64,000 bases of DNA from the NCBI GenBank assembly GCA_021203145.1, contig JAJQBS010000086.1, positions 8,343 to 72,342 on the forward strand, in the 5' to 3' direction. Of this stretch, positions 1 to 64,000 are shown piece by piece. This DNA comes from Lachnospiraceae bacterium. Lineage in GTDB: Bacteria > Bacillota > Clostridia > Lachnospirales > Lachnospiraceae. The position numbers and the translations under genes were made by a program. The notes beneath the pieces are model-generated. The model did no database searches. It saw only the letters and a program-made list of their open reading frames with translations, and was not told where the DNA came from. How positions within the stretch are numbered: the first letter of the stretch is position 1; each line of letters begins with the position of its first letter.

Positions 1-687
1 CACGCGGAAACCGTTCTCCTTGCAGAGCCTGATCGCGCGCAGCGCATCCTGCTCGGCTCCGCTGTGATGGCGCAGCCAGTCGTGATGCCCTGTTCCGTCA
101 TAGGAAATCTTCATGTAAGGCCGGCATCCGGCTTCCTTCATCTCGTCCAGAATCTCCTGCGTGATGAAGGAACCGTTGGTGTTCAGCTCATTCAGGAATA
201 TATGATGTCTCTGGGCACTGCGGACGACGTCCATGAAATGCGGGTGCATCATCGGTTCGCCGCCGGTCAGCGTCAGGGCGTTGATCCCGCAGGTCTCCAT
301 CTGCGTGAACAGGGTCTCCGCTTCCTCTAGAGTGAACTCGCTCTGGAGGCGCGCATTATCCGCCGCGTTAAAACAGTGCAGACAGTTATAGTTGCACTTG
401 CCCGTGAGCATCAGGCTGGCATGCGGGAAGTAGCGGTTGTTGCAGAATTTCGCCCGCTGCCAGTCGTTCATTCGCTCGCACGGCCGTGCCTCCCGGATGA
501 ATCCGCGCGCTTTCAGCGAAGCGGCAATTTCATTTTCGGGCAGGTCGGTTTCACCGTCGCACAGGGAGAGGAAATCAAATTCCCCTTTCTGCAGTTTTTT
601 TGCTTCATATTCGCCCCGGATATAATAAGCGCAGGGCACATACCACCAGCTGCGCAGGGCGATGCCGGGGTTTAAGATGTATTTCAT
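1..687 (-). CDS. RiPP-type radical SAM protein with N-terminal RRE-like region; 3' end runs off the left edge
   Basis: Hand translation from ATG at 687: MKYILNPGIALRSWWYVPCAYYIRG...FLSLCDGETDL...LTGKCNYNCLHCFN...LTLTGGEPMMHPHF...LNTNG...KISYDG. CxxxCxxC at 373-396 plus GGEP/TNG motifs; frame open to position 1, so absent from the ORF track. Confidence 0.9.
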   Translation of the reverse strand, partial: MKYILNPGIALRSWWYVPCAYYIRGEYEAKKLQKGEFDFLSLCDGETDLPENEIAASLKARGFIREARPCERMNDWQRAKFCNNRYFPHASLMLTGKCNYNCLHCFNAADNARLQSEFTLEEAETLFTQMETCGINALTLTGGEPMMHPHFMDVVRSAQRHHIFLNELNTNGSFITQEILDEMKEAGCRPYMKISYDGTGHHDWLRHHSGAEQDALRAIRLCKENGFRV

Positions 688-749
688 ACAGTCTGCTCTT
701 TTCTCTGTTTCACGGTGTCCGTCACCGTGAATTCCCCGAGATCATGATT

Positions 750-1118
750 TCATTTTGCCACTACTACCTGCCCGCTGACCGCGTCGGTGAATTGAATTCT
801 CACATAACAATTAAAGGTACTGCCTGAATCAATATATCTTTCAAGCAGGACTGCCCATAAATCCTCGGACACACTTAAACCCATCTCAGCCAGATTTATA
901 TCAAAATCAATCACACTGGTTCCTTTTGCTACGCTCACCGTCACCGGAAACTGTACCTGTACCGTTTCCGCTGTGATGTCGTCTTCGATGACGACTTCAG
1001 AGGCGCAGGTGTCGTCGCAGGTGTCGCTGGAATCGGAGCCGCCTGTCACCTGATCCAGTTCCTCGTCCACGATTTCTCCGGTGACAGGGTTTATTATCTT
1101 CTGGTCTTTATTGTCCAT
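750..1118 (-). CDS. Double-glycine-leader precursor protein 1 (122 aa)
   Basis: GGAGG RBS 7 nt upstream; leader NPVTGEIVDEELDQVTGG; directly upstream of and co-oriented with the radical SAM gene. Confidence 0.85.
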   Translation of the reverse strand: MDNKDQKIINPVTGEIVDEELDQVTGGSDSSDTCDDTCASEVVIEDDITAETVQVQFPVTVSVAKGTSVIDFDINLAEMGLSVSEDLWAVLLERYIDSGSTFNCYVRIQFTDAVSGQVVVAK

Positions 1119-1258
1119 AACAGTTCCTCCTTTTGTTGATTTGATTTTTTTGTTTTCCTTTGCTATCTGTTTCTACGACAAAACAGAGAAAAGGGAACCT
1201 GATTCGGCGGCGGCCGGCACAAAATTCTGCTTGCCTGTCGCAAGCCAGGTATTACAGA

Positions 1259-1287
1259 ATCATACCATTTTTCCTCCCTGCTTTCAA
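1259..1287 (-). promoter_or_regulatory. sigma-A promoter for precursor 1 and radical SAM
   Basis: Minus strand TTGAAA-N17-TATGAT with TG extension. Confidence 0.6.
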
Positions 1288-1352
1288 TATATTATTTTCC
1301 TTTTTCCGGCAAAAAACAAAATAACAGCTTTCCATTTTGCAACAAAAAGGGG

Positions 1353-1381
1353 ATGCCAAACGGAAAAACATGTGCTATAAT
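1353..1381 (+). promoter_or_regulatory. Divergent sigma-A promoter for precursors 2/3
   Basis: ATGCCA-N17-TATAAT with TGTGC extended -10. Confidence 0.55.
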
Positions 1382-1581
1382 CACAACAATTCATTCCCCC
1401 GCTGCAGACTATACCATCAGGGGTACCGGCATGTCGGCGGATTCTTTATGCTCCTGCTGCCCGTACGCCGCTCTGCGGAAATAAAGAAGAAAGCAATATC
1501 CCCCCGGCGTGTTTTCATCGTATAGACAGACAGCCGAAGATAAAGAAGCATAAATCAGAGAATTTACGAGGAGGACTGCAC

Positions 1582-1902
1582 ATGAGAACCAAAAAACTGC
1601 AGCACAACATGGAGCTCGAAAGCTTCACGGAGACGCCGGCAGGATATGAACTGCCCGATGAGCAGCTGGATGGCGTGTCCGGCGGCTTGATAGATGAGGC
1701 AATATACCCGGTGATCCTGCACGTCCAGGCAGGGGTAGCTATCGACGATGTTGAATACACATTAAGCGAATACTGTCTGCTCAGTGAAGCAGCCGCAGAG
1801 GCAGCGGCATATCTGGTCGAAGAATGTTCAAGCGATTCTATTCATTTAAGTGTCGCTGTAAAGATAAAAATAACCAACGCCACTACATGGGAACTGCTTT
1901 AA
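1582..1902 (+). CDS. Double-glycine-leader precursor protein 2 (106 aa)
   Basis: GAGGAGG RBS; leader YELPDEQLDGVSGG; post-GG region aligns with precursor 1. Confidence 0.85.
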   Translation: MRTKKLQHNMELESFTETPAGYELPDEQLDGVSGGLIDEAIYPVILHVQAGVAIDDVEYTLSEYCLLSEAAAEAAAYLVEECSSDSIHLSVAVKIKITNATTWELL

Positions 1903-2016
1903 GGCTGATACCGGTTTATACCGTGTCATTGTACAGCGATAACCGCTGTGGGGGGATTTCCTGTATAAACAGCAAAAAAGAATAAAAACAGGTCAAAAAA
2001 CAAAGGAGGATTTGCA

Positions 2017-2406
2017 ATGAATAACGGGGAAACGATCTTTACGGAGGAACTGATGCACAAAGCGAGGGAGTGTAAATCGCCGGAGGAAATCATCGCGCTT
2101 GCGAAAGAAAACGGCGTGGACATCACCGAAGCACAGGCGGAAGAATATTTTAAAATGCTCAGTCCCGTAAACGGGGAACTGGCAGACGAGGAACTGGATA
2201 ATGTGTCTGGTGGGTGTGAAACGGTAACAGTGAAAGCAGTGGATGAGAAAGGCAACATCTATTCTCTAAATTATCTTCGAGTTGAAACGTATACTGTGTG
2301 CTTCACCGGATATAACTCAGGCACATGTTCAAGCTGCGATAAAGTGAACTATTATGAGGATAATTATGGTAACAAAATATATTACTGCACTAACTATGAA
2401 GTATGA
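2017..2406 (+). CDS. Nif11-like leader RiPP precursor 3 (129 aa), Cys/Tyr-rich core
   Basis: AAGGAGG RBS; Nif11-type leader (ELMHKARECKSPEEIIALAKENGVDITEAQAEEYF) ending ELADEELDNVSGG; 63-aa core with 5 Cys. Confidence 0.9.
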   Translation: MNNGETIFTEELMHKARECKSPEEIIALAKENGVDITEAQAEEYFKMLSPVNGELADEELDNVSGGCETVTVKAVDEKGNIYSLNYLRVETYTVCFTGYNSGTCSSCDKVNYYEDNYGNKIYYCTNYEV

Positions 2407-2510
2407 AAGCTTTTTGACAGTACAAGTAGTACAAGCGACCTGACCCCAGGAAGAAAAAAGAAAACTATTCTTAAGACTTTGTCAAACGCATTCATACAGA
2501 TTTCTGTACA

Positions 2511-2551
2511 TACCTGGGGTCCACGGTTTATGGCACCGTGAACCCCAGGTA
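2511..2551. terminator. 17-bp stem hairpin downstream of precursor 3 (terminator or REP-like)
   Basis: TACCTGGGGTCCACGGT-ttatggc-ACCGTGAACCCCAGGTA, one mismatch; U-tract weak. Confidence 0.5.
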
Positions 2552-2684
2552 AATTGTTCGCCTTCCTGCAATGTCGTTTTTCATAAAGCATTCGTGTTGT
2601 TTAATGTAAAAATCAGAGCCAAATTCGTTGATTTTTACACGAATATATGCTATGCTATGTTCAGTACCTTCAGGGAGGTTAATT

Positions 2685-3980
2685 ATGTATAGAAAAATCA
2701 CGGGATTTTTGGAAAGCTGGAAAGCAAACAGATACCGCAAGCCCTTAATTTTGCAGGGAGCAAGACAGGTAGGTAAAACCTGGTCTGTTCTGGAATTTGG
2801 ACGCACCCATTATGAGAATGTCGCATATTTCAATTTTGAAACGAATCCAAAATTGAATGAAACCTTCACGGAAAGCATAAGCCCTGAATATCTGATACCG
2901 ATTTTGTCCCATATTGCAGGACAGACGATAGTAAAAGAAAAAACGCTGATTGTTTTTGATGAGGTGCAGCTTTGTGAAAGAGCTTTGACGAGCCTTAAAT
3001 ATTTCTGTGAGGATGCGCCGGAATATCATATCATTGTTGCAGGCAGTATGCTTGGCGTTGCAGTAAACAGGGCAAAGTTTTCTTTCCCTGTCGGTAAGGT
3101 AGATATGAAAACTCTCTATCCAATGGATATGGAAGAATTTATGTTAGCCTGCGGCGAAGATACCCTTGTGGAGCAGATTAAAAAGTGTTTTGAAACGAAC
3201 ACACCTCTGCCAGGTGCTTTACACGATGCGGCAATGCTGCTTTATCGTCAATATTTGATTGTTGGTGGTATGCCTGAATGTGTGACGCAGTTTGTCGGAA
3301 CGAAAGACTATATCCTTGTCCGGCATACGCAGGATACTATTCTTACAAGCTATCTTAATGATATGAGCAAATATAACAATCTTAATGAAATTAAGAAAAC
3401 AAGACTTGTTTATAACAATATCACAGTCCAGCTCTCAAAGAAAAACACCCGTTTTCAGTACAAGCTGATTAAAAAAGGCGGCAGGGCTTCCGAGTTTGAA
3501 AATGCGATTGAATGGCTTAGTCTGTCTGGTATCGTGTCACAGGTTTATAAAGCAGAGCAGATAAAAAAGCCGCTTGAAAACTACCGTGATATTGATGCTT
3601 TCAAAATCTATGTATCAGACTTAGGGCTGCTCTGTGCAAAAAAAGACTTAGCGGCAAATGATATTCTCTATATGGTTGACGAAATAAACGATTTCAAGGG
3701 TGGCATGGCTGAGAACTATGTCAATGTGCAGTTATCCATTAACGGCTACAACACCTACTATTGGGAGTCCGGGCGCGAGGCTGAAATTGACTTTATTATT
3801 CAGCGTGACGGACAGCTTATCCCGATTGAGGTCAAATCCGCAGACAATACCAGAGCCAAGAGTTTAAATCTGTATATGCAAAGACATCAGCCCGCCTACG
3901 CTATCAAGCTCTCTGCAAAAAACTTTGGCTTTGAGGACGGAAAAAAGACGGTTCCTCTCTACGCCGCATTTTGTATCTAA
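2685..3980 (+). CDS. AAA+ ATPase (AAA_14/DUF4143 type)
   Basis: GGAGG RBS before ATG 2685; Walker A GARQVGKT, Walker B VFDEVQ, C-terminal EIDF...IPIEVKS. Confidence 0.85.
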   Translation: MYRKITGFLESWKANRYRKPLILQGARQVGKTWSVLEFGRTHYENVAYFNFETNPKLNETFTESISPEYLIPILSHIAGQTIVKEKTLIVFDEVQLCERALTSLKYFCEDAPEYHIIVAGSMLGVAVNRAKFSFPVGKVDMKTLYPMDMEEFMLACGEDTLVEQIKKCFETNTPLPGALHDAAMLLYRQYLIVGGMPECVTQFVGTKDYILVRHTQDTILTSYLNDMSKYNNLNEIKKTRLVYNNITVQLSKKNTRFQYKLIKKGGRASEFENAIEWLSLSGIVSQVYKAEQIKKPLENYRDIDAFKIYVSDLGLLCAKKDLAANDILYMVDEINDFKGGMAENYVNVQLSINGYNTYYWESGREAEIDFIIQRDGQLIPIEVKSADNTRAKSLNLYMQRHQPAYAIKLSAKNFGFEDGKKTVPLYAAFCI

Positions 3981-3994
3981 ACATTTCGTTTATA

Positions 3995-4051
3995 CAAACA
4001 TTTGTTTGCTATTTTCGTACATGTGTGCTATACTGAGGAAAACATATGTAC
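3995..4051 (+). promoter_or_regulatory. lexA promoter with candidate SOS boxes
   Basis: CAAAC-attt-GTTTG (3995-4008), AAAC-atat-GTAC (4040-4051), extended -10 TGcTATACT (4027-4035). Confidence 0.6.
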
Positions 4052-4067
4052 GAAGGAGGTACCAATT

Positions 4068-4679
4068 ATGCCTGGAACCATTACACCGAAGCAACAGGAA
4101 ATCCTCGAATATATAAAAAGTGAGATCCTGCAACGCGGCTTCCCGCCGGCTGTCCGGGAGATCTGTCAGGCAGTTCACCTGAAATCCACATCCTCCGTTC
4201 ACTCCCACCTGGAGTCACTGGAGAAAAACGGATATATCCGGCGTGACCCGACCAAGCCGCGCGCGATTGAGATTCTGGACGATTCCTTTCAGATGGTACG
4301 CCGCGAGATGGTAAGTGTCCCCATCGTCGGCACAGTGGCTGCCGGTGTGCCGATTCTGGCAGAGCAGAACATTGACAGCTATTTCCCGATTCCGGCCGAA
4401 TATATGCCGAACGAGCAGTCTTTTATATTGCGTGTGAAAGGCGAGAGCATGATCAATGCCGGCATCCTCGATGGCGACTGTGTCCTGGTCCGCCAGCAGC
4501 AGACCGCGGAAAATGGGGATATCATTGTCGCACTCATCGAAGACTCTGCCACAGTCAAAACCTTTTACAAAGAAAACGGGCATATCCGCCTTCAGCCGGA
4601 AAACGATACCATGGATCCGATTATCGTCACGGATCTTGCCATCCTTGGAAAGGTTTTTGGCGTGTTCCGGTTCTTCTGA
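4068..4679 (+). CDS. lexA: SOS repressor LexA
   Basis: AAGGAGG RBS; winged HTH ([23 protein letters not shown]), VAAG cleavage site, GESM Ser, TVKT Lys. Confidence 0.97.
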
Positions 4680-4687
4680 GGGTTTTC

Positions 4688-4921
4688 TGCAATCGGATAG
4701 GGGAACGCCCTTCCCCCCTATCCGCCGCGCCAGGCCGCGTCCAATGCCATAAGGATTGCCAGCGAAGTCGGAGGATGCTGAGTGCCAGTGGCACTCGTTT
4801 AGCGCCGACCGAAGCGAAGCCGTAGATCCTTATGGCGTGCGCTTTAGCCGGAATAATTCCTTGCGCGGCTCGTGTGCATAATAATTTGCGGATAGGGGGG
4901 GAAACTCCCTATCCGATTGCA
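4688..4921. repeat. 234-bp MITE/REP-like element, full copy
   Basis: Imperfect ~35-bp terminal inverted repeats (TGCAATCGGATAGGG...CCCTATCCGC), each itself a hairpin; related copies at 9061 and 23159. Confidence 0.75.
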
Positions 4922-4960
4922 AATAACGCCTGAGGGCTCTTTTATGCCGCACAGCTGTAA

Positions 4961-5764
4961 TTATAATTCAAACCGGTTCTTCTTCAGGCCGTCAAGCAGC
5001 TCTCTGGGCATCGCAAGGTGGAATCCGCCCGGATTCAGCAAAAAGCCCTTGGCGTCCTTAAGCAGCAGTTTTGAGAGATTGTCGAACGGAACAACGATCG
5101 CCCGGAACCTGTTTTCTTTATTAAATTTGAGAAGCTCAGTAGGATCTGTGAAAAGTGGCTGCAGAATATCGCCATTCTTATTTTTCAGGATCGGCAGACG
5201 GTATTTGCGGTTCTGCAGCTTCTCCGCATCGCTCTCCGGGCCGTCAAAAAGCTCGATCGGCACTACGTAGCGCGCTTTCATAAGATTCACAGAAAGCTCC
5301 TCCTCCAGATCCGGCAGCATTGTCTTCTGCTCATTAGGAACCGGGCGCCCCGCTTCCTGCATAAAGTACAGACCAGTCAGCTGCAGCTGCGGATTCAGCA
5401 CCGGCTGCTGCTCTTTCGGGCGTTTGGAATAATCCGGCTGTCTTACCATGTCCTCCAGGGCAAGTGTCTGCTTCCCGCTGCTGTTTACAAAGACCATTTC
5501 ATTGATTCCGATTGTGAAGAGGGAGGCAAAAAATTCCAGGAATTTCTTGTTCGGATATTTGATCCCTTTCAGCAAAAGCTTCTGTTCCGTGTAGGGCTTT
5601 GCGAACTCCTGCAGCTGTTCTTCCGAATCAAACAGCCATACCTGATCGTTAAAGGTCTCGGGATCACATACAACCAGCGGCATATTGGTAAAGGTACAAT
5701 AAGCCACAATCAGGCTTGTCTTTTTTTGGATACTTCTTGCCAGAAATTTTTTATCTACAGCCAT
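4961..5764 (-). CDS. SseB-family protein
   Basis: 267-aa ORF with LQPLFTDPTEL and FLLNPGG SseB-like motifs. Confidence 0.65.
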   Translation of the reverse strand: MAVDKKFLARSIQKKTSLIVAYCTFTNMPLVVCDPETFNDQVWLFDSEEQLQEFAKPYTEQKLLLKGIKYPNKKFLEFFASLFTIGINEMVFVNSSGKQTLALEDMVRQPDYSKRPKEQQPVLNPQLQLTGLYFMQEAGRPVPNEQKTMLPDLEEELSVNLMKARYVVPIELFDGPESDAEKLQNRKYRLPILKNKNGDILQPLFTDPTELLKFNKENRFRAIVVPFDNLSKLLLKDAKGFLLNPGGFHLAMPRELLDGLKKNRFEL

Positions 5765-5802
5765 TTCACTTCTCTCCTGCCACTTCTAAAAATATTGAAC
5801 CT

Positions 5803-6180
5803 TCAAGGTTTTTCGTTCTTGTCGTCCAGCTCCTCGATGGATGTCTCTGTGCCGTCCCGCCAGATTCTCTCCAGATCATAAAACAGACGGTTTTCCGAAT
5901 CAAATACGTGCACGATCATATCGCCATAGTCAATCAGAATCCAGTTCGCGGTGCGGTAGCCCTCCGTCTGCCTGGCGCGGTATCCCGCCTTGTACAGAAC
6001 CTCCTCTACATGGTCTGCCATGGCCTGTATCTGATTGCGGTTCGACCCTGAGGCAATGATAAAATAATCTGCCAGGACCGATACCTTCTCTATGTTGATA
6101 ATTTTAATATCCTCCGCCTTTTTATCCGCGAGTGCCTGATAAGCCAGGCGGGTCATCTCTTTTGCCGCAAGCTCTGCCAT
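5803..6180 (-). CDS. rsfS: Ribosome silencing factor RsfS
   Basis: DKKAEDIKII, DYFIIASG, WILIDYGD..VHVF, FYDLERIW. Confidence 0.95.
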   Translation of the reverse strand: MAELAAKEMTRLAYQALADKKAEDIKIINIEKVSVLADYFIIASGSNRNQIQAMADHVEEVLYKAGYRARQTEGYRTANWILIDYGDMIVHVFDSENRLFYDLERIWRDGTETSIEELDDKNEKP

Positions 6181-6183
6181 ACA

Positions 6184-6774
6184 TTAATCCTCCGTTTCTC
6201 CGATGAAATTTTTGTAATAATTATAAGCTACCAGCGACTGATTATCAAGGGGAGCCTTTTTTTCTTTTATATAAGCAAGCGTGTCCCGGAGCGTCATATA
6301 GACAGCCAGGTCAATGTCTGAAAAAGCCAGATGGCGGATACGTGCCAGATTGGGTGCTTTTACCCGCCCCGGCTCGATATAGTCCGCTAAAAAAATAATT
6401 TTTTCAAGCAGGGTCATATCCGGTTTTCCCGTCGTATGGCAGCTGATCGCGCTCAGAATCTCGGGATCCTCCACCCCATATTTGTCCTTTGCGATACAGG
6501 CTCCCAGCTTCGCGTGAAGAAGATGCGGGGCGGCACGTTCGACCGGGGAAACCGGCACCTTGTAATGCCCGCAAAGACGGAGCTTCTGCGCATTCGGGAT
6601 GCATTTCGCGCAGTCATGCAAAAGCCCTGCCACACAGGTGCGCGTGACATCCTCATCATGGCACATTGCCAGGGACGCCGCCGTATACATGACTCCCTCC
6701 GTGTGGATGAAGCGCTCTTCGTCAAGCTCTTTCTTCAGCTTTTTCTGTATTTTTATGATATTATAGTCGCTCAT
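6184..6774 (-). CDS. yqeK: YqeK HD-domain Ap4A hydrolase
   Basis: LLHDCAK, LLHAKLGA, HTTG, ADYIEPGR; position between nadD and rsfS. Confidence 0.9.
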   Translation of the reverse strand: MSDYNIIKIQKKLKKELDEERFIHTEGVMYTAASLAMCHDEDVTRTCVAGLLHDCAKCIPNAQKLRLCGHYKVPVSPVERAAPHLLHAKLGACIAKDKYGVEDPEILSAISCHTTGKPDMTLLEKIIFLADYIEPGRVKAPNLARIRHLAFSDIDLAVYMTLRDTLAYIKEKKAPLDNQSLVAYNYYKNFIGETED

Positions 6775-7420
6775 TGTACGCCTGGCTCCCGTAAATATCA
6801 TTTTTTTCTATAAAATCCGCAACGGCCGCAGGAACATAGCTGCGGATGGAACGCCCTTCCCGGCAGAGCCTCCGAAGCTCTGTGGATGAAATGGGTATCC
6901 GGGGAGTATTCAGCATGAAAATAGATGCATGATAGCGCTGCTCTAACTCGCTGGCCTTTCCCTGGAGCACTTCCAGAGGATATTCATCGCGGATGGCGGC
7001 CGCGAGATGGCAGCATCTGCAGATGATCTCCGGATGATACCAGGTGTCCATGGCCATCAGGGAATCCGCGCCGATGATGAAAAAAAATTCCGTATCCGGC
7101 TTTTCATCCTTCATCCGCAGAAGAGTATCCTTTGTATAGGATAGTCCGCCCCGGCGCATCTCCTCCTGGTCAAGCACGAACTGCGGATAATCAGAAATCG
7201 CATATTGCACCATGGCAAGTCTCTGCGAATCTGTCGCACCCTCCGGCCTGGTCCTCTTGTGGGGAGGATTTCCTGCAGGCAGGAAAAGCACCTCATCCAG
7301 AGTCAGCTGCCGGTAAGCCGCGTCAGCCAGAGCCAGATGACCGTTATGAATCGGATCAAATGTCCCTCCCATAATGCCGATCCGCCGAATCCCCGGTTTT
7401 CGTCCTGCTTCCATTTCCAT
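6761..7420 (-). CDS. nadD: Nicotinate-nucleotide adenylyltransferase
   Basis: GGTFDPIHNGH, FIIGADS, ISSTELR. Confidence 0.96.
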   Translation of the reverse strand: MEMEAGRKPGIRRIGIMGGTFDPIHNGHLALADAAYRQLTLDEVLFLPAGNPPHKRTRPEGATDSQRLAMVQYAISDYPQFVLDQEEMRRGGLSYTKDTLLRMKDEKPDTEFFFIIGADSLMAMDTWYHPEIICRCCHLAAAIRDEYPLEVLQGKASELEQRYHASIFMLNTPRIPISSTELRRLCREGRSIRSYVPAAVADFIEKNDIYGSQAYNERL

Positions 7421-7439
7421 ACCTCATCTGGCCAGACCT

Positions 7440-7733
7440 TTATCTGGGCAGCTCTATTTTCTGCTTCTCATCCTTTCCCGGCCGGTAAAGGACGATTTTC
7501 TTGCCAATCACCTGCACGACCTGGGAATGGGTACGCCCGGCGACCATCTGCGCAAGCTCATGCGGATCATCCATGCAGTTGCGCAGCACACTTATTTTCA
7601 GCAATTCCCGCGCTGCGAGAGCCTCATCAATGGCTGCTGTCAGCTCCGGCGTCAGTGAAGCTTTGCCGATCTGAAAAGCCGGCTCCATTGTCATGGCAAG
7701 GCTCTTGAGATAAGCCCTTTGTTTACTCGTCAT
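7440..7733 (-). CDS. yhbY: YhbY/CRM RNA-binding protein
   Basis: MTSKQRAYLKSLA...QIGK...ELLKISVL...VQVIGKKIVLYR; AGGAG RBS before ATG 7733. Confidence 0.93.
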   Translation of the reverse strand: MTSKQRAYLKSLAMTMEPAFQIGKASLTPELTAAIDEALAARELLKISVLRNCMDDPHELAQMVAGRTHSQVVQVIGKKIVLYRPGKDEKQKIELPR

Positions 7734-7740
7734 CTGTCCA

Positions 7741-9494
<1,754 letters not shown>

Positions 9495-9497
9495 TCC

Positions 9498-9824
9498 TTA
9501 CACCTCCTCAAATGTCAGGGTAATATATTCCATTCCATATTCTGCCTGTATGTTCTGAATTCCAAGCAACAGGCTGTTCATCAGCAAAGAAGTCGCCTCC
9601 GAAACGTCCCTGGTAAAGCTCATCCGGAGATAGCCGCCGTCCTCTGACAATTCCTGTTCGAAATAGTCGTCTGTAAAGGCTTCAATCGAATTGGCCGTGT
9701 TCAGAGCCAGTGCCGAGACCGCCGCGCAGAGGATGTCCTCTCCTTCCTCCCTGTACCCGGCATGCCCACGGAATAAAAAACCTCTGTACTGATCTTTTGC
9801 TTTCCACACAGTAACTTCAATCAT
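9498..9824 (-). CDS. prp: Ribosomal-processing cysteine protease Prp
   Basis: GHAGY...DILCAAVSAL; between rplU and rpmA. Confidence 0.93.
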   Translation of the reverse strand: MIEVTVWKAKDQYRGFLFRGHAGYREEGEDILCAAVSALALNTANSIEAFTDDYFEQELSEDGGYLRMSFTRDVSEATSLLMNSLLLGIQNIQAEYGMEYITLTFEEV

Positions 9825-9838
9825 AATGATCAACCTGA

Positions 9839-10147
9839 TTATGCGTTGATCTTTTCGATCCGAACCTGTGTATACTGCTGCCTGTGGCCGTTCTTTTTGT
9901 GATAGCCGGTCTTTCTCTTATACTTGTAAACGATGACCTTTTTCGCCTTCGCATTGCGAAGAACGGTAGCTGTGACGCTGGCTCCGGCAACATCCCCGGC
10001 GACCTTCAGCGCCCCGTCATCACTTACCGCAAGCACCTGGTCAAACGTAACAGATTCGCCTTCTTCTACACCCAGCTTTTCCACTCGAATGATATCGCCC
10101 TCGGCTACTTTGTACTGTTTACCACCTGTTGCAATAATTGCGTACAT
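9839..10147 (-). CDS. rplU: 50S ribosomal protein L21
   Basis: MYAIIATGGKQYKV...KKNGHRQQYT. Confidence 0.98.
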   Translation of the reverse strand: MYAIIATGGKQYKVAEGDIIRVEKLGVEEGESVTFDQVLAVSDDGALKVAGDVAGASVTATVLRNAKAKKVIVYKYKRKTGYHKKNGHRQQYTQVRIEKINA

Positions 10148-10159
10148 ATGGCACACCTC

Positions 10160-10230
10160 CTGTCTATCATTACTCGCCAGATATGGTGACCGTGACCACG
10201 GCGCTTAAACCTCTCTGTGCGGCATACCTG
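10160..10230 (-). ncRNA. L21 leader cis-regulatory RNA
   Basis: 5' UTR of rplU containing GCCGCAC...GCG...GGCGAGU; boundaries approximate. Confidence 0.65.
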
Positions 10231-10233
10231 TTT

Positions 10234-10262
10234 ATATTAGCACATGAATACAGCAGAGTCAA
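10234..10262 (-). promoter_or_regulatory. rplU operon promoter
   Basis: TTGACT-N17-TAATAT with TG extension. Confidence 0.7.
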
Positions 10263-10302
10263 ATGTTTTTTGTATTTAAAATAAAGATAACGACGCAATG
10301 TG

Positions 10303-11034
10303 TCAGGAGACTGAATCCTTTGAGACCTCATTTCCGTAAGGGGTTTCATATTTCCCATATTTCCCATATTTTCCGTACTTGCCATATTTTCCATAGTAGG
10401 AACTCCTGCTGTAGTCCACTTTATTTAAAATTACGCCAAGGATCGGAGTATTGGTCTTTTCGAGCTGCCTTTTGATGTCCTGCTCAAACCGGTAGCTGTT
10501 CCACCCTTCCTCAATTACGATGACAGAGCCGTCACTCTTGCTAGCGATAATCGCGCTGTCGACCACACTCCCGAGCGGAGGGGAATCAATCAGAATATAA
10601 TCATAGCTTTCACGGAGTGCTTCCAGCATATGCTCAAAATAAGTACTGCTCAGCAGCTCGGATGGATTTGGCGGTACCGGGCCGGCAAAAGCCATATAAA
10701 AATTAGGAACATTTGTCTGGCAGATAATATCTACCAGGGAAGCCTGTTTTGAAAGAAAATGAGTCAGTCCCTTCATCGACCCTGTCGCGTCCACTCTTCC
10801 TAACAGCGCGGATTTCCTCAGATCTGCGTCAAGAAGGAGCACCTTCTTGCCAATCTCGGAAAGCGAAATAGCCAGATTCAGAATAATATAGGTCTTACCC
10901 TCATTTTGCGTGCAGGAAGTAAAAACAATTGCCTTCTTATCACTTCCACAGAACTGAAAATTTGTACGAAGAGACTTGCAGGCCTCGGCACTGTAATAAT
11001 TAAGCTCCGGTTTTTTTATCTCTATGTATTTCAT
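10303..11034 (-). CDS. CpsD/CapB bacterial tyrosine kinase
   Basis: Walker A QNEGKT, LLLDADLRK, ILIDSPP; C-terminal Tyr cluster YYGKYGKYGKYGKYGKY. Confidence 0.92.
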   Translation of the reverse strand: MKYIEIKKPELNYYSAEACKSLRTNFQFCGSDKKAIVFTSCTQNEGKTYIILNLAISLSEIGKKVLLLDADLRKSALLGRVDATGSMKGLTHFLSKQASLVDIICQTNVPNFYMAFAGPVPPNPSELLSSTYFEHMLEALRESYDYILIDSPPLGSVVDSAIIASKSDGSVIVIEEGWNSYRFEQDIKRQLEKTNTPILGVILNKVDYSRSSYYGKYGKYGKYGKYGKYETPYGNEVSKDSVS

Positions 11035-11789
11035 CGGCTGCTTTTCCTGCCTTTCTTTTTGCGTTCCTTTTTCTTGCGCTTCTTCTTTTCCCGTACGAGC
11101 GTTTCATCCAGAGGCATGGAGCCGAGAACGCTCAGGCCAAGATAACGCTCCACGTCATCCGAAGTCTTTACCTTGTCGTCAAGTATAAAAACAACGACAA
11201 TCACTGCGAGGGAAGCTACAAAGCCGAGCAGTGCCGCGATAATTACGTTTCTCGATATACTTGGGCTCGATTTCTCGGTTGGAATATTGGCGGAATCGAC
11301 AATGTTTACCGACTCCAGCTCCATAATATCCTTAATATGTACCACCGAGGCCTGGCAAACCGCATCCGCGATATCCCGTGCCATAAAAGGATCCGGGTCT
11401 GTGGCGCTGATCGACACGACTCTTGTGTCCGACTCCGCGGACACCGTTAATACTTTTAATAATCCCTCGTATGTAACATCAAGGTCAAGCTCATCAATAA
11501 CAGCCTCAATTACCGTGCGGTTCTGAATCATTTCAATGTAATCTTTTGTCAGGTACGTACTGCTTGTAATATCACTGCTCGTGACCGTGTCAGTTGACTG
11601 GCGGTTTAAAACGTAAATCTTGGCTGTGGATGTATACTGAGGAGTGATAAACCAGGCTGTAATCGCGAAAGAAATGATCGAGCATAACGCAACTGCCAGA
11701 ATCACGTATCCTATTTTACTGATAATAAAGGAAAAAATTTCCCCAAGATCTATTTCTATCTCGTCATTGTTTTGTACGTCTGTTTCCAT
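11031..11789 (-). CDS. CpsC/CapA (Wzz/YveK) chain-length modulator
   Basis: EIEIDLGEIF, two TM segments, PQYTSTAKIYV, SSPSISRN, LGLSVLGSMP. Confidence 0.9.
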   Translation of the reverse strand: METDVQNNDEIEIDLGEIFSFIISKIGYVILAVALCSIISFAITAWFITPQYTSTAKIYVLNRQSTDTVTSSDITSSTYLTKDYIEMIQNRTVIEAVIDELDLDVTYEGLLKVLTVSAESDTRVVSISATDPDPFMARDIADAVCQASVVHIKDIMELESVNIVDSANIPTEKSSPSISRNVIIAALLGFVASLAVIVVVFILDDKVKTSDDVERYLGLSVLGSMPLDETLVREKKKRKKKERKKKGRKSSR

Positions 11790-11888
11790 CCTTTTCCTCC
11801 TGAAAGTTATTCGTTCGTCAAAGTACCTTCATCCGGCCTGCCACAGTGGTTTTCAATGGAAATTCCCCATGAAGCTTATCAGGAATAC

Positions 11889-11953
11889 CTGTCATATGAC
11901 ATGACAGCGGTCTTCAACGTCTTGATTATATACTCTGGCCGGGATTTTGTAAA
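11889..11953 (-). promoter_or_regulatory. cpsC promoter with downstream palindromic operator
   Basis: TTTACA-N17-TATAAT (11953-11925); CTGTCAT-N5-ATGACAG (11889-11907). Confidence 0.6.
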
Positions 11954-11999
11954 GAATTTATTTAGCTTTATGAGATATAAAAATCGCATAAAAATCTGG

Positions 12000-13229
12000 C
12001 TAAAAATCTGGCTCTGCCGCAAGCTGTTCCCGGAGCGGCCGCTCTTTTTTCATGCGTGTAATTTCTACCAGAGAAAGCTTTGTCATATCCACAAGAGTCG
12101 TCCGGATCGGGTCCTGGCGCAGCAAGCCGTCCAGATACAGGAGCAGTTCCTCCTCATCCTCGTTTGATTCCATATTTATGAAGTCAATCAGAATGATACC
12201 GCTCAGATTCCTGAGCCGGATCTGTCTGGCCGCCTCCAGGGCGGCTTCCCTGTTTATCTTATAAAATGCTTTCTGCCTGTCTTTTGCATGTCCCTCATAT
12301 TTGCCTGTGTTCACGTCAATAACACTCAGAGCCTCCGTGGGCTGGATCACAAGGTAACCGCCGGATTTCAGCCAGACGCGGTCGCCAAGCGCACTTTCCA
12401 GCTGCTTTTCGAGAGAATATCGTTTGTAAAGCGGCTGGAGATCATCGTGTAAGAGCGTAAGCTTAGGCACGTCCTCCGGCTGATAAAGCGACAGATATTC
12501 TCTGGCCTCTTCCCAGATCGTTTCGTCATCTGTGACGAACTGCTCCGCTGATTTATCATAGAGATCACTCAGACGCGCAATCCATGTATGCGGCCCGGAA
12601 TACAGGCAGCTATAGCATACCCTGTGCATGGCGTCTGCAGCCAGGGACTGGAACATCGCAAATAACCGGAGCATATCCTTTTGAAGCGTCGGCTGGTCAA
12701 CGCCTTCGGCGTTCGTGCGGACAAGCCAGCCGCATTTGCGCCCGGATGCTGCAGACACTGCCATCTGGGCGTCCTCTGCCTCAATCGTCTTCACCAGTCC
12801 GGTCAGCCGCAGCTTTTCCTCTCTATTCAGCTTCGAAGAGGCGCTGATCTGTTTTTTTCCGACTGTCAGAAGTATATATTTCCCATGAAAGGTCAGATTT
12901 GTAGTGACCGATGGATATTTGGTCTTAATGGCTTCCCTGGATACCTGTACGAGCAATTCATCGCCCTGCTGAGGCCTGGGAGAGCTTCCCTTTTTTGTGT
13001 AAATCGAATGATCCAGCTCACTCAGGGGAATATAGCAGACCGTATTTGGCGCAATTTCAACAAAAGCCGCGCCAATGGTTCTGGAAATATCCCGGATCCT
13101 ACCGATATACAGGTTTCCCAGGATGGATTCCCGGCTTTCACTGTCGCAGTGTATCTCAACCGCGCGTCCGTTTTCCAGCAGAAAGGAATAAATGGCTCCC
13201 CGCATTTTACAAATAAGATACTGGTTCAT
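12000..13229 (-). CDS. rng: Ribonuclease E/G family
   Basis: GNLYIGRI, AAFVEI, LKSGGYLVIQPTEALSVIDVNTG, LSGIILIDFINM. Confidence 0.93.
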   Translation of the reverse strand: MNQYLICKMRGAIYSFLLENGRAVEIHCDSESRESILGNLYIGRIRDISRTIGAAFVEIAPNTVCYIPLSELDHSIYTKKGSSPRPQQGDELLVQVSREAIKTKYPSVTTNLTFHGKYILLTVGKKQISASSKLNREEKLRLTGLVKTIEAEDAQMAVSAASGRKCGWLVRTNAEGVDQPTLQKDMLRLFAMFQSLAADAMHRVCYSCLYSGPHTWIARLSDLYDKSAEQFVTDDETIWEEAREYLSLYQPEDVPKLTLLHDDLQPLYKRYSLEKQLESALGDRVWLKSGGYLVIQPTEALSVIDVNTGKYEGHAKDRQKAFYKINREAALEAARQIRLRNLSGIILIDFINMESNEDEEELLLYLDGLLRQDPIRTTLVDMTKLSLVEITRMKKERPLREQLAAEPDF

Positions 13230-13294
13230 AATATGACTCCGAATTTTCAGACAAAAAAGACCCCTGGCCGGGAGCCGTGAGAGGCAGCTGCCGG

Positions 13295-14008
13295 TTACAG
13301 CACGATTTCAGTCCCAAGATCATAGAGTGACTTCAGATGTCGTGATCCGTCTGTCCCGATATCGGCATAAATTTCGCGGCGATTGATTTCATACGCAAAC
13401 GGATCCGAAGGAACACCGAGTGCGTCCAGGTAAGTATCCAGGACAAGCTCCGGCTTCAGATTTTCCACACTTCCGGCGGCAAGCTGCAAAAACAGGGTGT
13501 CCTCATCCAGAAACCACTCATAAATCATCGGGCGGATATCCACTTCCTTTTCAGAACGCTTTGTCTTTTTCATAACAGGGATGTGCTCCTGTGCAAAGAA
13601 GGAGGAAAATCCGCTTTTCCAATCCGGCTCCGGCATGCGTCCCTTTCGAAAACGCAGCGTATAATCCGCCGCGGCGACAAGGGTCATAGCCTTGTCCGCC
13701 CTGCCCTCCGGTATGCGCACAAAACCGGTCACCAGCAGCTCTTCCGTGCCCGCCTGATTAAGCCGTTCGATCGCTTCCTTTGAGGATACCGGAGTCTGAA
13801 GCTCCATATCCATATACTCTGCGTCGCTTGTCAGGCCGGTGCCGAGCGGGGACGCAAAAGACATGATCATATGGGGGCTGAATCCTTCTGTATAAGTGAC
13901 ATCCAGTCCCGCTCTGCGGATGGTCTTCTGGAAATAGCGCATGACATCGAGATGTCCGATAAATTTCATATTCCCTTTTTTGGAAAACCTAACCCTTACT
14001 TTCAACAC
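13295..14008 (-). CDS. TIGR03936/DUF2344 radical SAM-associated protein
   Basis: RFSKKGNMKFIGHLDVMRYFQK...GFSPH; GTG start chosen by RBS spacing. Confidence 0.9.
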   Translation of the reverse strand: MLKVRVRFSKKGNMKFIGHLDVMRYFQKTIRRAGLDVTYTEGFSPHMIMSFASPLGTGLTSDAEYMDMELQTPVSSKEAIERLNQAGTEELLVTGFVRIPEGRADKAMTLVAAADYTLRFRKGRMPEPDWKSGFSSFFAQEHIPVMKKTKRSEKEVDIRPMIYEWFLDEDTLFLQLAAGSVENLKPELVLDTYLDALGVPSDPFAYEINRREIYADIGTDGSRHLKSLYDLGTEIVL

Positions 14009-15854
14009 AGACACCTCCTCCGTAACAGCCGGCGCCGCACCCGGAACATTTCTGCCTGCAATTCGGCGTGACAGAAGCTTCCTTTGCTTTCTGCCATTCT
14101 TTTTTCAGAAACTGTTTCGTCACGCCGATGTGAATAAAATCCCAGGGAAAGATTTCATCCTCGCCACGCTCCCGGGTCGTATAAAAATCCATATCCAATC
14201 CGGTACGCGCAAAAGCATCCAGGTAGCGGTCATAGTTCCAGAACTCTGTCCAGGCGTCATACAGGGCTCCATGCCGGTAAGCATCCAGAATCACGCTCGC
14301 CACGCGCCTGTCGCCTCTGGCGAAAACTCCCTCAAGGAGCGTCACGTCCGCCTGATGCCAGTTGTAGCGGATGCTTTTGTGATTTAGCGTCTCCTTGATC
14401 TCGTGGTTGACTGTTTTCGCAAATCCCAGATAATCGCCCGCAGGATGCATGGAGGCCCACTGAAACGGCGTGAAAGGCTTTGGCACAAAGAAAGAGGTGC
14501 TTACCGTAATCTGACACTTGCCATTTCGTTCTTCTTTGGGTAGTTCATAGTATTTTCTGGCAATCGCGTCCGCCAGGTGCGCGATGGCCCTTCTATCCGG
14601 ATCCGTCTCATAGGGGAGGCCAAGCATAAAATAAAGCTTGACCTTATTCCAGCCGCCGCGGAAGGCTTCCGAAGCGCCCTGCAGAATCACTTCTTCTGTC
14701 AGTCCTTTATTAATCACATCCCGCATACGCTGGGATCCGGCCTCCGGTGCAAAGGTCAGACTGCTCTTTCTGACATCCTGCACCTTGCTCATGACATCCA
14801 GAGAGAAGGAGTCAATACGAAGTGAAGGAAGGGAAATATTGATCTTCCGGCTCTGGCACTCCTCCATCAGGAACCCGACAAGCTCACCCAGCTCACTGTA
14901 ATCGCTGGAGCTGAGCGAGCTCAGGGAGATCTCCTCGTGTCCTGTCGCACTCAGCATCCGTGAAGCATGCTCCTTCAGAGAGTCCAGGGAGCGCTCTCTT
15001 GTCGGGCGGTAAATCATGCCTGCCTGGCAAAAACGGCATCCCCGGATACAGCCGCGCTGGATCTCCAACACCACCCGGTCCTGGGTCACCTTCATATAAG
15101 GCACCACAGGCTTCTCCGGATAAGGCGCACTGCTCAGGTCCATGACGACCTGTTTTTCAATCACGGCCGGGACATCCGGCTCTTTCGGGAGAAAGGACGC
15201 GATCGTCCCATCCTCCCTGTAGGTCACCGCGTAAAGAGACGGCACATAAATGCCGGGGATTTTTGACGCTCTGCGCAGAAAATCATCCCGCGGGGCCTGT
15301 TCGGCGCGGCACTGCTCATAGAGGTCGAACAGCTCGTCATATACGGTCTCACCCTCGCCGATGTAAAACAGATCGAAAAATGCGGCCAGAGGCTCCGGGT
15401 TGTAGGCGCAGGGGCCTCCCCCGATCACAATCGGATCCGACTCGCAGCGGTCTGCGGCAAGCAGCGGAACCTGCGCCAGATCCAGAATCTGCAGTACATT
15501 GGAATAGCAGAGCTCATACTGCAGCGTTACGCCGATAAAGTCAAAGTCACGGATCGGATCCTGGGACTCCAGGGCAAATAACGGTATTTTTTGCTCGCGC
15601 ATAATTTTGTCAAGATCCACCCACGGCGAAAAGACGCGCTCACACCAGACATCCTCGCGTCTGTTAAACATGTCATATAAAATCTGCATTCCTAAGTGGG
15701 ACATGCCGATCTCGTATACGTCGGGAAAGACAAATGCAAATCTTAATGATATATCTGCAATATTTTTTACTACAGAATTTATTTCGCCCCCGATGTATCG
15801 GGCCGGCTTCTCTACCGAGAGAAGGATTTCGTCACGAAGTGCCAGTTTTCTCAT
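13989..15854 (-). CDS. TIGR03960 B12-binding radical SAM protein
   Basis: VEKPARYIGGE, FPDVYEIGMSHLG, RGCIRGCRFCQAG, C-terminal CRQKCSGCG. Confidence 0.93.
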   Translation of the reverse strand: MRKLALRDEILLSVEKPARYIGGEINSVVKNIADISLRFAFVFPDVYEIGMSHLGMQILYDMFNRREDVWCERVFSPWVDLDKIMREQKIPLFALESQDPIRDFDFIGVTLQYELCYSNVLQILDLAQVPLLAADRCESDPIVIGGGPCAYNPEPLAAFFDLFYIGEGETVYDELFDLYEQCRAEQAPRDDFLRRASKIPGIYVPSLYAVTYREDGTIASFLPKEPDVPAVIEKQVVMDLSSAPYPEKPVVPYMKVTQDRVVLEIQRGCIRGCRFCQAGMIYRPTRERSLDSLKEHASRMLSATGHEEISLSSLSSSDYSELGELVGFLMEECQSRKINISLPSLRIDSFSLDVMSKVQDVRKSSLTFAPEAGSQRMRDVINKGLTEEVILQGASEAFRGGWNKVKLYFMLGLPYETDPDRRAIAHLADAIARKYYELPKEERNGKCQITVSTSFFVPKPFTPFQWASMHPAGDYLGFAKTVNHEIKETLNHKSIRYNWHQADVTLLEGVFARGDRRVASVILDAYRHGALYDAWTEFWNYDRYLDAFARTGLDMDFYTTRERGEDEIFPWDFIHIGVTKQFLKKEWQKAKEASVTPNCRQKCSGCGAGCYGGGVCVESKG

Positions 15855-16052
15855 GGAATATCTATCCTGCCTTTACAGTTCTGTCTTTAAAATCTGTACG
15901 AATCTTATCAAAACAAAAAAAGATCCTCGCAGCACCCTGCACATTTTTATTGTCACCATTTTAAGGTTTATCCGCAGGAATGTCAATGAATTAATTTCGC
16001 AGGGCGCGTGCAGCGTAAGCTGCTAATTTCTTTACGCGCCCCGCGCACATAG

Positions 16053-16086
16053 AAAAAGCGGGGAGGCCTTCATCTCCCCGCTTTTT
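16053..16086. terminator. Rho-independent terminator after the solute-binding protein gene
   Basis: AAAAAGCGGGGAG-N8-CTCCCCGCTTTTT. Confidence 0.85.
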
Positions 16087-16125
16087 GTACATGCGGCCGT
16101 CAAAGCAGCCGCATCTGCTTAAAGC

Positions 16126-17739
16126 TTACTCAAGCCCGTAGGTCTCGTTGATCTGCTCCTGCAGAGCTGCGGTCACTTCCTCGATACCCGCGTCGATCAG
16201 GGCCTGCTGGTACTCCGCTACGATCTCTTCCGCCGTACCGGTATATTTGCCATAAGCGATCTGCTTCATGTAGTTCGTATGGATTTCAGAGATATTATCA
16301 ATCATATACGAAATCTCATCGACATTTGCGATAAACTGGCTGTACTGATACGCAATCGCGATCTCATCATACTCAGCATAGAGCTCTTCGATGGCATCCC
16401 AGTTGTACTCTGCGTTCTTCAGCTCAAGGTCATCATTGCGGCCCCACCAGAAGTTCACCATACCGGCGATGTTCTGTGTCTCAGAATCATAGTCTTCCGG
16501 AGTCGTCTTGTATCCGTCCTCGGTGATCTCATAGGAAACGCCCTCGATACCATAGTTGAACAGACGGTAGCAGGTCTCATCATTGCGGAGCAGGTCATAA
16601 ACCATCAGAGCTCTCTCCGGGTTCTCGCTGGCCGCGGAAACTGCCATCACACCATGCGTAACAGACAGAGAAACCAGGTTGCCGCTCTCTTCGCCAAAGT
16701 AGAAGAAGCCAACCTCTGCATCCTCATCGGTGTCATAGATCGTGTTCGCGTCGGTGTCGCTGCAAAGATCGGTCCAGGTCTGGGTGTGATGCTGCTCAGC
16801 CGCCACCTGGCCTACGCGGAACTCATCGCGGTTGTTCAGGTCCGTGTTGTTCAGAACGTCGGTCATCCATACGCCCATTTCATCCCATTCCTTCATCAGC
16901 TCGGCGAACTCCACCAGGAGATCCGTCTCGGTCAGATACGGAGAATAGATGGTGTAAGGATCATCCGAAGTGCCGCCCCACATAGCGCCGGAGTTGATGC
17001 CGTCGATGGAAATGTAGTTCGTGTTGGATGTGATCCAACCGCCAACCATCGTCGCATACTGTGTGCCGTCCGCGTTCCACGCATAGAGCAGGTCGTCGCC
17101 GTAAGCTTCGATGACATATGCGAAGTAGGTCGTCATATCCGCCCAGCTGTTGACGCCATCCTCAAGGCCGGCCTCTCTCGCCCAGTCAAGACGATAAGAA
17201 AAACCGTGGTTGGTCCACTGTGCGTAATTGTCCTCCGGGATAAAATAGATATCTCCGTTATACGTGCAGGCTTCCCAGCTCTCATCTGATACATTTGCCC
17301 AGGTTGCCGGAGCATAGGTAGCGAGCATTTCCTCAGACAGCTCAAGGAAAGCGCCGTTCTTTGCGTTCGGCCATGCATCCAGCCAGTCCGTGGAAGATCC
17401 TACCAGGTCAACAGAGCCGTCCATGCTCGCCAGAGTCAGGTTGTAGTTGGAAAGATAATCCGTCCACTCGATGTAGTAGATCTCGATCTCCGCATTCACC
17501 TTCTCGGTCAGGATCGCGTTCAGCTCGTCCAGCATCGCGTTCAGGTTGTCAAGAGCCTCACCGGTCGGCTTGTCGCCTGTGGTCATATAATTGATGACTA
17601 CATGCTCAGAGGTGTCTACATCCTCCCAGCCTGCCCAGTAATCGGTGGTCTCTTCCTCTGCCGACGCGGTCATGCCCACGCTCATCATGGACAGCACCAT
17701 TGCAGACGTCAGCAACAGTGAAATCATTTTTCTTTTCAT
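16126..17739 (-). CDS. Carbohydrate ABC transporter solute-binding protein (DUF3502 type), very acidic
   Basis: GGAGG RBS; signal peptide ending TASA; GEIYFIP-like and LFNYGIEGVSY motifs; downstream of two permeases. Confidence 0.88.
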   Translation of the reverse strand: MKRKMISLLLTSAMVLSMMSVGMTASAEEETTDYWAGWEDVDTSEHVVINYMTTGDKPTGEALDNLNAMLDELNAILTEKVNAEIEIYYIEWTDYLSNYNLTLASMDGSVDLVGSSTDWLDAWPNAKNGAFLELSEEMLATYAPATWANVSDESWEACTYNGDIYFIPEDNYAQWTNHGFSYRLDWAREAGLEDGVNSWADMTTYFAYVIEAYGDDLLYAWNADGTQYATMVGGWITSNTNYISIDGINSGAMWGGTSDDPYTIYSPYLTETDLLVEFAELMKEWDEMGVWMTDVLNNTDLNNRDEFRVGQVAAEQHHTQTWTDLCSDTDANTIYDTDEDAEVGFFYFGEESGNLVSLSVTHGVMAVSAASENPERALMVYDLLRNDETCYRLFNYGIEGVSYEITEDGYKTTPEDYDSETQNIAGMVNFWWGRNDDLELKNAEYNWDAIEELYAEYDEIAIAYQYSQFIANVDEISYMIDNISEIHTNYMKQIAYGKYTGTAEEIVAEYQQALIDAGIEEVTAALQEQINETYGLE

Positions 17740-17806
17740 TGATTTCCTCCTTTTGAATGAATTGATAGTAACGAGCGGCAAATAATCTTTGCCGACAGGC
17801 TCTTAC

Positions 17807-17830
17807 CGGCAGCTCCCAGGGGAGCTGCCG
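17807..17830. other. Perfect GC-rich stem-loop between permease and SBP genes
   Basis: CGGCAGCTCCC-AG-GGGAGCTGCCG. Confidence 0.6.
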
Positions 17831-18073
17831 ATTGCTATATTATCCCGCAGTGGCAGACATTCCCTCCTGCCAAAGCTGTGCGAAGCACACGCACATGGCC
17901 CGAGCCATCCTGCACCGTTTTCCGGAAACAGCTCCCGGATCCGGCCGGCATTTAAGGATGCTCGCCGCCGGACGATGCGTCGGAAGCCTTCTCTGCGGAA
18001 GAATATCATAAATACAGGGGTAAAAGATCCGGCACTTTTGATTTTGTCATGTCGGCACATGCCAAAGCCAAAA

Positions 18074-18997
18074 TCAGCCCTTCACAGCGCCTACCGTGAT
18101 ACCTTTTACAAAATACTTCTGCACGAACGGATACACCAGCACCACCGGGCCGGTGGCGAGCACCGCGTTCGCCATTTTTACGCTGACTGTCGGAATATCC
18201 GTGACGTTGACGTACTGTCCGGCTACGGACTGTTTCAGCGTGGATGTCTTGTTTACAACTTCATAGAGCATGTACTGCAACGGCTTCACATCTACCTTGG
18301 AGCTTAAAAACAGGGAGGACTGATACCACTCATTCCAGTAGCCAAGTGCCAGGAACAGGCCGATAGTCGCCAGCGCCGGCTTCAGCATCGGGAGGATCAG
18401 GGAATAGAAAATTCTGAAATCCCCCGCGCCGTCGATCTTTCCGGATTCTGTGATCTCGTGCGGAATCGCTTTGACAAAATTCTTCATCAGAATGATCAGC
18501 CACGGCGACATTAACAGCGGAAGCCAAACCGCCAGATAGCTGTCCTTCAGGCCATAGGTCTGCGTTATCAGCAGATAATACGGCGCAAGGCCGGCCGAGA
18601 ACAGGCTCGTGAAGTAAATGTAAAATGAAATAATGTTCCGGAAGAAAAAGTCCTGTCTCTGCAGCGCGTATCCGGTCATGGCGATGATGGAAAGTCCCAC
18701 CAGCGTGCCGGTCACCGTCATAATAATCGTCAGCGCGTAAGACTGGAAAATCAGCCCGCCGCCAAGGACCATGGAATAAGCCTTCAGCGTAAATTCTTTC
18801 GGGAAAATCTGTACGCCGTAGGTGTTGATCGACGCCTCCGAGGTAAAGGACGTGCCGATGATAATGAGAAACGGAATAATACAGCATACAGCGTAAATCG
18901 TGACAAACGCGTAGCCAAATCCGCGGATAATCATATCCGATCTTCCCAGCTTGATTTTCGCGCTGGAATCCATTAAATCCATATCTTTTTTTGCCAT
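18074..18997 (-). CDS. Carbohydrate ABC permease (MalG-like)
   Basis: EAA loop IPHEITESGKIDGAG; ends FVKGITVGAVKG. Confidence 0.93.
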   Translation of the reverse strand: MAKKDMDLMDSSAKIKLGRSDMIIRGFGYAFVTIYAVCCIIPFLIIIGTSFTSEASINTYGVQIFPKEFTLKAYSMVLGGGLIFQSYALTIIMTVTGTLVGLSIIAMTGYALQRQDFFFRNIISFYIYFTSLFSAGLAPYYLLITQTYGLKDSYLAVWLPLLMSPWLIILMKNFVKAIPHEITESGKIDGAGDFRIFYSLILPMLKPALATIGLFLALGYWNEWYQSSLFLSSKVDVKPLQYMLYEVVNKTSTLKQSVAGQYVNVTDIPTVSVKMANAVLATGPVVLVYPFVQKYFVKGITVGAVKG

Positions 18998-19016
18998 TGT
19001 CCGAGACCTCCTATAC

Positions 19017-19973
19017 TTAGAACAGGGAATAATCCGGTTCTATCTTCTTTACGATAAAGTTGACTACCATTACGATCACGAAACCGATCACAGACTGATA
19101 CAGGCCCACGGCCGAAGCGGTGGAGAAGTTGAAGTCTGTCAGGGTCGCGCGGTATACGTAGGTCTCAATGATATCCGTCGTGCTGTACAGCAGCGAGTTC
19201 GTACCAATGATATTGTAGAACAGTCCGAAGTTGCCCTTCACGATGCCGCCGAGCGCGAACAGAAGCAGGATGACGATCGTGCCCTTCAGGGATGGAAGAA
19301 TGATGTAGCGGATCCTCTGGAAGCCATTCGCGCCGTCCACCTTCGCCGCTTCGAGCATGGACTCGTCAATGCCCATAATCGCCGCAAAGTAGACGACAGA
19401 ATTGTACCCGGTCTGCTGCCACAGGTACACGATTACCAGAATCACAGGCCACACGGACGCATTCGAGTACGGGGCAAACAGCTCCAGGCCCAGCGATCCG
19501 AGTACGCCGTTCACAAAGCCGCTGTCATAGTTCAGAAGGTAAAATACCAGCAGGCCGACCAGTACCTGGGAAATGAAGTACGGCAGGAACATGATGGTCT
19601 GCGATACCTTGACAAACTTTCTGCTCCGGAGCTCGTTCAGAAGGATCGCGACAAACACTGCCATGACATTTCCGAGAAGGATGAACGCCAGATTGTAGAG
19701 GATCGTATTCCTCGTCAGCTGAAAGAGCTTACCCGACGAAAACAGGAACTTAAAATTCTGAAATCCGATGAACGTACTTCCGAAAATACCGTCCCGGTAA
19801 TTATATTTTACAAACGCGACATAAATGCCCGGCAGAGGCATATAGTTAAACGCAAAGAAGAAAAGGACGGCAGGGAGACACATCAGAATCAGTACTCTGG
19901 ACTGCCAGACCTTTTGTCCAAACGTCAGCTTGCTCTTATACTTTTTTACAGCTACTTTTTCCTTCGATTTCAT
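19017..19973 (-). CDS. Carbohydrate ABC permease (LplB/MalF-like)
   Basis: EAAKVDGA, FLPYFIS, TDIIETYVYR. Confidence 0.93.
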   Translation of the reverse strand: MKSKEKVAVKKYKSKLTFGQKVWQSRVLILMCLPAVLFFFAFNYMPLPGIYVAFVKYNYRDGIFGSTFIGFQNFKFLFSSGKLFQLTRNTILYNLAFILLGNVMAVFVAILLNELRSRKFVKVSQTIMFLPYFISQVLVGLLVFYLLNYDSGFVNGVLGSLGLELFAPYSNASVWPVILVIVYLWQQTGYNSVVYFAAIMGIDESMLEAAKVDGANGFQRIRYIILPSLKGTIVILLLFALGGIVKGNFGLFYNIIGTNSLLYSTTDIIETYVYRATLTDFNFSTASAVGLYQSVIGFVIVMVVNFIVKKIEPDYSLF

Positions 19974-20071
19974 AAAACCTTCCTCTCATTTCCTGACCCG
20001 GATGGGCCGAATCCCAGATTTTGCCATTGTGAATCCGCACTTTTTTGCAGATACAGGACAACCGCCATTTG

Positions 20072-21127
20072 TCACGACACCGTACTGCCTTCAATGATCC
20101 TGGTGGGCAGCTTCGTCCGGTACCGGATTTCCCTGCCATTAATCATATTCAGCAATATTTCCACGCATTTCTTTCCGTGTCCGAAGGGATCTGTCGACAG
20201 CGTTGTCAGGGGCTGCTCTACATAACGTCCTACATAAGAGCCGTCAATTCCAACAACGGAAACATCCTGCGGAATCCTTCGTCCAAGCTCACGCATACGC
20301 TTGCAGAACCCATATGCCATCTCATCATTGAAACAGACAACCGCCGTCGCGTCAGTTTTTCTTTTCAGAAAAGCATCGGCGGCATGCATCCCTTCTCCAA
20401 AAAAATCATCTTCTATGTAGGCATTCCGCCCGTTCTCACCTTCCTCCGGGGCCTCCGGCCTGTGGGAATCGAAATCCACGCTTTCACCGGTCAGTCCAAA
20501 AAAGTAATCCATCATCCGGTCCCCGGCCTCAGACACCATAAAACTCTTCCATGCCAGAAAGCGCGGACCGTTTTCCTCAAAAACATAAGGTGACACATAC
20601 GCAATCTTATGATGTCCATGGAGGATCAGATACTCTAAGAGCATATTCATTCCTTCCCACAGATCACATCCGACCACCGGAATGGATCTTGTAAAGGTAA
20701 CCGGATCATCATAGGTGGCAACAATGGCCGGAAGGAAATAATTTTTCCCTTCATTTCTCAAATATCTTTCCGCCACAATCGCGTCTGCTAAAATCAGGCC
20801 ATCGGTCATTAATTCCCGTATATTGCAAAAATTCAGGGAACCACAGACCGCCACGATATAATTCTGCTCCTCTGCAGCCCTGCACATGCCTTCATACAGC
20901 TCTGTATTGTACGCATTTTTTATGTTCTTGCTATAAAAAAGGATCTGCCGCGTCCTCTGCTGCATCAGAGACATCGCTTTCGGATTGGGAAAATATCCCA
21001 TCTTTTCCGCAATCTTTAAAATCTTCTCCCTTTTTTCCGCCTTGACGTATCCACTGTTGTTCAGCGCACGGGACACGACGGAAACAGAGACACCAGCTTC
21101 CCGGGCAATATCTTTTCTGGTAACCAT
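20072..21127 (-). CDS. LacI-family transcriptional regulator
   Basis: MVTRKDIAREAGVSVSVVSRALN; IPQDVSVVGID. Confidence 0.95.
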   Translation of the reverse strand: MVTRKDIAREAGVSVSVVSRALNNSGYVKAEKREKILKIAEKMGYFPNPKAMSLMQQRTRQILFYSKNIKNAYNTELYEGMCRAAEEQNYIVAVCGSLNFCNIRELMTDGLILADAIVAERYLRNEGKNYFLPAIVATYDDPVTFTRSIPVVGCDLWEGMNMLLEYLILHGHHKIAYVSPYVFEENGPRFLAWKSFMVSEAGDRMMDYFFGLTGESVDFDSHRPEAPEEGENGRNAYIEDDFFGEGMHAADAFLKRKTDATAVVCFNDEMAYGFCKRMRELGRRIPQDVSVVGIDGSYVGRYVEQPLTTLSTDPFGHGKKCVEILLNMINGREIRYRTKLPTRIIEGSTVS

Positions 21128-21333
21128 ATACAGTTCCTCATATTTTCCAAAGCGTATGTCCTATTCACCTGCATCCACTTTCTGAAATCCTTCTGTCCGG
21201 GAACAACAGGGTAAAAACATGATCATAATTTATCAAAAACAGATGGCATTCAGCCATGTTTGCTATCACTTTTGTACTTAAAATCTTTTTAAATTATATT
21301 CTCCCATTTATTATTTATCAATTCCTGAATATC

Positions 21334-21347
21334 TGGTCGCGCGACCA
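21334..21347. promoter_or_regulatory. Candidate LacI-type operator
   Basis: Perfect 14-bp palindrome TGGTCGCGCGACCA with central CG, upstream of the LacI gene. Confidence 0.4.
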
Positions 21348-21445
21348 TATGTGAAAATGCCCATATGGAGCCTCGTTCAGCCTCCCCGGTAAAGTTTCTT
21401 TTCACCGCGCGAAAAAAATGATGAATCTGTCATCCAAAAAATAGT

Positions 21446-21474
21446 TTTACAAACCGCTGAACCCGTCTTATAAT
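21446..21474 (+). promoter_or_regulatory. pyrC promoter
   Basis: TTTACA-N17-TATAAT. Confidence 0.7.
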
Positions 21475-21580
21475 GTGCTTGTCGGAATGTGAACGCGCTT
21501 ACGTGGTTTCGCCCGATAAGTCAGCGACAATACCGAAGTCATTTTAAGTCGATAAAGCCAAAAAGGAAAAATTTCTGGTA

Positions 21581-23125
21581 ATGATAATAAAAAATGGAAT
21601 GCTGATTTCCCCAGGTACCGGAGAAATGTATCGGGGGGATATAAAGATCAGAAATGGAAAAATCACTGAAATCAAAACGAATGACCCCCCAAACACAAGG
21701 ATTGGTTTAACCCGGAAGCCGGATGCCGGCGAAGGCTGCGGTGCCGGCAGCTGTATGGGTGAATCGAACCGCTCCGTTGCACCGGATCCGGACGTGGACG
21801 ATATCATCGACGCGTCCGGCTGTATCGTCGCCCCGGGCCTGGTCGACGTGCACGTCCACTTCCGTGATCCCGGCTATACGTATAAGGAAGATCTCCACAC
21901 CGGCGCCTGCGCAGCGGCCGCCGGCGGATTTACAACGGTTATCTGTATGGCAAACACCAATCCGCCCGTTGACAATCCGGCTACCCTTTCCGATCTGATT
22001 TCGCGCGCAGAGCACGAATCCGTGCGGATCCGGTTTGCGGCTGCCATTTCAAAAGGACTGCGAGGGAAAGAGCTGTCCGATTTTGAGACTCTCTCCGCCC
22101 TGGGCGCATGCGGATTTACCGACGATGGTATCCCCCTGACAGACCAGAAGCTCGTCGCAGCCGCCATGAAACGGGCGAAGGCTCTGCAGCTTCCGCTCTC
22201 GTTTCACGAGGAGGATCCCGATTTCATCGAAAAACCCGGCACCAACCAGAGTGCGCCGGCCATCGCGGAGGATCTCCTGGTTGCCAGGGACTGCATGCTC
22301 GCAAAATACACCGGGGCTGTGATTGATATCCAGCACATCAGCTCCGGCACCTCCGTAGAGCTGATCCGCACAGCAAAAAGGCTGGGCGCGCCCATCTTTG
22401 CCGAAGCCACGCCACATCATTTCTCGCTGACAGAGGACGCAGTGAAAAAATATGGCACTTACGCAAAAATGAATCCGCCGCTGCGCACAGAAGCCGACCG
22501 TCTTGCCATCATCGGCGGTCTGAAAGATGGCACCATCGACATCATCGCGACCGACCACGCGCCGCACAGCACAGCCGAAAAGCAGCGCGAAGACTTCTTC
22601 GCGGCGCCGAGCGGCATCATAGGGTTGGAGACATCGCTCGCACTGGGCATCACAAACCTCGTGCGCCCCGGCCACCTGACTCTGCTGCAGCTGCTGGAAA
22701 AAATGACGGTAAACCCCGCAAAGCTCTACCGGATCGACGATCAGGCTGTTCCTGGAGCTGTATCAGGCACCATTTTCCCGAAGGCTGCATCCTGCTCCAC
22801 TCCTTTTGCAGGAACAGAGCCTGTCCTTGCGAAGCCGGAGTCCTGCAAGGTATCAGACTCCTCAACCGGAAGTACGGAACCCTCCAGTCCGACCGCCGAT
22901 TATCAGCCACAGCCATACGGCTCCATCCGCCCCGGCTGCGTGGCCGACCTGGTCATTTTCAATCCGGACGAGACCTTCCTTGCCGGCAACTATCAGTCCA
23001 GATCCGAAAACTCTCCCTTCACAGGGATGAAACTGTACGGAAAAATTCACTATACCATCTGTGGGGGGAAAATCGTATGGGGAAACACGGTAGCTCATAA
23101 AGAAATCGCTGAAAAGGCCACGTAG
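21581..23125 (+). CDS. pyrC: Dihydroorotase with two low-complexity insertions
   Basis: DVHVHFRDPG, FHEED, KMNPPLR, IATDHAPH, ENSPF. Confidence 0.93.
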   Translation: MIIKNGMLISPGTGEMYRGDIKIRNGKITEIKTNDPPNTRIGLTRKPDAGEGCGAGSCMGESNRSVAPDPDVDDIIDASGCIVAPGLVDVHVHFRDPGYTYKEDLHTGACAAAAGGFTTVICMANTNPPVDNPATLSDLISRAEHESVRIRFAAAISKGLRGKELSDFETLSALGACGFTDDGIPLTDQKLVAAAMKRAKALQLPLSFHEEDPDFIEKPGTNQSAPAIAEDLLVARDCMLAKYTGAVIDIQHISSGTSVELIRTAKRLGAPIFAEATPHHFSLTEDAVKKYGTYAKMNPPLRTEADRLAIIGGLKDGTIDIIATDHAPHSTAEKQREDFFAAPSGIIGLETSLALGITNLVRPGHLTLLQLLEKMTVNPAKLYRIDDQAVPGAVSGTIFPKAASCSTPFAGTEPVLAKPESCKVSDSSTGSTEPSSPTADYQPQPYGSIRPGCVADLVIFNPDETFLAGNYQSRSENSPFTGMKLYGKIHYTICGGKIVWGNTVAHKEIAEKAT

Positions 23126-23158
23126 AAGACCCGAATATCTCACAAAAATTTTATAAAA

Positions 23159-23203
23159 GCAATCGGACAGGGGGAGTTCCCTCGCCCTGTCCGCCGCGCC
23201 AGG
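23159..23203. repeat. Solo hairpin copy of the 4688-4921 element end
   Basis: GCAATCGGACAGGGG...CCCTGTCCGCCGCGCCAGG; compensatory changes relative to copy 1. Confidence 0.7.
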
Positions 23204-23245
23204 CGGCGCAATATCACGTACCTCATACAGAAATAGCAATCTCCG

Positions 23246-23743
23246 TCATTTCTGCCGCCTCTGATAAAAATACAGCACAATCCTCTCCAGATACCGTTTC
23301 AGCACAATCTGAATCTCCTCCTTCGGATGAATCGGCTTTACCAGGATCGAATACAGGCCCGTGCGCCTCGCTCCCCACACATCCGTAAAAAGCTGATCCC
23401 CGACAAACAGCGTCGTAGACACAGACGTACCCATCCGCTTCATCGCCTTCTCATATCCCTTCCGGGAGGGCTTATGCGCGTCCTCCACAAAAAATACGTC
23501 AATCCCTTTATTAAACATCTCAACCCTCTCCCGCTGATTATTCGAAAGAAGGCAGCAGGCAAACCCCAGCGACTCCAGATATCCAAACAACGACCGGGAC
23601 CGCTCATCTGCCGGAGCCCCATGAGGCACCAGAGTATTATCAATATCAAAAATAATCCCCCGGAACCCCTTCTCATAAAACCCCGCGTAATCCACTACAT
23701 ACGCCGAATCCAGATACTCATCCGGGTAAAAACATTCCAGCAT
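23246..23743 (-). CDS. yqeG: YqeG HAD-IIIA phosphatase
   Basis: IFDIDNTLV, LLSNN, AHKPS, VGDQLFTDV; AAGGAG RBS. Confidence 0.92.
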   Translation of the reverse strand: MLECFYPDEYLDSAYVVDYAGFYEKGFRGIIFDIDNTLVPHGAPADERSRSLFGYLESLGFACCLLSNNQRERVEMFNKGIDVFFVEDAHKPSRKGYEKAMKRMGTSVSTTLFVGDQLFTDVWGARRTGLYSILVKPIHPKEEIQIVLKRYLERIVLYFYQRRQK

Positions 23744-23837
23744 AAAAACTCCTTTATCAGCACGGGCTTGTCCGAGGATGCCCTGTGGCAGGTCGCGCAA
23801 CAAAACAATAAACTCCCTGTGTCCGGTCGCCCGGACC

Positions 23838-26800
23838 TCACATAACATCAAACAGCGACAGCTGATTCGTCTCCGGCAGTCCGTCGAGTATTTTCAGATC
23901 TACAAGCAGATCCGTCATACTCTTGCCAACCTTCGCACGTGTCATAAAATCATCCTTGGACAAAAATTCCCCGTCTTTGCACGCGTCCACGATCGAGGCC
24001 GCCGCTTTTTCGCCAAGCCCGGAGATTGAGTTTAAGGACGGCATAATGTCGTCGCCGATGATCTGGAAGCGGGTAGCCTGCGCTTTGTAAATATCAATCG
24101 GGACAAAATTCAGGCCTCTCGCGTACATCTCCAGCACGCTCTTCATGTCTTTATAGGTATCCAGTTCCTTCTTGCTCAGCGAGTCCATCCGCTTTTCATA
24201 GTCCGCCATATGATAGAGCAGCTTTTCTTTGCCAAGGCACATCAGCTCATAGTCAAACCCTGACGCGCGGATGCTGAAGTAGGCGGCATAATAAGCCTTT
24301 GGATAATTAATCTTGCAGTAAGCGATCCGCCAGGCCATCATGACATAGGCGGCCGCATGCGCCTTCGGGAACATATATTTGATCTTCCTGCAGGACCAGA
24401 TGTACCAGTCCGGCACGTCATGCGCGGTCATTTCCGTTACCCACTCCGGCTTCAGTCCTTTTCCCTTGCGGACGCTCTCCATGATTGTGAAGGAAAGCTC
24501 ACTGTCGAGTCCCTTGCCGATCAGATAGATCATGATGTCGTCACGGGTGCAGATGGCCGTGGAAATGGTCGCCTTGCCCTCCTGGATCAGGGTCTGTGCG
24601 TTGCCAAGCCACACGTCAGTGCCGTGCGCCAGCCCCGCGATCCGTACCAGGTCGGAAAAATGGGTGGGCTTCGTATCGATCAGCATCTGCATGGCAAATT
24701 CCGTGCCAAACTCCGGGATGCCCAGGGAGCCGAGCGGCACGCCGCCGATATCCTCCGGCGTAATCCCAAGTGCTTCCGTGCTGGTAAACAGCGACATCAC
24801 CTGCGGATCATCCAGCGGAATCTCCTTCGGGTCCAGCCCGGTCAGATCCTCGAGCATGCGGATCATGGTCGGATCATCATGCCCCAGGATGTCCAGCTTC
24901 AGAAGGTTATGGTCGATCGAATGGTAATCAAAATGCGTCGTCACAATGTCGGTGGTCATATCGTTCGTAGGGTGCTGCACCGGCGTGAAGGAATAGATCT
25001 CCTCCCCGATCGGCAGGACGATAATCCCTCCGGGGTGCTGCCCCGTCGTGCGGCGCACACCGACACAACCCTGCACAATCCGGTCGATCTCACAGTTCCG
25101 CTTGTGGATATTGCAGTCCTCGTAATAGTTCTTTACATAGCCGAAGGCTGTCTTGTCCGCCAGTGTGCCGATCGTCCCGGCGCGGTAGGTCTGTCCCGCG
25201 CCAAATATCACCTCCGTGTATTTATGCGCCTTGCTCTGGTATTCGCCGGAAAAATTCAGGTCAATATCCGGCTCCTTATTTCCCTTAAACCCGAGGAAGG
25301 TCTCAAACGGGATGTCAAAGCCTTCCTTGTGCAGCTTTGTTCCGCACTTTGGGCAGATTTTATCCGGCATGTCACAGCCGGCCATCCCGGCATATTTTTT
25401 TACCTCCTCCGAATCAAAATCGCTGTAATGACAGCTCGGGCAGATGTAATGCGGGCTTAATGGATTCACCTCCGTGATGCCGGACATCGTCGCGACAAAG
25501 GAAGAGCCGACCGACCCCCGCGAGCCGACCAGGTAGCCGTCCGCGTTCGACTTCCACACCAGCTTCTGCGCAATGATATACATCACGGCGAAGCCATTGG
25601 AAATGATAGAATTCAGCTCTCTCTCCAGCCGTTCCGACACAATCGCCGGAAGCGGATCTCCATAGATTTCGTGCGCCTTTTCATAGCAGAGATTCCGCAG
25701 AATCTGGTCGGAATTTTCAATCACCGGAGGACATTTGTCCGGGCGCACCGGGGAAATCCGCTCACACATGTCCGCAATCTTATTCGTATTTGTGACTACG
25801 ACCTCATACGCCTTTTCCTCACCCAGATATGTAAATTCGCTCAGCATTTCCTCCGTCGTGCGCAGATACAGCGGCGCCTGCTCGTCCGAATCCTTGAAGC
25901 CGCGGCTGCCCATAATAATCCGGCGGTAAATCTCGTCCTGCGGATCGAGAAAATGAACATCACAGGTCGCCACCACGAGCTTGTGGTACTGTTCGCCCAG
26001 CTCCACAATCCTGCGGTTATAATTTTTCAGATCCTCGACGGTCTTTTTGTCCTCCGCGTCTTCCTTCGTCATAAACAGATTATTACCCAGCGGCTGGATT
26101 TCCAGGTAATCATAAAACTCGACCAGCCGCGCGATCTCCGGGGCAGACGCCCCCCGCACCAGCGCGCGGTACAGCTCGCCCGCCTCGCAGGCAGAGCCGA
26201 TCAGCAGCCCCTCCCGGTATTTTTGCAGCACACTCTTCGGGATCCGCGGGTGGCGGCTGTAATAATCAATATGCGACCAGGAAATCAGGCGGTACAGGTT
26301 CGTGCGCCCGACCTCGTTCGCAGCCAGGATAATCACATGATAAGTCGGCAGCTTTTTAATCTGATCCTTTGAGGAGCGCCCGAGCTCATTCAGCTGCGCA
26401 AGAGTAAAAACCTCCTGTTTTTGCAGCATCATCAGAAATTTTTCAAAAATTTCCGCCGTACAGCCCGCATCGTCCACTGCGCGGTGATGATGCGCCAGCG
26501 AGACGCCGACCGCCTTCGCCACGGTATCCAGCTTGAACCGGTTCAGAGCCGGCAGCAGGATGCGCGCCATCGCCACCGTATCCACGGACGTTTTGTCGCA
26601 CGGAATCCCCAGGCGGGCACAATTCTCTTCGATAAAGCTCATGTCAAAGGACGCGTTGTGCGCCACCATCACACAGCCGGAGCAAAATTCCATAAATTCC
26701 GGCAGGGCTGTTTCAATCGTCGGCGCATCCATGACCATGTCGTCATGAATGCTGGTCAGCTCCTCAATCCGAAACGGGATCGGCACCTCGGGATTGACAA

Positions 26801-28463
26801 AGGTACTGAACTTCTCCGTAATCTTCCCGCCCTGCACCTTAACCGCGCCAATTTCGATGATGCGGTTGTTCTGCGGCGAAAACCCGGTCGTCTCCAGGTC
26901 GAATACGACAAAATCCGCATCCAGGCTCTGCCCCTTTTCGTTGACCGCGATCTCCTTTAAGTCGTCCACGAGATAGCCCTCCACCCCATAGATCACCTTA
27001 AAATCGCTGTCCTTCGGTATCGCGTGGTTCGCGTCCGGAAATGCCTGCACATCCCCATGATCCGTAATCGCGATGGCTTTCTGCCCCCAGCTGATCGCCC
27101 TCGCAATAATATCCTTTACATCAGAGACGCCGTCCATATCGCTCATCTTTGTATGACAGTGGAGCTCCACACGCTTCTCTACAGCCGTATCTTCCCGTTT
27201 TTGCCGGAAATCCGCAATCTTTTTAATCCCCTGCACATTCCCGATTGTCAGCTGGCTGTCATAGCGGTCGATCGTGGTCACGCCCTTCAGGCTCAAAAAC
27301 GCGCCCGCCTGAATGCCTGCGGCCAGCTCGGCGGCCTCCTCTTTTTGCAGAAACATCTTGACGCCGATGGAATCCGTGAAATCCGTGATACTAAAAATAA
27401 ACAGCGTTTTTTCAATCCGGAGCTCCCGCTGCTCCACAGAGAGCACCTGCCCCCGCACAATCACGCTGCCGATCTCTCCACTGATCGTCTCAATCGCGGT
27501 CGGCTCGCCGTCAAAGTCTCTTCCGTACAGCACGTCAGGATTATCCGACTTTCGGTATCCGCTATGCCAGTCCGAGGAGGATCTTTTCGTCCGACTCCCA
27601 GAGCCGCCATTCGCACCTTTGGAAAAACCACTCCCATTTCCTGCAGCACTCTTCACGGAGACAGCCCTGTTTGCCATGTCACCGTTTCCGGTACCGCCGC
27701 TTTTGGTTTTGCCATTTCCGGTACTGCCATTCCTGGCACCGGCGCTTCCGGTATCGTCACTTCTGGTGTCATTATTCCTGACGCCGCTGCTTCTGATTCC
27801 ACCAGTTGTGGTGCCGCTCCCATCCGAAAATCCATCATCAGAAGAATCGCCTGCCTGCGCCGTGCCATCCCCCTGCTTCGCTCTGGTATAATTTCTGGTG
27901 ATCGCCTCGACCTCCTGCTCCATCTGAGCCTCGGCCTGCTCCAGGCGACGGCTTTTCACCGGAGCAATTCTCTCCGTGCTCACATGGAAATCCAGTCCAC
28001 AGCGCTCACAGAAGATTTTCTCCAGGATTTCAAGCAGCTCCTTCTCTTTTCCGTCTGCAATGACCGAATCCGGTATCTCCAGCAACAGCGTATTTTCATC
28101 CGTAAACTCCTTTTTCGCCTGGCGAAACAGGCTGTAAAGCAGGGCATTATACGCCTTCAGCTCCAGTGAGATGCTCTCCTCATAGAGCGGCATTAGCCTC
28201 TTTGGTGTATATTGCTTTGAAAGATGAAATTTTTCAATCACCTTGATCATCAGGTACGCGTCCGGAAAGAGCTGTCCTTTGATCTGCTCCTCCAGCTCCA
28301 GTACATAGTTCTTATAAATAAGCCGGTCACTCGCGATATAAACATGCATAAAATCGCGCCGGTGATTCATCGCGACGCGATCTACAGTCACATATTCCAG
28401 AATCCCTGCCAGGTCATCGCTCACCTCCAGCGTCGGGAATACTTCCGTAAATGACTTGCTCAT
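23838..28463 (-). CDS. polC: DNA polymerase III alpha subunit PolC
   Basis: PHP (ELHCHTKMS), exonuclease (FDLETTG), GSRGSVGSS, PDIDLNFSGEYQ, zinc finger CPSC/CPKC. Confidence 0.98.
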   Translation of the reverse strand: MSKSFTEVFPTLEVSDDLAGILEYVTVDRVAMNHRRDFMHVYIASDRLIYKNYVLELEEQIKGQLFPDAYLMIKVIEKFHLSKQYTPKRLMPLYEESISLELKAYNALLYSLFRQAKKEFTDENTLLLEIPDSVIADGKEKELLEILEKIFCERCGLDFHVSTERIAPVKSRRLEQAEAQMEQEVEAITRNYTRAKQGDGTAQAGDSSDDGFSDGSGTTTGGIRSSGVRNNDTRSDDTGSAGARNGSTGNGKTKSGGTGNGDMANRAVSVKSAAGNGSGFSKGANGGSGSRTKRSSSDWHSGYRKSDNPDVLYGRDFDGEPTAIETISGEIGSVIVRGQVLSVEQRELRIEKTLFIFSITDFTDSIGVKMFLQKEEAAELAAGIQAGAFLSLKGVTTIDRYDSQLTIGNVQGIKKIADFRQKREDTAVEKRVELHCHTKMSDMDGVSDVKDIIARAISWGQKAIAITDHGDVQAFPDANHAIPKDSDFKVIYGVEGYLVDDLKEIAVNEKGQSLDADFVVFDLETTGFSPQNNRIIEIGAVKVQGGKITEKFSTFVNPEVPIPFRIEELTSIHDDMVMDAPTIETALPEFMEFCSGCVMVAHNASFDMSFIEENCARLGIPCDKTSVDTVAMARILLPALNRFKLDTVAKAVGVSLAHHHRAVDDAGCTAEIFEKFLMMLQKQEVFTLAQLNELGRSSKDQIKKLPTYHVIILAANEVGRTNLYRLISWSHIDYYSRHPRIPKSVLQKYREGLLIGSACEAGELYRALVRGASAPEIARLVEFYDYLEIQPLGNNLFMTKEDAEDKKTVEDLKNYNRRIVELGEQYHKLVVATCDVHFLDPQDEIYRRIIMGSRGFKDSDEQAPLYLRTTEEMLSEFTYLGEEKAYEVVVTNTNKIADMCERISPVRPDKCPPVIENSDQILRNLCYEKAHEIYGDPLPAIVSERLERELNSIISNGFAVMYIIAQKLVWKSNADGYLVGSRGSVGSSFVATMSGITEVNPLSPHYICPSCHYSDFDSEEVKKYAGMAGCDMPDKICPKCGTKLHKEGFDIPFETFLGFKGNKEPDIDLNFSGEYQSKAHKYTEVIFGAGQTYRAGTIGTLADKTAFGYVKNYYEDCNIHKRNCEIDRIVQGCVGVRRTTGQHPGGIIVLPIGEEIYSFTPVQHPTNDMTTDIVTTHFDYHSIDHNLLKLDILGHDDPTMIRMLEDLTGLDPKEIPLDDPQVMSLFTSTEALGITPEDIGGVPLGSLGIPEFGTEFAMQMLIDTKPTHFSDLVRIAGLAHGTDVWLGNAQTLIQEGKATISTAICTRDDIMIYLIGKGLDSELSFTIMESVRKGKGLKPEWVTEMTAHDVPDWYIWSCRKIKYMFPKAHAAAYVMMAWRIAYCKINYPKAYYAAYFSIRASGFDYELMCLGKEKLLYHMADYEKRMDSLSKKELDTYKDMKSVLEMYARGLNFVPIDIYKAQATRFQIIGDDIMPSLNSISGLGEKAAASIVDACKDGEFLSKDDFMTRAKVGKSMTDLLVDLKILDGLPETNQLSLFDVM

Positions 28464-28481
28464 GCCAAACTCTTCCTCCTG

Positions 28482-30161
28482 TCACACAATCTCAATTTTA
28501 CAATGATGATCTTTCTTCTTCCTGTCATATCCGATTCCAACCAGCAAAATACGACCGGTATGGCGCTTTTTCTCCGCCATTTTTCCCTGAAATTTAAGCA
28601 CATACTTTCGATCCCTAATCTGCCTGATCGCCGCCTCCGGTGTGTCGTCAACCTTAAGCTCCAGAATAATTCCATCGTCGCCCGGAGTTTCCGGATAGAA
28701 TATAAAATCGGTATAGCCTTCCCCCGCTTTATCCTCCCGTTCTACATAATAGCTGTCTCGTGCAGCCAGATAGACAAGATTCACGATCGCAGTCAGTTCA
28801 GTCTCATCATTATAGTCCAATAAAGGCGTTTCTGTATCGTGAGCAAAGGAAAGAACTTCTTCCATCGTCCTCGTATCACCCTTCCGTGTTGCCCTGAGCA
28901 TACGGTCGGATTCCACTGCAAGACGGTTAATATAGCCAAGTTCTTCCCTTTCCCGGATCGTTTTTGCGAATTCATCCATCAGTTCTTTATTCGGGATACG
29001 AACTTTCCCATTTTCATAATTTAAAAATCCATATACCACCATCGCTGAAAAGATTTCATTGCGTGTGGTCAATTTCATTGACGTAGCTGCAAATTCTTCC
29101 ACATCCGCTTTGACCGATTCTCCCGCAACCAGCAGTGCGACATCTTTCCTGATATCCGCTCTGTCGTTCCTGATGTAAGCTGCAATCTCTGAATATGGTC
29201 CGGATGTGGTCCAGTAGCTGGCCAGACAATTATTAGTTAAAGCAAACACCACAGAGCGTGGATTATACAGTTTCGCCCCGCCTGCCATGTGATAACCATC
29301 GTACCAGGTTTTAAGGTCATCCCTTTCAATTGCCGGGAACTTTTCCATTCTTAAATAACGGTCATATAATAAATCTACCTCCTCCTCCGTAAATCCAAAA
29401 TACTCACTAAATTTGGGTTGAACTGTCATCGTATATTCCTGAAAATTATTGATAGTCGAACCGCTGGAATATTTCGCAATAGGAAGAATGCCTGTCATAT
29501 AGGTTAACGAAACGTATCCTGTATCCTTTGTCAGGGCAGCAAGCCAGTTGATAAAACTTTTTCGGTCTTCATTCGTAATATATTCTTTATGAAAAATACA
29601 GTCCCATTCATCCAATATTAATATAAAATTCTCTCCGGTCTCTTCGTGAACGACTGCCATATCTTCAATAGGAGAAGCCTCTTCCCAAAAATCAGCTTCA
29701 GGATACTCTTTATGAAGGTCCTTTGATAAAGCTTTCTCAATCCGTTTGATAAAATCCGGATAATTTCTGCTTAAATTTGCAGGTTTAATGAAATTAATAT
29801 AAATCACGTTATGCTGATTCATATACTTTCGATAATCATATCTCACCGTATCATTCTGAGAATCCGAAGATGGCGTCTCGTTTGTAAAAGAGCCATCTGC
29901 GTCCTCTGTGGAATAATCAGCAATCTTGAGTGTATCAAAAATGGTGCCGCCATTCTGCCCTTTGCCAAAAAAAGCCCCCACCATTGCGGCCATCACTGAT
30001 TTTCCAAAACGTCGTGGTCTGGTGATGCAGATATGGTTATTTCCCTGATCCACCAGTGGAATCAATTCCCTCAGCATAGCTGTTTTATCCACAAAATAGG
30101 GCTTCTTCGTTTCACTTTCATAGAGAGAGAACGCCTGTGAGCTGTTCAAATAGTATCCCAT
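28482..30161 (-). CDS. AAA-ATPase-like protein with C-terminal PD-(D/E)XK nuclease-like domain
   Basis: RPRRFGKS, ILDEWD, LYNPRSV, GYTDFIF...ILELK. Confidence 0.85.
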   Translation of the reverse strand: MGYYLNSSQAFSLYESETKKPYFVDKTAMLRELIPLVDQGNNHICITRPRRFGKSVMAAMVGAFFGKGQNGGTIFDTLKIADYSTEDADGSFTNETPSSDSQNDTVRYDYRKYMNQHNVIYINFIKPANLSRNYPDFIKRIEKALSKDLHKEYPEADFWEEASPIEDMAVVHEETGENFILILDEWDCIFHKEYITNEDRKSFINWLAALTKDTGYVSLTYMTGILPIAKYSSGSTINNFQEYTMTVQPKFSEYFGFTEEEVDLLYDRYLRMEKFPAIERDDLKTWYDGYHMAGGAKLYNPRSVVFALTNNCLASYWTTSGPYSEIAAYIRNDRADIRKDVALLVAGESVKADVEEFAATSMKLTTRNEIFSAMVVYGFLNYENGKVRIPNKELMDEFAKTIREREELGYINRLAVESDRMLRATRKGDTRTMEEVLSFAHDTETPLLDYNDETELTAIVNLVYLAARDSYYVEREDKAGEGYTDFIFYPETPGDDGIILELKVDDTPEAAIRQIRDRKYVLKFQGKMAEKKRHTGRILLVGIGYDRKKKDHHCKIEIV

Positions 30162-30284
30162 ATGTCTGCCGCCTCCTCACTCTGACATTTCTCAAGATCT
30201 ATACTAAGAGCATCAATTATCATTCCAAGCTTCCCCAGTTCTTCCCATAATGCCGGCAATCATTTCTCAACTTTGCAATGGTAA

Positions 30285-31346
30285 TCATTCCTGATTCCAA
30301 TGCTCCAGTTCACTCCGCAGCACCATCAGCAACTCCTGCTCGGGTACCTTGCGAATGATCTCACCATTTTTTATCAGCAGCCCGACGCCTTTGCCCCCGG
30401 CGATCCCGATATCTGCCTCCTTCGCCTCGCCCGGGCCGTTTACCACACAGCCCATCACGGCGACCTTGATATCAAGAGGGATATCCGCCACCATCCTCTC
30501 CACCTGATTGGCCAACCCGATCAGGTCTATCTGCGTACGCCCGCAGGTCGGGCAGGATACGACCTCAATCCCGCCCTTTCGAAGTCCCAGCGTCCGCAGG
30601 ATCAGCTTCGCAGTGCGCACCTCCTCGACGGGGTCGCCTGTCAGAGAGACACGGATTGTGTCGCCGATGCCTTCCGACAGAATAATGCCCAGGCCAACGG
30701 AAGATTTGATATTTCCGGAATAGAGCGTGCCGGATTCTGTAATGCCCACATGCAATGGGTAATGAGTCTTCTGCACTAGCAGGCGATGCGCCTGCACACA
30801 GAACATGACGTCCGACGCCTTAATGCTGATCACAAGATTGTCATACCCCATGTCCTCAATCACGGCTGTCTGGCGCAATGCGCTCTCCACGATCCCCTCC
30901 GGCGTCACCCCTCCGTCGCGCTCGACAATCTCTTTTTCCAGAGAACCGCTGTTTACGCCGACACGGATGGGGATTCCGCGCTCCTTCGCTACAGAAACCA
31001 CCGCGCGGACGCGTCCGGTATCCCCGATATTGCCCGGATTGATTCGGATTTTATCCGCTCCGGCCTCCATCGCTGCGATAGCCAGCCGGTAGTCAAAATG
31101 TATGTCCGCTACCAGAGGGATGGAAATCTGCTTTTTGATCTCTTTTAATGCCTGTGCCGCTTCCATTGTCGGCACGGCACAGCGGATAATATCACAGCCT
31201 GCAGCAGCAAGAGCCTGAATCTGCCGGACCGTCGCCGCGACATCCTCGGTCTTCGTATTTGTCATCGACTGGATCAGAATCGGATGGCCGCCGCCGATCA
31301 CGCGGTCGCCGATCTGAACCACTTTTGTATTTTCTCTGTATGTCAT
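30285..31346 (-). CDS. ispG: HMBPP synthase IspG
   Basis: IQSMTNT, VADIHFD, RINPGNIG, SCPTCGR, MGCVVNGPGE. Confidence 0.97.
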   Translation of the reverse strand: MTYRENTKVVQIGDRVIGGGHPILIQSMTNTKTEDVAATVRQIQALAAAGCDIIRCAVPTMEAAQALKEIKKQISIPLVADIHFDYRLAIAAMEAGADKIRINPGNIGDTGRVRAVVSVAKERGIPIRVGVNSGSLEKEIVERDGGVTPEGIVESALRQTAVIEDMGYDNLVISIKASDVMFCVQAHRLLVQKTHYPLHVGITESGTLYSGNIKSSVGLGIILSEGIGDTIRVSLTGDPVEEVRTAKLILRTLGLRKGGIEVVSCPTCGRTQIDLIGLANQVERMVADIPLDIKVAVMGCVVNGPGEAKEADIGIAGGKGVGLLIKNGEIIRKVPEQELLMVLRSELEHWNQE

Positions 31347-31393
31347 AAGAAATCACCCCTCTTTCGCAAAAGTCGCAGCTGCGTTCATCCCCC

Positions 31394-33694
31394 TTACTCT
31401 TCCTCCGGCTGCGCCGGCACAAACCGCCGTGTTTTTACCGGATCCAGGGCGTCCTCACTCGCCCTTTTCTCTTCATGCGCCTCGCGGATGGCCTCCTCAC
31501 AGAAATATTCCTGTGCGCAGAGCCGCTCCTTGCCGCGGCGGTCGATCTTTTCATAGGTGCCGTCCGCCTGCAGTACCTGCGCCTTCACGTTGTCGTCCAG
31601 CTGAATCTGCAGAATGTGGCGCACCTTCTCCCTGATTTCCGGATCCTCGACCGGGAAGAGGATCTCGACCCGCTTGTCCAGATTGCGCGGCATCCAGTCC
31701 GCGCTCGCCAGATAAAACTCTTCATTCTCGTCGTTCAGGAAGTAGAATATACGTGCATGCTCCAGGAAGGTGCCGACGATGGAGCGCACACGGATCGTCT
31801 CGCTGACGCCCGGTATCCCGGTCTTCAGGCAGCAGATGCCCCGGATAATCAGGTCAATCTGCACACCCGCGGCGGACGCCTCATAAAGTGCCTCGATGAT
31901 CTCCTTGTCGCAGAGGGAATTCATCTTCGCGATAATTCTGGCCGGCAGGCCATCCTTCGCGTGCTGCGTTTCGCGTGCGATCAGATACATAAACCGGTCG
32001 CGCATCCAGATCGGCGCAAGCGCCAGGCGGTTCCAGTGCTTCGGCTCGGAATAGCCGGAGAGCATATTAAACACGGCCGTCGCGTCCTCCCCGAAGGGCT
32101 CCTGGCAGGTCATAATGCCGCAGTCTGTGTACTGTTTCGCGGTAGAATCGTTATAATTGCCCGTGCCAAGGTGCACATAACGGCGGATGCCATCCTCCTC
32201 GCGCCGCACCACGAGCGTGATCTTACAGTGCGTCTTTAACCCCAGCAGGCCGTAGATGACGTGGCAGCCCGCTTTCTCCAGCATTTTCGCCCAGTTGATA
32301 TTGTTTTCCTCATCGAAACGGGCCTTCAGCTCCACGAGGACGGACACCTGTTTCCCGTTCTCGGCCGCCTGCGCGAGTGCAATGACGATGGGTGAATTAC
32401 CGCTGACACGGTAGAGCGTCTGCTTGATCGCAAGCACGTCCGGGTCGGCTGCGGCCTGCTTTACAAACTGTACCACCGGGTCGAAGGTCATATACGGGTG
32501 GTGCAGGGAAATATCTCCCCTGCGGATCTGCGCAAAAATATCTGTTCCTGCGCCGTGCCCCTGCGTAGTACCCGAAGAAAAGGCAGCACGCTCCTCCTCC
32601 GGGCGGATGTGAGATACTGCTTCCGGATCAATCATCCCCGGCACCGGCTGCGGCTGATAGGGCTTCTGCTTATATTCCTCCATCCCCTCGATCCCGTAAA
32701 GCTTCATCAGGAAGGTCAGATCCAGCGGTCCGCTGATTTTATAGATATCATCATTTTTGACATCCAGCTCCTGCTTCAGGATTTTGAGCAGCTTCGGATC
32801 CATATTCTCTTCAATCTCCAGCCGGATCACCTCGCCCCACTGGCGTTTTTTCAGCTGCTTCTGAATCTCCTTGAGCAGATCCGACGCGTCGTCCTCGTCA
32901 ATCGTCAGATCCGCGTTTCTCATAATCCGGTATGGGTGGGCGCAGACCACATTATAATTCGAAAACAGCCGGTCAATATTCCGCTCGATCAGCTCCTCGA
33001 GGAGGATTACACACTTCGTCCCGTCCTCCGAATCCGGCAGCCGGACAATGCGCGGCAGCACGGAAGGCACCTGCACCGTCGCAAACTCCATGTGAACCTT
33101 CCCGGCCTTCAGGGTCTTCTCCGCTTTTCCGGCCTTCTCCGCCTTCTCACCCTTTGACGTCTTCTCGTCCGTCTCTTCCTTTTTAGAAATCAGCGCGCCG
33201 ATGTTCAGCGCCTTATTACGAATCAGAGGGAATGGCCGGGAGGAATCCATCGCCATCGGAGTCAGCACCGGATACACGTTTTCCTCAAAATACCGGTCGG
33301 CCGCCTCCGCCTGCTCCTTCGTCAGCTTCTCATGCCCCGTCACGACCTCCAGCCCATGCTGCTTCATCAGCGGCAGCAGTGAGCGGTTGTAGGTCGAATA
33401 CTGCTGCTTCACCAGCTCATGCGCTTCCACGGAAATCATATCCAGCTGCTCCTGCGGAGTCATCCCGGAAATATCCTTCTTCGTATATTTCGCGTGAACC
33501 ATATCCTTCAGCGACGCGACACGGATCATAAAAAACTCGTCCAGATTTGACGCAGTAATACTTAAAAACTTCAGACGCTCCATTGATGGAATCGTTTTAT
33601 CTCGCGCCTCGCCGAGTACCCGTTCATTAAAGCTCAGCCAGCTTTTCTCCCTGTTTGTAAAATATTCCGGTTTATCAAATACCGTACCCGCCAT
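31394..33694 (-). CDS. ppk1: Polyphosphate kinase 1
   Basis: NREKSWLSFNERVL, LHHPY, HCKITLV, LEHARIF. Confidence 0.96.
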   Translation of the reverse strand: MAGTVFDKPEYFTNREKSWLSFNERVLGEARDKTIPSMERLKFLSITASNLDEFFMIRVASLKDMVHAKYTKKDISGMTPQEQLDMISVEAHELVKQQYSTYNRSLLPLMKQHGLEVVTGHEKLTKEQAEAADRYFEENVYPVLTPMAMDSSRPFPLIRNKALNIGALISKKEETDEKTSKGEKAEKAGKAEKTLKAGKVHMEFATVQVPSVLPRIVRLPDSEDGTKCVILLEELIERNIDRLFSNYNVVCAHPYRIMRNADLTIDEDDASDLLKEIQKQLKKRQWGEVIRLEIEENMDPKLLKILKQELDVKNDDIYKISGPLDLTFLMKLYGIEGMEEYKQKPYQPQPVPGMIDPEAVSHIRPEEERAAFSSGTTQGHGAGTDIFAQIRRGDISLHHPYMTFDPVVQFVKQAAADPDVLAIKQTLYRVSGNSPIVIALAQAAENGKQVSVLVELKARFDEENNINWAKMLEKAGCHVIYGLLGLKTHCKITLVVRREEDGIRRYVHLGTGNYNDSTAKQYTDCGIMTCQEPFGEDATAVFNMLSGYSEPKHWNRLALAPIWMRDRFMYLIARETQHAKDGLPARIIAKMNSLCDKEIIEALYEASAAGVQIDLIIRGICCLKTGIPGVSETIRVRSIVGTFLEHARIFYFLNDENEEFYLASADWMPRNLDKRVEILFPVEDPEIREKVRHILQIQLDDNVKAQVLQADGTYEKIDRRGKERLCAQEYFCEEAIREAHEEKRASEDALDPVKTRRFVPAQPEEE

Positions 33695-33719
33695 TTTTTA
33701 TACCTCTTTCCCTTGTTTC

Positions 33720-33896
33720 AATCCACGCCCGGTATATTATTGGAGTGCGACATAAGTATGCTCCGGGTGTCATAATACTCCTCCTGAGCACACAGCATAT
33801 GTGGATTGATTTGCATTGGAATGGGATACCGATTTCTCTCCGCCCATCCCAATGTAAGCTTCCTATTAACCACGCATCTAAAGCTACGTGGATTTC
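33720..33896 (-). mobile_element. Candidate IS200/IS605-family end remnant
   Basis: GAAATCCACGTAGCTTTAGATGCGTGG subterminal-type hairpin; AGGAGG followed by a decayed DTRS..SHS stretch resembling a TnpA N-terminus; bounded by AATCCACG/CGTGGATT. Confidence 0.4.
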
Positions 33897-35663
33897 TCAA
33901 TAAACTTTAAAAACTACGCATGCTATGTTTAATGTCTTCTTCTGCTTCAGCACCGGCCGCACGTTGAATACTTCCTCGAAAAAGTCCACCTTCTCTTCAA
34001 AAGCCCCCCGCTCCAGTGAGAGATCCGCCTGGCTCGCCACCGAAATCCGAAGCTCATGTTCCTTTAATGTCACTGTCAGATTGCTGCATTTCTGCTGGTG
34101 TGTGCGGTCGAGCGAATTCGCGATGCGGAGGATCGCAGTCAGCTTTGCCACAATCATATATTCCTTTTCATCCAGATCAGTCTTCGTCTCCAGCTCATCA
34201 TAATAGATAAAACGGCTTGTGTTATACTTGACCGTGTACGCCACAATCGCACGCTCCTCGTGTGACAGGCCGATGATCTCTGTCGCGAGAATAATATTGT
34301 AAGCACAGTCAGAGACGTCTGTAAGACTGATAAATTTCCCACAGCTGTGCAGGATCACCGCAATCTGCAAAAGCAGCCGCTCCCTCTGCCCCAGGCCGTG
34401 TACCTTTTTCATATGGTCAAAAATCTCTACCGCAATCTCCCCGATGTTCCGGATATGCGCCTGACCGGTCTTGTAGCGCTTGGATATGCTGCGCGCCGCC
34501 GCCAGAATGTCCTCGTCAAAGCTGTGCCGCCTGGTGAGCAGCCCCATCCGCACACCGTAGTCATACGCGACGCCGTCATTTAAGGAAAAGCCCGGCATCC
34601 ACACGACGTCAACGTCAAAGCTCTCAATCAGGCTTCGGCAGATCACCGCGGACGGAATGATCGCGTCCGTCATATCCGAAGGCAGATTATATTTCTTCGC
34701 GATCTCGCCCGGCGTATGCGCAATCAGCTCTTTATAAATCATCTCGTACTGTTCTTTTGTCAGGGAGTGAATGATTCTGCCATCCGATTCCTTTTCTGAG
34801 CCGGTTCCCCTCCCGGGCAGCGGCTCCTTTTCTGAAGCAGCCTTTTTCCCGGACTGCTCTGTCTTATCCACCCCCGGCTCTTTTTTCGAATCACCACGCC
34901 GCGCAGATTCGTCTGCGGAGGTTTCTGCTTTCAGAATGTCCGCCTCCCTTTTCTGGAGGAGCGTGCGGATCTCTTCCGTCTCGTTCATCGAGAGCATCTC
35001 GCTTAAGCCGCCGCCCAGGACAATCAGGTTGCGGATCTTGCGATCCTTCTGGTAAAGCTTTGTGAAGCCGGTCAGCTCATAATCCATCAGCTCCCGGATC
35101 AGCCTTTCAAAATGCTCCCCGTTTTTCGAAAGAGGCAGCAGATTCTCGCGTGTCGTAATATTTCCCACGCGGATATTCTGTGTCGTGATCAGCTTATCCT
35201 TGTCAAACAGAGAAATCTGCGTACTGCTCCCACTGATGTCAACAATCGCGGTCGCGTTCGTGATAATACTTTCAAACTCCGCCGACACCGAAGCGATTGC
35301 CTGATAATCCACAAAACGCTGCTCGGAGTTCGTAAAAACATCAATGTCGAGACCGGTCCGCTTCTCAATGTAATCACAGAGAAACGTCTTGTTGCGCGAC
35401 TCCCGGAACGCGCTCGTCGCAAATACACGGTAGGCGGCCACCTTATAGCCGGACATCGTGCGCTTAAAATCACCAAGTACCGCGCAGAGCTCATCCACAT
35501 GCTCCCGGCTGATGCGCCCCTGCTCATACACGTCCAGGCCAAGGTTGATGCGGGTCGAAACGCACTCAATCTCCTTCATCGCCCGCTTCTGCGTAAATTC
35601 AAAGATTTTCATTTCGGTCACGGCAGATCCGATGCTGACCGCCGCAAATAATTTTACTGCCAT
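33897..35663 (-). CDS. ppx: Ppx/GppA exopolyphosphatase with HD domain
   Basis: AAVSIGS, ATSAFRES, DISGSSTQ, ILHSCGKF; adjacent to ppk1; GGGAGG RBS. Confidence 0.88.
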   Translation of the reverse strand: MAVKLFAAVSIGSAVTEMKIFEFTQKRAMKEIECVSTRINLGLDVYEQGRISREHVDELCAVLGDFKRTMSGYKVAAYRVFATSAFRESRNKTFLCDYIEKRTGLDIDVFTNSEQRFVDYQAIASVSAEFESIITNATAIVDISGSSTQISLFDKDKLITTQNIRVGNITTRENLLPLSKNGEHFERLIRELMDYELTGFTKLYQKDRKIRNLIVLGGGLSEMLSMNETEEIRTLLQKREADILKAETSADESARRGDSKKEPGVDKTEQSGKKAASEKEPLPGRGTGSEKESDGRIIHSLTKEQYEMIYKELIAHTPGEIAKKYNLPSDMTDAIIPSAVICRSLIESFDVDVVWMPGFSLNDGVAYDYGVRMGLLTRRHSFDEDILAAARSISKRYKTGQAHIRNIGEIAVEIFDHMKKVHGLGQRERLLLQIAVILHSCGKFISLTDVSDCAYNIILATEIIGLSHEERAIVAYTVKYNTSRFIYYDELETKTDLDEKEYMIVAKLTAILRIANSLDRTHQQKCSNLTVTLKEHELRISVASQADLSLERGAFEEKVDFFEEVFNVRPVLKQKKTLNIACVVFKVY

Positions 35664-35695
35664 GCATGCCTCCCTCATATATTTACATTTCTGCT

Positions 35696-37318
35696 TCACA
35701 GGCTTTCCTGCATTGCAGAAATATAGTCGACGAACTGCTGCGCGGTTCTGCCTGACAGCCCCCCATGGCTCAGCTCCCATTTGTTCGCCTCGGCAAGCAG
35801 CTCGTCCTCCGGCATCGTGATGCCATACCGCGCCGCAAGCGTGCGCACAATGTTCTGAAACTGCTTTTTATCCGGCGAGCCAAAGTAGATCGTGACGCCG
35901 AACCGGGAGGAGAGCGAAAGCTTCTCCTGTACGGTGTCCGATACATGCAGGTCGCCTCCGTGCGTCGCATGGATTTCCGCCGGTTTTCCGATGTCTCCCT
36001 CCATATTGTCGCCGTACTGCTCCCGGATCAGGTGGCGCCGGTTCGAGGTTGCGTAAATCAGCACGTTTTCCGGCCTGCGCTCCAGGCCGCCCTCGATCAC
36101 CGCCTTCAGATATTTATATTCCACCTCGAACTCTTCGAATGAAAGATCATCCATATAGATAATATACCGATAGTTGCGGTTTTTAATCTGCTCGATTACC
36201 GCGTTCAGATCCTGAAACTGGTGCTTGTAAATCTCAATCATCCGCAGTCCGCGGTCATAGTATTGATTGAGAATACCCTTGATACTGGAGGATTTCCCCG
36301 TCCCCGCGTCGCCAAAGAGCAGACAGTTGTTTGCGGGCTTTCCTGCCAGAAACGCCTCCGTATTGTCAATCAGCTTTTTCTTCTGAATCTCATAGCCTAC
36401 CAGATCGTCAAGCTTCACATGTGCGATGTTCGTGATCGGCAGAATCTGCACGCCATTCTCATCATGGAGGATGCGGAATGCTTTGTGAAGGCCAAACTTG
36501 CCCACGCCATATTCCCGGTAAAAGCGAATCATGTGTTCCGCAAACCGGTCAATATCCCCCGTCAGGCCATAAGATCCACCTGCCTCCTGCAGCTGATCTC
36601 CATCAGAAGATCCGGCTCCCTTCTCCAGCGTTATTTTCCGCGCCCCCGCTTCATCTGTCGAAAATGCGCCCGGCGTTCCTTCCTCACTCTGGTCATCAGC
36701 AAAATCTCCCGGCGCCCCAGCCACAGAATCCGCCGCCAGCTGCGCACTCAGCTCGCAGATGCGGTCACGGATGCGGCGGTTAAACACCTTTCCCTCCACA
36801 GAGCCTCTCCGGTAATGCAGAATTTCTTCAAAGAACCCGACATTCAGCCTCTTTTCGATCCCTGAAAAGTCCAGAGTAAACAGCCGCATAAAAATTGCAA
36901 AATCATGCTTCGCCAATGTCAGCAGGCTCCCATCCGAAATGCCGCAGATCTCGCAGGAGGTACTGAAAACATTCTCATTATTTACAAGCAGAAGCGTCAG
37001 ATAATTGTGCCAGAGATTTCCCTCAAATCCATAGGTGCCCGCCAGGTCGACCAGCGCATGCATGCAGGAGAAAAAACGCTCCCGGATTATATCGCGGTCC
37101 ATCTCGCGATTCGAATCACAGCCCGCAGCTCGGTTCGCAGAACAGCTCATATCATGATCCGAATCACAGTTCCTGTCACGGTTCGAATCACAGCCCGTAT
37201 CATGGTCCGTCTCCTCATCTGCCCCATGATCCAACAAGGTAAGCACCTGCTTCATATCCTTCAGGATCTGCCCGTTTTCAAAATTACGATACAATATCAG
37301 CTCGTCTAAGTCCCTCAT
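35696..37318 (-). CDS. DUF815 AAA ATPase with two insertions
   Basis: ANNCLLFGDAGTGKSS, YMDDLSFE, YATSNRRHL, SGRTAQQF. Confidence 0.88.
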   Translation of the reverse strand: MRDLDELILYRNFENGQILKDMKQVLTLLDHGADEETDHDTGCDSNRDRNCDSDHDMSCSANRAAGCDSNREMDRDIIRERFFSCMHALVDLAGTYGFEGNLWHNYLTLLLVNNENVFSTSCEICGISDGSLLTLAKHDFAIFMRLFTLDFSGIEKRLNVGFFEEILHYRRGSVEGKVFNRRIRDRICELSAQLAADSVAGAPGDFADDQSEEGTPGAFSTDEAGARKITLEKGAGSSDGDQLQEAGGSYGLTGDIDRFAEHMIRFYREYGVGKFGLHKAFRILHDENGVQILPITNIAHVKLDDLVGYEIQKKKLIDNTEAFLAGKPANNCLLFGDAGTGKSSSIKGILNQYYDRGLRMIEIYKHQFQDLNAVIEQIKNRNYRYIIYMDDLSFEEFEVEYKYLKAVIEGGLERRPENVLIYATSNRRHLIREQYGDNMEGDIGKPAEIHATHGGDLHVSDTVQEKLSLSSRFGVTIYFGSPDKKQFQNIVRTLAARYGITMPEDELLAEANKWELSHGGLSGRTAQQFVDYISAMQESL

Positions 37319-37455
37319 TTTATGCCTCACGTTTTCCGCTATATTTTTATGCCTGCCACTGGACTGGAACGCAATGCAAAATCCGATAACAGCGCATTCC
37401 TTATATGCCCGCCCCACAGGCGATCCGCTGTGCGCAGGCCGCCAGCGGCATGTCC

Positions 37456-38586
37456 TCAATAATTCCCTAGTATTTTCATATTGATCGCTTCCTCGCGGAT
37501 GCCCCGCAGCGCATTTTTGACCGCGCTCTCCGACAGATTTCCGTCAAAGTCGATAAAGAAGCGGTACTCCCAGTTCCGCCCGGGTATCGGACGGGACTCG
37601 ATCTTATTCATATTCAGGTTATTATAAATAAAATGCGAAAGAATATTGTAAAGAGAACCGCTCGAATGCGGAACCTCAAAACAGATACTGATCTTTTTCG
37701 CGTCCCGCCGGAAAATCCGCTGGTTCGTAACCACAATAAAGCGCGTGGAATTCGCCTCATTGTAATAGATTTTCTCCTCAAGCACCTCCAGCCCGAAATA
37801 TTCTGCGGCAAAGGCGCTGCCCACGGCCGCCTGCGTCGGGTCGCCGTCCTCCGCCACCTTCTTAGCCGCGCGCGCCGTATTGTCAAATGGAATCAGCTGC
37901 CACTCGGGATGGCGGTACAGGTACTCCTCGCACTGGGAGAGCGCCTGCTGGTGCGAATACACGCGCTGAATCATCTCCGGCTTTGTCCCCGGCAGGCCTA
38001 GCAGAGCGTGCTCACATTTGACAATCTGCTCCCCGACAATGTAATTCTCAAAATTGACAAGCAGGTCATAATTATCCGCCACAATTCCCGCGGAGGAATT
38101 CTCAATCGGCAGCACCGCGTAATCCGCAGAGCCCTCCGCAATCGTCTCCATCGCGTCGCGGAACTTTCTCACATGAAAACAGTTGACGTCCTTCCCAAAA
38201 TACTCGCGCATCGCCGCGTGGCTGTATGCGCCCTCCACGCCCTGATAGACGACGCGGATATTTGTGCGGTCAATGTCGTCCACCGCAATAAACGGCAGAC
38301 GCCCGGCCGCTCCATTCTCTTCCAGGAGCTGATACTGGAGCTTGCGGCTCATCGACATAATCTGAGAGAAGAGCTCCTGCACGCCATGGCGATTGAAGTC
38401 ATTATGGGCCATTTCACCGAGCGTCTTTAGCTTGCTGTGTTCCCGCTCCCTGTCAAACACCTTCCTGCCGTTCGCGATCTTGTAGCGCGCCACTTCCTCG
38501 CTGATGTCCATTCGCCGCTCGAACAGCTCTGTAATCTGCCGGTCGACATCATCAATCTCTTCTCTCAGTTCCTGTAAATTCCTCAT
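37456..38586 (-). CDS. pheA: Chorismate mutase/prephenate dehydratase
   Basis: LREEIDDVDRQI, QGVEGAYSH, LPIENS, TRFIV, ACT domain IESRP. Confidence 0.95.
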   Translation of the reverse strand: MRNLQELREEIDDVDRQITELFERRMDISEEVARYKIANGRKVFDREREHSKLKTLGEMAHNDFNRHGVQELFSQIMSMSRKLQYQLLEENGAAGRLPFIAVDDIDRTNIRVVYQGVEGAYSHAAMREYFGKDVNCFHVRKFRDAMETIAEGSADYAVLPIENSSAGIVADNYDLLVNFENYIVGEQIVKCEHALLGLPGTKPEMIQRVYSHQQALSQCEEYLYRHPEWQLIPFDNTARAAKKVAEDGDPTQAAVGSAFAAEYFGLEVLEEKIYYNEANSTRFIVVTNQRIFRRDAKKISICFEVPHSSGSLYNILSHFIYNNLNMNKIESRPIPGRNWEYRFFIDFDGNLSESAVKNALRGIREEAINMKILGNY

Positions 38587-38681
38587 ACCGTGTTCCTCAA
38601 TCCTCTTTGTCGTGTTCCCAGTCATCTTCTCTGCTTCCTTACCATTGATTCCTTATTGTTATCTGATATCTGCTGTCATAC

Positions 38682-38710
38682 ATCTTACCGCGCTTTCCCC
38701 GTTTTGTCCA
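38682..38710 (-). promoter_or_regulatory. pheA promoter
   Basis: TGGACA-N17-TAAGAT. Confidence 0.55.
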
Positions 38711-38741
38711 CTCTCAAAAATCAGATAAAATTTAGCCGCAA

Positions 38742-39022
38742 AACACCCTCGCCGGGTTTTGCCCCCAGTCTTTGATTGTGGGGCGCGGGCATCCCACGCT
38801 TCGCATGGGATATGCCTTGCCCGGCCCTGCGCATCAGACAGCAATGGCTCCGCGATCGCGGAGCCAGCTTCCCCTTCCGCCGGGAATCAGGCGGAGTATG
38901 AATTGTAAAGTATTCAGCAGTCAGAGTACTGCCATGCAGAAATCCTGAGCGTCTGCCAACCGCGAAGCGGTTTTGGAATGGCAGACGCGATCTGCCACCG
39001 GGCTTGGGCGAGGGGCGTTTCC
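38742..39022. repeat. Multi-hairpin intergenic element (REP/MITE-like)
   Basis: Hairpins at 38791-38811, 38845-38866 and 38949-38988; imperfect terminal IR AAACACCCTCGCC / GGCGAGGGGCGTTT. Confidence 0.45.
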
Positions 39023-39043
39023 ACTTCCGGGCTTTCACCCCAT

Positions 39044-39622
39044 TTACGCTTTCACTATGCGGTCGGCAGAATTCGCCCCGGATGAATTCACAACAAACAC
39101 AGTCAGCGGACTGACGTAGAGAAGTGAACTCAGCACACAATAGATCGGCATCATAATCGCCCACTGAAGCAGTCTGCCCGGAATCAGCGCCATAAAGCTC
39201 ACCAGAAATTCGCCGCCGTTGTAGATCGCAAGGCCGGTCGTCGTAAACCCGAGCGTAGAGCATACCGACGCCAGGAACACGCCGACGCACACAAAGACAA
39301 CCTTCTTCCGCTTTGTCCCATACAGCAGAGGACGAAACAAGGCCGGTACAATGCCCCAGAGCATCGCGGCAACCGTGATGAACGGATTGACCGCATATCC
39401 CTTCAGCAGGCAGCCGAGCAGATCCGCGACCATGCCGCACAATCCGCCCGCGAGCGGTCCGAACCAGAGCCCGGCGAGAATCGTGCATACTACGCCGACC
39501 GTGATCCGGTAAGAGCCCAGCTCTATCACCAATAGCCGTGTCAGAACAATATGCATGGCGACCAGAAGACCCAGAAAAACAAGCGTACGGGTATCCCAGC
39601 TGGTTTTCGCATTTTTGTGCAT
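39044..39622 (-). CDS. folT: Folate ECF transporter S component
   Basis: GGAGG RBS; TRTLVFLGLLVAMHIVL, GLWFGPLAGGLCGMVADLLG; downstream of a THF riboswitch. Confidence 0.88.
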   Translation of the reverse strand: MHKNAKTSWDTRTLVFLGLLVAMHIVLTRLLVIELGSYRITVGVVCTILAGLWFGPLAGGLCGMVADLLGCLLKGYAVNPFITVAAMLWGIVPALFRPLLYGTKRKKVVFVCVGVFLASVCSTLGFTTTGLAIYNGGEFLVSFMALIPGRLLQWAIMMPIYCVLSSLLYVSPLTVFVVNSSGANSADRIVKA

Positions 39623-39859
39623 AATAAAACACCTCCATAATGTGCAAACGGCATTCCGGAGCAATCGTCTCTGACGACCGTCCCGGCAGGCAACAGATCG
39701 CGCAGGCAATCCGCTGACAGCCTCCGGGCGATCTGCTTCAGATCAGCTCCAGACGCCTTATCAACAGGCTGCGGCCACGGCAATCCTTTGGACAGCCCCG
39801 GCCATCCATAAATAATATGCCCTCCACATTATGAGATGTTGTGAAATGTCTCATAATTG

Positions 39860-39998
39860 TAGCAACGGGTGCGGAAAATATATCGTAAATCTCTTCCATA
39901 CCGAACGTGTCCGGGAATTGACACCTCGGCGGCCGGATTTTTCGTTTCACGGCGACTCCCCATCCAATGAACACTTAACGCATAGATTCCTACTTCAC
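39860..39998 (-). ncRNA. THF riboswitch with enlarged internal insert
   Basis: AGUAGG..AUGCGUUAAGUG...GGAUGGGGAGUCGCC...AACGAA...CCGCACCCG upstream of folT. Confidence 0.8.
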
Positions 39999-40017
39999 TA
40001 TTATTTACTTAAGGTGG

Positions 40018-40045
40018 ATTATATCACAGATATATGAATATGCAA
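40018..40045 (-). promoter_or_regulatory. folT/riboswitch promoter
   Basis: TTGCAT-N16-TATAAT with TG extension. Confidence 0.65.
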
Positions 40046-40137
40046 GTACAATTTTAAAGTTTCTGACACAGTAAACACAGAGCCTCCACCCAGAGCAGCC
40101 GATGGCAGGACTCCGGCTGCAGGAAGCCTCTGAGGAA

Positions 40138-40812
40138 TCATCCCGCGGCAACGATCAGGGTCAGATAACATGGCGCCGAGACGTTCCCCGATGTATCTGC
40201 CACCGTAATTGTAAGCGTGTACCTTCCGGACTTATTCAGGTCATAATCTCCCGAAACAGAGATCCTTCGATAGAGCTCATACACATTATCCACATCGTCT
40301 GAGACATTCTCGACATAATCTCTGATATCAAACGTATCTCCAATCGTCAGATAGGCTTCCGTACAATTCAGCGTGATGACCGGAGCCGCCGGGTTTGAGG
40401 ATGTTTCTTCCTGCGTCCCGGAAGTCGTGTCAGACACACTTTCCGTATCTGTCTCGGTCTCCGAAACCGACTCAATATCTGCTCCTGATTCGGTTTCCGC
40501 TGTTTGTGAAGCATACGCGGAGACCTCTTCGCTCTCAGGCGTCTCCGTTTCTTCCGATATTTCTTCCGGCGAGCTCACAGATTGTAATTCCTGTTCCGTT
40601 TGAGCAGCCTCGGTTTCCGTCTGCCGGGACGAAGTCTCAGCAACCGGCGCCTCGGTATCCGACTCCTCCTCTTCTGTCTCGACCTCCATTGTGGTCTGTG
40701 AAGCAGTGGCCATGCTCAGCTTGCCATCCAGTCCGTCAAACGTCTGAACCATCCACCAGGAGGCCGCAGCCAGCCCCAGCGCAAGAAATATGGTCAAAAT
40801 AATTTTTTTCAT
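40138..40812 (-). CDS. Exported protein: signal/TM segment, acidic E/T/S linker, C-terminal Ig-like domain
   Basis: MKKIILTIFLALGLAAA; APVITL...GDTFD...VSDDVD...SGRYTLTITVADTSGN. Confidence 0.75.
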   Translation of the reverse strand: MKKIILTIFLALGLAAASWWMVQTFDGLDGKLSMATASQTTMEVETEEEESDTEAPVAETSSRQTETEAAQTEQELQSVSSPEEISEETETPESEEVSAYASQTAETESGADIESVSETETDTESVSDTTSGTQEETSSNPAAPVITLNCTEAYLTIGDTFDIRDYVENVSDDVDNVYELYRRISVSGDYDLNKSGRYTLTITVADTSGNVSAPCYLTLIVAAG

Positions 40813-40824
40813 GCCGTTCTCTCC

Positions 40825-42345
40825 CTACAGACTGTCTTCCGTGTTCAGCTTCTCGTATTCCATCTTTCTTTCCGGTCGGGAATCCTCTTCTTCCTCATTT
40901 TCTATCTCAGTTTCTATGTAATGCCGGTATTTTCCATAGTGCCTGTATCCGTAGGAGCCATACTTTCCATATTTTCCATACTTTCCATATGTAGAGAACC
41001 CGCCCGGATTCCGATTAATCAGATAGCCGAGTAATTTTTTACTTTGTATAAAGCCGTCCATTCCGTCCCTTACTTCTCCGACAGTCGGCACATCATGCCG
41101 CACAACATAGACAACCGCGTCCGCGTATCTGGAAAAAATATCCGCATCCGTGAAACCGCAGGCCGGAGGGGTGTCCAAAATGACGCAATCGTAAGCCATT
41201 CGCGCGTACTGCATCAGCGAACGCATCTTTTCTTCGTTGAGAAGCGAGGACGCCGCTCCTTGAATACTGCCCCCGGAAATGATATCGACGCCGCTTTGGG
41301 TAACAATCAGATCCCTGAGCACCATGTTCGAACTAAAATAGTCTGAAAGACCCTTATGGTCCTGCAGTCCGAAAAATTTCAGTACCGATGGATTCCGCAT
41401 ATCACCGTCCAGAAGCAGAACCTTCTTTCCTTTTTCCGCATAAGCGAGAGCCAGGTTCACAGAAACCATACTTTTCCCCTCCTGGGGGAGGCTGCTTGTC
41501 ATGAGAAATACCTTCTGGCCGTCCTTTTCCATCAGCTTCTCAATTCTCGACTGAGCGGCCAGCAGAGACTGCTTTAAGCCCCAGTCCACATGCTTATTTG
41601 TGATAAGGAGTGTTGATTTCGTGCTCGCGGAGCGCTTTTTTATCCTCACGTCAGGAATGAGCGAAATACAGCTCTTGACCGTGATTTTTTTCAGGTCACT
41701 TTCTTTTCGAACCGTTGTGATGGTAAATACATAAAGAGTGGCAAATGCGATGCAGACAGCCATCCCCGCGAGGATCCCCCTTGCAACAGACGACACGGGG
41801 GAATAGATATTAATCGGAGTCTCATCCGAATACAAGACATCTACGAGCTGCAGCTCGACGGTGCCGACGGCCTTGGAAGCCCAGTCCGGGTAGACCTTCC
41901 GAAACATGTCCAGCAAAATATTGGAATTCTGGTAGTTGTTTGTTGTCACAGCTACTGTGAACAGGGTAGTCCCCTCCGTATAATCGGAGCTGATGGTATA
42001 GCCATAATCATCCGAAGAGACATTTGTGATCTGGCTAAACAGATCCTCTGTAAAATCCTTTGTTTTCACCACCGTGGGGATCGCGTCGCTGAGGCGCACG
42101 ACAACCATCGCGTCATATGTGACATCTTCGGTCTTTTTCAGAGAGTACGTGACACTGGCTTCGTAGGACGGCATGTAGCTCCAGGTATAATAACCAGTCA
42201 CAAGCACTGCGACAATCGCGAGCAGCAGAAAAAACTGAAGCCAGTACCGCCTGAAGCATCGAAGGTAATCTTCTGTCAGTGTGACCAGGTCAATTACATT
42301 TGCGTTGTTTACCGGTTGAGCCGTATTGCGGCTTTGTTCTGGCAT
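40825..42345 (-). CDS. Fused Wzz-like modulator/BY tyrosine kinase (copy A)
   Basis: Two TM segments, PQEGKS, LLLDGDMR, ILDTPP, Tyr tail YGKYGKYGKYGSYGY; GAGGTG RBS. Confidence 0.88.
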   Translation of the reverse strand: MPEQSRNTAQPVNNANVIDLVTLTEDYLRCFRRYWLQFFLLLAIVAVLVTGYYTWSYMPSYEASVTYSLKKTEDVTYDAMVVVRLSDAIPTVVKTKDFTEDLFSQITNVSSDDYGYTISSDYTEGTTLFTVAVTTNNYQNSNILLDMFRKVYPDWASKAVGTVELQLVDVLYSDETPINIYSPVSSVARGILAGMAVCIAFATLYVFTITTVRKESDLKKITVKSCISLIPDVRIKKRSASTKSTLLITNKHVDWGLKQSLLAAQSRIEKLMEKDGQKVFLMTSSLPQEGKSMVSVNLALAYAEKGKKVLLLDGDMRNPSVLKFFGLQDHKGLSDYFSSNMVLRDLIVTQSGVDIISGGSIQGAASSLLNEEKMRSLMQYARMAYDCVILDTPPACGFTDADIFSRYADAVVYVVRHDVPTVGEVRDGMDGFIQSKKLLGYLINRNPGGFSTYGKYGKYGKYGSYGYRHYGKYRHYIETEIENEEEEDSRPERKMEYEKLNTEDSL

Positions 42346-42361
42346 ATCTTCACCTCGTACC

Positions 42362-43747
42362 TTATTTCGCGTAATAGTAGCTGTAATATCCATAAGTATT
42401 TTTTCGTCCGGATCTGCCAATGCTTCTTGCCATATTCATGATTCCGCCGATCACATCTACCCCGGCAGCTTCCAGAAGATCCACAGTGTCATTAATGTCT
42501 GCGGCATGCACCTCATCCTGCTCAAAGCTGATGATAGCCGCGTCCGTATTTTTGGCCACGATTTCCGCGTCGCGCACAATTCCGAGCGGCGGAGTGTCCA
42601 TAATTACATAATCGACAAGATTGCGCGCGATTTCCAGAAGCATCGGAAACGCCCTCTCCTCCAGCCGTTTGTCCGGCTCACCGATCGCCCTGCTCTGTAA
42701 AATCGCCAGCAGTCCGTCTGTCTGAGGAATCCTTTTCAGGATACGTGAATACTCGCACCCATTTGAGAGATAATCAGACAGACTGCTGTCCGGCTCCATC
42801 TCATAATCAAAGATTTTATAAATCGCAGGTCTTCTCATATCACAGTCCAGCAAAAGGACTTTTTTCCCGCGCTGTACCAGGTTCAGAGCAATGTTCGCCG
42901 CAATGGTAGACTTGCCTTCGTTTTCTCGCATGCTTGTCACCAGCAATGTCTTGTACTTGCCGGAATCCATATGCTCCTGGATCCGGGTGGTAAGCTTATC
43001 CATATCCTCAATGTAAACCGGTTCTGTCCTCGTATCCGTGATCAAAAGAGATTTCTGCGCTTTTTTCTTTCTGATAAAAGGAAGCTGTCCAAGCAGACGG
43101 ATATCCAGCATCTTTTCCGCCTGACTCCGGCTGTGGATTTTATCTGTAAGAAGAACAAGCATGACCACAAGTCCGATCCCGGCGGCCAGGGACAACAGTG
43201 CGGCCATCGCCGTATAGCGCTTTACATCAGGGGATGTGCGGATGATATTATCCGCGGAGAGGCTGGTATAGCTCTGTACCAGATAGCCGGACTCAAAATA
43301 ATCGGAAAGCTTGGGGTACGCTTCCAATGCGGCCTTCAGAAGCCAGAACGCTTCCTCGGCGCTTCTGCCGGTCGTACTCATCGTAATCAGATTTGTCGAT
43401 TCAACCTGTGTGGAAGAAATGGTTCCTGATATGGAGGTGATGCCCTCGTCTTTTTTTATCTGTTCCTTCAGGGTATTGCTGTTCAGAACATTCAGACAGC
43501 GGGTCACAGCAATCGTGACATAGCTGTCCGACTGCCTCGATGTAGACGTGTCTCTGGCCACAACCGACAGCTGTATGCTGGCTGTATAGCTGTCGCTCAA
43601 AAACAGATCCGCCCCGACAGAGGCTGCCACCGCCACAATAACAGTGGACAGCAGGATCACCAGCGCACTTTTCGAAAGCATTCTGAACAGATATGCATAA
43701 TCCAGTGTAAGAGGTTCTTTTCTCATCTGAGAATATTCCTGCGCCAT
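42362..43747 (-). CDS. Fused Wzz-like modulator/BY tyrosine kinase (copy B)
   Basis: Two TM segments, ENEGKST, LLLDCDMRRP, IMDTPP, tail YGYYSYYYAK. Confidence 0.88.
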   Translation of the reverse strand: MAQEYSQMRKEPLTLDYAYLFRMLSKSALVILLSTVIVAVAASVGADLFLSDSYTASIQLSVVARDTSTSRQSDSYVTIAVTRCLNVLNSNTLKEQIKKDEGITSISGTISSTQVESTNLITMSTTGRSAEEAFWLLKAALEAYPKLSDYFESGYLVQSYTSLSADNIIRTSPDVKRYTAMAALLSLAAGIGLVVMLVLLTDKIHSRSQAEKMLDIRLLGQLPFIRKKKAQKSLLITDTRTEPVYIEDMDKLTTRIQEHMDSGKYKTLLVTSMRENEGKSTIAANIALNLVQRGKKVLLLDCDMRRPAIYKIFDYEMEPDSSLSDYLSNGCEYSRILKRIPQTDGLLAILQSRAIGEPDKRLEERAFPMLLEIARNLVDYVIMDTPPLGIVRDAEIVAKNTDAAIISFEQDEVHAADINDTVDLLEAAGVDVIGGIMNMARSIGRSGRKNTYGYYSYYYAK

Positions 43748-43752
43748 AGCTC

Positions 43753-44691
43753 TCAATCCTCCACGACTACGATCAGTCTCGCTCTGCAGTCATATCCGGT
43801 TCTCTCGGATGTATAGGTGTACAATACAAAATAAGTGCCTTCCGTCGATGTATCGACTTCGGAGGTGATTGTGATTTCAGAGACATTGATCCAGTCTCCG
43901 TTTTCACCGTCCGCCTCCTTCTCAGTCACCCATTCGATGCCGTCAGCGGTCTCATTCTCAATCATCTCACCAAAATCAATCTGATACTCAATCCCATCAG
44001 TCAGACGATACAGATAATTCTCCGGGTCAAAGCCGGCTCCCAGCTCTATGTAAGTCAGGTAGGTCGACAGGGTAATCGAGGGACGATACAGCTGCTCCTC
44101 CTCACTGTCCTCATAAATCTCCACCTGTATCGGAACCTGAGCCGTGTCTCCGACACTGTTTGTGACGCTTAAAGTACACTTGTACGTCCCGGTAGGAGAA
44201 TCCGACTGGATATCCTCACTGCCCTCGATCGTAACGAACGGGCTGAGATTGCCATCCAGGCAGTCCGTAGCCACAATATAGTCAAGAAGAGACCAGGTAC
44301 TGTTCTGCGCGAAACGAAGCTGCCGGGATATTTCAAAATGAGGATGGCTATAATCCGTATAAATCAGGGAGCGCGTCAGTCTTCCGACATTTCCGGATGA
44401 ATCAAAAGCCACATAGGTAATCTCAAATTCTTCGGTAGCTCCATCTGTGATTTTACTGACGCTTTCAATGATAATGCTGTCCGAAACGTCGCCGTCCTGG
44501 TCATCGTAGGCAGAAACACCTTCCAGAAGCTCCTCATCCGTGGCATCGATGGACATTTCTATCACATCCGGGCTGGCACTCAGCACCGGATCCGTAGTAT
44601 CCTCCTGCTTTCTCTGTATACTCCAGTATCTCCATCCTCCTATCAGAGAAAGCACAAAAATGACGGCCAGTATGATCCTTGCTTTTTTCAT
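43753..44691 (-). CDS. Membrane-anchored acidic protein with tandem Ig-like domains
   Basis: N-terminal TM; DPVLS...LLEGVSAYDDQDGDVS...ITYVAFDSSGN; VDTSTEGTYFVLY. Confidence 0.75.
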   Translation of the reverse strand: MKKARIILAVIFVLSLIGGWRYWSIQRKQEDTTDPVLSASPDVIEMSIDATDEELLEGVSAYDDQDGDVSDSIIIESVSKITDGATEEFEITYVAFDSSGNVGRLTRSLIYTDYSHPHFEISRQLRFAQNSTWSLLDYIVATDCLDGNLSPFVTIEGSEDIQSDSPTGTYKCTLSVTNSVGDTAQVPIQVEIYEDSEEEQLYRPSITLSTYLTYIELGAGFDPENYLYRLTDGIEYQIDFGEMIENETADGIEWVTEKEADGENGDWINVSEITITSEVDTSTEGTYFVLYTYTSERTGYDCRARLIVVVED

Positions 44692-44725
44692 GCACCCGTT
44701 CCTTTTCTTTATATTGGGGAAGCCC

Positions 44726-45448
44726 CTATTTGCACGCCAGAGGCGTCATTCCCTTCAGAATTCTGCTCGGATTCTCCGACAGCCATAAATGAACAGATCT
44801 CTGCGAAAAATGCTCCGACAAATACCTGATCGCGCGTCCCAGATCATGGGAGCGAAGCCTTGTATCATGGGCGTCCGTCGCAATTATTTTTATAAGGCCG
44901 TCATTCAGCATGGAAACAGCCGCAATCCTGCTTTCCTCGCCAAAATCACCGAACAGGCTGCCCTGATTCATCTGAAGAACACATCCACATCCGGCAAGAT
45001 AGCCGGCGAACCGGATATCCTTCTGAATAAATACATAGCGCTCTGGGTGCGCCAGGACAACCCGGTAGCCCGCTTTATGTAACTCATCCAGTCTCTCGCA
45101 GACAATGTCCGGATCCTCCTCAAAGTCAAACTCCACGAGCAGATAATCAGTTCCGTTCAGTGAAAGAAGCTGGCCTGATTCCAGCAGCGCGGGAACCTTT
45201 TCATCCAGAAAAATTTCCATACCACTGTGCAGCTTTACCGGTATCCGCAGGTGCTCCAGCGTACTCTGCAGCCTGGAAAAGGCGATACGGTATTCGCCGA
45301 CCGTATAGGGATAAAAATTCCCATGGCTGGAAGCGACAATATGAAAAATACCGGAATCAGCCGCAATTTTGGCCATCTCCACGGCTTCCTCCATGGATTC
45401 GGCACCGTCGTCCAGTCCAGGGAGAATATGTGAATGTATATCAACCAT
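44726..45448 (-). CDS. CpsB/CapC PHP tyrosine-protein phosphatase
   Basis: MVDIHSHILPGLDDGA, LAHPERY, ATDAH. Confidence 0.93.
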   Translation of the reverse strand: MVDIHSHILPGLDDGAESMEEAVEMAKIAADSGIFHIVASSHGNFYPYTVGEYRIAFSRLQSTLEHLRIPVKLHSGMEIFLDEKVPALLESGQLLSLNGTDYLLVEFDFEEDPDIVCERLDELHKAGYRVVLAHPERYVFIQKDIRFAGYLAGCGCVLQMNQGSLFGDFGEESRIAAVSMLNDGLIKIIATDAHDTRLRSHDLGRAIRYLSEHFSQRSVHLWLSENPSRILKGMTPLACK

Positions 45449-45561
45449 CTAACTTCCTTCTGTCCGTAAAAATGGCATTCTCCAATACTATAACAAACTA
45501 TTGAGGATTCTTCAAGTGGAAAAAAGAATATTATCTCCCAATTGTGCCCAAAATTTCATTT

Positions 45562-46671
45562 TTATCCTTCGAATGCCTTTGCGATATCCTTCAGATAATG
45601 TGTCACAGAGAGCTGCTGCGGACAGACACTTTCACACTGGCCGCATTCCACACAGTCGGACGCCTTTCCATGTTCCCCTGTAAGCTCCGCATAGCGTTCT
45701 TTATACGCCAGATTCTCCGAATCCCCCAGTCTCGCGTTATAAAGCGCGAAATAATCCGGGATGGCAATGTTCATCGGGCAGCCCTCCATGCAGTAGCGGC
45801 ACGCGGTACAGGGAATCTTCGCCGCCTCATGAATCATCTCCACAACCTGTGCAAGCGCCTGCTTTTCCGTCTCGCCCAGAGGCTCCATATCCTGCATATA
45901 CCCGCTGTTATCAAGCATCTGCTCCATGGAAGACATCCCGCTTAAGACAATCATCACATGTTCCAGGCTCGCGGCAAAACGAATCGCCCAGGACGCGTTC
46001 GACCAGTCCGGATGGATCGCGCCAAGCAGCTTTTCCGCTTCCGGCGGAAGCTTCGCGAGCGTGCCGCCCTTGACCGGCTCCATGACGACCACTTTCTTGC
46101 CATGCTTAACGGCAGTCTCATAGCATTTGCGGGACTGCACCTTCGGGTTCTCCCAATCCAGATAATTCAGCTGAAGCTGCACAAACTCCGCCTCCGGGTG
46201 ATCCGTCAGGATCCGATCCAGGACTTCGGCCTTATCGTGAAAAGAAAATCCGATATGGCGGATCTTCCCCTCTGCCTTCTTGCGCGAAATAAAATCAAAA
46301 CAGCCCAGGCGCTGTACATTATCGTAGCGTTCACCGCTCATCGCGTGCAGCAGGTAATAATCAAAATAATCCTCTCCGGTCTTCTCCAGCTGCTCGTTGA
46401 AAATGCGTTCCAGATCTTCCTCCTTTTCCAGATGAAACAGAGGAAGCTTTGTCGCAATCGTGTATTTCTCACGCGGAATGCGTTTCACGAGCACATCCTT
46501 TACCGCGCGCTCACTCTCATGGTCATGATACATATAAGCGGTGTCAAAGTAGGTAAACCCCCGCTCCAGAAATACATCCGCCATCCGGCAGACCTGCTCT
46601 TTGTCAATGCTTTTCTCATCCTTCGGATCCAGAAGCGGCAGCCGCATCAGGCCAAATCCAAGCTTTCCCAT
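45562..46671 (-). CDS. Aldo/keto reductase with C-terminal 4Fe-4S domain
   Basis: KLGFGLMRLP, FDTAYMY, CTACRYC, CVECGQCESVCPQ. Confidence 0.92.
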   Translation of the reverse strand: MGKLGFGLMRLPLLDPKDEKSIDKEQVCRMADVFLERGFTYFDTAYMYHDHESERAVKDVLVKRIPREKYTIATKLPLFHLEKEEDLERIFNEQLEKTGEDYFDYYLLHAMSGERYDNVQRLGCFDFISRKKAEGKIRHIGFSFHDKAEVLDRILTDHPEAEFVQLQLNYLDWENPKVQSRKCYETAVKHGKKVVVMEPVKGGTLAKLPPEAEKLLGAIHPDWSNASWAIRFAASLEHVMIVLSGMSSMEQMLDNSGYMQDMEPLGETEKQALAQVVEMIHEAAKIPCTACRYCMEGCPMNIAIPDYFALYNARLGDSENLAYKERYAELTGEHGKASDCVECGQCESVCPQQLSVTHYLKDIAKAFEG

Positions 46672-46829
46672 ATTCTATATCCTCCTTGTTGTAAAAACGT
46701 ATCATCAACTTCAGGTTAAATTCTGTCTACTCTAAACTATACCCCGAAACTGTTCACAGTGCAAGTGGAAATTTTATCGTAAATTTCCATCCGGCGGATT
46801 CGTCACCGGCCACTAATCACCAATCACTG

Positions 46830-48215
46830 TCACTCACTGTTTTCAGGACGCGCCGGCTTCCTGTTTCTCTGGAGCCCGAATTTTTCCCGGAATGCCAGGA
46901 AAAGGATCACGCAAATGACCGCCGAAAGGGTGGAACCCGCAGGCGCGGCCAGACCCATGGGGAACAGCGTGTCTGGAAAGAGCACCGTGGCAAGGTAGGC
47001 CCCCGGAATCCGCACGCACAGTACGGAGATCAGATTATGCGCAAAGGAAAAGCCGGACAGTCCGTACGCGCAGAAAAAACCGCTGAAACAAAAATGGATC
47101 CCCGCCATCATGCAGTCAAAAGAGTAGGAGCGCAGGTACTGCCCGCCCAGCACGTACACCGTTTCCTCCTTCGTAAACAGATGGACAAACTGCTCAGGCA
47201 GGATCTGGCAGGTCACAAAGCATAAAAATCCGAACGATACGGTTACCGCCATCGCGCAGTACAGTGTCTTCCTTGCGCGGTCATGCAGACCGGCTCCCCG
47301 GTTCTGCGCGGCAATCGCGGAGACGGAAGAAAGCATCGCGGAGGGCACCAGAAACAGGAAGCTGATGATTTTTTCTACAATCCCCACTGCGGCCGCCACA
47401 TCCACCCCGCGGCGGTTCGCGATCATCGTGATTACCAGAAACGAGATCTGGATAAACCCGTCCTGGCAGGCCACCGGGACGCCGACCTTGAGCAGATCTG
47501 AAAGGACTTCCCTTTGCGGGCGGAAATCCTCCCTCTTCATCCGGATCCCGCCCCTGGATGTGCCGGCACTTTTCTTCTTTAAATATAGCAGTGCGAAAAC
47601 GACGCTGGCCGCCTGGGAAATCACCGTGCCGTACGCGGCTCCCGCCGCCTGCATCCCAAGTCCTCCGATGAGCAGGAAATCCAGGGCAATATTAAGCACA
47701 CAGGCCACTCCGACAAAATACATCGGGCTTCTGGAATCACCCATTCCCCTGTACACGCAGCTGATCACATTGTATGCCGTGATAAAAGGGATCCCCGCAA
47801 AGCAGATGGTCAGATACTCTCTCGTCTGTGAAACCGCCTCCTGCGGCACCGACATCACGGAAATAATGCCATCCCTGAAAAACAGCAAGGCGGCCACAAG
47901 CAGAACCGCGCCTGCCGCAAACAGCGTAATCGTATTCCCAATTATGGTGGAAGCGCGCCCGGTCTGCCTGCTGCCGATTGCCACGCCCAGGCCTACGGTC
48001 GCCCCCATTGCCAGGCCAACAATCATGACGGTCAGCATATGCATGACCTGGCTCCCGATCGACACAGCCGAAATCGCGGCGGCGCCATTGAACTGTCCTG
48101 TCACATACAGGTCCACCATCCCATAAAATGTCTGTAAAAAACAGGAAAGAAGGTACGGCAGGGAAAACCGCAGCAGCACCTTCCAGACACTCCCTTTCGT
48201 CAGATCCCTTTCCAT
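46830..48215 (-). CDS. MATE-family efflux transporter
   Basis: DLTKGSV, RGMGDSRSP, NIALD; about 12 TM segments. Confidence 0.92.
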   Translation of the reverse strand: MERDLTKGSVWKVLLRFSLPYLLSCFLQTFYGMVDLYVTGQFNGAAAISAVSIGSQVMHMLTVMIVGLAMGATVGLGVAIGSRQTGRASTIIGNTITLFAAGAVLLVAALLFFRDGIISVMSVPQEAVSQTREYLTICFAGIPFITAYNVISCVYRGMGDSRSPMYFVGVACVLNIALDFLLIGGLGMQAAGAAYGTVISQAASVVFALLYLKKKSAGTSRGGIRMKREDFRPQREVLSDLLKVGVPVACQDGFIQISFLVITMIANRRGVDVAAAVGIVEKIISFLFLVPSAMLSSVSAIAAQNRGAGLHDRARKTLYCAMAVTVSFGFLCFVTCQILPEQFVHLFTKEETVYVLGGQYLRSYSFDCMMAGIHFCFSGFFCAYGLSGFSFAHNLISVLCVRIPGAYLATVLFPDTLFPMGLAAPAGSTLSAVICVILFLAFREKFGLQRNRKPARPENSE

Positions 48216-48229
48216 TTTGAACTCCTGAT

Positions 48230-48328
48230 TCTGTCCTCTGCCAGTTTCCCGGACTTGTCCTCTGTCAATGTCAGTTTCCTGGATTTATCTTCTGTCAATG
48301 TCCAATTTCCAGGATTTATCTTCTGTCG
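48230..48328. repeat. About 3 copies of a 30-31-nt degenerate tandem repeat
   Basis: TCTGTCAATGTCAGTTTCCTGGATTTATCT-like units spanning the ttcA stop codon. Confidence 0.7.
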
Positions 48329-49746
48329 ATTCTTTTGATTGTTTCTTCTTCGTTCCCATGCTCTATCTTTTCATCTTCGTTCCCGTGCTCTTTCCTGGGC
48401 TTTGCGCAGCTTTCCATTGCCCGTCCCGTCTCATATCCGTCCAGAAAATGGTGCTTCACACCGTCCTGTTTCCAGGAAATGACTGTGTTCAGGTTTACAT
48501 TTTCAGCACTCCTGAAAATATTGCTCTCTACCTCCGGATCCCGTTCGGCCAGAACCGCGATCAGCTGCTTCACCTCGGCGCGTTTGGAGCCCTTTTCCGT
48601 ACCGCCGCAGGAAGCGCAGTTTTCTGTGAATCGGCAGGCGCACTGAATGAAATGCAGGTCGTTGTAATCCGCCCAGCGGATAATATCCTTTTCCCGGATC
48701 AGATACATCGGGCGGATCAGCTCCATCCCTTCAAAATTGTTGCTGTGCAGCTTCGGCATCATCGTCTGCATCTGTCCGCCATAGAGCATGCCCATCAGGA
48801 TTGTTTCAATCACGTCGTCATAATGGTGCCCCAGGGCAATCTTGTTACAGCCAAGCTCCTTCGCGTGGCTGTAAAGATACCCCCGGCGCATCCTCGCACA
48901 CAGATAGCAGGGAGAAGTCTCTGGTTCCACAATGTTAAAAATCTCTGAGCGGAATACCGTGACCGGGACATCCAGCAGTCTGGCGTTGTCTAGTATCCGC
49001 TGATAATTCTGCTCATTGTAGCCCGGGTTCATCACCAGGAAAACCAGTTCAAAGTTTCGTTTTCCATGACGGTACAGCTCCTGGAACAGCTTTGCCATCA
49101 ACATGGAATCCTTGCCCCCGGATATGCAGACCGCGATCCGGTCCCCATCCTGAATCAGGTCGTATTCCTTTATCGCCTTCGTAAACCGGCACCAGAGCTC
49201 CCTGCGGAACTTTTTGATGATGCTGCGCTCCGCCTGCCGGCATCGCGTGATATACGACGGAGCAGCGCTGCTGTACCCGATGCCATCCGGTGTGGCAGCA
49301 CTGCTGTCTGTAAAAACCAATGCATCATCATTTGGGAATATACGCTCTGGTGTCGCTTCTCTGCTCCGGGAGATCCGCTTTCTCTTTGTTCCCTTTTCCG
49401 GTAATGTCCGCTCTCCCTTTGCCGCCTTTTCCGATGATGTCCGTTCACCCATAGTCTCTTTCAGCCGGTACCGCAGATATTCCCGAAATCCTCCTTCAAC
49501 GCTGTACGCATGAATTCCTTCCTCTTCAAGCTCACAGACAAGCTCATCACTCTCATCACCGGTATAGCACAGAAAAAAGAGCGGGCAGTCTTTCGGGAGT
49601 CTCTCCCTGTTTTCACGAATCTGCGATATATCCATATGAATCGCCCCCGGAAAGGTTCCTTTATCAAATTCCTTCCGGGAGCGCATGTCTATGACCGCTC
49701 CTGTACAGCTTAAATGTAACAGCTCTTCCACCGTAATTGTCTTCAT
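48316..49746 (-). CDS. ttcA: Rhodanese-TtcA (tRNA 2-thiocytidine synthase-like) fusion
   Basis: N-terminal rhodanese (IDMRS..EFDKGTFPGA, CYTG), SGGKDS, CYLC, GHHYDD, CACRF..NCASC. Confidence 0.8.
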   Translation of the reverse strand: MKTITVEELLHLSCTGAVIDMRSRKEFDKGTFPGAIHMDISQIRENRERLPKDCPLFFLCYTGDESDELVCELEEEGIHAYSVEGGFREYLRYRLKETMGERTSSEKAAKGERTLPEKGTKRKRISRSREATPERIFPNDDALVFTDSSAATPDGIGYSSAAPSYITRCRQAERSIIKKFRRELWCRFTKAIKEYDLIQDGDRIAVCISGGKDSMLMAKLFQELYRHGKRNFELVFLVMNPGYNEQNYQRILDNARLLDVPVTVFRSEIFNIVEPETSPCYLCARMRRGYLYSHAKELGCNKIALGHHYDDVIETILMGMLYGGQMQTMMPKLHSNNFEGMELIRPMYLIREKDIIRWADYNDLHFIQCACRFTENCASCGGTEKGSKRAEVKQLIAVLAERDPEVESNIFRSAENVNLNTVISWKQDGVKHHFLDGYETGRAMESCAKPRKEHGNEDEKIEHGNEEETIKRIDRR

Positions 49747-49763
49747 GATCCAATGGCTCCCAT

Positions 49764-49865
49764 GTCAGTACACTTTCTCTGTCAGTACACTTTCTATGTC
49801 AATACACTTTCTCTGTCGGTACACTTTCTATATCAGCATACTTTCTCTATCAGTACGCTTTCCCT
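49764..49865. repeat. 6 x 17-bp direct tandem repeat
   Basis: Consensus GTCAGTACACTTTCTCT; units start at 49764, 49781, 49798, 49815, 49832 and 49849. Confidence 0.9.
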
Positions 49866-50872
49866 GCCAGAATCTCTTTGTAATCCTTCAGATTCTTTTC
49901 CAGCAGTGTCGGCGTGTCCAGGTGATAAGGGCATTTCGACTTACACTGATTGCAGTGCAGGCATTCCTCGATTTTCATCATCTTCGTCTGCATTTCGGGC
50001 GTCAGCTGCGCGTCAGAGGGCGCCCGGCGGATCATCAGAGACATCCTTGCGCAGTTGTTGATCTCAATTCCGGCGGGACATGGCATACAATACCCGTAGC
50101 CCCGGCAGAATTCTCCCATCAGCTCCTGGCGGTCTTTTTCAATCAGAGCGCGAATATTCTCCGTCATTACCGGAGGACAGACTATGTAAGAGAGGAACTC
50201 CTCCAGCTCGCTCATCCGCTGTACACCCCAGATCGGGAGCACATTGTCAAACTGCGACTCAAACGCATAGGCCGCCGCGGAATTCGTAATCAGGCCGCCG
50301 GAGAGCGCCTTCATCGCAATAAAGCCCATATCCTGCTCCTTACAATCAGCCACCAGTTTTTCGTCCTCCTCGGTCGCCAGATAGCAGAACGGAAACTGAA
50401 GCGTCTCATACAGGCCGGACGCAACGGCCTCTCGCGCCACATTCTGCCGATGGTTTGTGATGCCGATATGCCGGATTTTCCCCTGCTCTTTCGCCTCCAG
50501 CATGCACTCATAGACACCGCTCTCATCGCCAGGCTTCGGGCAGAAGGACGGGTTGTGAAACTGATAAATGTCCAGATAATCCGTTTTCAGATTTGTCAGA
50601 GTCGTTTCCAGATCCTTCCAGAAATTCTCCGGCGTCACCGCTGCTGTCTTTGATGAAATATACACTTTTTCACGCACATCCGCAAGTGCCAGCCCCAGCT
50701 TGTGCTCGCTGTCCGTATAAAAACGCGCCGTATCGAAAAATGTCACGCCGTTTTCATATGCCCTGCGGATAATTTTTACCGCATCCTCATCACTGACCCG
50801 CTGGACCGGCAGTGCGCCGAATCCGTTTTTATTTGTCACAATCTCTGTCTTTCCAAGTCTTACTGTGTCCAT
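49850..50872 (-). CDS. Aldo/keto reductase with Fe-S domain (second copy)
   Basis: MDTVRLGKT, FDTARFY, CRGYGYCMPCP (first Cys pair altered), CLHCNQCKSKCP. Confidence 0.88.
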   Translation of the reverse strand: MDTVRLGKTEIVTNKNGFGALPVQRVSDEDAVKIIRRAYENGVTFFDTARFYTDSEHKLGLALADVREKVYISSKTAAVTPENFWKDLETTLTNLKTDYLDIYQFHNPSFCPKPGDESGVYECMLEAKEQGKIRHIGITNHRQNVAREAVASGLYETLQFPFCYLATEEDEKLVADCKEQDMGFIAMKALSGGLITNSAAAYAFESQFDNVLPIWGVQRMSELEEFLSYIVCPPVMTENIRALIEKDRQELMGEFCRGYGYCMPCPAGIEINNCARMSLMIRRAPSDAQLTPEMQTKMMKIEECLHCNQCKSKCPYHLDTPTLLEKNLKDYKEILAGKAY

Positions 50873-50918
50873 CCTTCTCCTCCTTCGTCTCTTTGACCAA
50901 ATGAATGTCTCCGCCTGA

Positions 50919-52128
50919 CTAATTTCCCCGCTCCGCCACAAATGGCTTCAGCTCCTTATACAGCTTCTGGTCATGACCGGCCTGTTGATATTTCTTTTTC
51001 AGATTTAACCTCGGCCTTTCTCCCCTTTGCCGTTGTATCAGGTATCTTCCCAACAACACGAAGGGCACAGCCGGCATCAAAACCGCATGCTTCTCGCACG
51101 GGGGCCAATGCTCCCTGCAGGCACTCCCCAACACCTTGATAAAGCTGGTAACTCTATTCGAAGAATATGGATCATTAAATAACCGTTCCCCGTATTTTTC
51201 AACCTTTCTCCCAAAGTTTCCTTCTTTCAGTATCTGGTCTATCACTTTTTGCGCCGTTTCACTGTCATACCGCATCGCCCAGGGCGCATTTTCTTCCGGC
51301 AGCCGCAGGTAATCCACACAGGCTCTTGTCATAAGTCCTGTGAAGGTAAGCAGGCCAAACGCCGAAAGCTGCGGCTGCAGCTTTGCCCACAGGGTGTCAT
51401 CCATCTTTTTTTTCTACAAACACCGCCCAGTCACAAAGCTGCCGCAATCCCAGGCCGCTGGTCGTAAAGTGTTCCAGCTTGTGCAGAATCAAAATAATGG
51501 CCTGATGCTCATCCGACGGAACCGGCAGGCCGTCCATAAACTGCCGTCTGTCGATTGCATCGCTAAAATAATTTCTAATTCTCCCCAGAATTTCAGAGTT
51601 ACCATCAAGGAACAATCCGTTCGGTTCTTTATGAACCTCCACAGCAATCTCGTCCTTGTGCAACGTCATATGACAATGGTGTTTTTCGTCCAGAACATCG
51701 CCATAACCGTTAGCCTGGAGGGCTTTCACGGCCTCCATCTGCTGCTCCGGCCTTACAAGCAAGTCGATGTCGCCCATAATGCGCAGAGACGGTTGTGGAT
51801 AATTGGCAGCTGATGAACTGCCTTTCAGTATCACGCAGGGAATGGACGCCGCAGTAAGGAGCTGTATCACCTGCTCCTGCTCATACAGGAGCTGCTCATT
51901 GTTCATGATATGCCGGAACGAATCCTGCTCCCAGCGAATCCCCACATCATCAGGGACGGAGCCCCGTTCCTCATCAGAAAGCGTATCCCAGATCAGAAGC
52001 GAAAGCGCCTGATTTGACGCCTCATGATAAAGAGCGGACCAGTCCACAGCGGATGGTTCAAAATCCGCAGGTGTGCCAAATAAAGCCCTGCCCGTAAGCT
52101 GTAATAAGGCCTTTTCTGTTTTGTTCAT
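50919..52128 (-). pseudogene. Nucleotidyltransferase (NTP_transf_5 type) split by a +1 frameshift in an A8 run
   Basis: ILKGSS..YPQPSLRIMGDIDLLV, EVH, GLRQLCDW; 8 T on the + strand at 51406-51413; removing one base joins ...VEKK-MDDTLW into a single ORF. Confidence 0.8.
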
Positions 52129-52213
52129 TCGGATGCACCTCCCTTACGCAACGCATATAATACCGATCACCCTTAAGCCCTTAACCCATAAGTTTCTAAC
52201 CCTTAAGCTCCAT

Positions 52214-54529
52214 CTATACATCCTGCATGCCTCCATTTTGTTCCCCGACCGGATTTTTTCCTTCTTTGCCCTGTATCATTTCCTCAACCGGATTTTTTCC
52301 TTCTTTATCCTGTATCATTTCCTCAACCGGATTTTTTCCTTCTTTGCCCTGTATCATTTCCTCAACCGTAATCTCTGAGTGTTCAAAGACCAGTCTCTTG
52401 CCGCAGATCTCCATCGCCGCCGGTCTGTGGGTCACGATCAGCACCGTCCGGCCGCCCATTTCTTTCAGGTTCTTCAGCAGCCTGTGCTCCGTATCCTCAT
52501 CCAGTGCGGATGTCGCTTCGTCCAGTAGAAGGACAGGAACGTTCCGGTACACAGCCCGCGCTATCGCTATTCTCTGCATCTGTCCCTCAGACAGGCCGGC
52601 TCCCTTTTCGCCGAGAACCGTATGATAGCCGTTCGGCAGCTCTCTGATAAACTCATCCGCGCAGGCAATTTTGCAGGCCTGCTCCACCTTTGTCTTCTGC
52701 TCCTTCGTATATGGGGCGGAGTGCAGAAAGTCCACAGCCTCATAAATACTGCCGGACATCAGCATATTCCCCTGAGGAACATAGGAGAACCATCTTCTTG
52801 TTGCAGGGGATATCTCTATCCCGCCATTCGCATACAGTCTGCCGGACACAGGTGAATATATGCCAAGCAGGATTTTCAGCAGCGTACTCTTGCCGATGCC
52901 GGAGATACCGGTCAGTGCGACAATATCGCCTTTTTCTATATCAAACGTCGCACCGCTGATGACTTCTTCCTCGCCGTCATCATAGATGAATGTCAGGTTT
53001 TCGGCATGGATTCCTGTGAAGTCAGGCAGTTCTTTTGAGGCTCGTTCCTTCGGCAGCTTCTCTATCTCAATCAGCCGCTCCGCGGATGCGAGCATGGAAT
53101 AATACTGCGGTACAAAACCGGAGATGTTGGCGAACGGGCTTCTGATCTGGCTGACCAGCTGCAGCACAGCGGTCATCGTCCCATAGGTCAGTGTGCCGTT
53201 TAGTATGCCGAACCCGCACCAGACTAAGCCAAAGAGATAGCTGCCCTGCATCACGCCGCCGAAGCCGAGGTTGCAGATATTGGAGAAGGTTCTTCTCTTC
53301 ATACGGGCTTTCTTATGCGCTGCGGCTTTTTCCTCTGTTCTGGCTGACGCCATTTCTTCCGCTTCAAAGCCTTTCAAAATTAAAAGGCTCTCTACGGATT
53401 CCTGCAGCCAGGAGCGGAGCTTCCCGTCTGTCTCCTGTACTTCTTTATGCAGGCTTTTCATTCTGCGGCGAAAGAGGAACGTCACACCCAGCATAACAAG
53501 CCCGCCAACAAGAAAGATACTGCCAAAACGCCAGTCAAGCACCATCAGGATAACCAGTGCGCAGACAAGCTGAACCGCCATCGACGCCACACCGGGAATA
53601 ATTTCCGTCGCATAATCCGCTACAATCTTCACATCACTGGTCATGCGGTTTTGAAGCTCTCCCGTATGGTAAGCTTTCAAACCGCTGTAGGTGCCATGAA
53701 GGATGTTGTCATAGGTATGCTGTTTCAGCCTGTTTTCCAGTGAGGCTCTTGTCGACTCGTCCACCTGCCGGATCACGGCACGGAGGAGCAGCTGTATAAG
53801 TATAATTCCGAGGAATACGCCGCTCCATTGAAGGAATTCGCTCCTGTCAAGGGCGACAGCGTAATCAATCGCATTGCGCATCACAAGCGCGAGAATAACC
53901 GAAAAAAAAGCCGTAACACCCGTACATGCAGTCAACAGCAATATTCCTGCGAGACTGCCCTTCACCATTTTTGCAACCCAGCCGAGGGAGGAATCGCCGA
54001 GAATGCGTTTGCCCACAGAAACAGCGCCTGCTGTCATTTTGTGTCTGAGCAGGCGCAGGGGATAGATAAAATTCCAGAGCCAGACATACAGACAGTACCG
54101 TGTATCTGTCGTTTTGATTTCCCGTTCTCCCCACAGTCTGCCCTTCCCTCTCCAGCAGCTCTCCATCACACCTTTTACAGCGGAGAGCGGCACCCGCTCA
54201 ATAGCGAAGGTATTATCGCCGCGGATGAGACACACGTCTCCGCCAAAGCCAATTATGCGGTGGAGCACCTGGGTTCCGTCGGGTCGGACATACAGCACCA
54301 CATCATTCTTTTGAGGTCTGCCCTCCAATTTTCGAATCAGCACATGGGAGGACCAGGTATAGAGAAGCGGCCGCATACTGACACCCTTAATGGGAATCAC
54401 AATAAAGCCGGAGGCTTCCAGCTCATCCAGCTTGGTTGTCTGTGATGTTTGGTTTTGCCCTTCGCTTCGGGTCTGTGATGTTTGGTTTTGCCCTTCACTC
54501 TGGGTCTGCGACGCCTGCGTCTGTTCCAT
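52214..54529 (-). CDS. S24/S26 serine peptidase fused to an ABC exporter (TMD+NBD)
   Basis: KGVSMRPLL, DVVLY, VLHRII, RGDN; then TM domain, GISGIGKST, LSEGQMQR, LLLDEATSALD; single uninterrupted ORF. Confidence 0.88.
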   Translation of the reverse strand: MEQTQASQTQSEGQNQTSQTRSEGQNQTSQTTKLDELEASGFIVIPIKGVSMRPLLYTWSSHVLIRKLEGRPQKNDVVLYVRPDGTQVLHRIIGFGGDVCLIRGDNTFAIERVPLSAVKGVMESCWRGKGRLWGEREIKTTDTRYCLYVWLWNFIYPLRLLRHKMTAGAVSVGKRILGDSSLGWVAKMVKGSLAGILLLTACTGVTAFFSVILALVMRNAIDYAVALDRSEFLQWSGVFLGIILIQLLLRAVIRQVDESTRASLENRLKQHTYDNILHGTYSGLKAYHTGELQNRMTSDVKIVADYATEIIPGVASMAVQLVCALVILMVLDWRFGSIFLVGGLVMLGVTFLFRRRMKSLHKEVQETDGKLRSWLQESVESLLILKGFEAEEMASARTEEKAAAHKKARMKRRTFSNICNLGFGGVMQGSYLFGLVWCGFGILNGTLTYGTMTAVLQLVSQIRSPFANISGFVPQYYSMLASAERLIEIEKLPKERASKELPDFTGIHAENLTFIYDDGEEEVISGATFDIEKGDIVALTGISGIGKSTLLKILLGIYSPVSGRLYANGGIEISPATRRWFSYVPQGNMLMSGSIYEAVDFLHSAPYTKEQKTKVEQACKIACADEFIRELPNGYHTVLGEKGAGLSEGQMQRIAIARAVYRNVPVLLLDEATSALDEDTEHRLLKNLKEMGGRTVLIVTHRPAAMEICGKRLVFEHSEITVEEMIQGKEGKNPVEEMIQDKEGKNPVEEMIQGKEGKNPVGEQNGGMQDV
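52248..52368. repeat. 3 x 39-bp coding tandem repeat (EEMIQ(G/D)KEGKNPV)
   Basis: Units start at 52248, 52287 and 52326. Confidence 0.92.
54438..54512. repeat. 2+ copies of a 33-bp coding repeat (QT(Q/R)SEGQNQTS)
   Basis: Units start at 54438 and 54471, with a partial unit at 54504. Confidence 0.85.
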
Positions 54530-54570
54530 GCCGCCGTCCCCTCCTTTCTCCTCCGACTGTTCCAGGCCGT

Positions 54571-54849
54571 CTATTCCGTCAAAAACCCTGCGTCCGCCAT
54601 TTCCTTTATCATCGACTTCACATCGTCGGCGATATATGCACGGTCTTCCCCGGTCTTTGCGCCGCTCTTTTCCGCAAGTATATTCACAATTTCCTCTTCG
54701 GTCCTGCCGTCGGCAATGCCCTCCCAGATAATTTTGCCGGTCTCATTGAGCTTGACCATACCGTGAAACTCACGGCTGGCCTGTCCTGTGGCAACCACCA
54801 CATACTTGCCTGCCACCTTGCGGATAACAAATCCTTTTTTAACCTTCAT
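54571..54849 (-). CDS. PqqD-family RiPP recognition element (RRE)
   Basis: MKVKKGFVIRKVAGKYVVV...LNETGKIIWE...DVKSMIKEMADAGFL; GGGAGG RBS (alternative ATG at 54855). Confidence 0.92.
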   Translation of the reverse strand: MKVKKGFVIRKVAGKYVVVATGQASREFHGMVKLNETGKIIWEGIADGRTEEEIVNILAEKSGAKTGEDRAYIADDVKSMIKEMADAGFLTE

Positions 54850-54952
54850 TTCCATATTCCTCCCGTTTCGTTTTATTGTCCCGGCATGCGCCAGAGTTTA
54901 TTAAATTCTATATTGAAAATATCCATTCCGCTTCCTCTCGCTTTTCATCTTT

Positions 54953-54971
54953 ATTATATCAGTTCACTGAT
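54953..54971 (-). promoter_or_regulatory. Extended -10 promoter with palindrome upstream of the RRE operon
   Basis: TGaTATAAT (54961-54953); ATCAGT-TC-ACTGAT (54958-54971). Confidence 0.5.
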
Positions 54972-55035
54972 GTAATTTCCATATCGTTTTAGAATTTTGA
55001 GTGAAGCTGTCTCACACCGGCTGTCTGTACTGTAG

Positions 55036-55073
55036 AAATCCCCTGCAACCAGCCTAAACCGGCTACAGGGGAT
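55036..55073 (-). terminator. Terminator after the peptide array (duplicate of 57674-57710)
   Basis: ATCCCCTGTAGCCGG-loop-CTGGTTGCAGGGGAT, G-U pairs valid on the minus strand. Confidence 0.75.
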
Positions 55074-55077
55074 CGTC

Positions 55078-55226
55078 TCAGTTCCTAATTACTTGGTTTT
55101 TCATGTTGTCTACTTCTGGATTAATATTTTCTGTTCCTCTTTGGTCATCATAATTTGACTAGCATACCACCGATACGAGCTGATCTTTTCCCCAAATAAA
55201 ACTACTCACCTCTTGTGCTTCTGACA
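55078..55226 (-). pseudogene. Decayed tenth peptide gene of the array
   Basis: No ATG; reads CQKHKR*VVLFGEK, then in another frame YDDQRGTENINPEVDN, matching the leader and the C-terminal xxxPEVxD pattern. Confidence 0.55.
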
Positions 55227-55231
55227 CCTCA

Positions 55232-55357
55232 TCACTCGTCGTCCTCTAAGACTGGAAGATCAGGGCCTTCAACCGCTCCTTCGCCTAAATTTTCACGCGC
55301 TACAACAAAAACGTTCGTCTCATACCGAATGATTTCCAATTCAAGTTTTTCATACAT
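55232..55357 (-). CDS. Array peptide I, 41 aa: MYEKLELEIIRYETNVFVVARENLGEGAVEGPDLPVLEDDE
   Basis: AGGAG RBS; family leader. Confidence 0.85.
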   Translation of the reverse strand: MYEKLELEIIRYETNVFVVARENLGEGAVEGPDLPVLEDDE

Positions 55358-55373
55358 AATGATTTGTCTCCTA

Positions 55374-55496
55374 TCAGTCATCGTCCGGCAAAACTGGCTC
55401 AGGATCTGTTGAGGTTCCACTTTCACCTACGCCAGACACAACAGCAAAGGGCATTTTCTCATAACGGATAACTTCCAGCTCATGTTTCTGGTACAT
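55374..55496 (-). CDS. Array peptide H, 40 aa: MYQKHELEVIRYEKMPFAVVSGVGESGTSTDPEPVLPDDD
   Basis: Purine-rich RBS (GAGAG); family leader. Confidence 0.85.
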   Translation of the reverse strand: MYQKHELEVIRYEKMPFAVVSGVGESGTSTDPEPVLPDDD

Positions 55497-55548
55497 AATT
55501 GCTCGTCTCTCAACTATCTATCATCACGCAAAGCTGGCTCGAAATCTG

Positions 55549-55680
55549 TCAGCCACCCCAACTTTCTTCTTCATCTTCTTCAACTTCTTCCTCTTCTTCA
55601 ACAGACAGCTCTGGACCACTAAAAGCCCAGGCACTGTTTTCCTCAAAGCTTATAAGCTTCATCTCAAATTTTTCATACAT
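55549..55680 (-). CDS. Array peptide G, 43 aa: MYEKFEMKLISFEENSAWAFSGPELSVEEEEEVEEDEEESWGG (probably frameshifted near its end)
   Basis: AAGGAG RBS; an alternative frame continues GWLTDFEPALRDDR* to 55514. Confidence 0.8.
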   Translation of the reverse strand: MYEKFEMKLISFEENSAWAFSGPELSVEEEEEVEEDEEESWGG

Positions 55681-55698
55681 AATGTCTCCTTTTACCTT

Positions 55699-55818
55699 TC
55701 AGTCATCATCTGGAAGTACTTCCATTTCTTCACCAGATACAGTTCCCTGATCTACTCCTTCGGCAAACACAGCGGTTTCGTCGAAGCTTATAACATCTAG
55801 CTCGTGTTTCTTGTACAT
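55699..55818 (-). CDS. Array peptide F, 39 aa: MYKKHELDVISFDETAVFAEGVDQGTVSGEEMEVLPDDD
   Basis: AGGGGG RBS; family leader. Confidence 0.85.
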   Translation of the reverse strand: MYKKHELDVISFDETAVFAEGVDQGTVSGEEMEVLPDDD

Positions 55819-55831
55819 ACCGTCATACCCC

Positions 55832-55960
55832 CTATGAATCCGTCAGATCCGGCCCAATGCTGTCATAACTCCACCCAGTATCGCCGCCATCAGTATAACT
55901 GCACACTACAAAGATATTCTCTTCGTAGAGGTTAATATCCATCTCGTGCTTCTGATACAT
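55832..55960 (-). CDS. Array peptide E, 42 aa: MYQKHEMDINLYEENIFVVCSYTDGGDTGWSYDSIGPDLTDS
   Basis: AAGGGGTG RBS; family leader. Confidence 0.85.
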   Translation of the reverse strand: MYQKHEMDINLYEENIFVVCSYTDGGDTGWSYDSIGPDLTDS

Positions 55961-55973
55961 ACCTGTCACCCCT

Positions 55974-56096
55974 TTACTCAACCACATAGGAAGGGTCGTA
56001 GCTTTCTACTTCCATGTTGCTTCCGTCTTCAACAATCCATGCACATGCCTCATTCTTATCAAACAGTATTACTTCAATTTCGTGTTTTTGGTACAT
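55974..56096 (-). CDS. Array peptide D, 40 aa: MYQKHEIEVILFDKNEACAWIVEDGSNMEVESYDPSYVVE
   Basis: GAGGGGTG RBS; family leader. Confidence 0.85.
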   Translation of the reverse strand: MYQKHEIEVILFDKNEACAWIVEDGSNMEVESYDPSYVVE

Positions 56097-56110
56097 AGCC
56101 ATATCACCCC

Positions 56111-56242
56111 TCACTCGTCGCTGATATCCGGATCGACGGAATGAACGACGATTCCGCCACTCTCATCTCCGCTTACCCCAAGATCCGCAAACACACAATT
56201 TTCATCAAACAATATTATCGACATAATATGCTCTGTATACAT
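56111..56242 (-). CDS. Array peptide C, 43 aa: MYTEHIMSIILFDENCVFADLGVSGDESGGIVVHSVDPDISDE
   Basis: GGAGG RBS; family leader. Confidence 0.85.
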   Translation of the reverse strand: MYTEHIMSIILFDENCVFADLGVSGDESGGIVVHSVDPDISDE

Positions 56243-56285
56243 CTTATTGCCTCCGCATCATGAATACGCATGTTCTGTTTCCAAC

Positions 56286-56417
56286 CTATATATCGCTTAC
56301 TTCCGGTTCCACACTGAACTGATCCCACCCGGTACTTCCACCGTCTGATTTATCAGCATTTACAAACATATTCTGCTCATCAAACTCGATAACTGTCAAC
56401 TCATGTCTCTCGTACAT
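56286..56417 (-). CDS. Array peptide B, 43 aa: MYERHELTVIEFDEQNMFVNADKSDGGSTGWDQFSVEPEVSDI
   Basis: GGGGAG RBS; family leader. Confidence 0.85.
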   Translation of the reverse strand: MYERHELTVIEFDEQNMFVNADKSDGGSTGWDQFSVEPEVSDI

Positions 56418-56446
56418 ATTCGCGTCTCCCCGTATTGCGTCCAAGC

Positions 56447-56575
56447 TTATATGTCGGATGGTTCGTCCGGGATGCTGTACTGATCTTCTCCTTCTTCGCC
56501 ATCAGATGCCCAGGACATAACATAAGCATCCTCTCCGTCAAACTCTGTAACACTCATTTCGTGTGTATCATACAT
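56447..56575 (-). CDS. Array peptide A, 42 aa: MYDTHEMSVTEFDGEDAYVMSWASDGEEGEDQYSIPDEPSDI
   Basis: GGAGG RBS 8 nt upstream; family leader. Confidence 0.85.
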   Translation of the reverse strand: MYDTHEMSVTEFDGEDAYVMSWASDGEEGEDQYSIPDEPSDI

Positions 56576-56791
56576 CTCATATTCCTCCACAGCCTGAGCG
56601 ATAATATGCCTCTCTTTCCGTAACCCTCCGTATCCTCAGTTCAGGTCTATTATATATAAAGCCTTTTCCCGCAGATGTACGGCATTTGGCATAAAAACAG
56701 CACACCTTCTACCCAAAAAATGCCTGCAGCCTCCGATAAAGTCTGGCAGTTTCGAGTTATTTCGGGTATCCTTCTTGTACAGAAACCTTTC

Positions 56792-56899
56792 GTTTCTCGT
56801 ATTGTCGAATATGTCTCTGAACGCAACCTCACATATGACGTTATATCACAAGGGGCTCGGAAATACAAGATGTTTTTCTGTGAAACATTTACTAAAATT
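56792..56899 (-). promoter_or_regulatory. 108-bp promoter module driving the array (inverted duplicate of 62419-62526)
   Basis: TTGTAT-N17-TATAAC (56868-56840); 87/108 ungapped identity to the right-hand copy by hand alignment. Confidence 0.7.
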
Positions 56900-56942
56900 G
56901 TCACAGGTCTCACCCTGACCAGATTTACATTTTTTTTGCCAC

Positions 56943-57647
56943 TCACTTCATGTCATTTATTCCCCTGTACGCCACAAGAGCCGCCTCACGTGACATATTA
57001 CATTTCAAATTAAAAATCGGCACCTCACGAATCAGCCTGTCCATCAGGTCAAGCTGTTTTATCATCTGCTCAACATCCTCTGGCAGAAGTACCTGATTGA
57101 ATATCTTATCAAGAACTTTATCTGTATCTGCAAGAGCAATCTCATTTTTCGCCCCACGCTCCAACAGGCATATCGCTTTCAGCGGGACAATTTCCGCACA
57201 CCCGAGCCGTTCCTTACCGTGCCAGGGTGTGCCGCAGACATAGAATTTATCGTTCATAAGCCTAATCATCGGCTTGTCGCCATTTATTAATACTGCCCGA
57301 TTTCCAAATTCCTGCATCCAGTAATTTGCATGTGTGGATTTTCCCGTCCCGCCGGGAGCAGTGAACACATAACCCTCGCCGTCTACAGCAACAACAGCGG
57401 CATGAAGAAGAAAGGCATCGTATTGAAGCATTCCTATACTCACCTTGCGGTACAGGCAGTTGCTTTCACAGTCAGCAAAGCTAAATTCGCCCTTTAGCCT
57501 GTCGTATTCTTCCTGAACCTCTTTTTTCGTGGCAGACACAATAAAGAGAGGAGAAGCCGACACGATGTGTTCCTCACAATTCCACTGGGAAAGGGGATAC
57601 TTGTTATTTATACCGACAGGAATTCCAGCTATATTCAGCGTTGTCAC
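56943..57647 (-). CDS. HPr-kinase-like P-loop protein (ScmC/lasso-kinase-like)
   Basis: GGAGG RBS and GTG start; LLHAAVV, TAPGGTGKST, INGDKP, GTPWHGKE. Confidence 0.75.
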   Translation of the reverse strand: MTTLNIAGIPVGINNKYPLSQWNCEEHIVSASPLFIVSATKKEVQEEYDRLKGEFSFADCESNCLYRKVSIGMLQYDAFLLHAAVVAVDGEGYVFTAPGGTGKSTHANYWMQEFGNRAVLINGDKPMIRLMNDKFYVCGTPWHGKERLGCAEIVPLKAICLLERGAKNEIALADTDKVLDKIFNQVLLPEDVEQMIKQLDLMDRLIREVPIFNLKCNMSREAALVAYRGINDMK

Positions 57648-57673
57648 AATGCATCCTCCTTGCCATAAAGTAC

Positions 57674-57710
57674 AAATCCCCTGCAACCAGCCTCAAGCGG
57701 CTACAGGGGA
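57674..57710 (-). terminator. Terminator after solo peptide K
   Basis: 35/37 identical to 55036-55072; both differences lie in or beside the loop. Confidence 0.75.
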
Positions 57711-57736
57711 CAATTACTTTTCAACAGTCAGATTTT

Positions 57737-57865
57737 TTAAATCTCAACGTCAGGAATGCTGTCAGCAGACCAGTCATCGTCATCTCCTTCATTATAACTA
57801 CACACAACAGAAGCGTCCTTTTCACTAATATAAATAACTCTCATTTCGTACTTTTCATATAACAT
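57737..57865 (-). CDS. Solo family peptide K, 42 aa: MLYEKYEMRVIYISEKDASVVCSYNEGDDDDWSADSIPDVEI
   Basis: AAGGAGG RBS overlapping the surface-protein stop codon; shares VVCSY and W-S-x-D-S-I-P-D with peptide E. Confidence 0.88.
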   Translation of the reverse strand: MLYEKYEMRVIYISEKDASVVCSYNEGDDDDWSADSIPDVEI

Positions 57866-57877
57866 GCTTTTGCCTCC

Positions 57878-64000: not shown

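Follow-up and report, generated by a model that had tools for sequence, protein, structure and literature searches.

The left end of the analyzed DNA (the window, 64,000 nucleotides of a Lachnospiraceae contig) and the sequence adjoining it hold a real radical SAM RiPP-type cassette, in which four genes with double-glycine (GG) leaders, P1 to P4, are found together with a radical SAM enzyme and a cut-and-export pump in one gene cluster of gut-type Clostridia. The locus is read here, with moderate confidence, as a complete Nif11/NHLM-type cassette combined with a radical SAM/SPASM enzyme, in which P3 is modified by the enzyme and P2 and P4, less certainly P1, are cargo that is handled without it.

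Layout and gene content of the cassette

The enzyme gene runs off the left edge of the window, and the adjoining 8.3 kb hold its SPASM half, P4, a BspA-type LRR gene, and a gene for an HlyD-like 160-aa protein, followed by a C39 PCAT (TIGR03796), a second ABC subunit (ABC2, TIGR03797), and a TetR gene. Two divergent operons are proposed (Table 1). Operon 1, on the minus strand, would comprise P1, the enzyme, P4, the BspA-type LRR surface protein, the HlyD-like 160-aa membrane protein, PCAT, ABC2, and TetR, and operon 2, on the plus strand, P2 and P3.

Table 1. Positions of the genes and putative signals of the cassette, given in the window unless preceded by C69.
Feature	Position	Strand	Description
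P4, fourth GG gene	C69:7250-7585	-	just left of the window; 64 nt past the enzyme stop codon
Enzyme, N-terminal 229 aa	1..687	-	ORF runs off the left edge; full gene C69:7650-9029, 459 aa
Hairpin in the P1/enzyme gap	709..731	-	perfect 9-bp stem, UUCACGGUG-5 nt-CACCGUGAA, no T-tract
P1	750..1118	-	122 aa; short GG leader, linker, orphan domain
Promoter-like site toward the P1/enzyme operon	1259..1287	-	TTGAAA-17-TATGAT with TG; consensus scan only
Promoter-like site toward P2/P3	1353..1381	+	extended -10 (TGcTATAAT); consensus scan
P2	1582..1902	+	106 aa; short GG leader and orphan domain
P3	2017..2406	+	129 aa; Nif11-type leader and Cys-first core
Long hairpin past P3	2512..2550	+	palindrome; fold z-score -5.1 (window 2400-2600)

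The features that the initial annotation had read from the window alone all lie where it placed them, and much of its reading is borne out by the completed locus. The gene with LSLCDG and CxxxCxxC that leaves the window, taken for a radical SAM gene, encodes a 459-aa radical SAM/SPASM protein, and P2 and P3 are indeed transcribed divergently from P1 and the enzyme. Strong ribosome-binding sites had been credited to the three precursors in the window, and each of them carries GGAGG 7 to 9 nt ahead of its ATG. The shared leader motif ending in GG is present in P1 to P3, with P4 as a fourth carrier that had been missed. The SPASM domain and the C39-PCAT that were to be sought left of position 1 are both encoded there, the latter together with its partner ABC subunit.

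Across all 3.54 Mb of the genome, seven small ORFs matched a regular expression for the leader motif, and four of the seven lie inside 3.5 kb at this locus, so the grouping of the GG genes is not due to chance. The other three matches look spurious.

Co-transcription of P1 with the enzyme is plausible. The 62-nt gap between the two genes contains the perfect 9-bp hairpin, which is possibly a transcript-stabilizing or attenuating stem that would set the ratio of precursor to enzyme. Both promoter-like sites are conserved in the sister genome G041, the plus-strand site upstream of its P2 counterpart (P2′). A search of the long 5′ regions against Rfam gave no credible riboswitch or known RNA, and shuffled versions of the P2 5′ region fold just as well as the region itself (z +0.38). 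The P2-P3 transcript likely ends at the hairpin past P3, which would also delimit the locus on its right side. The palindrome CACGGT-N7-ACCGTG was considered as an operator and rejected. Its two copies in the window are both at this locus, and two further ones in the genome are ordinary gene-end hairpins; all four are therefore read as terminator-type stems and not as regulator sites.

The radical SAM/SPASM enzyme and its relatives

The enzyme is a member of a large, unnamed, and uncharacterized family, with more than 120 full-length relatives at 57 to 79% identity in MAGs of gut-type Clostridia. Full-text literature searches found no paper on this family. In its sequence, LSLCDG occupies residues 40 to 45 and CNYNCLHC residues 98 to 105. 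The Pfam Radical_SAM profile (PF04055) matches at about 7e-20 to 8e-20, and the SPASM profile (PF13186) at 25.8 bits (cut-off 21.5, 1e-5), with the motif CxxCx5Cx3C. The cysteines of the CX3CX2C cluster motif (C98, C102, and C105) are invariant across 52 relatives, as are C335, C353, C402, C405, C411, C415, and C434, and the SPASM cysteines suffice for two auxiliary clusters.

The AlphaFold2 model of the enzyme (pLDDT 90.7) has its closest solved folds in the RiPP maturases SkfB (8e-16) and SuiB (2.7e-15), followed by anSME (1.6e-13) and the maturase CteB, at a sequence identity of 13 to 18% to the best of these matches. The whole chain aligns with SuiB over 494 columns. Residues 1 to 66 of the model form three strands, after which helices and strands alternate, all at pLDDT >90, and this putative winged-helix domain at the N-terminus is proposed as a candidate RRE. 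The label "RRE-like" that the N-terminus had been given earlier is a matter of predicted topology only; a profile of residues 1 to 90 searched against PDB sequences and Pfam returned nothing significant, with an OmpR-type winged helix as the best match (E 0.35).

Among curated family models, the enzyme stays below every cut-off, with AhbD as the best match (114 bits vs 500). The models for sacti- and ranthi-synthases are not reached either (PapB 64.7 vs 340, StsB 82.1 vs 625, WgkB 87.9 vs 650). Of the earlier description as a multi-precursor radical SAM RiPP locus of unknown class, the unknown class therefore stands; the GG genes are probably not equivalent substrates, as discussed below.

That description was to fall if homologs of the enzyme never co-occurred with GG-leader genes, but nearly all relatives have such genes beside them. 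In 38 loci of enzyme relatives, the stretches up to 5 kb from the enzyme (326 kb of sequence) contain 103 GG-leader ORFs vs one farther out (181 kb). The density of such genes near the enzyme is about 60 times that farther out in the same loci, and the genome to which the window belongs has a background of about 0.002 GG ORFs per kb. PCAT, ABC2, and the 160-aa protein are encoded within the same locus in 20 of the 38.

The precursors of these loci take two forms, class A with a long Nif11 leader and class B with a short one. A Cys is located within the first four core residues in 64 of 76 class A precursors, and 18 of 19 class B precursors have no Cys near the cleavage site, the sole exception being truncated at the end of its contig; Fisher's test on these sequences, which are not independent of each other, gives p = 1e-10. 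In 23 of 25 loci, the enzyme gene is directly preceded by a class A gene. At the present locus, P3 alone is a class A precursor. In six class A cores the Cys at the cleavage site is the only Cys, and therefore its partner cannot be another Cys.

The predicted substrates of the enzyme family are protein-sized and often zinc-ribbon-like. A survey centered on the pump (18 loci from 399 Clostridia genomes) found that such cassettes serve several unrelated peptide classes; many of its precursors escaped the regular expression, and its loci were too heterogeneous for a link between Cys and enzyme to be drawn.

Leaders, cores, and the export pump

The pump is encoded by two genes, both of which exceed curated cut-offs. 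PCAT scores 948.1 bits against TIGR03796 (cut-off 853.3) and carries Peptidase_C39 (7.6e-34), and the second ABC subunit, of the type that has no active peptidase, scores 727.6 bits against TIGR03797 (cut-off 709.4). The HlyD-like 160-aa protein remains below the cut-off of TIGR03794 (33.1 vs 156.2 bits) and matches profile positions 1 to 46 only, and the same short form is kept in 20 related loci. For comparison, PCAT1 carries CtA, which consists of a 24-aa leader and a 66-aa cargo, and its specificity resides in the leader only (PMC6959990). The leader consensus of PCATs comprises a hydrophobic residue at -12, L at -7, a small hydrophobic residue at -4, and GG (PMC6959990). The leaders of P1 to P4 fit this consensus, with I/L/V at -12/-7/-4 in P1 and L/L/V in P2, P3, and P4, each followed by GG. 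They share the end ELxDExLxxVxGG, which reads EIVDEELDQVTGG, ELPDEQLDGVSGG, and ELADEELDNVSGG in P1, P2, and P3, respectively.

P3 is set apart by its 66-aa Nif11-type leader, and it is the only one of the four with a Nif11/NHLP leader ending in GG. It matches Pfam Nif11 at 26.3 bits (cut-off 23.8) and TIGR03798 at 32.3 bits, exactly the cut-off, and no Nif11 match was found for P1, P2, or P4. The core of P3 (63 aa) starts with Cys and contains five Cys, including a CSSC motif. Its homolog in another locus (L035; E 5e-29) is the precursor directly upstream of an enzyme with 79% identity. A weak match to the P3 core on contig C9 was rejected, as it falls within a larger, unrelated ORF.

From their sequences, P3 is the probable substrate of the enzyme, and P2, P4, and perhaps P1 are probably cargo of the pump only. 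The latter assignment follows from their short, peptidase-type leaders and from the missing Cys at the cleavage site, and it is less sure for P1. When the leaders are scored with a model built on the tail of Nif11 leaders, P3 reaches 46.9 bits, P1 32.5, and P2 and P4 17 to 18; the leader of P1 is the top scorer among all short leaders. P1 may be a substrate, because it has kept NPxxGE from this tail and also a conserved DTCASE motif.

P1 is composed of a 27-aa leader, an acidic Cys-containing linker (SDSSDTCDDTCASE...), and an orphan domain of about 70 aa, and P2 of a 35-aa leader and a 71-aa orphan domain with a net charge of -10. This strongly acidic and fast-evolving domain of about 70 aa is common to P1, P2, and P4, which are, judged by sequence, a family of acidic mini-proteins with almost no counterpart elsewhere. 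When 1.84 billion representative proteins were searched with a profile of the domain, only three orthologs came up, all in the one sister genome; six other matches at E <0.001 were longer proteins aligned in multiple short stretches and were read as spurious. The domain is absent from 40 related genomes by profile search, and BLAST found it neither in 32 related loci nor in further copies in the window's own genome. AlphaFold2, supplied with an alignment of the six sequences, gave a strand, two helices, and two strands at pLDDT 52.7, and Foldseek returned nothing below E 1.2 with this model.

The core of a class II bacteriocin is typically cationic and membrane-active, and an immunity gene lies next to the gene for it. 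The cores of this locus are acidic, with net charges of -10 to -13.5 and a pI of 4.05, and the locus shows no small membrane gene of immunity type.

The sister genome G041 holds P1′, P4′, the LRR gene, the 160-aa protein, PCAT (95% identical), and ABC2. No match to the enzyme was found anywhere in its assembly at E<=1e-10, and it encodes three SPASM proteins vs four in the window's genome (G000). At the position of the enzyme gene lies a 97-aa gene with a P3-type core, which has a short leader and GG/M in place of GG/C. Since G041 is a MAG, the absence of the enzyme could be an assembly gap; the cassette is contiguous across the position where the enzyme gene would sit, which counts against this.

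Proposed pathway, alternatives, and relation to known systems

In the proposed pathway, the N-terminal winged-helix domain of the enzyme would bind the Nif11-type leader of P3. With its three Fe-S clusters, the enzyme would then modify the Cys directly after GG, and the likeliest product would be a thioether cross-link that joins this Cys to a carbon outside any Cys, of the kind known from sacti- or ranthipeptides. Subsequently, the PCAT/ABC2 pair would cut after GG and export the product. P2, P4, and less certainly P1 would be exported by the same pump without the help of the enzyme. Leader binding, modification site, chemistry, the split into substrate and cargo, export, and a biological role in antagonism or signaling are all inferred from sequence.

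The initial annotation had inferred a multi-precursor locus; that the GG genes are equivalent substrates of one maturase is not supported, as the family signature of Nif11 leader and Cys after GG is displayed by P3 only. A rather doubtful alternative is that one promiscuous radical SAM maturase modifies P1 to P4 through their common leader end and that the cassette is a true multi-substrate RiPP locus. In operon 1, the enzyme gene has P1 on one side at a distance of 62 nt and P4 on the other at 64 nt, and the placement of P1, in the slot that class A occupies elsewhere, would fit such an enzyme, as would that of P4 downstream. The resemblance of the P1 leader to the Nif11 tail points the same way, as do the two to three Cys in each of P1, P2, and P4, one of which is aligned between P2 and P4, and substrate-tolerant radical SAM maturases are known, PapB being an example. 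The leader end that all four share is, however, the motif known to be recognized by PCAT peptidases (PMC6959990), and it is therefore no sign that the enzyme binds there. Moreover, P1, P2, and P4 form a family of their own that has short leaders and a conserved domain and in whose alignment no Cys is conserved in all three. Short-leader precursors without a cleavage-site Cys recur in the 38 related loci, and P1′ and P4′ persist intact beside the same pump in G041, where such an enzyme is lacking.

For the chemistry at P3, the enzyme could act on the cleavage-site Cys without forming a thioether, by generating a formylglycine-type aldehyde as anSME does, by epimerization, or by another change nearby. 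This is unlikely: anSME is among the best fold matches, but the top folds are the peptide cross-linking enzymes SkfB, SuiB, and CteB. A single Cys is all that stays constant in the cores, no partner residue being conserved at a set distance from it, and this Cys stands alone in some of them, which would suit such a reaction; against it, most cores are Cys-rich with recurring spacings, and no sulfatase-type C-x-P-x-R motif follows the Cys. Least probable is that P1, P2, and P4 are not working secreted proteins but duplicates, decaying or without function, that cassette rearrangements left behind. The dN/dS of their cores between the two genomes (0.48 to 0.96, where SpoIIE has 0.08 and the LRR gene 0.22) could reflect relaxed constraint instead of an arms race, and the restriction of the domain to two genomes and of the locus DNA to a single public sequencing run also speaks for decay. 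Yet all six copies in the two genomes retain open frames, a strong GGAGG, and intact GG leader motifs and keep their hydrophobic pattern at dS 0.2 to 0.36, and the promoter and 5′ region of P2 are 80% conserved in G041.

Several known systems resemble the locus. Haft, Basu and Mitchell reportedly described the Nif11-derived precursor/NHLM export systems in 2010 (the models TIGR03796, TIGR03797, TIGR03794, and TIGR03798). With these systems and with LahT/LahA of a Lachnospiraceae (PMC6363468), the cassette shares a leader of the Nif11 type with GG at its end, more than one precursor per locus, and a two-subunit pump with a C39 peptidase in one subunit. It differs from them in that tailoring is assigned to a radical SAM/SPASM enzyme and not to a lanthionine synthetase or cyclodehydratase, and in its protein-sized cores (63 to 95 aa). 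It further departs from them in that the HlyD-like partner is a 160-aa stub and three of the four precursors have no Nif11 domain.

The sacti- and ranthipeptide maturases SkfB, CteB, and PapB and the streptide enzyme SuiB have the same build as the enzyme, with a winged-helix N-terminus (predicted here), a radical SAM barrel, and a two-cluster SPASM domain, and their substrates contain Cys as well. Unlike the substrates of these enzymes, those predicted here are Nif11-leader mini-proteins with a constant Cys beside the cleavage site. By its description, CrpC/CrpA of Methanococcus voltae is also similar, since it combines a radical SAM/SPASM enzyme, for which an RRE is predicted, with an adjacent protein-sized, Cys-rich substrate on which, according to the abstract, ranthionine cross-links are formed (PMC13692751); it belongs to an archaeon, and neither a GG leader nor a PCAT is mentioned in the abstract. 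P1, P2, and P4 match the layout of PCAT1/CtA from Clostridium thermocellum, a short leader followed by unmodified cargo, where L-12, E-8, L-7, position -4, and GG are recognized (PMC6959990). No radical SAM enzyme is discussed for PCAT1/CtA and its cargo has no known function; the domain of P1, P2, and P4 is likened to CtA by layout only and has no detectable relatives.

More broadly, and only tentatively, the cassette may represent a two-tier secretion of folded mini-proteins. The tier with Nif11 leaders would be stapled, or altered in another way, by new radical SAM chemistry at the future N-terminal Cys and the tier with short leaders exported unmodified. The second tier would here have passed to a lineage-specific, rapidly diversifying acidic domain without relatives, and enzyme and substrate would be gained or lost as a unit, as in G041.

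Radical SAM/SPASM enzymes that act on leader-bearing peptides are a main source of new peptide chemistry, and the present family is abundant in MAGs of gut-type Clostridia yet has no curated model. Its protein-sized substrates blur the boundary between modified peptides and modified proteins, and the three acidic mini-proteins are a new family that is predicted to be secreted. The locus is a ready-made experiment, with one enzyme, one canonical and three non-canonical predicted substrates, and a sister strain that keeps the pump and the non-canonical cargo with no enzyme. This pairing lets one ask which features of leader and core commit a GG-leader protein to modification vs export.

Gene content and signals of the locus

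The genome comprises 3.54 Mb in 124 contigs, and the sequence to the left of the window (contig C69, positions 8343-72342) was retrieved as L002 (C69:1-11000) and its ORFs listed. The radical SAM ORF at the left edge, which the initial annotation had described, carries the Pfam domain Radical_SAM and extends beyond the window, where both of the expected partners are present: a SPASM domain in the other half of the enzyme and a C39 peptidase ABC transporter (PCAT). The three precursor genes with double-glycine (GG) leaders, P1, P2, and P3, lie at the predicted positions, each with GGAGG just before its ATG and with a leader ending in ELxDExLxxV(S/T)GG. All genes from the enzyme to a TetR regulator, including a fourth precursor gene P4, are located downstream of P1. 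A leader-end regular expression matches seven small ORFs genome-wide, four of which belong to the P1-P4 locus, and the clustering of GG genes is therefore not due to chance.

Features of the P1-P4 locus and its flanks (window positions unless marked C69)
Feature	Position	Strand	Remarks
TetR-family regulator	C69:114-809	-	
Second ABC subunit (ABC2)	C69:1012-3222	-	TIGR03797, 727.6 bits, over cut-off
C39 peptidase ABC transporter (PCAT)	C69:3241-5424	-	TIGR03796, 948 bits, over cut-off
160-aa membrane protein	C69:5440-5922	-	matches NHLM HlyD model over first 46 positions only
BspA-type leucine-rich-repeat (LRR) protein	C69:6048-7225	-	N-terminal signal/TM-like hydrophobic segment
P4, 111 aa	C69:7250-7585	-	starts 64 nt past enzyme stop; strong GGAGG site
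Radical SAM/SPASM enzyme, 459 aa	C69:7650-9029	-	SPASM domain, CGKCEWFPYCCGGC motif
Enzyme, part in window, 229 residues	1-687	-	LSLCDG and CNYNCLHC
CACGGT-N7-ACCGTG	711-729		after P1
P1	750-1118	-	
P2	1582-1902	+	
P3	2017-2406	+	
Long hairpin	2512-2550		3' of P3, right end of locus; z -5.1 for surrounding 200 nt
CACGGT-N7-ACCGTG	2522-2540		after P3
AAA_14/DUF4143 ATPase	2685-3980		right of locus; 41% G+C vs genome 51%
LexA-like repressor	about 4060-4679		right of locus

The enzyme and pump genes have a G+C content of 55-58% compared to 51% for the genome, and the ATPase and LexA-like genes appear to lie outside of the cassette. The LRR gene stands between P4 and the export genes, a P4-LRR linkage that is also found in the sister genome GCA_021203365.1 (80% identity, dN/dS 0.22). 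It contains an N run at about 6340-6440, across which the reading frame is shifted; as both sister contigs also break within it, its repeats defeat assembly. The start of C69 (L002 2-80) consists of a short tandem repeat, translated as CLSVCLSVCLSV, at which the assembly probably stopped.

The 463-bp P1-P2 intergenic region contains two outward-pointing promoter-like sites with an extended -10 box, each also conserved in the sister genome. GGAGG sites precede all four precursor genes, whereas the ribosome-binding site of the enzyme gene is weak and preceded by a perfect 9-bp hairpin, which suggests that precursor would be made in excess of enzyme. The 5' region of P2 has no Rfam match and no excess folding energy. 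About 340 bp 5' of P2 (window 1240-1581), which include the two divergent promoter-like sites and ~200 nt of 5' region, are about 80% identical in the sister genome (L040 1840-2185). The sister orthologue P2' is found in a different neighborhood beside a MatE/HATPase gene, and P2 seems to be accompanied by its promoter block when it moves. The genome has four copies of the palindrome CACGGT-N7-ACCGTG, and two of them fall in the 64-kb window, where 0.03 would be expected. A role as operator was set aside because the other copies (C21:361 and C56:3620) are gene-end hairpins; it is probably a shared terminator-type stem.

The enzyme and its family

The enzyme stays under the cut-off of every curated NCBIfam model (best: heme b synthase AhbD, 114 bits vs 500), and far under those of PapB, StsB, and WgkB. 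SkfB is the nearest solved structure by sequence (E 1e-9). A confident AlphaFold2 model built from 52 relatives (pLDDT 90.7) best matches SkfB, SuiB (494 aligned columns), anSME, CteB, PqqE, TigE, and ChlB, matches that are built alike, as peptide-modifying SPASM enzymes carrying a substrate-binding domain at the N-terminus. Among the relatives, the three cysteines of the radical SAM motif and another seven in the SPASM half do not vary. In build the enzyme corresponds to the sacti-, ranthi-, and streptide synthases, yet it is not a member of any of their curated families. Its N-terminus had been called RRE-like, and the predicted topology of residues 1-66 (three strands, then helices and strands in alternation) would fit an RRE. 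Because a profile of residues 1-90 found no significant match in PDB sequences and Pfam, this assignment is kept at likely only.

More than 1,900 relatives are detected at E<=1e-10, of which more than 120 are full-length with 57-79% identity. Where the source names them, they are called only "radical SAM protein," and the named MAGs are Clostridia, Oscillospiraceae, or Ruminococcaceae; full-text literature searches found no paper on this enzyme family. Across 38 tabulated enzyme-bearing loci, the leader expression has 103 small-ORF matches in the 326 kb that lie within 5 kb of the enzyme vs one in the remaining 181 kb. The initial annotation would have been refuted had enzyme homologs never co-occurred with GG-leader genes, and they do. 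Orthologs of PCAT, ABC2, and the 160-aa protein are co-located with the enzyme in 20 of the 38 loci, many of the others being on short contigs. The locus with the closest enzyme relative (L035 1541-4651, 79% identity) also encodes another, distinct radical SAM protein (467 aa), accompanied by long-leader precursors of its own in which CC and CxC runs abound (VCCCACVAGGGG..., CICALPGNGYGGLCSCV...), and has a LytTR-type two-component system upstream.

Two classes of precursors

For the 103 enzyme-adjacent GG ORFs, the median core length is 62 residues and the median number of cysteines five. At least one CxxC motif is present in 76 and at least two in 45, and many cores look like zinc ribbons. 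After removal of duplicates, the precursors split into class A with a long Nif11-type leader (consensus of the leader tail: AKAYFxxLNPKTGEL(A/S)DDELDNV(A/S)GG) and class B with a short leader. A cysteine is found within the first four core residues in 64 of 76 class-A members vs one of 19 in class B, that one being cut by a contig end (Fisher p 1e-10, which overstates independence as the sequences are related). In 23 of 25 loci, a class-A gene directly precedes that of the enzyme. Six class-A cores have the cysteine after the cleavage site as their sole one; any action of the enzyme there therefore needs no second cysteine.

Several core types recur. Two CxxC knuckles 10-25 residues apart (e.g. 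CPKCG...CSKCG) are found in L008, L013, L020, L021, L024, L027, L031-L034, L036, and L048, and these cores look like zinc ribbons exported via PCAT. Downstream of the enzyme, versions with a short leader are seen repeatedly, e.g. FLCACxxC...FCxxCG...NKIRKK. A 70-aa class-A core with few cysteines (L008 7141, L009 9156, L013 9150; CGGGY..RP.PEF..GE.VLYI..W.......KVLKR.YENDGWYY.LK..DG) looks like a small β-rich folded domain, another protein-like cargo family. A different style is seen in L033 (11164-13729), where several Nif11-leader genes downstream of the enzyme encode cores that are short (13-19 aa) and basic and have a single cysteine, as the last residue (...KPGSC, ...SKNC).

The reading of the locus as a multi-precursor radical SAM system probably holds for P3 and probably not in the same way for the others. 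P3 exceeds the Nif11 threshold, lies exactly at the TIGR03798 cut-off, and scores 46.9 bits against the leader-tail model; its core begins with cysteine, and the L035 precursor that immediately precedes the enzyme gene is a P3 homolog (E 5e-29). By these features P3 is assigned to class A. P2 and P4 belong to class B, their 33-35-residue leaders matching only the last dozen leader-tail positions (17-18 bits) and their cores having no early cysteine. P1 is intermediate: its 27-residue leader scores best of all short leaders against the Nif11 tail (32.5 bits, NPxxGE piece included), its first cysteine is at +7 within the acidic linker DTCDDTCASE, and it sits in the slot normally held by class-A genes.

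The orphan cargo, the sister genome, and a proposed route

Aligned with one another, the P1, P2, and P4 cores show the common pattern YP(V/I)T(V/L)...G...L...L...I.IT.A (P2 vs P4: 31% identity over 89 residues), and no cysteine is conserved in all three. Among 1.84 billion representative proteins, a profile search gave three real matches only, one ortholog of each, all from GCA_021203365.1. The cores are highly acidic, their net charge of -10 to -13.5 setting them apart from typical membrane-active bacteriocins. The structure prediction is weak (pLDDT 52.7), and a fold search with this model matched nothing. Neither the orphan domain nor a close enzyme relative was found in 24 same-genus species and 16 further same-order genomes, two same-genus genomes having radical SAM matches of only ~30% identity; the locus is an accessory element.

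In the sister genome the cassette is spread over two contigs, one with SpoIIE, P1', a 97-aa GG gene, P4', and the LRR start (L038), the other with the LRR end, a sigma factor, the 160-aa protein, PCAT (95% identical), and ABC2. No enzyme gene lies between P1' and P4', and the 3.1-Mb assembly has no enzyme match at E<=1e-10; the SPASM model finds three proteins there vs four in the genome studied here, the extra one being the enzyme. P2' is on a separate contig and retains the conserved promoter region; no radical SAM gene is near it. The 97-aa gene fills the enzyme slot and shares its core type with P3 and with the precursor of L035 (E 8e-11 to the latter), with a short leader and GG-M instead of their GG-C. 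Thus, the enzyme, the Nif11 leader, and the post-cleavage cysteine are present or absent together, while P1, P2, and P4 are intact in both genomes. This single comparison, with a MAG as sister, agrees in direction with the class statistics.

Between the two genomes, dN/dS is 0.96 for the P1 core (dS 0.31), 0.68 for P4 (dS 0.36), and 0.48 for P2 (dS 0.20), vs 0.22 for the LRR gene and 0.08 for the SpoIIE fragment (96% amino-acid identity). Relaxed constraint is a possible explanation of the high core values. Frames, GG motifs, and the hydrophobic pattern are all retained, however, and together with these the rates fit fast-evolving secreted proteins.

In the proposed route, the Nif11 leader of P3 would dock on the N-terminal domain of the enzyme, which would then modify the cysteine beside the GG site, most likely by thioether linkage to a carbon atom in another residue. 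The PCAT/ABC2 heterodimer would bind the leader end, cut after GG, and export the core. P2 and P4 would undergo cleavage and export only, and P1 may follow either path. In the PCAT1-CtA structure, the pump reads the leader alone and carries a 66-residue cargo (PMC6959990), and CrpC/CrpA, as outlined in PMC13692751, provide a recent precedent for a protein-sized, cysteine-rich SPASM-enzyme substrate. The pump and the P3 leader belong to the NHLM/Nif11 system. Of its four defining parts, TIGR03796 and TIGR03797 are over the curated cut-offs, the P3 leader is exactly at its cut-off, and the HlyD part is a short 160-aa variant that stays below its own. The cassette type of GG precursors, radical SAM enzyme, and pump recurs widely; this locus stands out by its family of orphan acidic cargo proteins and by a sister cassette that lacks the enzyme.

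Follow-up and report, generated by a model that had tools for sequence, protein, structure and literature searches.

A radical SAM/SPASM (rSAM) gene flanked by short genes with double-glycine (GG) leaders raises the question of whether the encoded proteins are substrates of the enzyme or secreted products in their own right. The locus lies at the left end of the window, the whole 64,000-nt stretch of a Lachnospiraceae contig that was analysed. According to the original prediction, two GG precursors, P1 and P2, carry a paralogous domain of ~65 aa instead of a hypervariable core and are small folded proteins, exported by means of a GG leader and possibly modified, from an unrecognised family. 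Our analysis assigns a probability of about 60% to the reading that P1, P2 and a third paralog, P0, are lineage-specific secreted mini-proteins, folded and acidic, that are exported by a peptidase-ABC exporter of the PCAT type and do not depend on the rSAM enzyme.

P1, P2 and P0 share a domain behind their leaders

P1 (750-1118, minus strand) encodes 122 aa, with the GG at residues 26-27 and a 95-aa core. It consists of a leader (1038..1118; residues 1-27, ending ...NPVTGEIVDEELDQVTGG), an acidic hypervariable linker (951..1037; residues 28-56) that contains a CDDTC motif, and a copy of a shared domain of ~66 aa (753..950; residues 57-122), followed by the stop codon (750-752). P2 (1582-1902, plus strand) encodes 106 aa, with the GG at residues 34-35; its leader (1582..1686; residues 1-35, ending ...YELPDEQLDGVSGG) runs directly into its copy of the domain (1687..1902; the 71-aa core plus the stop codon). 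Both genes have strong ribosome-binding sites, AAGGAGG, 7 nt upstream, for P1 and GAGGAGG for P2. On re-checking, the ORF positions, sequences, core lengths and CDDTC motif given earlier were all correct. Just outside the window, at C69:7250-7585 in contig coordinates (minus strand) and directly downstream of the rSAM gene, is the third paralog, P0. Neither P0 nor the exporter described below was part of the original prediction, as both are encoded to the left of the window.

The rSAM gene is flanked directly by P1 and P0, at distances of 62 and 65 nt; all three belong to one operon, the genes of which lie on one strand with tight spacing and a ribosome-binding site each. A promoter-like site upstream of P1 (1259..1287, minus strand; TTGAAA-17-TATGAT, 10/12 with TG), which is a consensus match only, may possibly mark the start of the operon P1-rSAM-P0-LRR-160aa-ABC1-ABC2, and a similar site (1353-1381; 10/12, with TG) lies upstream of P2; such sites are not clearly enriched in the region (6 found vs 3.7+/-1.9 expected).

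When the cores alone were aligned by Smith-Waterman and compared with 2000 shuffles, the P1-P2 pair reached a score of 51 (shuffle mean 26.3, z=5.1), a score attained by 2/2000 shuffles, which bears out the predicted paralogous domain after the GG. The P0-P2 cores scored 58 (z=7.1; 0/2000 shuffles) and the P0-P1 cores 40 (z=2.7; 46/2000 shuffles). Full-length BLASTP related P1 to P2 at E=2e-4, with coverage mainly of the leader and the first ~20 residues of the domain. A genome scan with the family HMM recovered the P1 domain at E=2.4e-30 and exactly three copies in the genome.

Nine family members, including orthologues from relatives, share as their only invariant core positions a D three residues after the GG, P8, G16, L26, L31 and I60-62. 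The conserved pattern proposed earlier, PVxxxVxxG...L...L...I.xT.A, thus stood in part. No Cys is invariant in the family, as Cys positions vary among the paralogs and even among orthologues, and the CDDTC of P1 is not kept in its orthologues, which read DTSDTRAS or DTSDTCAS. The 29-residue acidic linker of P1 is 33-42% identical to its orthologues, compared with 73% for the P1 domain (orthologues P0007/P0008), and neither P0 nor P2 has an equivalent segment; P2 is 79-83% identical to its orthologues P0003/P0004. The family has a net charge of -9 to -13 (P2, about -10, with a pI of about 4), which is atypical of membrane-active bacteriocins and is a point against the favoured reading.

A narrowly distributed family with a predicted compact fold

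Searches of Pfam, NCBIfam and PHROGs with P0, P1 and P2 gave only sub-threshold matches of leader type (lantibiotic, ComC and mersacidin leaders), a profile search against PDB sequences returned nothing below E=1.7, and Foldseek against PDB (two models) and BFVD returned nothing below E=0.05. In none of these five collections does the family have a significant match, in line with its not having been recognised at first reading. Among 1.84 billion representative proteins, only orthologues of P0, P1 and P2 were retrieved, from two other MAGs, and the family is present in about three genomes only. These data indicate that P0, P1 and P2 are a new, very narrowly distributed family.

Several apparent relatives were rejected. 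The matches of the exhaustive profile search to the giant RTX proteins P0009, P0010 and P0012 (E down to 6e-14, over 4-9 stretches) are a repeat-summing artefact: a dozen unrelated Pfam families are also "matched" by P0009, at E 1e-13 to 1e-4 and with each stretch individually non-significant, and the domains that it really contains are HemolysinCabind and HCBP_related. P0013 has only a 15-residue FPVTVxFxxG motif in common with the family. An origin of the domain within the locus was likewise dismissed, with hhalign probabilities of 0.3% for the 160-aa accessory protein and 3.8% for a 99-aa long-core GG ORF of locus L011.

AlphaFold2 gave a pLDDT of 86.6 for P0 (all five models 84-87) and, in the best P2 model, a pLDDT of 84.6 with a pTM of 0.68; the other four P2 models were of low confidence (59-65). 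The best P2 model has the order beta-alpha-alpha-beta-beta, and the P0 and P2 models agree in their elements, beta-alpha-alpha-beta-beta(-beta). This modelled agreement argues for the predicted small folded proteins over hypervariable RiPP cores, and the beta-alpha-beta pattern first proposed holds only loosely, as the modelled topology is not a simple beta-alpha-beta one. For both models, the top Foldseek hits were the N-terminal domain of ribosomal protein L11 and an archaeal transcription factor (8hnp), which have a similar beta-alpha-alpha-beta-beta topology (query-normalised TM score 0.5-0.6) at 10-18% identity and with no sequence signal. At E-values of 0.05-1, this likeness amounts to a simple topology in common and speaks for neither homology nor function.

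The leaders match a peptidase-ABC exporter of the same operon

PCATs recognise leader positions -4, -7 and -12 (PMC6959990, PMC7018657), and the leaders of their substrates are hydrophobic at -4, -7, -12 and often -15 ahead of a terminal GG (or GA/GS) (PMC6959990, PMC7018657). All nine family members have V-4, L-7 and L/I-12 as in such leaders, and position -15 is N, T or G, not hydrophobic. The leader of P1 carries V-4, L-7, D-10, E-9, I-12 and E-13 and that of P2 carries V-4, L-7 and L-12; across the paralogs, E-13, L/I/F-12, D-10, E-9, L-7, D/E-6, V-4 and the GG are invariant and identical to those of the locus's own Nif11 precursor.

A C39-peptidase ABC exporter gene (C69:3241-5424) lies in the gene string of P1 and P0, on their strand. 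Its product matches TIGR03796 at 948 bits (cutoff 853) and PF03412 (Peptidase_C39) at E=7.6e-34. The exporter, for which TIGR03797 was also reached (728 bits; cutoff 709), is of the two-gene NHLP type (ABC1 with C39, and ABC2) with a 160-aa membrane accessory protein; in relatives it is 95% identical. The predicted GG leaders are thus of genuine PCAT type in all members, with a cognate exporter in the operon, and, as far as sequence can tell, the P family would be exported and most likely uses this neighbouring peptidase-ABC exporter.

The leaders resemble Nif11 leaders only at their end. Against an HMM of 63 positions, built from 45 Nif11 leaders at rSAM-homologue loci, the P1 leader matches only the last 19/63 positions (E=8.5e-6), and neither P0 nor P2 matches at E<=1e-3; none of the three matches TIGR03798 or PF07862, and the ~45-residue Nif11 domain is lacking. 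As all that the P mini-proteins have of the Nif11 leader is its exporter-recognition end, this leader tail appears to behave as a portable export tag, which fits the finding that the same leader type is fused to an unrelated Cys-rich core in relatives, where it was swapped onto that core after loss of the rSAM gene.

The rSAM enzyme is probably a neighbour and not a partner

The N-terminal 229 codons of the rSAM/SPASM enzyme occupy 1..687 of the window (minus strand), and the full gene (C69:7650-9029) encodes 459 aa. The enzyme matches PF04055, PF13353 and PF13186, reaches no NCBIfam equivalog (best 114 bits vs a 500-bit cutoff), has an N-terminal extension of ~90 residues ahead of its CxxxCxxC motif and has >1700 homologues. 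Its likely cognate substrate, judging from sequence, is a Nif11-leader precursor at 2017..2406 (plus strand), in which the leader spans residues 1-66 and the 63-aa core has 5 Cys, the first of them directly after the GG. This precursor scores 26.3 bits with Pfam Nif11 (cutoff 23.8) and 32.3 with TIGR03798 (cutoff 32.3), matches the locus-derived leader HMM over its full length (E=4.9e-29) and has its orthologue (E=5e-29) in L011, where the precursor gene immediately precedes a 79%-identical rSAM gene. Nif11-leader Cys-rich precursors with 5-12 Cys were found at 30 of the 35 rSAM-homologue loci, and the precursors usual for this rSAM family have long cores of 55-85 aa. The P domain occurs at 0/35 of these loci (best E 0.16 among 2966 ORFs). 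Our literature search found no characterised Nif11/rSAM system of such type in gut bacteria.

In the corresponding loci of the two relatives (L003 and L009), the rSAM gene is reduced to MKYILNPGVALRSG* plus a KFCNNRYFPHASLMLTG fragment, a scar of ~110 nt, while P1 and P0 are intact. The scar indicates that the P1-rSAM-P0 arrangement is ancestral. One of the two scar-carrying relatives (G001) has no rSAM homologue genome-wide at E<=1e-10. The P2 orthologues are located at an unrelated locus, beside a MatE gene and with no maturase, and a gene for an LRR surface protein always adjoins P0. Maturase co-occurrence, as expected of an rSAM/SPASM-modified RiPP precursor, was therefore not observed, nor was the conserved Cys donor of a sactipeptide- or ranthipeptide-like precursor. 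The check proposed at the outset, whether homologs always lie next to radical SAM genes, thus came out negative, given the scar-only relatives, the separate P2 orthologues and the 0/35 loci; the suggestion that the proteins are modified is not supported, in view of the intact P0 and P1 beside the scar in two genomes, the same 0/35 and the absence of a conserved Cys. Together, the rSAM enzyme is a neighbour but probably not a partner of P0, P1 and P2.

Alternative explanations

The persistence of intact P0 and P1 in two rSAM-deleted genomes, one without any rSAM genome-wide, bears on the alternative that the P proteins are giant-core RiPPs or protein substrates of the adjacent rSAM/SPASM enzyme, which might install crosslinks, thioethers for instance, from 2-3 Cys before GG-dependent export. 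This alternative would account for an rSAM gene set between P1 and P0 in one operon of ancestral arrangement, for an N-terminal extension of ~90 residues as in peptide maturases and for the homology of the P1 leader to the end of the Nif11 leader, and the usual precursors of this rSAM family are also long-cored (55-85 aa). It leaves the family without an invariant Cys or other obvious acceptor, however, and it does not agree with the absence of the domain from all 35 rSAM-homologue loci, with a P2 orthologue locus devoid of any maturase or with the Nif11 leader body, which P0 and P2 do not match and of which P1 matches the last 19 positions only. We consider it unlikely.

The rate of evolution permits a different view. 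The P proteins have a dN/dS of about 0.5-1.2, whereas the exporter genes, with a similar dS, have one of 0.10-0.14; in the P0 and P1 cores it is about 0.7-1.2, with dN 7-10 times that of the exporter genes, and P1 differs between L003 and L009 by 14 nonsynonymous and 1-2 synonymous changes. Fast evolution is also compatible with relaxed constraint, and together with the occurrence in about three genomes only it could mean that the proteins are passengers that are functionless or in decay, leader-plus-domain cassettes that were duplicated and drift almost neutrally within a mobile locus. Neutral simulation at 20-25% divergence, with indels not counted, left only 6-10% of copies per gene stop-free, whereas in each of the nine copies the frame is open and the start codon and leader are retained; in addition, P2 has a dN/dS of 0.36-0.48, the P1 domain is much more conserved than the linker (73% vs 33-42% identity), the AlphaFold2 folds are confident and concordant, and the ribosome-binding sites are strong, making passengers quite improbable. 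It is very improbable that the P proteins stay inside the cell and serve the Nif11 peptide there, for example in immunity, as chaperones or as regulators, with a GG unused for export, as the eight-position leader motif, which is that of the Nif11 precursor and the PCAT consensus, is kept in all paralogs and orthologues, and relatives carry the same leader type on the unrelated Cys-rich core; an acidic, soluble-looking alpha/beta fold and a locus in which no separate immunity gene was seen are the points in its favour.

Proposed export pathway and comparison with known systems

If the P proteins are secreted independently of the rSAM enzyme, as we favour, each precursor would be made with a GG leader of 27-35 residues, which the NHLP-type ABC exporter from the same operon would bind through its C39 peptidase domain, with ABC1/ABC2 and the 160-aa membrane accessory protein as the export machinery. 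After a cut behind the GG, the cargo of 71-95 residues would be translocated and, outside the cell, would fold into a compact, strongly acidic domain of the order beta-alpha-alpha-beta-beta(-beta), perhaps with a single disulfide. The P proteins would not be substrates of the adjacent rSAM/SPASM enzyme, which belongs to a widespread system predicted to act on Nif11-leader Cys-rich precursors such as that at 2017-2406; having only the distal, exporter-recognition part of the Nif11 leader, they would use the exporter without the maturase. The cargo, unmodified or at most disulfide-bonded, would have joined a Nif11/rSAM locus that is itself mobile. The data establish the paralogy, the leader motif, the identity of the exporter, the predicted fold, the independence from the rSAM gene across genomes, the narrow distribution and the fast evolution; that the leader is cleaved, the cargo exported and left unmodified, and its role extracellular is what we infer from the genes and models. 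The role might conceivably be interbacterial antagonism or cell-surface interaction, perhaps with the LRR protein next to P0. In the ORF lists, in which small ORFs are not exhaustive, no immunity gene is evident and only the 160-aa accessory protein appears as a small membrane protein. An orphan family without known relatives, the fold of which is predicted with confidence, the P proteins are candidate new secreted effectors or bacteriocin-like proteins.

A close analogue is CtA, the substrate of Clostridium thermocellum PCAT1, which has a 24-aa GG leader and a 66-aa cargo, is encoded beside its PCAT (PMC6959990) and is recognised through leader positions -4, -7 and -12 only (PMC6959990). Like the P proteins, CtA is a small protein of Gram-positive Clostridia with a short GG leader and a cargo of similar size, but sequence similarity was not detected, and the P family differs in having a two-gene NHLP exporter with the 160-aa accessory protein and a triplicated cargo whose genes are part of a Nif11/rSAM locus. 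The microcins of class IIa (MccV, MccL and MccN) have a ~15-aa GG leader and a 74-90-aa core, are exported by PCATs (PMC10233263) and are unmodified except for disulfides (PMC10233263). They are, however, Gram-negative and Gly/Ala-rich, with a dedicated immunity gene and proven antibacterial activity, whereas the P family is strongly acidic (charge -9 to -13), with a predicted compact alpha/beta fold and no immunity gene evident in the ORF lists. With Nif11-like/NHLP RiPP precursors the P family shares the exporter family (TIGR03796, TIGR03797) and the last ~13 leader residues, and its genes are co-located with a genuine Nif11-leader precursor (TIGR03798); unlike these precursors, it has no ~45-residue Nif11 domain and a conserved folded core that is neither Cys-rich nor hypervariable.

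Two things merged at first reading are thereby separated: unrelated folded mini-proteins, and an rSAM/SPASM-Nif11 system that is widespread but uncharacterised in gut Clostridia, with Nif11-leader precursors of Cys-rich 55-85-aa cores. Genome mining for RiPPs should accordingly allow for the product of an ORF beside a radical SAM gene not being a substrate of the enzyme, even if it has a GG leader. More tentatively, the Nif11/NHLP-type peptidase-ABC loci of gut Clostridia could form a general secretion route for folded mini-protein effectors, of which the P family would be a horizontally mobile module working with the LRR protein. The cargos of such a route would be unrelated, Cys-poor domains of ~70 residues with a portable GG leader, and further unrelated cargos cited for it are encoded at L011 1448-1747, L024 5948-6247 and L051 4219-4494, along with L025 4141-4536 / L030 6150-6545.

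Organization of the gene locus

The source genome (3.5 Mb, 124 contigs) carries the gene cluster across the left edge of the window, which interrupts it; the off-window part lies in C69:1-12000 (locus L002; window coordinate = L002 coordinate - 8342). A tight minus-strand gene string was found, consisting of P1 (window 750-1118, 122 aa), a radical SAM/SPASM enzyme gene (rSAM; window 1-687 plus an off-window part, 459 aa), P0 (off-window, C69:7250-7585, identically numbered in L002; 111 aa, with a 78-aa core after the GG at residues 32-33), a gene for a secreted or anchored, BspA-like leucine-rich-repeat (LRR) protein (L002 6048-7225, off-window), a gene for a 160-aa single-pass membrane protein (L002 5440-5922, off-window), two ABC transporter genes and a TetR-family regulator. 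Gaps of 65 and 27 nt separate P0 from the preceding rSAM gene and the following LRR gene, respectively. P2 (window 1582-1902, 106 aa) and a Nif11-leader precursor (window 2017-2406, 129 aa) are on the plus strand, divergent from P1, and strong ribosome-binding sites precede every small gene of the locus.

The LRR gene holds a run of N (an assembly gap or masked stretch), which splits its ORF into 295-aa and 144-aa pieces; the orthologue in a relative's locus, L003, is an intact 386-aa ORF. To the right of the precursor genes are an AAA_14/DUF4143 ATPase (window 2628-3980, plus strand) and a LexA-like repressor (window 4002-4679, plus strand), and no evidence ties either to the peptide locus.

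P0, P1 and P2 form an orphan family

The original prediction, that P1 and P2 share a paralogous domain after their GG sites, was correct in its sequences, coordinates, core lengths (95 and 71 aa) and CDDTC motif. Full-length BLASTP aligned P1 with P2 at E=2e-4, mostly through the leader and the first ~20 domain residues, and the post-GG cores were therefore tested alone by Smith-Waterman against 2000 shuffles. The P1-P2 pair held (score 51, z=5.1, reached by 2/2000 shuffles), P0-P2 scored higher (58, z=7.1, 0/2000) and P0-P1 lower (40, z=2.7, 46/2000). The paralogy is real, with the off-window P0 linking P1 to P2. Exactly three copies were detected in the source genome with a family HMM.

Using the nine-sequence family alignment as input, AlphaFold2 predicted the P0 core with a pLDDT of 86.6 and a pTM of 0.74 (84-87 in all five models), with a strand at 9-13, helices at 19-27 and 33-46, and strands at 52-56, 60-64 and 70-74. 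For the P2 core, the best model (pLDDT 84.6) had the same element order, and the other four reached only 59-65. The beta-alpha-beta pattern first proposed is thus roughly right, the predicted order being beta-alpha-alpha-beta-beta(-beta) instead. The CDDTC of P1 sits in a 29-residue acidic linker, which is hypervariable (33-42% identity between orthologues, versus 73% in the domain), and the motif is not conserved among P1 orthologues.

A word-indexed search of 5.8 billion proteins matched only eight, namely the three paralogs and their orthologues in two MAGs labelled "Clostridiales bacterium" (GCA_021201015.1 and GCA_021203365.1). When 1.84 billion representative proteins were scanned exhaustively by HMMER, a core-only profile returned the same three orthologue groups (E 1e-26 to 1e-29) and no further credible match. 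Giant RTX-repeat proteins were discounted as relatives, their scores being sums of many weak repeats, because one of them gives comparable matches to a dozen Pfam families unrelated to each other, none of its stretches being significant individually. Six-frame scans covering 63 genomes from the GTDB genus of the source and 81 relatives (33 genera) did not find the domain outside the source genome. None of the three proteins matched Pfam, NCBIfam, PHROGs, PDB sequences, or PDB and BFVD folds, in agreement with the earlier failure to recognise the family. An archaeal transcription factor and the L11 N-terminal domain were the best Foldseek hits (E 0.05, TM at most 0.61) and reflect shared simple topology only. 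The P proteins are an orphan family, new in sequence and fold within the known GG-leader cargo of peptidase-containing ABC transporters (PCATs).

Leader and probable exporter of the P proteins

Both transporters exceed the trusted cutoffs of NHLP bacteriocin export models: the first scored 948 bits against TIGR03796 (cutoff 853) and contains a Peptidase_C39 domain (E=7.6e-34), and the second scored 728 bits against TIGR03797 (cutoff 709). The 160-aa protein, conserved beside the exporter in 16/35 related loci, aligns only to the first 46 of 421 positions of the NHLP HlyD-type model and so resembles an accessory protein of membrane-fusion-like type that has been truncated.

The leaders of all paralogs and orthologues end in the 13 residues E-[L/I/F]-x-D-E-x-L-[D/E]-x-V-x-G-G, identical to the leader end of the locus's own Nif11 precursor. 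PCAT peptidase domains grip leader positions -4, -7 and -12 (PMC6959990, PMC7018657), at which the P leaders have V, L and L/I, respectively; a hydrophobic residue at -15 is absent from the family. The cores, rightly called long for a RiPP, are yet of normal size for unmodified PCAT cargo: CtA, the exported PCAT1 substrate of Clostridium thermocellum, combines a leader of 24 aa with a cargo of 66 aa, and the unmodified cores of class IIa microcins measure 74-90 aa. By these analogies, cargo size should be no obstacle to export. We infer cleavage and export of the P proteins, and the PCAT motif, the identified exporter and the concordant fold prediction together support the idea of small folded proteins exported via a GG leader.

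The radical SAM enzyme is probably not the partner of the P proteins

The rSAM is part of an extensive family that is frequent in MAGs of gut Clostridia and apparently uncharacterised; >1700 homologues exist, many of them 55-79% identical over the full length, and the best NCBIfam score of the enzyme was 114 bits against a 500-bit cutoff. We surveyed 35 homologue loci (L011, L012, L014 and L020-L051; 2966 ORFs) for partners. Full Nif11-type-leader ORFs occurred in 30/35, with cores of 55-85 aa containing 5-12 Cys and a Cys 1-4 residues from the GG, often as arrays, with up to 12 at one locus (e.g. L035). Motifs such as ...CxxCxYEKGLWLCN recur in these precursors. The Nif11 precursor of the source locus matched the leader HMM over its full length (E=4.9e-29) and is orthologous (E=5e-29) to the precursor directly upstream of a 79%-identical rSAM in L011, and fits the usual partner class.

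The P proteins do not resemble this class. Only the final 19 positions of the leader HMM align to P1 and none to P0 or P2, no Cys is conserved across the family, and the P-family HMM matched none of the 2966 ORFs (best E 0.16). The domain is therefore found in 0/35 rSAM-homologue loci, and a constant association with radical SAM genes was not seen.

Furthermore, two relatives' loci, L003 and L009, keep the gene order of the source locus, with a P1-like gene, a P0-like gene and then the LRR gene. The exporter is present in L003 (95% protein identity), and that of G001, the genome holding L009, is on another contig. Between P1 and P0, at L003 3735-3900 and L009 3900-4070, the rSAM gene is reduced to a scar: its first 13 codons (MKYILNPGVALRSG) and a stop, then 60 nt from the gene's interior that encode KFCNNRYFPHASLMLTG, then its final few codons. 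L003 and L009 share their breakpoints exactly, indicating one deletion in an ancestor, and no rSAM homologue was detected in G001 at E<=1e-10. The P2 orthologues are at a different locus adjoining a MatE gene, where neither a maturase nor an exporter is close by.

After the scar, a 91/97-aa peptide is encoded whose leader is homologous to that of P0. The Cys-rich core of this peptide shows homology to that of the Nif11 precursor (E 1e-9 and 2e-7), the leader is of the short P0 type, and the Cys next to the GG is lost. A leader swap thus accompanied maturase loss, a natural experiment that supports the split between the P family and rSAM.

Modification of the P proteins by the adjacent rSAM, as the original prediction had considered, is accordingly unlikely; a small probability is kept for it because P1 and P0 were ancestrally adjacent to rSAM in one operon. 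We favour export without rSAM, at a probability of roughly 0.6: the P proteins would be PCAT-secreted folded mini-proteins, unmodified or at most disulfide-bonded, that act outside the cell.

Evolution and mobility of the locus

Nei-Gojobori comparison with L003 gave dN/dS values of 0.10 for the C39-carrying exporter gene, 0.14 for the 160-aa accessory protein, 0.48 for the P2 core, 0.66 for the P0 core and about 1.0-1.2 for the P1 domain, with similar dS throughout (0.15-0.4) and small counts for the small genes. The P family thus evolves fast, compatible with diversifying or relaxed selection. Open frames are kept in all nine copies, although only 6-10% of simulated neutral copies remain stop-free at 20-25% divergence, and the P1 domain is far better conserved than its linker, which together argue for function.

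The same exporter gene is 95% identical between the source genome and G001 (G001:C61:14522-16702), whereas the housekeeping GTPase Obg (G001:C31:24008-25297) is only 69% identical, so that the locus is mobile and has been transferred as a whole between Clostridia of distant relationship; G001 lies outside the set of 63 scanned genomes from the source genus. The LRR gene is absent from the 35 rSAM-homologue loci, and both it and the P family are lineage-specific additions. P2 and ~320 bp upstream form a ~650-bp block (window 1258-1910) that is 82% identical to L007 1872-2514, where it lies in a wholly different context, flanked by a MatE-type gene on one side and by the gene for a 278-aa repeat protein on the other; the block behaves like a small relocatable cassette.

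Putative role of the P proteins

With a net charge of -9 to -13 and a pI of about 4, the mature P proteins are strongly acidic, in contrast to cationic membrane-active bacteriocins; they contain 2-3 Cys, whose positions are not conserved. The locus shows no evident immunity gene. Competition or surface interaction is most plausibly their role, possibly with the co-inherited LRR protein, although any particular role is far less certain than export. The family is very narrowly distributed; its leader modularity and the adjacent uncharacterised Nif11/rSAM system are worth noting.

Short or Nif11 GG leaders followed by ~70-80-aa Cys-poor cargos were also observed in several other loci encoding homologues of the same rSAM (L011 1448-1747, L024 5948-6247, L025 4141-4536, L030 6150-6545 and L051 4219-4494). 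These cargos, unrelated in sequence to the P family, are probably folded, and their occurrence in several loci suggests a broader class of GG-leader Cys-poor cargos.

Follow-up and report, generated by a model that had tools for sequence, protein, structure and literature searches.

The locus raises the question of whether a serine peptidase and an ABC exporter, found here in one reading frame, form a single natural protein, and what such a protein would do. The closest described proteins are LppS, a SipW-like peptidase that removes the leaders of linear polyphosphorylated peptides (LPP) in an RRE-dependent manner, and LppD, taken to be the exporter on grounds of homology (Popov et al., Nat Commun 2026, PMC13381572). 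The window, by which we mean the whole 64,000-nucleotide stretch of DNA that was analyzed, carries one reading frame that translates without a stop to 771 residues, in agreement with the earlier note, and its ATG is preceded, at a distance of about 10 nt, by a strong GGAGG. The product begins with a disordered tail containing repeats, followed by a Ser/His peptidase of about 110 residues and an aromatic amphipathic helix; then come six TM helices and an intact ABC ATPase, and another repeat tail closes the chain. These parts are laid out as follows.

52214-54529, minus strand: fused gene, LppS-like peptidase plus LppD-like ABC exporter, a single ORF
54437-54529, minus strand: N-terminal tail, residues 1-31, rich in Q, T, S, and E and disordered (AF2 pLDDT below 50)
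54104-54436, minus strand: S24/S26-fold Ser/His peptidase domain, residues 32-142 (hhalign to LppS, AF2, Foldseek)
54377-54379, 54260-54262, 54215-54217, and 54197-54199, minus strand: catalytic codons of S51, H90, D105, and E111, in this order
54038-54103, minus strand: aromatic amphipathic helix, residues 143-164, with the conserved pattern YxxYxxxWNxIYPxR (hydropathy, alignment)
53951-54037, minus strand: basic linker and elbow region, residues 165-193 (AF2 helices 143-177 and 181-225)
53060-53950, minus strand: six-helix TMD of a type I ABC exporter, residues 194-490 (PF00664, AF2, Foldseek)
52355-53017, minus strand: nucleotide-binding domain, residues 505-725 (PF00005, E 2.1e-25)
52241-52368, minus strand: 39-bp tandem repeat, 3.3 copies with 93% match (TRF), encoding VEEMIQGKEGKNP three times in the C-terminal tail

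Repeats had been claimed for both termini, and TRF indeed found, besides the C-terminal array, a 33-bp unit repeated 2.2 times at 54438-54508 (92% match) within the N-terminal tail. The N-terminal tail varies in length and sequence between homologues. Residues 728-771 of the C-terminal tail also have pLDDT values below 50 and are disordered in the model, and P0002, which is 96-99% identical to the window protein, has one copy of the C-terminal repeat in a tail that is otherwise different. An arrangement of two genes with an internal start was considered and rejected, because inspection of the fused ORF found no Shine-Dalgarno-like motif before the internal ATGs M165 and M188, which bears out the earlier remark that no RBS precedes the TMD.

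The exporter half proved to be a complete TMD-NBD unit, as had been proposed. PF00664 covers residues 194-465 (E 1.1e-27) and PF00005 covers residues 526-674, while the ATPase motifs are all intact, namely Walker A at 541, the Q-loop at 584, LSEGQ at 646, Walker B at 667, and the H-loop at 699. The AF2 model places six long helices in the TMD, and the peptidase is followed by a type I exporter core of six TM helices and an NBD, the same order as in the PCATs. Searching with the full model, Foldseek returned PCAT1 (6v9z) as the top match, together with MsbA, TmrAB, and TM287/288, and the C-terminal 580 residues of the fused ORF correspond to the MsbA-like ABC exporter of LPP clusters. At the level of family models, the matches of this half to MsbA, CydD, and other general exporters all lie far below the cut-offs, and the scan gave no match to a peptide-specific transporter family. 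The full-length AF2 model (pLDDT 70, pTM 0.48) is too uncertain to read the docking of the peptidase on the pump.

Every partner gene is contained in the window, that is, a precursor array, a kinase, an RRE, and a nucleotidyltransferase.

54571-54855, minus strand: PqqD-family RRE, the LppB equivalent, 41 nt upstream of the fused gene (PF05402, E 1.9e-12)
50919-52128, minus strand: NTP_transf_5 nucleotidyltransferase, the LppN equivalent (PF14907, E 2.5e-42)
56943-57686, minus strand: HprK/ScmC-like kinase, the LppK equivalent (TIGR04249, E 2.1e-7, below cut-off)
55232-57865, minus strand: ten short acidic precursor genes, presumed substrates, recognized by a common N-terminal motif; the kinase gene lies within this span

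The discrete PqqD-type RRE stands beside the peptidase, as it does in LPP clusters, and keeps the same position in loci L016, L017, L018, L005, and L008; three other fused loci have PqqD directly upstream and the same set of partner genes. The pairing of an HprK-like kinase with an NTP_transf_5 protein, which also marks LPP clusters, is found here with weak family matches for the kinase (TIGR04352 likewise matches weakly) and with a split nucleotidyltransferase gene. The kinase is 29% identical (E 5e-41) to a gene labeled ScmC beside the fused gene of L016, and Pfam gave no match either for it or for the 295-317-aa genes downstream of stand-alone peptidases. The nucleotidyltransferase is divided in this assembly into ORFs 51397-52128 and 50919-51404, which together run collinear with a 402-aa gene that is intact in L005 (DNA identity 78%). 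Nearby, at 44726-45448, is a CpsB capsule gene.

The precursors share the N-terminal motif M-Y-x-x-H-E-L-x-V-I-x-(F/Y)-(E/D)-x, in which the spacing from Y to F/Y (+10) equals that of the YxxP peptides beside the fused genes of L017 and L018. Compared with the LPP leader YxxPxVLxHQxIxFETxxS, the window peptides keep the Y and the F-E but have His for Pro and a spacing three residues shorter, and they lack a conserved Ser at core position 3, the Ser3 phosphosite of LppA. In the ten neighboring peptides, the leader is not followed by any conserved GG, GA, or GS site, and Pfam together with ORF inspection revealed no second protease gene in the cluster.

The fused protein probably performs RRE-guided leader cleavage at the cytoplasmic face of the membrane, coupled to export, in an LPP-like RiPP pathway. 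In this scheme, the PqqD-type RRE would bind the acidic precursors of about 40 residues via their N-terminal Yxx(H/P)...(F/Y)(E/D)x leader, the neighboring HprK/ScmC-like kinase probably modifies them, and the RRE would present the leader-core junction, predicted after about residue 14 by analogy with the cleavage point F-E-T|A in LppA, to the N-terminal peptidase domain. This domain would reside in the cytoplasm, held at the membrane by the aromatic amphipathic helix and by its covalent link to TM1, and the cleaved core may then pass to the homodimeric ABC transporter to be exported at the cost of ATP. The earlier proposal, that peptides delivered by an RRE are cleaved and exported in a coupled way, fits the LppS homology and the PqqD gene upstream; here we infer the coupling itself, and equally which peptides are cut and where, that the peptidase faces the cytoplasm, and that the core passes to the pump.

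It is unlikely, by comparison, that the peptidase cleaves leaders while the ABC half exports some other cargo, such as a lipid-linked or polysaccharide intermediate of the capsule or a different peptide, and that the fusion serves to anchor or co-regulate the peptidase. The general character of the exporter matches and the presence of the capsule gene would suit such an arrangement, as LPP clusters are reported inside capsule loci (PMC13381572). Moreover, relatives that are 60-80% identical carry the set of kinase, PqqD, peptidase, and nucleotidyltransferase with no ABC gene, and because these close relatives have none adjacent, export by the fused pump is not obligatory for the pathway. However, an ABC gene belongs to the core set that co-occurs in LPP clusters (PMC13381572), the LppS-type and LppD-type genes (S and D) are translationally coupled in an unfused locus of the same genus, in which the stop of S overlaps the start of D (ATGA), and the fusion persists in at least 21 species. 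S-ABC fusions also occur in no fewer than two other lineages, represented by P0127 (39% identity) and by two proteins from Bacteroidota. These observations argue against a mere tether.

For the N-terminal domain, the earlier note had named the GxSMxP, VLHRI, and GDN motifs and a SipW-type Ser/His peptidase, and both points hold. The motifs occur as GVS51MRP, VLH90RI, and GD105N, with the acidic E111 six residues past D105, and H90 aligns with the general base of SPase I, standing in place of its Lys (LHRII against VKRII of 4nv4 and SpsB). For the N-terminal 192 residues, neither Pfam S26 PF10502 (16.1 bits, cut-off 22.9) nor TIGR02227 (30.4 bits, cut-off 47) reached its cut-off, and TIGR02228 also stayed below (16.2 against 51.85). 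Because these direct family scores are weak, profile and fold evidence was needed for the peptidase call. By hhalign, the domain matches LppS with a probability of 97.8% (E 7.9e-13, 103 columns), at an identity of about 21-29% to LppS itself. MAFFT pairs S51/H90/E111 without gaps with S29/H68/D93, the catalytic set of LppS, of which Ser, His, and Asp are all needed (PMC13381572), whereas hhalign offsets the acidic residue of the triad by one column; this residue is Glu here and Asp in LppS.

The AF2 model of the domain alone is good (pLDDT 92.1, pTM 0.82), and its best PDB matches in Foldseek are SipA (4n31, the best), SpsB, LexA, and E. coli SPase I, so that alignment, AF2, and Foldseek agree on a beta-barrel of the S24/S26 fold whose nucleophile is the Ser of GxSMxP. 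S51, H90, D98, D105, and E111 are invariant in 31 of 31 fused proteins, their equivalents in 51 of 51 stand-alone relatives, and the Ser, His, GDN-Asp, and Glu are kept in 82/82 sequences, down to about 35% identity. Profile comparison, fold model, and residue invariance place the N-terminal domain as a relative of LppS, a Ser-His-acidic enzyme of the SpI/SipW-like type that serves as leader peptidase in LPP clusters. Its family is very large, with 3,862 clusters at 50% identity (E up to 1e-10). In none of 33 fused relatives is the peptidase domain covered by a precomputed Pfam entry, and public annotation therefore calls the fused proteins only "ATP-binding cassette domain-containing protein."

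HlyB-type transporters carry dead peptidase domains. With the C39-like domain of HlyB as precedent, the N-terminal domain might be a catalytically silent recognition module that docks the RRE-peptide complex while cleavage occurs elsewhere, and the subthreshold family scores and the Glu at the LppS Asp position would agree with this. Degenerate domains, however, usually lose the very residues that are invariant across the 82 sequences, and the cluster showed no second protease gene, which makes a silent module very unlikely and favors an active leader peptidase.

The orientation of this domain is predicted from sequence, and the N-terminal membrane anchor and extracytoplasmic domain of signal peptidase I are not seen. 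The N terminus is hydrophilic and has neither a signal peptide nor an N-terminal TM, and a KD scan found no stretch upstream of residue 190 that attains TM hydropathy. The helix at residues 143-164, in which Y145, Y148, W152, and R159 are invariant among the 31 fused proteins, has a KD hydropathy of 0.87 and a hydrophobic moment of 0.82, against a hydropathy of 2.27 for TM1. It forms the C terminus of the stand-alone relatives, and the fusion joint lies at about residue 164. There is only a slight chance that this helix spans the membrane and leaves the peptidase outside, like SipW/Sec11, to trim exported peptides or a giant surface protein. SipW-type enzymes are extracytoplasmic, as is SipA, the best fold match; an additional span ahead of TM1 would still permit a cytoplasmic NBD; and a gene for a 1449-aa surface protein lies close by, at 57878-62227. 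Yet the hydrophilic N terminus and the low mean hydropathy and high amphipathic moment of the helix speak against a span, and the RRE partner, which is required, and the kinase are both cytoplasmic. In addition, LppS, which cleaves only with its RRE, acts on the cytoplasmic fusion substrate MBP-LppA-TrxA in E. coli and works in the membrane-free, cell-free PURE system (PMC13381572). If the peptidase domain is cytoplasmic, as we prefer, the fusion sets a topological constraint, in that the conserved aromatic helix found in LppS-like enzymes then cannot cross the membrane as a single span.

As to the reality of the fusion, we collected 31 full-length fused homologues with 66-96% identity from NCBI, Logan, and JGI assemblies, and conservation runs across the linker, where W184 is invariant in these 31 proteins. 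The earlier note had allowed that all relatives might have two genes; this is not the case, as 21 of the 80 best GTDB loci, representing 21 species-level genomes, each at least 60% identical, contain one in-frame ORF, and all of these carriers belong to one clade of uncultured Clostridia. In the unfused genome of the same genus mentioned above, the separate D protein is 45% identical to residues 183-725 of the window protein. An assembly or sequencing artifact, in which a stop was lost or a frame shifted between two genes, could be suspected from the 124-contig draft genome, the split nucleotidyltransferase gene, and broken copies in some relatives (L021, L040, and L041/G021), but the 31 independent proteins, the in-frame ORFs of 21 species, and the conserved linker leave it practically no probability. 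The 21 in-frame genomes and the unfused ATGA locus show that the fusion is real, and we conclude that the gene is a natural in-frame fusion of neighboring LppS-type and LppD-type genes.

DNA collinearity with the ABC-less locus L005 stops at 54038, and in some nested relatives the ABC part has been cleanly lost, the nested nodes having 84-94% support in a quick IQ-TREE tree with SH-aLRT. Fusions of this peptidase domain with PqqD, and with NTP_transf_5 in either order, also occur, and they fit a physical complex of these proteins. A natural single chain of peptidase and exporter is genetic (Rosetta-stone) evidence for a physical link between cleavage and export. We tentatively suggest that this network of fusions may reflect a membrane-bound assembly of RRE, peptidase, nucleotidyltransferase, and exporter that channels an LPP-type precursor from cleavage into export, in which case the S-D proteins might form a third, serine-type class of PCAT with two or more origins (in Clostridia and in Bacteroidota) and with reversion in some lineages by clean loss of the pump.

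By comparing the window with known systems, we found that the S-D fusion varies the LPP system, whose S and D were described as separate genes in 2026 (PMC13381572), the year in which LppS-type enzymes joined the list of RiPP leader peptidases (PMC13381572). With LppS and LppD of Paenibacillus alginolyticus it shares a SipW-like Ser/His/acidic peptidase that lacks an N-terminal TM and ends in a hydrophobic helix, as well as precursor leaders of the akin form Yxx(P)...F-E-x. In contrast, S and D are one polypeptide here and separate genes there, ten precursors stand against one to three, and the host is an uncultured lineage of Clostridia instead of Bacilli. The Bacteroidota proteins WP_013444635.1 (Paludibacter, 747 aa) and OIP81682.1 (743 aa), named signal peptidase I and listed without discussion as SpI-ABC in SSN cluster 8 of Supplementary Data 1 (PMC13381572), resemble the window protein in having an N-terminal SpI-like domain, then the ABC TMD, and an adjacent RRE. 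Since their peptidase domains are 16-20% identical to that of the window and fall outside the Clostridia clade in the tree, on long branches, they likely represent an independent fusion event.

SipW/Sec11 (MEROPS S26B) likewise have His for the bacterial general-base Lys and share with the window domain the GxSMxP, HR, and GDN boxes and an acidic residue six after GD; however, they bear an N-terminal anchor and cleave Sec signal peptides outside the membrane, whereas the window domain has no anchor and is predicted to be cytoplasmic. A leader peptidase that depends on an RRE is also joined to the ABC exporter of its pathway in the lasso system of cochonodin I from Streptococcus suis, as described in PMC10885120, which cites Hegemann et al. 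2021. According to that account, the peptidase there is a B2 transglutaminase-like cysteine protease, different from the serine enzyme of the window, and lasso peptides are a sister RiPP class having RRE, kinase, and nucleotidyltransferase types in common with LPP. Pfam and NCBIfam gave no B2 transglutaminase-like match in the window protein.

PCAT1, ComA, LanT/NukT, and CvaB are likewise type I ABC exporters with a cytoplasmic leader peptidase fused at the N terminus, and their logic of cleavage followed by export is common with the proposed role of the window protein. They differ in using a C39 papain-like Cys/His enzyme, double-glycine leaders, and no RRE, whereas the window has an S24/S26 Ser/His enzyme, no GG site, and an associated RRE; Pfam gave no Peptidase_C39 match even at E values up to 10. 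The earlier note was right that the window domain is not C39, but in naming only C39 enzymes for the known cleaving exporters it was incomplete, as the lasso B2-ABC fusion described in PMC10885120 had been published; the novelty of a non-C39 exporter is weakened by this fusion, by the LPP S and D genes, and by the Bacteroidota SpI-ABC proteins. LppS was too insoluble for crystallization (PMC13381572). The fused protein offers a practical cryo-EM target, an RRE-guided, serine-type counterpart of PCAT1.

The peptidase and the exporter are joined in one uninterrupted open reading frame of 771 amino acids (52214-54529, minus strand), as the earlier note had read it, and its ATG is preceded about 10 nt upstream by GGAGG. 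The protein carries all of the motifs claimed for it, GVS51MRP, VLH90RI and GD105N, with an acidic E111 six residues past D105. The exporter half proved complete (Pfam ABC_membrane 194-465, ABC_tran 526-674), and its ATPase motifs are intact, including Walker A, the Q-loop, the LSEGQ signature, Walker B (E671) and the H-loop. Consistent with the note's reading that no internal ribosome-binding site is evident, Shine-Dalgarno-like sequence is absent before Met165 and Met188. The repeats noticed at both termini are genuine tandem arrays, and both fall within AlphaFold2-predicted disordered regions.

54438-54508, minus strand: 33 bp x 2.2 tandem repeat at an ORF terminus
52241-52368, minus strand: 39 bp x 3.3 tandem repeat at an ORF terminus

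The related protein P0002, 96% identical to the window protein overall and 99% over the N-terminal domain, has a single copy of the 13-aa C-terminal repeat followed by a different, apparently frame-shifted tail, so the repeat copy number varies between close strains. Low-complexity insertions of tens of residues occur in the nucleotide-binding domain (NBD) of the fused homologues P0010, P0020 and P0025, between the Walker A region and the Q-loop, and the N-terminal tail of P0010 is also repeated (NSAAEENNCAGK). Such disordered, hypervariable stretches seem to be characteristic of this clade.

The N-terminal domain scores below cut-off with Pfam S26 (16.1 bits against 22.9) and TIGR02227 (30.4 bits against 47); the 33 fused relatives all lack a precomputed Pfam domain over the peptidase region, and their public names describe ABC proteins only. 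A profile of 51 stand-alone relatives matches bacterial SPase I and SEC11 chains in the PDB, and H90 aligns with the general-base Lys of SPase I (LHRII vs VKRII), as the note had proposed. The AlphaFold2 model of residues 30-180 (52-sequence input; pLDDT 92.1, pTM 0.82) has its best PDB matches in S. pyogenes SipA, S. aureus SpsB, LexA C-domains and E. coli SPase I. The window family also matches LppS, the 151-aa SipW-like peptidase of the linear polyphosphorylated peptide (LPP) system of Paenibacillus alginolyticus (Popov et al. 2026, PMC13381572), with 97.8% probability and E 7.9e-13 in profile-profile comparison. A gapless MAFFT alignment pairs S51/H90/D105/E111 with LppS S29/H68/D87/D93, while hhalign places the E111/D93 pair one column off. 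Profile, fold model and LppS comparison together identify the domain as a relative of SipW-like LppS.

The entire lpp-like gene set is present in the window, all on the minus strand.

55232-57865, minus strand: ten short acidic peptides with the common motif MYxxHELxVIx(F/Y)(E/D)x
56943-57686, minus strand: HprK/ScmC-like kinase
54571-54855, minus strand: PqqD gene, 41 nt upstream of the fused gene
50919-52128, minus strand: NTP_transf_5 gene, split in the window assembly into 51397-52128 and 50919-51404

The NTP_transf_5 counterpart at the related locus L005 is one 402-aa ORF, collinear at 78% DNA identity over 1214 bp; the split could reflect a frameshift, a homopolymer error or phase variation. 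The order kinase, small peptide, PqqD and fused gene is seen at three other fused loci (L016-L018), with NTP_transf_5 close by. The peptides of L017 and L018 (MKKYEAPKAEVVKFDN... and MKKYQAPLAQVLNFDN...) retain the canonical YxxP, and their Y-to-F spacing is +10, as in the window peptides. The RRE-contact Pro of YxxP, kept in L017, L018 and the LPP precursor LppA, is Ala in the peptide of the same-genus genome G002 and His (or F, L, Y) in the ten window peptides, which also have no conserved Ser at core position 3, the site phosphorylated by the kinase LppK in LppA. By analogy with the LppA site F-E-T↓A (PMC13381572), the leader is predicted to be cleaved after about residue 14. The two fused loci that diverge most, L017 and L018, have a radical SAM gene immediately 3' of the fused gene (8437-9540 and 7098-8189, respectively); the window has none, which suggests that some clusters include an additional tailoring step. 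Capsule loci are reported to contain LPP clusters (PMC13381572). A CpsB/CapC capsule phosphatase gene (44726-45448, minus strand) is located some 7 kb downstream of the window cluster, and the interval (45562-50941, minus strand) holds two aldo-keto-reductase/4Fe-4S genes, a rhodanese-TtcA-like PP-loop gene and a MATE transporter.

LppS removes the LppA leader only when the PqqD-type RRE LppB is present and is inactivated by S29A, H68A or D93A, and LppD is the MsbA-like pump of the cluster (PMC13381572). For the window protein, we consider it probable that leader cleavage is likewise RRE-guided: the RRE would bring the leader to the peptidase on the inner side of the membrane, and the core would be passed on to the attached ABC dimer and exported. 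It is unlikely that the fusion is only a tether and the pump carries different cargo. The full-length model, at pTM 0.48, is too uncertain to show how the peptidase docks on the pump. A profile search of 1.84 billion cluster representatives gave 12,920 family members at E<=1e-3 and 3,862 at E<=1e-10, most of 140-160 aa. Among the top 150 matches were PqqD-peptidase fusions (P0111 and P0122, with several further candidates of 217-243 aa that have the peptidase domain at the C-terminus), peptidase-NTP_transf_5 fusions (P0199, P0217), the reverse order (P0204) and peptidase-ABC fusions (P0009, P0127, P0103). These combinations argue that RRE, peptidase, nucleotidyltransferase and pump work in physical contact, and may help place the nucleotidyltransferase's role in LPP pathways.

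Residues 143-164 (YCLYVWLWNFIYPLRLLRHK), the C-terminus of stand-alone enzymes, contain aromatic residues invariant in fused and stand-alone proteins; mean hydropathy over this helix is 0.87, compared with 2.27 for TM1, and its hydrophobic moment is 0.82. Because the exporter part has six transmembrane helices (AlphaFold2 model) and the NBD is necessarily cytoplasmic, one extra span would put the peptidase outside the cell. Such an outside-facing, SipW-like role is quite improbable: the domain lacks a signal peptide, its RRE and kinase partners are cytoplasmic, and LppS cleaves cytoplasmic substrates and also works in a membrane-free system (PMC13381572). The helix is therefore read as an interfacial anchor, which would also account for the poor solubility reported for LppS (PMC13381572). 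A catalytically silent docking domain is just as improbable; S51, H90, D105 and E111 are invariant in 31 fused and 51 stand-alone homologues.

An assembly artefact is very hard to credit, with 33 fused proteins (660-819 aa) found in NCBI, Logan and JGI assemblies. The relatives are not all two-gene, the case the note had set against itself: 21 of the 80 best GTDB species-genome loci are in-frame fusions, all at least 60% identical, from uncultured Lachnospiraceae, Clostridiales or Oscillospiraceae MAGs. Three of the 80 are broken copies and the remainder stand-alone genes of 127-156 aa (2 clipped by the contig end); a separate ABC gene follows immediately downstream in only 4 of the 80. The fused orthologues at L040, L041 (G021:C182) and L021 are interrupted (after about 381-385 aa in the first two, 51 aa in L021), with the ABC part resuming in another frame, and may be pseudogenes or assembly errors. 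At the unfused loci L001 (8481-9434), L004 (3909-4796) and L008 (3198-4142), the stand-alone peptidase or separate ABC gene is followed by a gene of about 295-317 aa that has no Pfam family; NCBIfam, run on two of the three, gave nothing significant.

One of 24 same-genus genomes has a fused but frameshifted copy, and another, G002, the two-gene state: PqqD, a 144-aa peptidase and a 583-aa ABC gene whose product shares 45% identity with residues 183-725 of the window protein. There the ABC start overlaps the peptidase stop (ATGA), so a one-base change in this translationally coupled pair would join them into a single gene. A quick maximum-likelihood tree of the peptidase domain puts every Clostridia fusion, together with 16 stand-alone genes, in one clade (SH-aLRT 98); three stand-alone groups are nested within it, at loci with no ABC gene. 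The L005 locus matches the window collinearly (76-78% DNA identity) over PqqD, peptidase domain (to 54038, codon 164) and nucleotidyltransferase, and cleanly lacks the 1.9-kb ABC part. One fusion followed by several pump losses is the simplest history, with only moderate support at the nested nodes. A further fusion, P0127 (684 aa), aligns collinearly with the window protein at 39% identity. Two Bacteroidota fusions, listed without comment in Supplementary Data 1 of Popov et al. (PMC13381572), fall in the tree on long branches, well away from the Clostridia clade.

The fusion is thus real and well supported, and the underlying LPP system was recently described; the main text of the LPP paper has no discussion of the fusion (PMC13381572), nor did full-text searches of the available literature find it. 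The note's statement that known cleaving exporters use C39 is outdated, since a lasso B2-ABC fusion has been published (Hegemann et al. 2021, as cited in PMC10885120). The window protein would share the working logic of peptidase-containing ABC transporters (PCATs), with a serine enzyme and an RRE, but falls outside them, since it lacks a C39 domain and its presumed substrates lack a double-glycine leader. It differs from the LPP prototype in a peptidase domain about 21-29% identical to LppS and in peptides with a shorter leader than LppA, His for Pro and no conserved Ser3; functionally, it belongs to the LPP system as a distant member.
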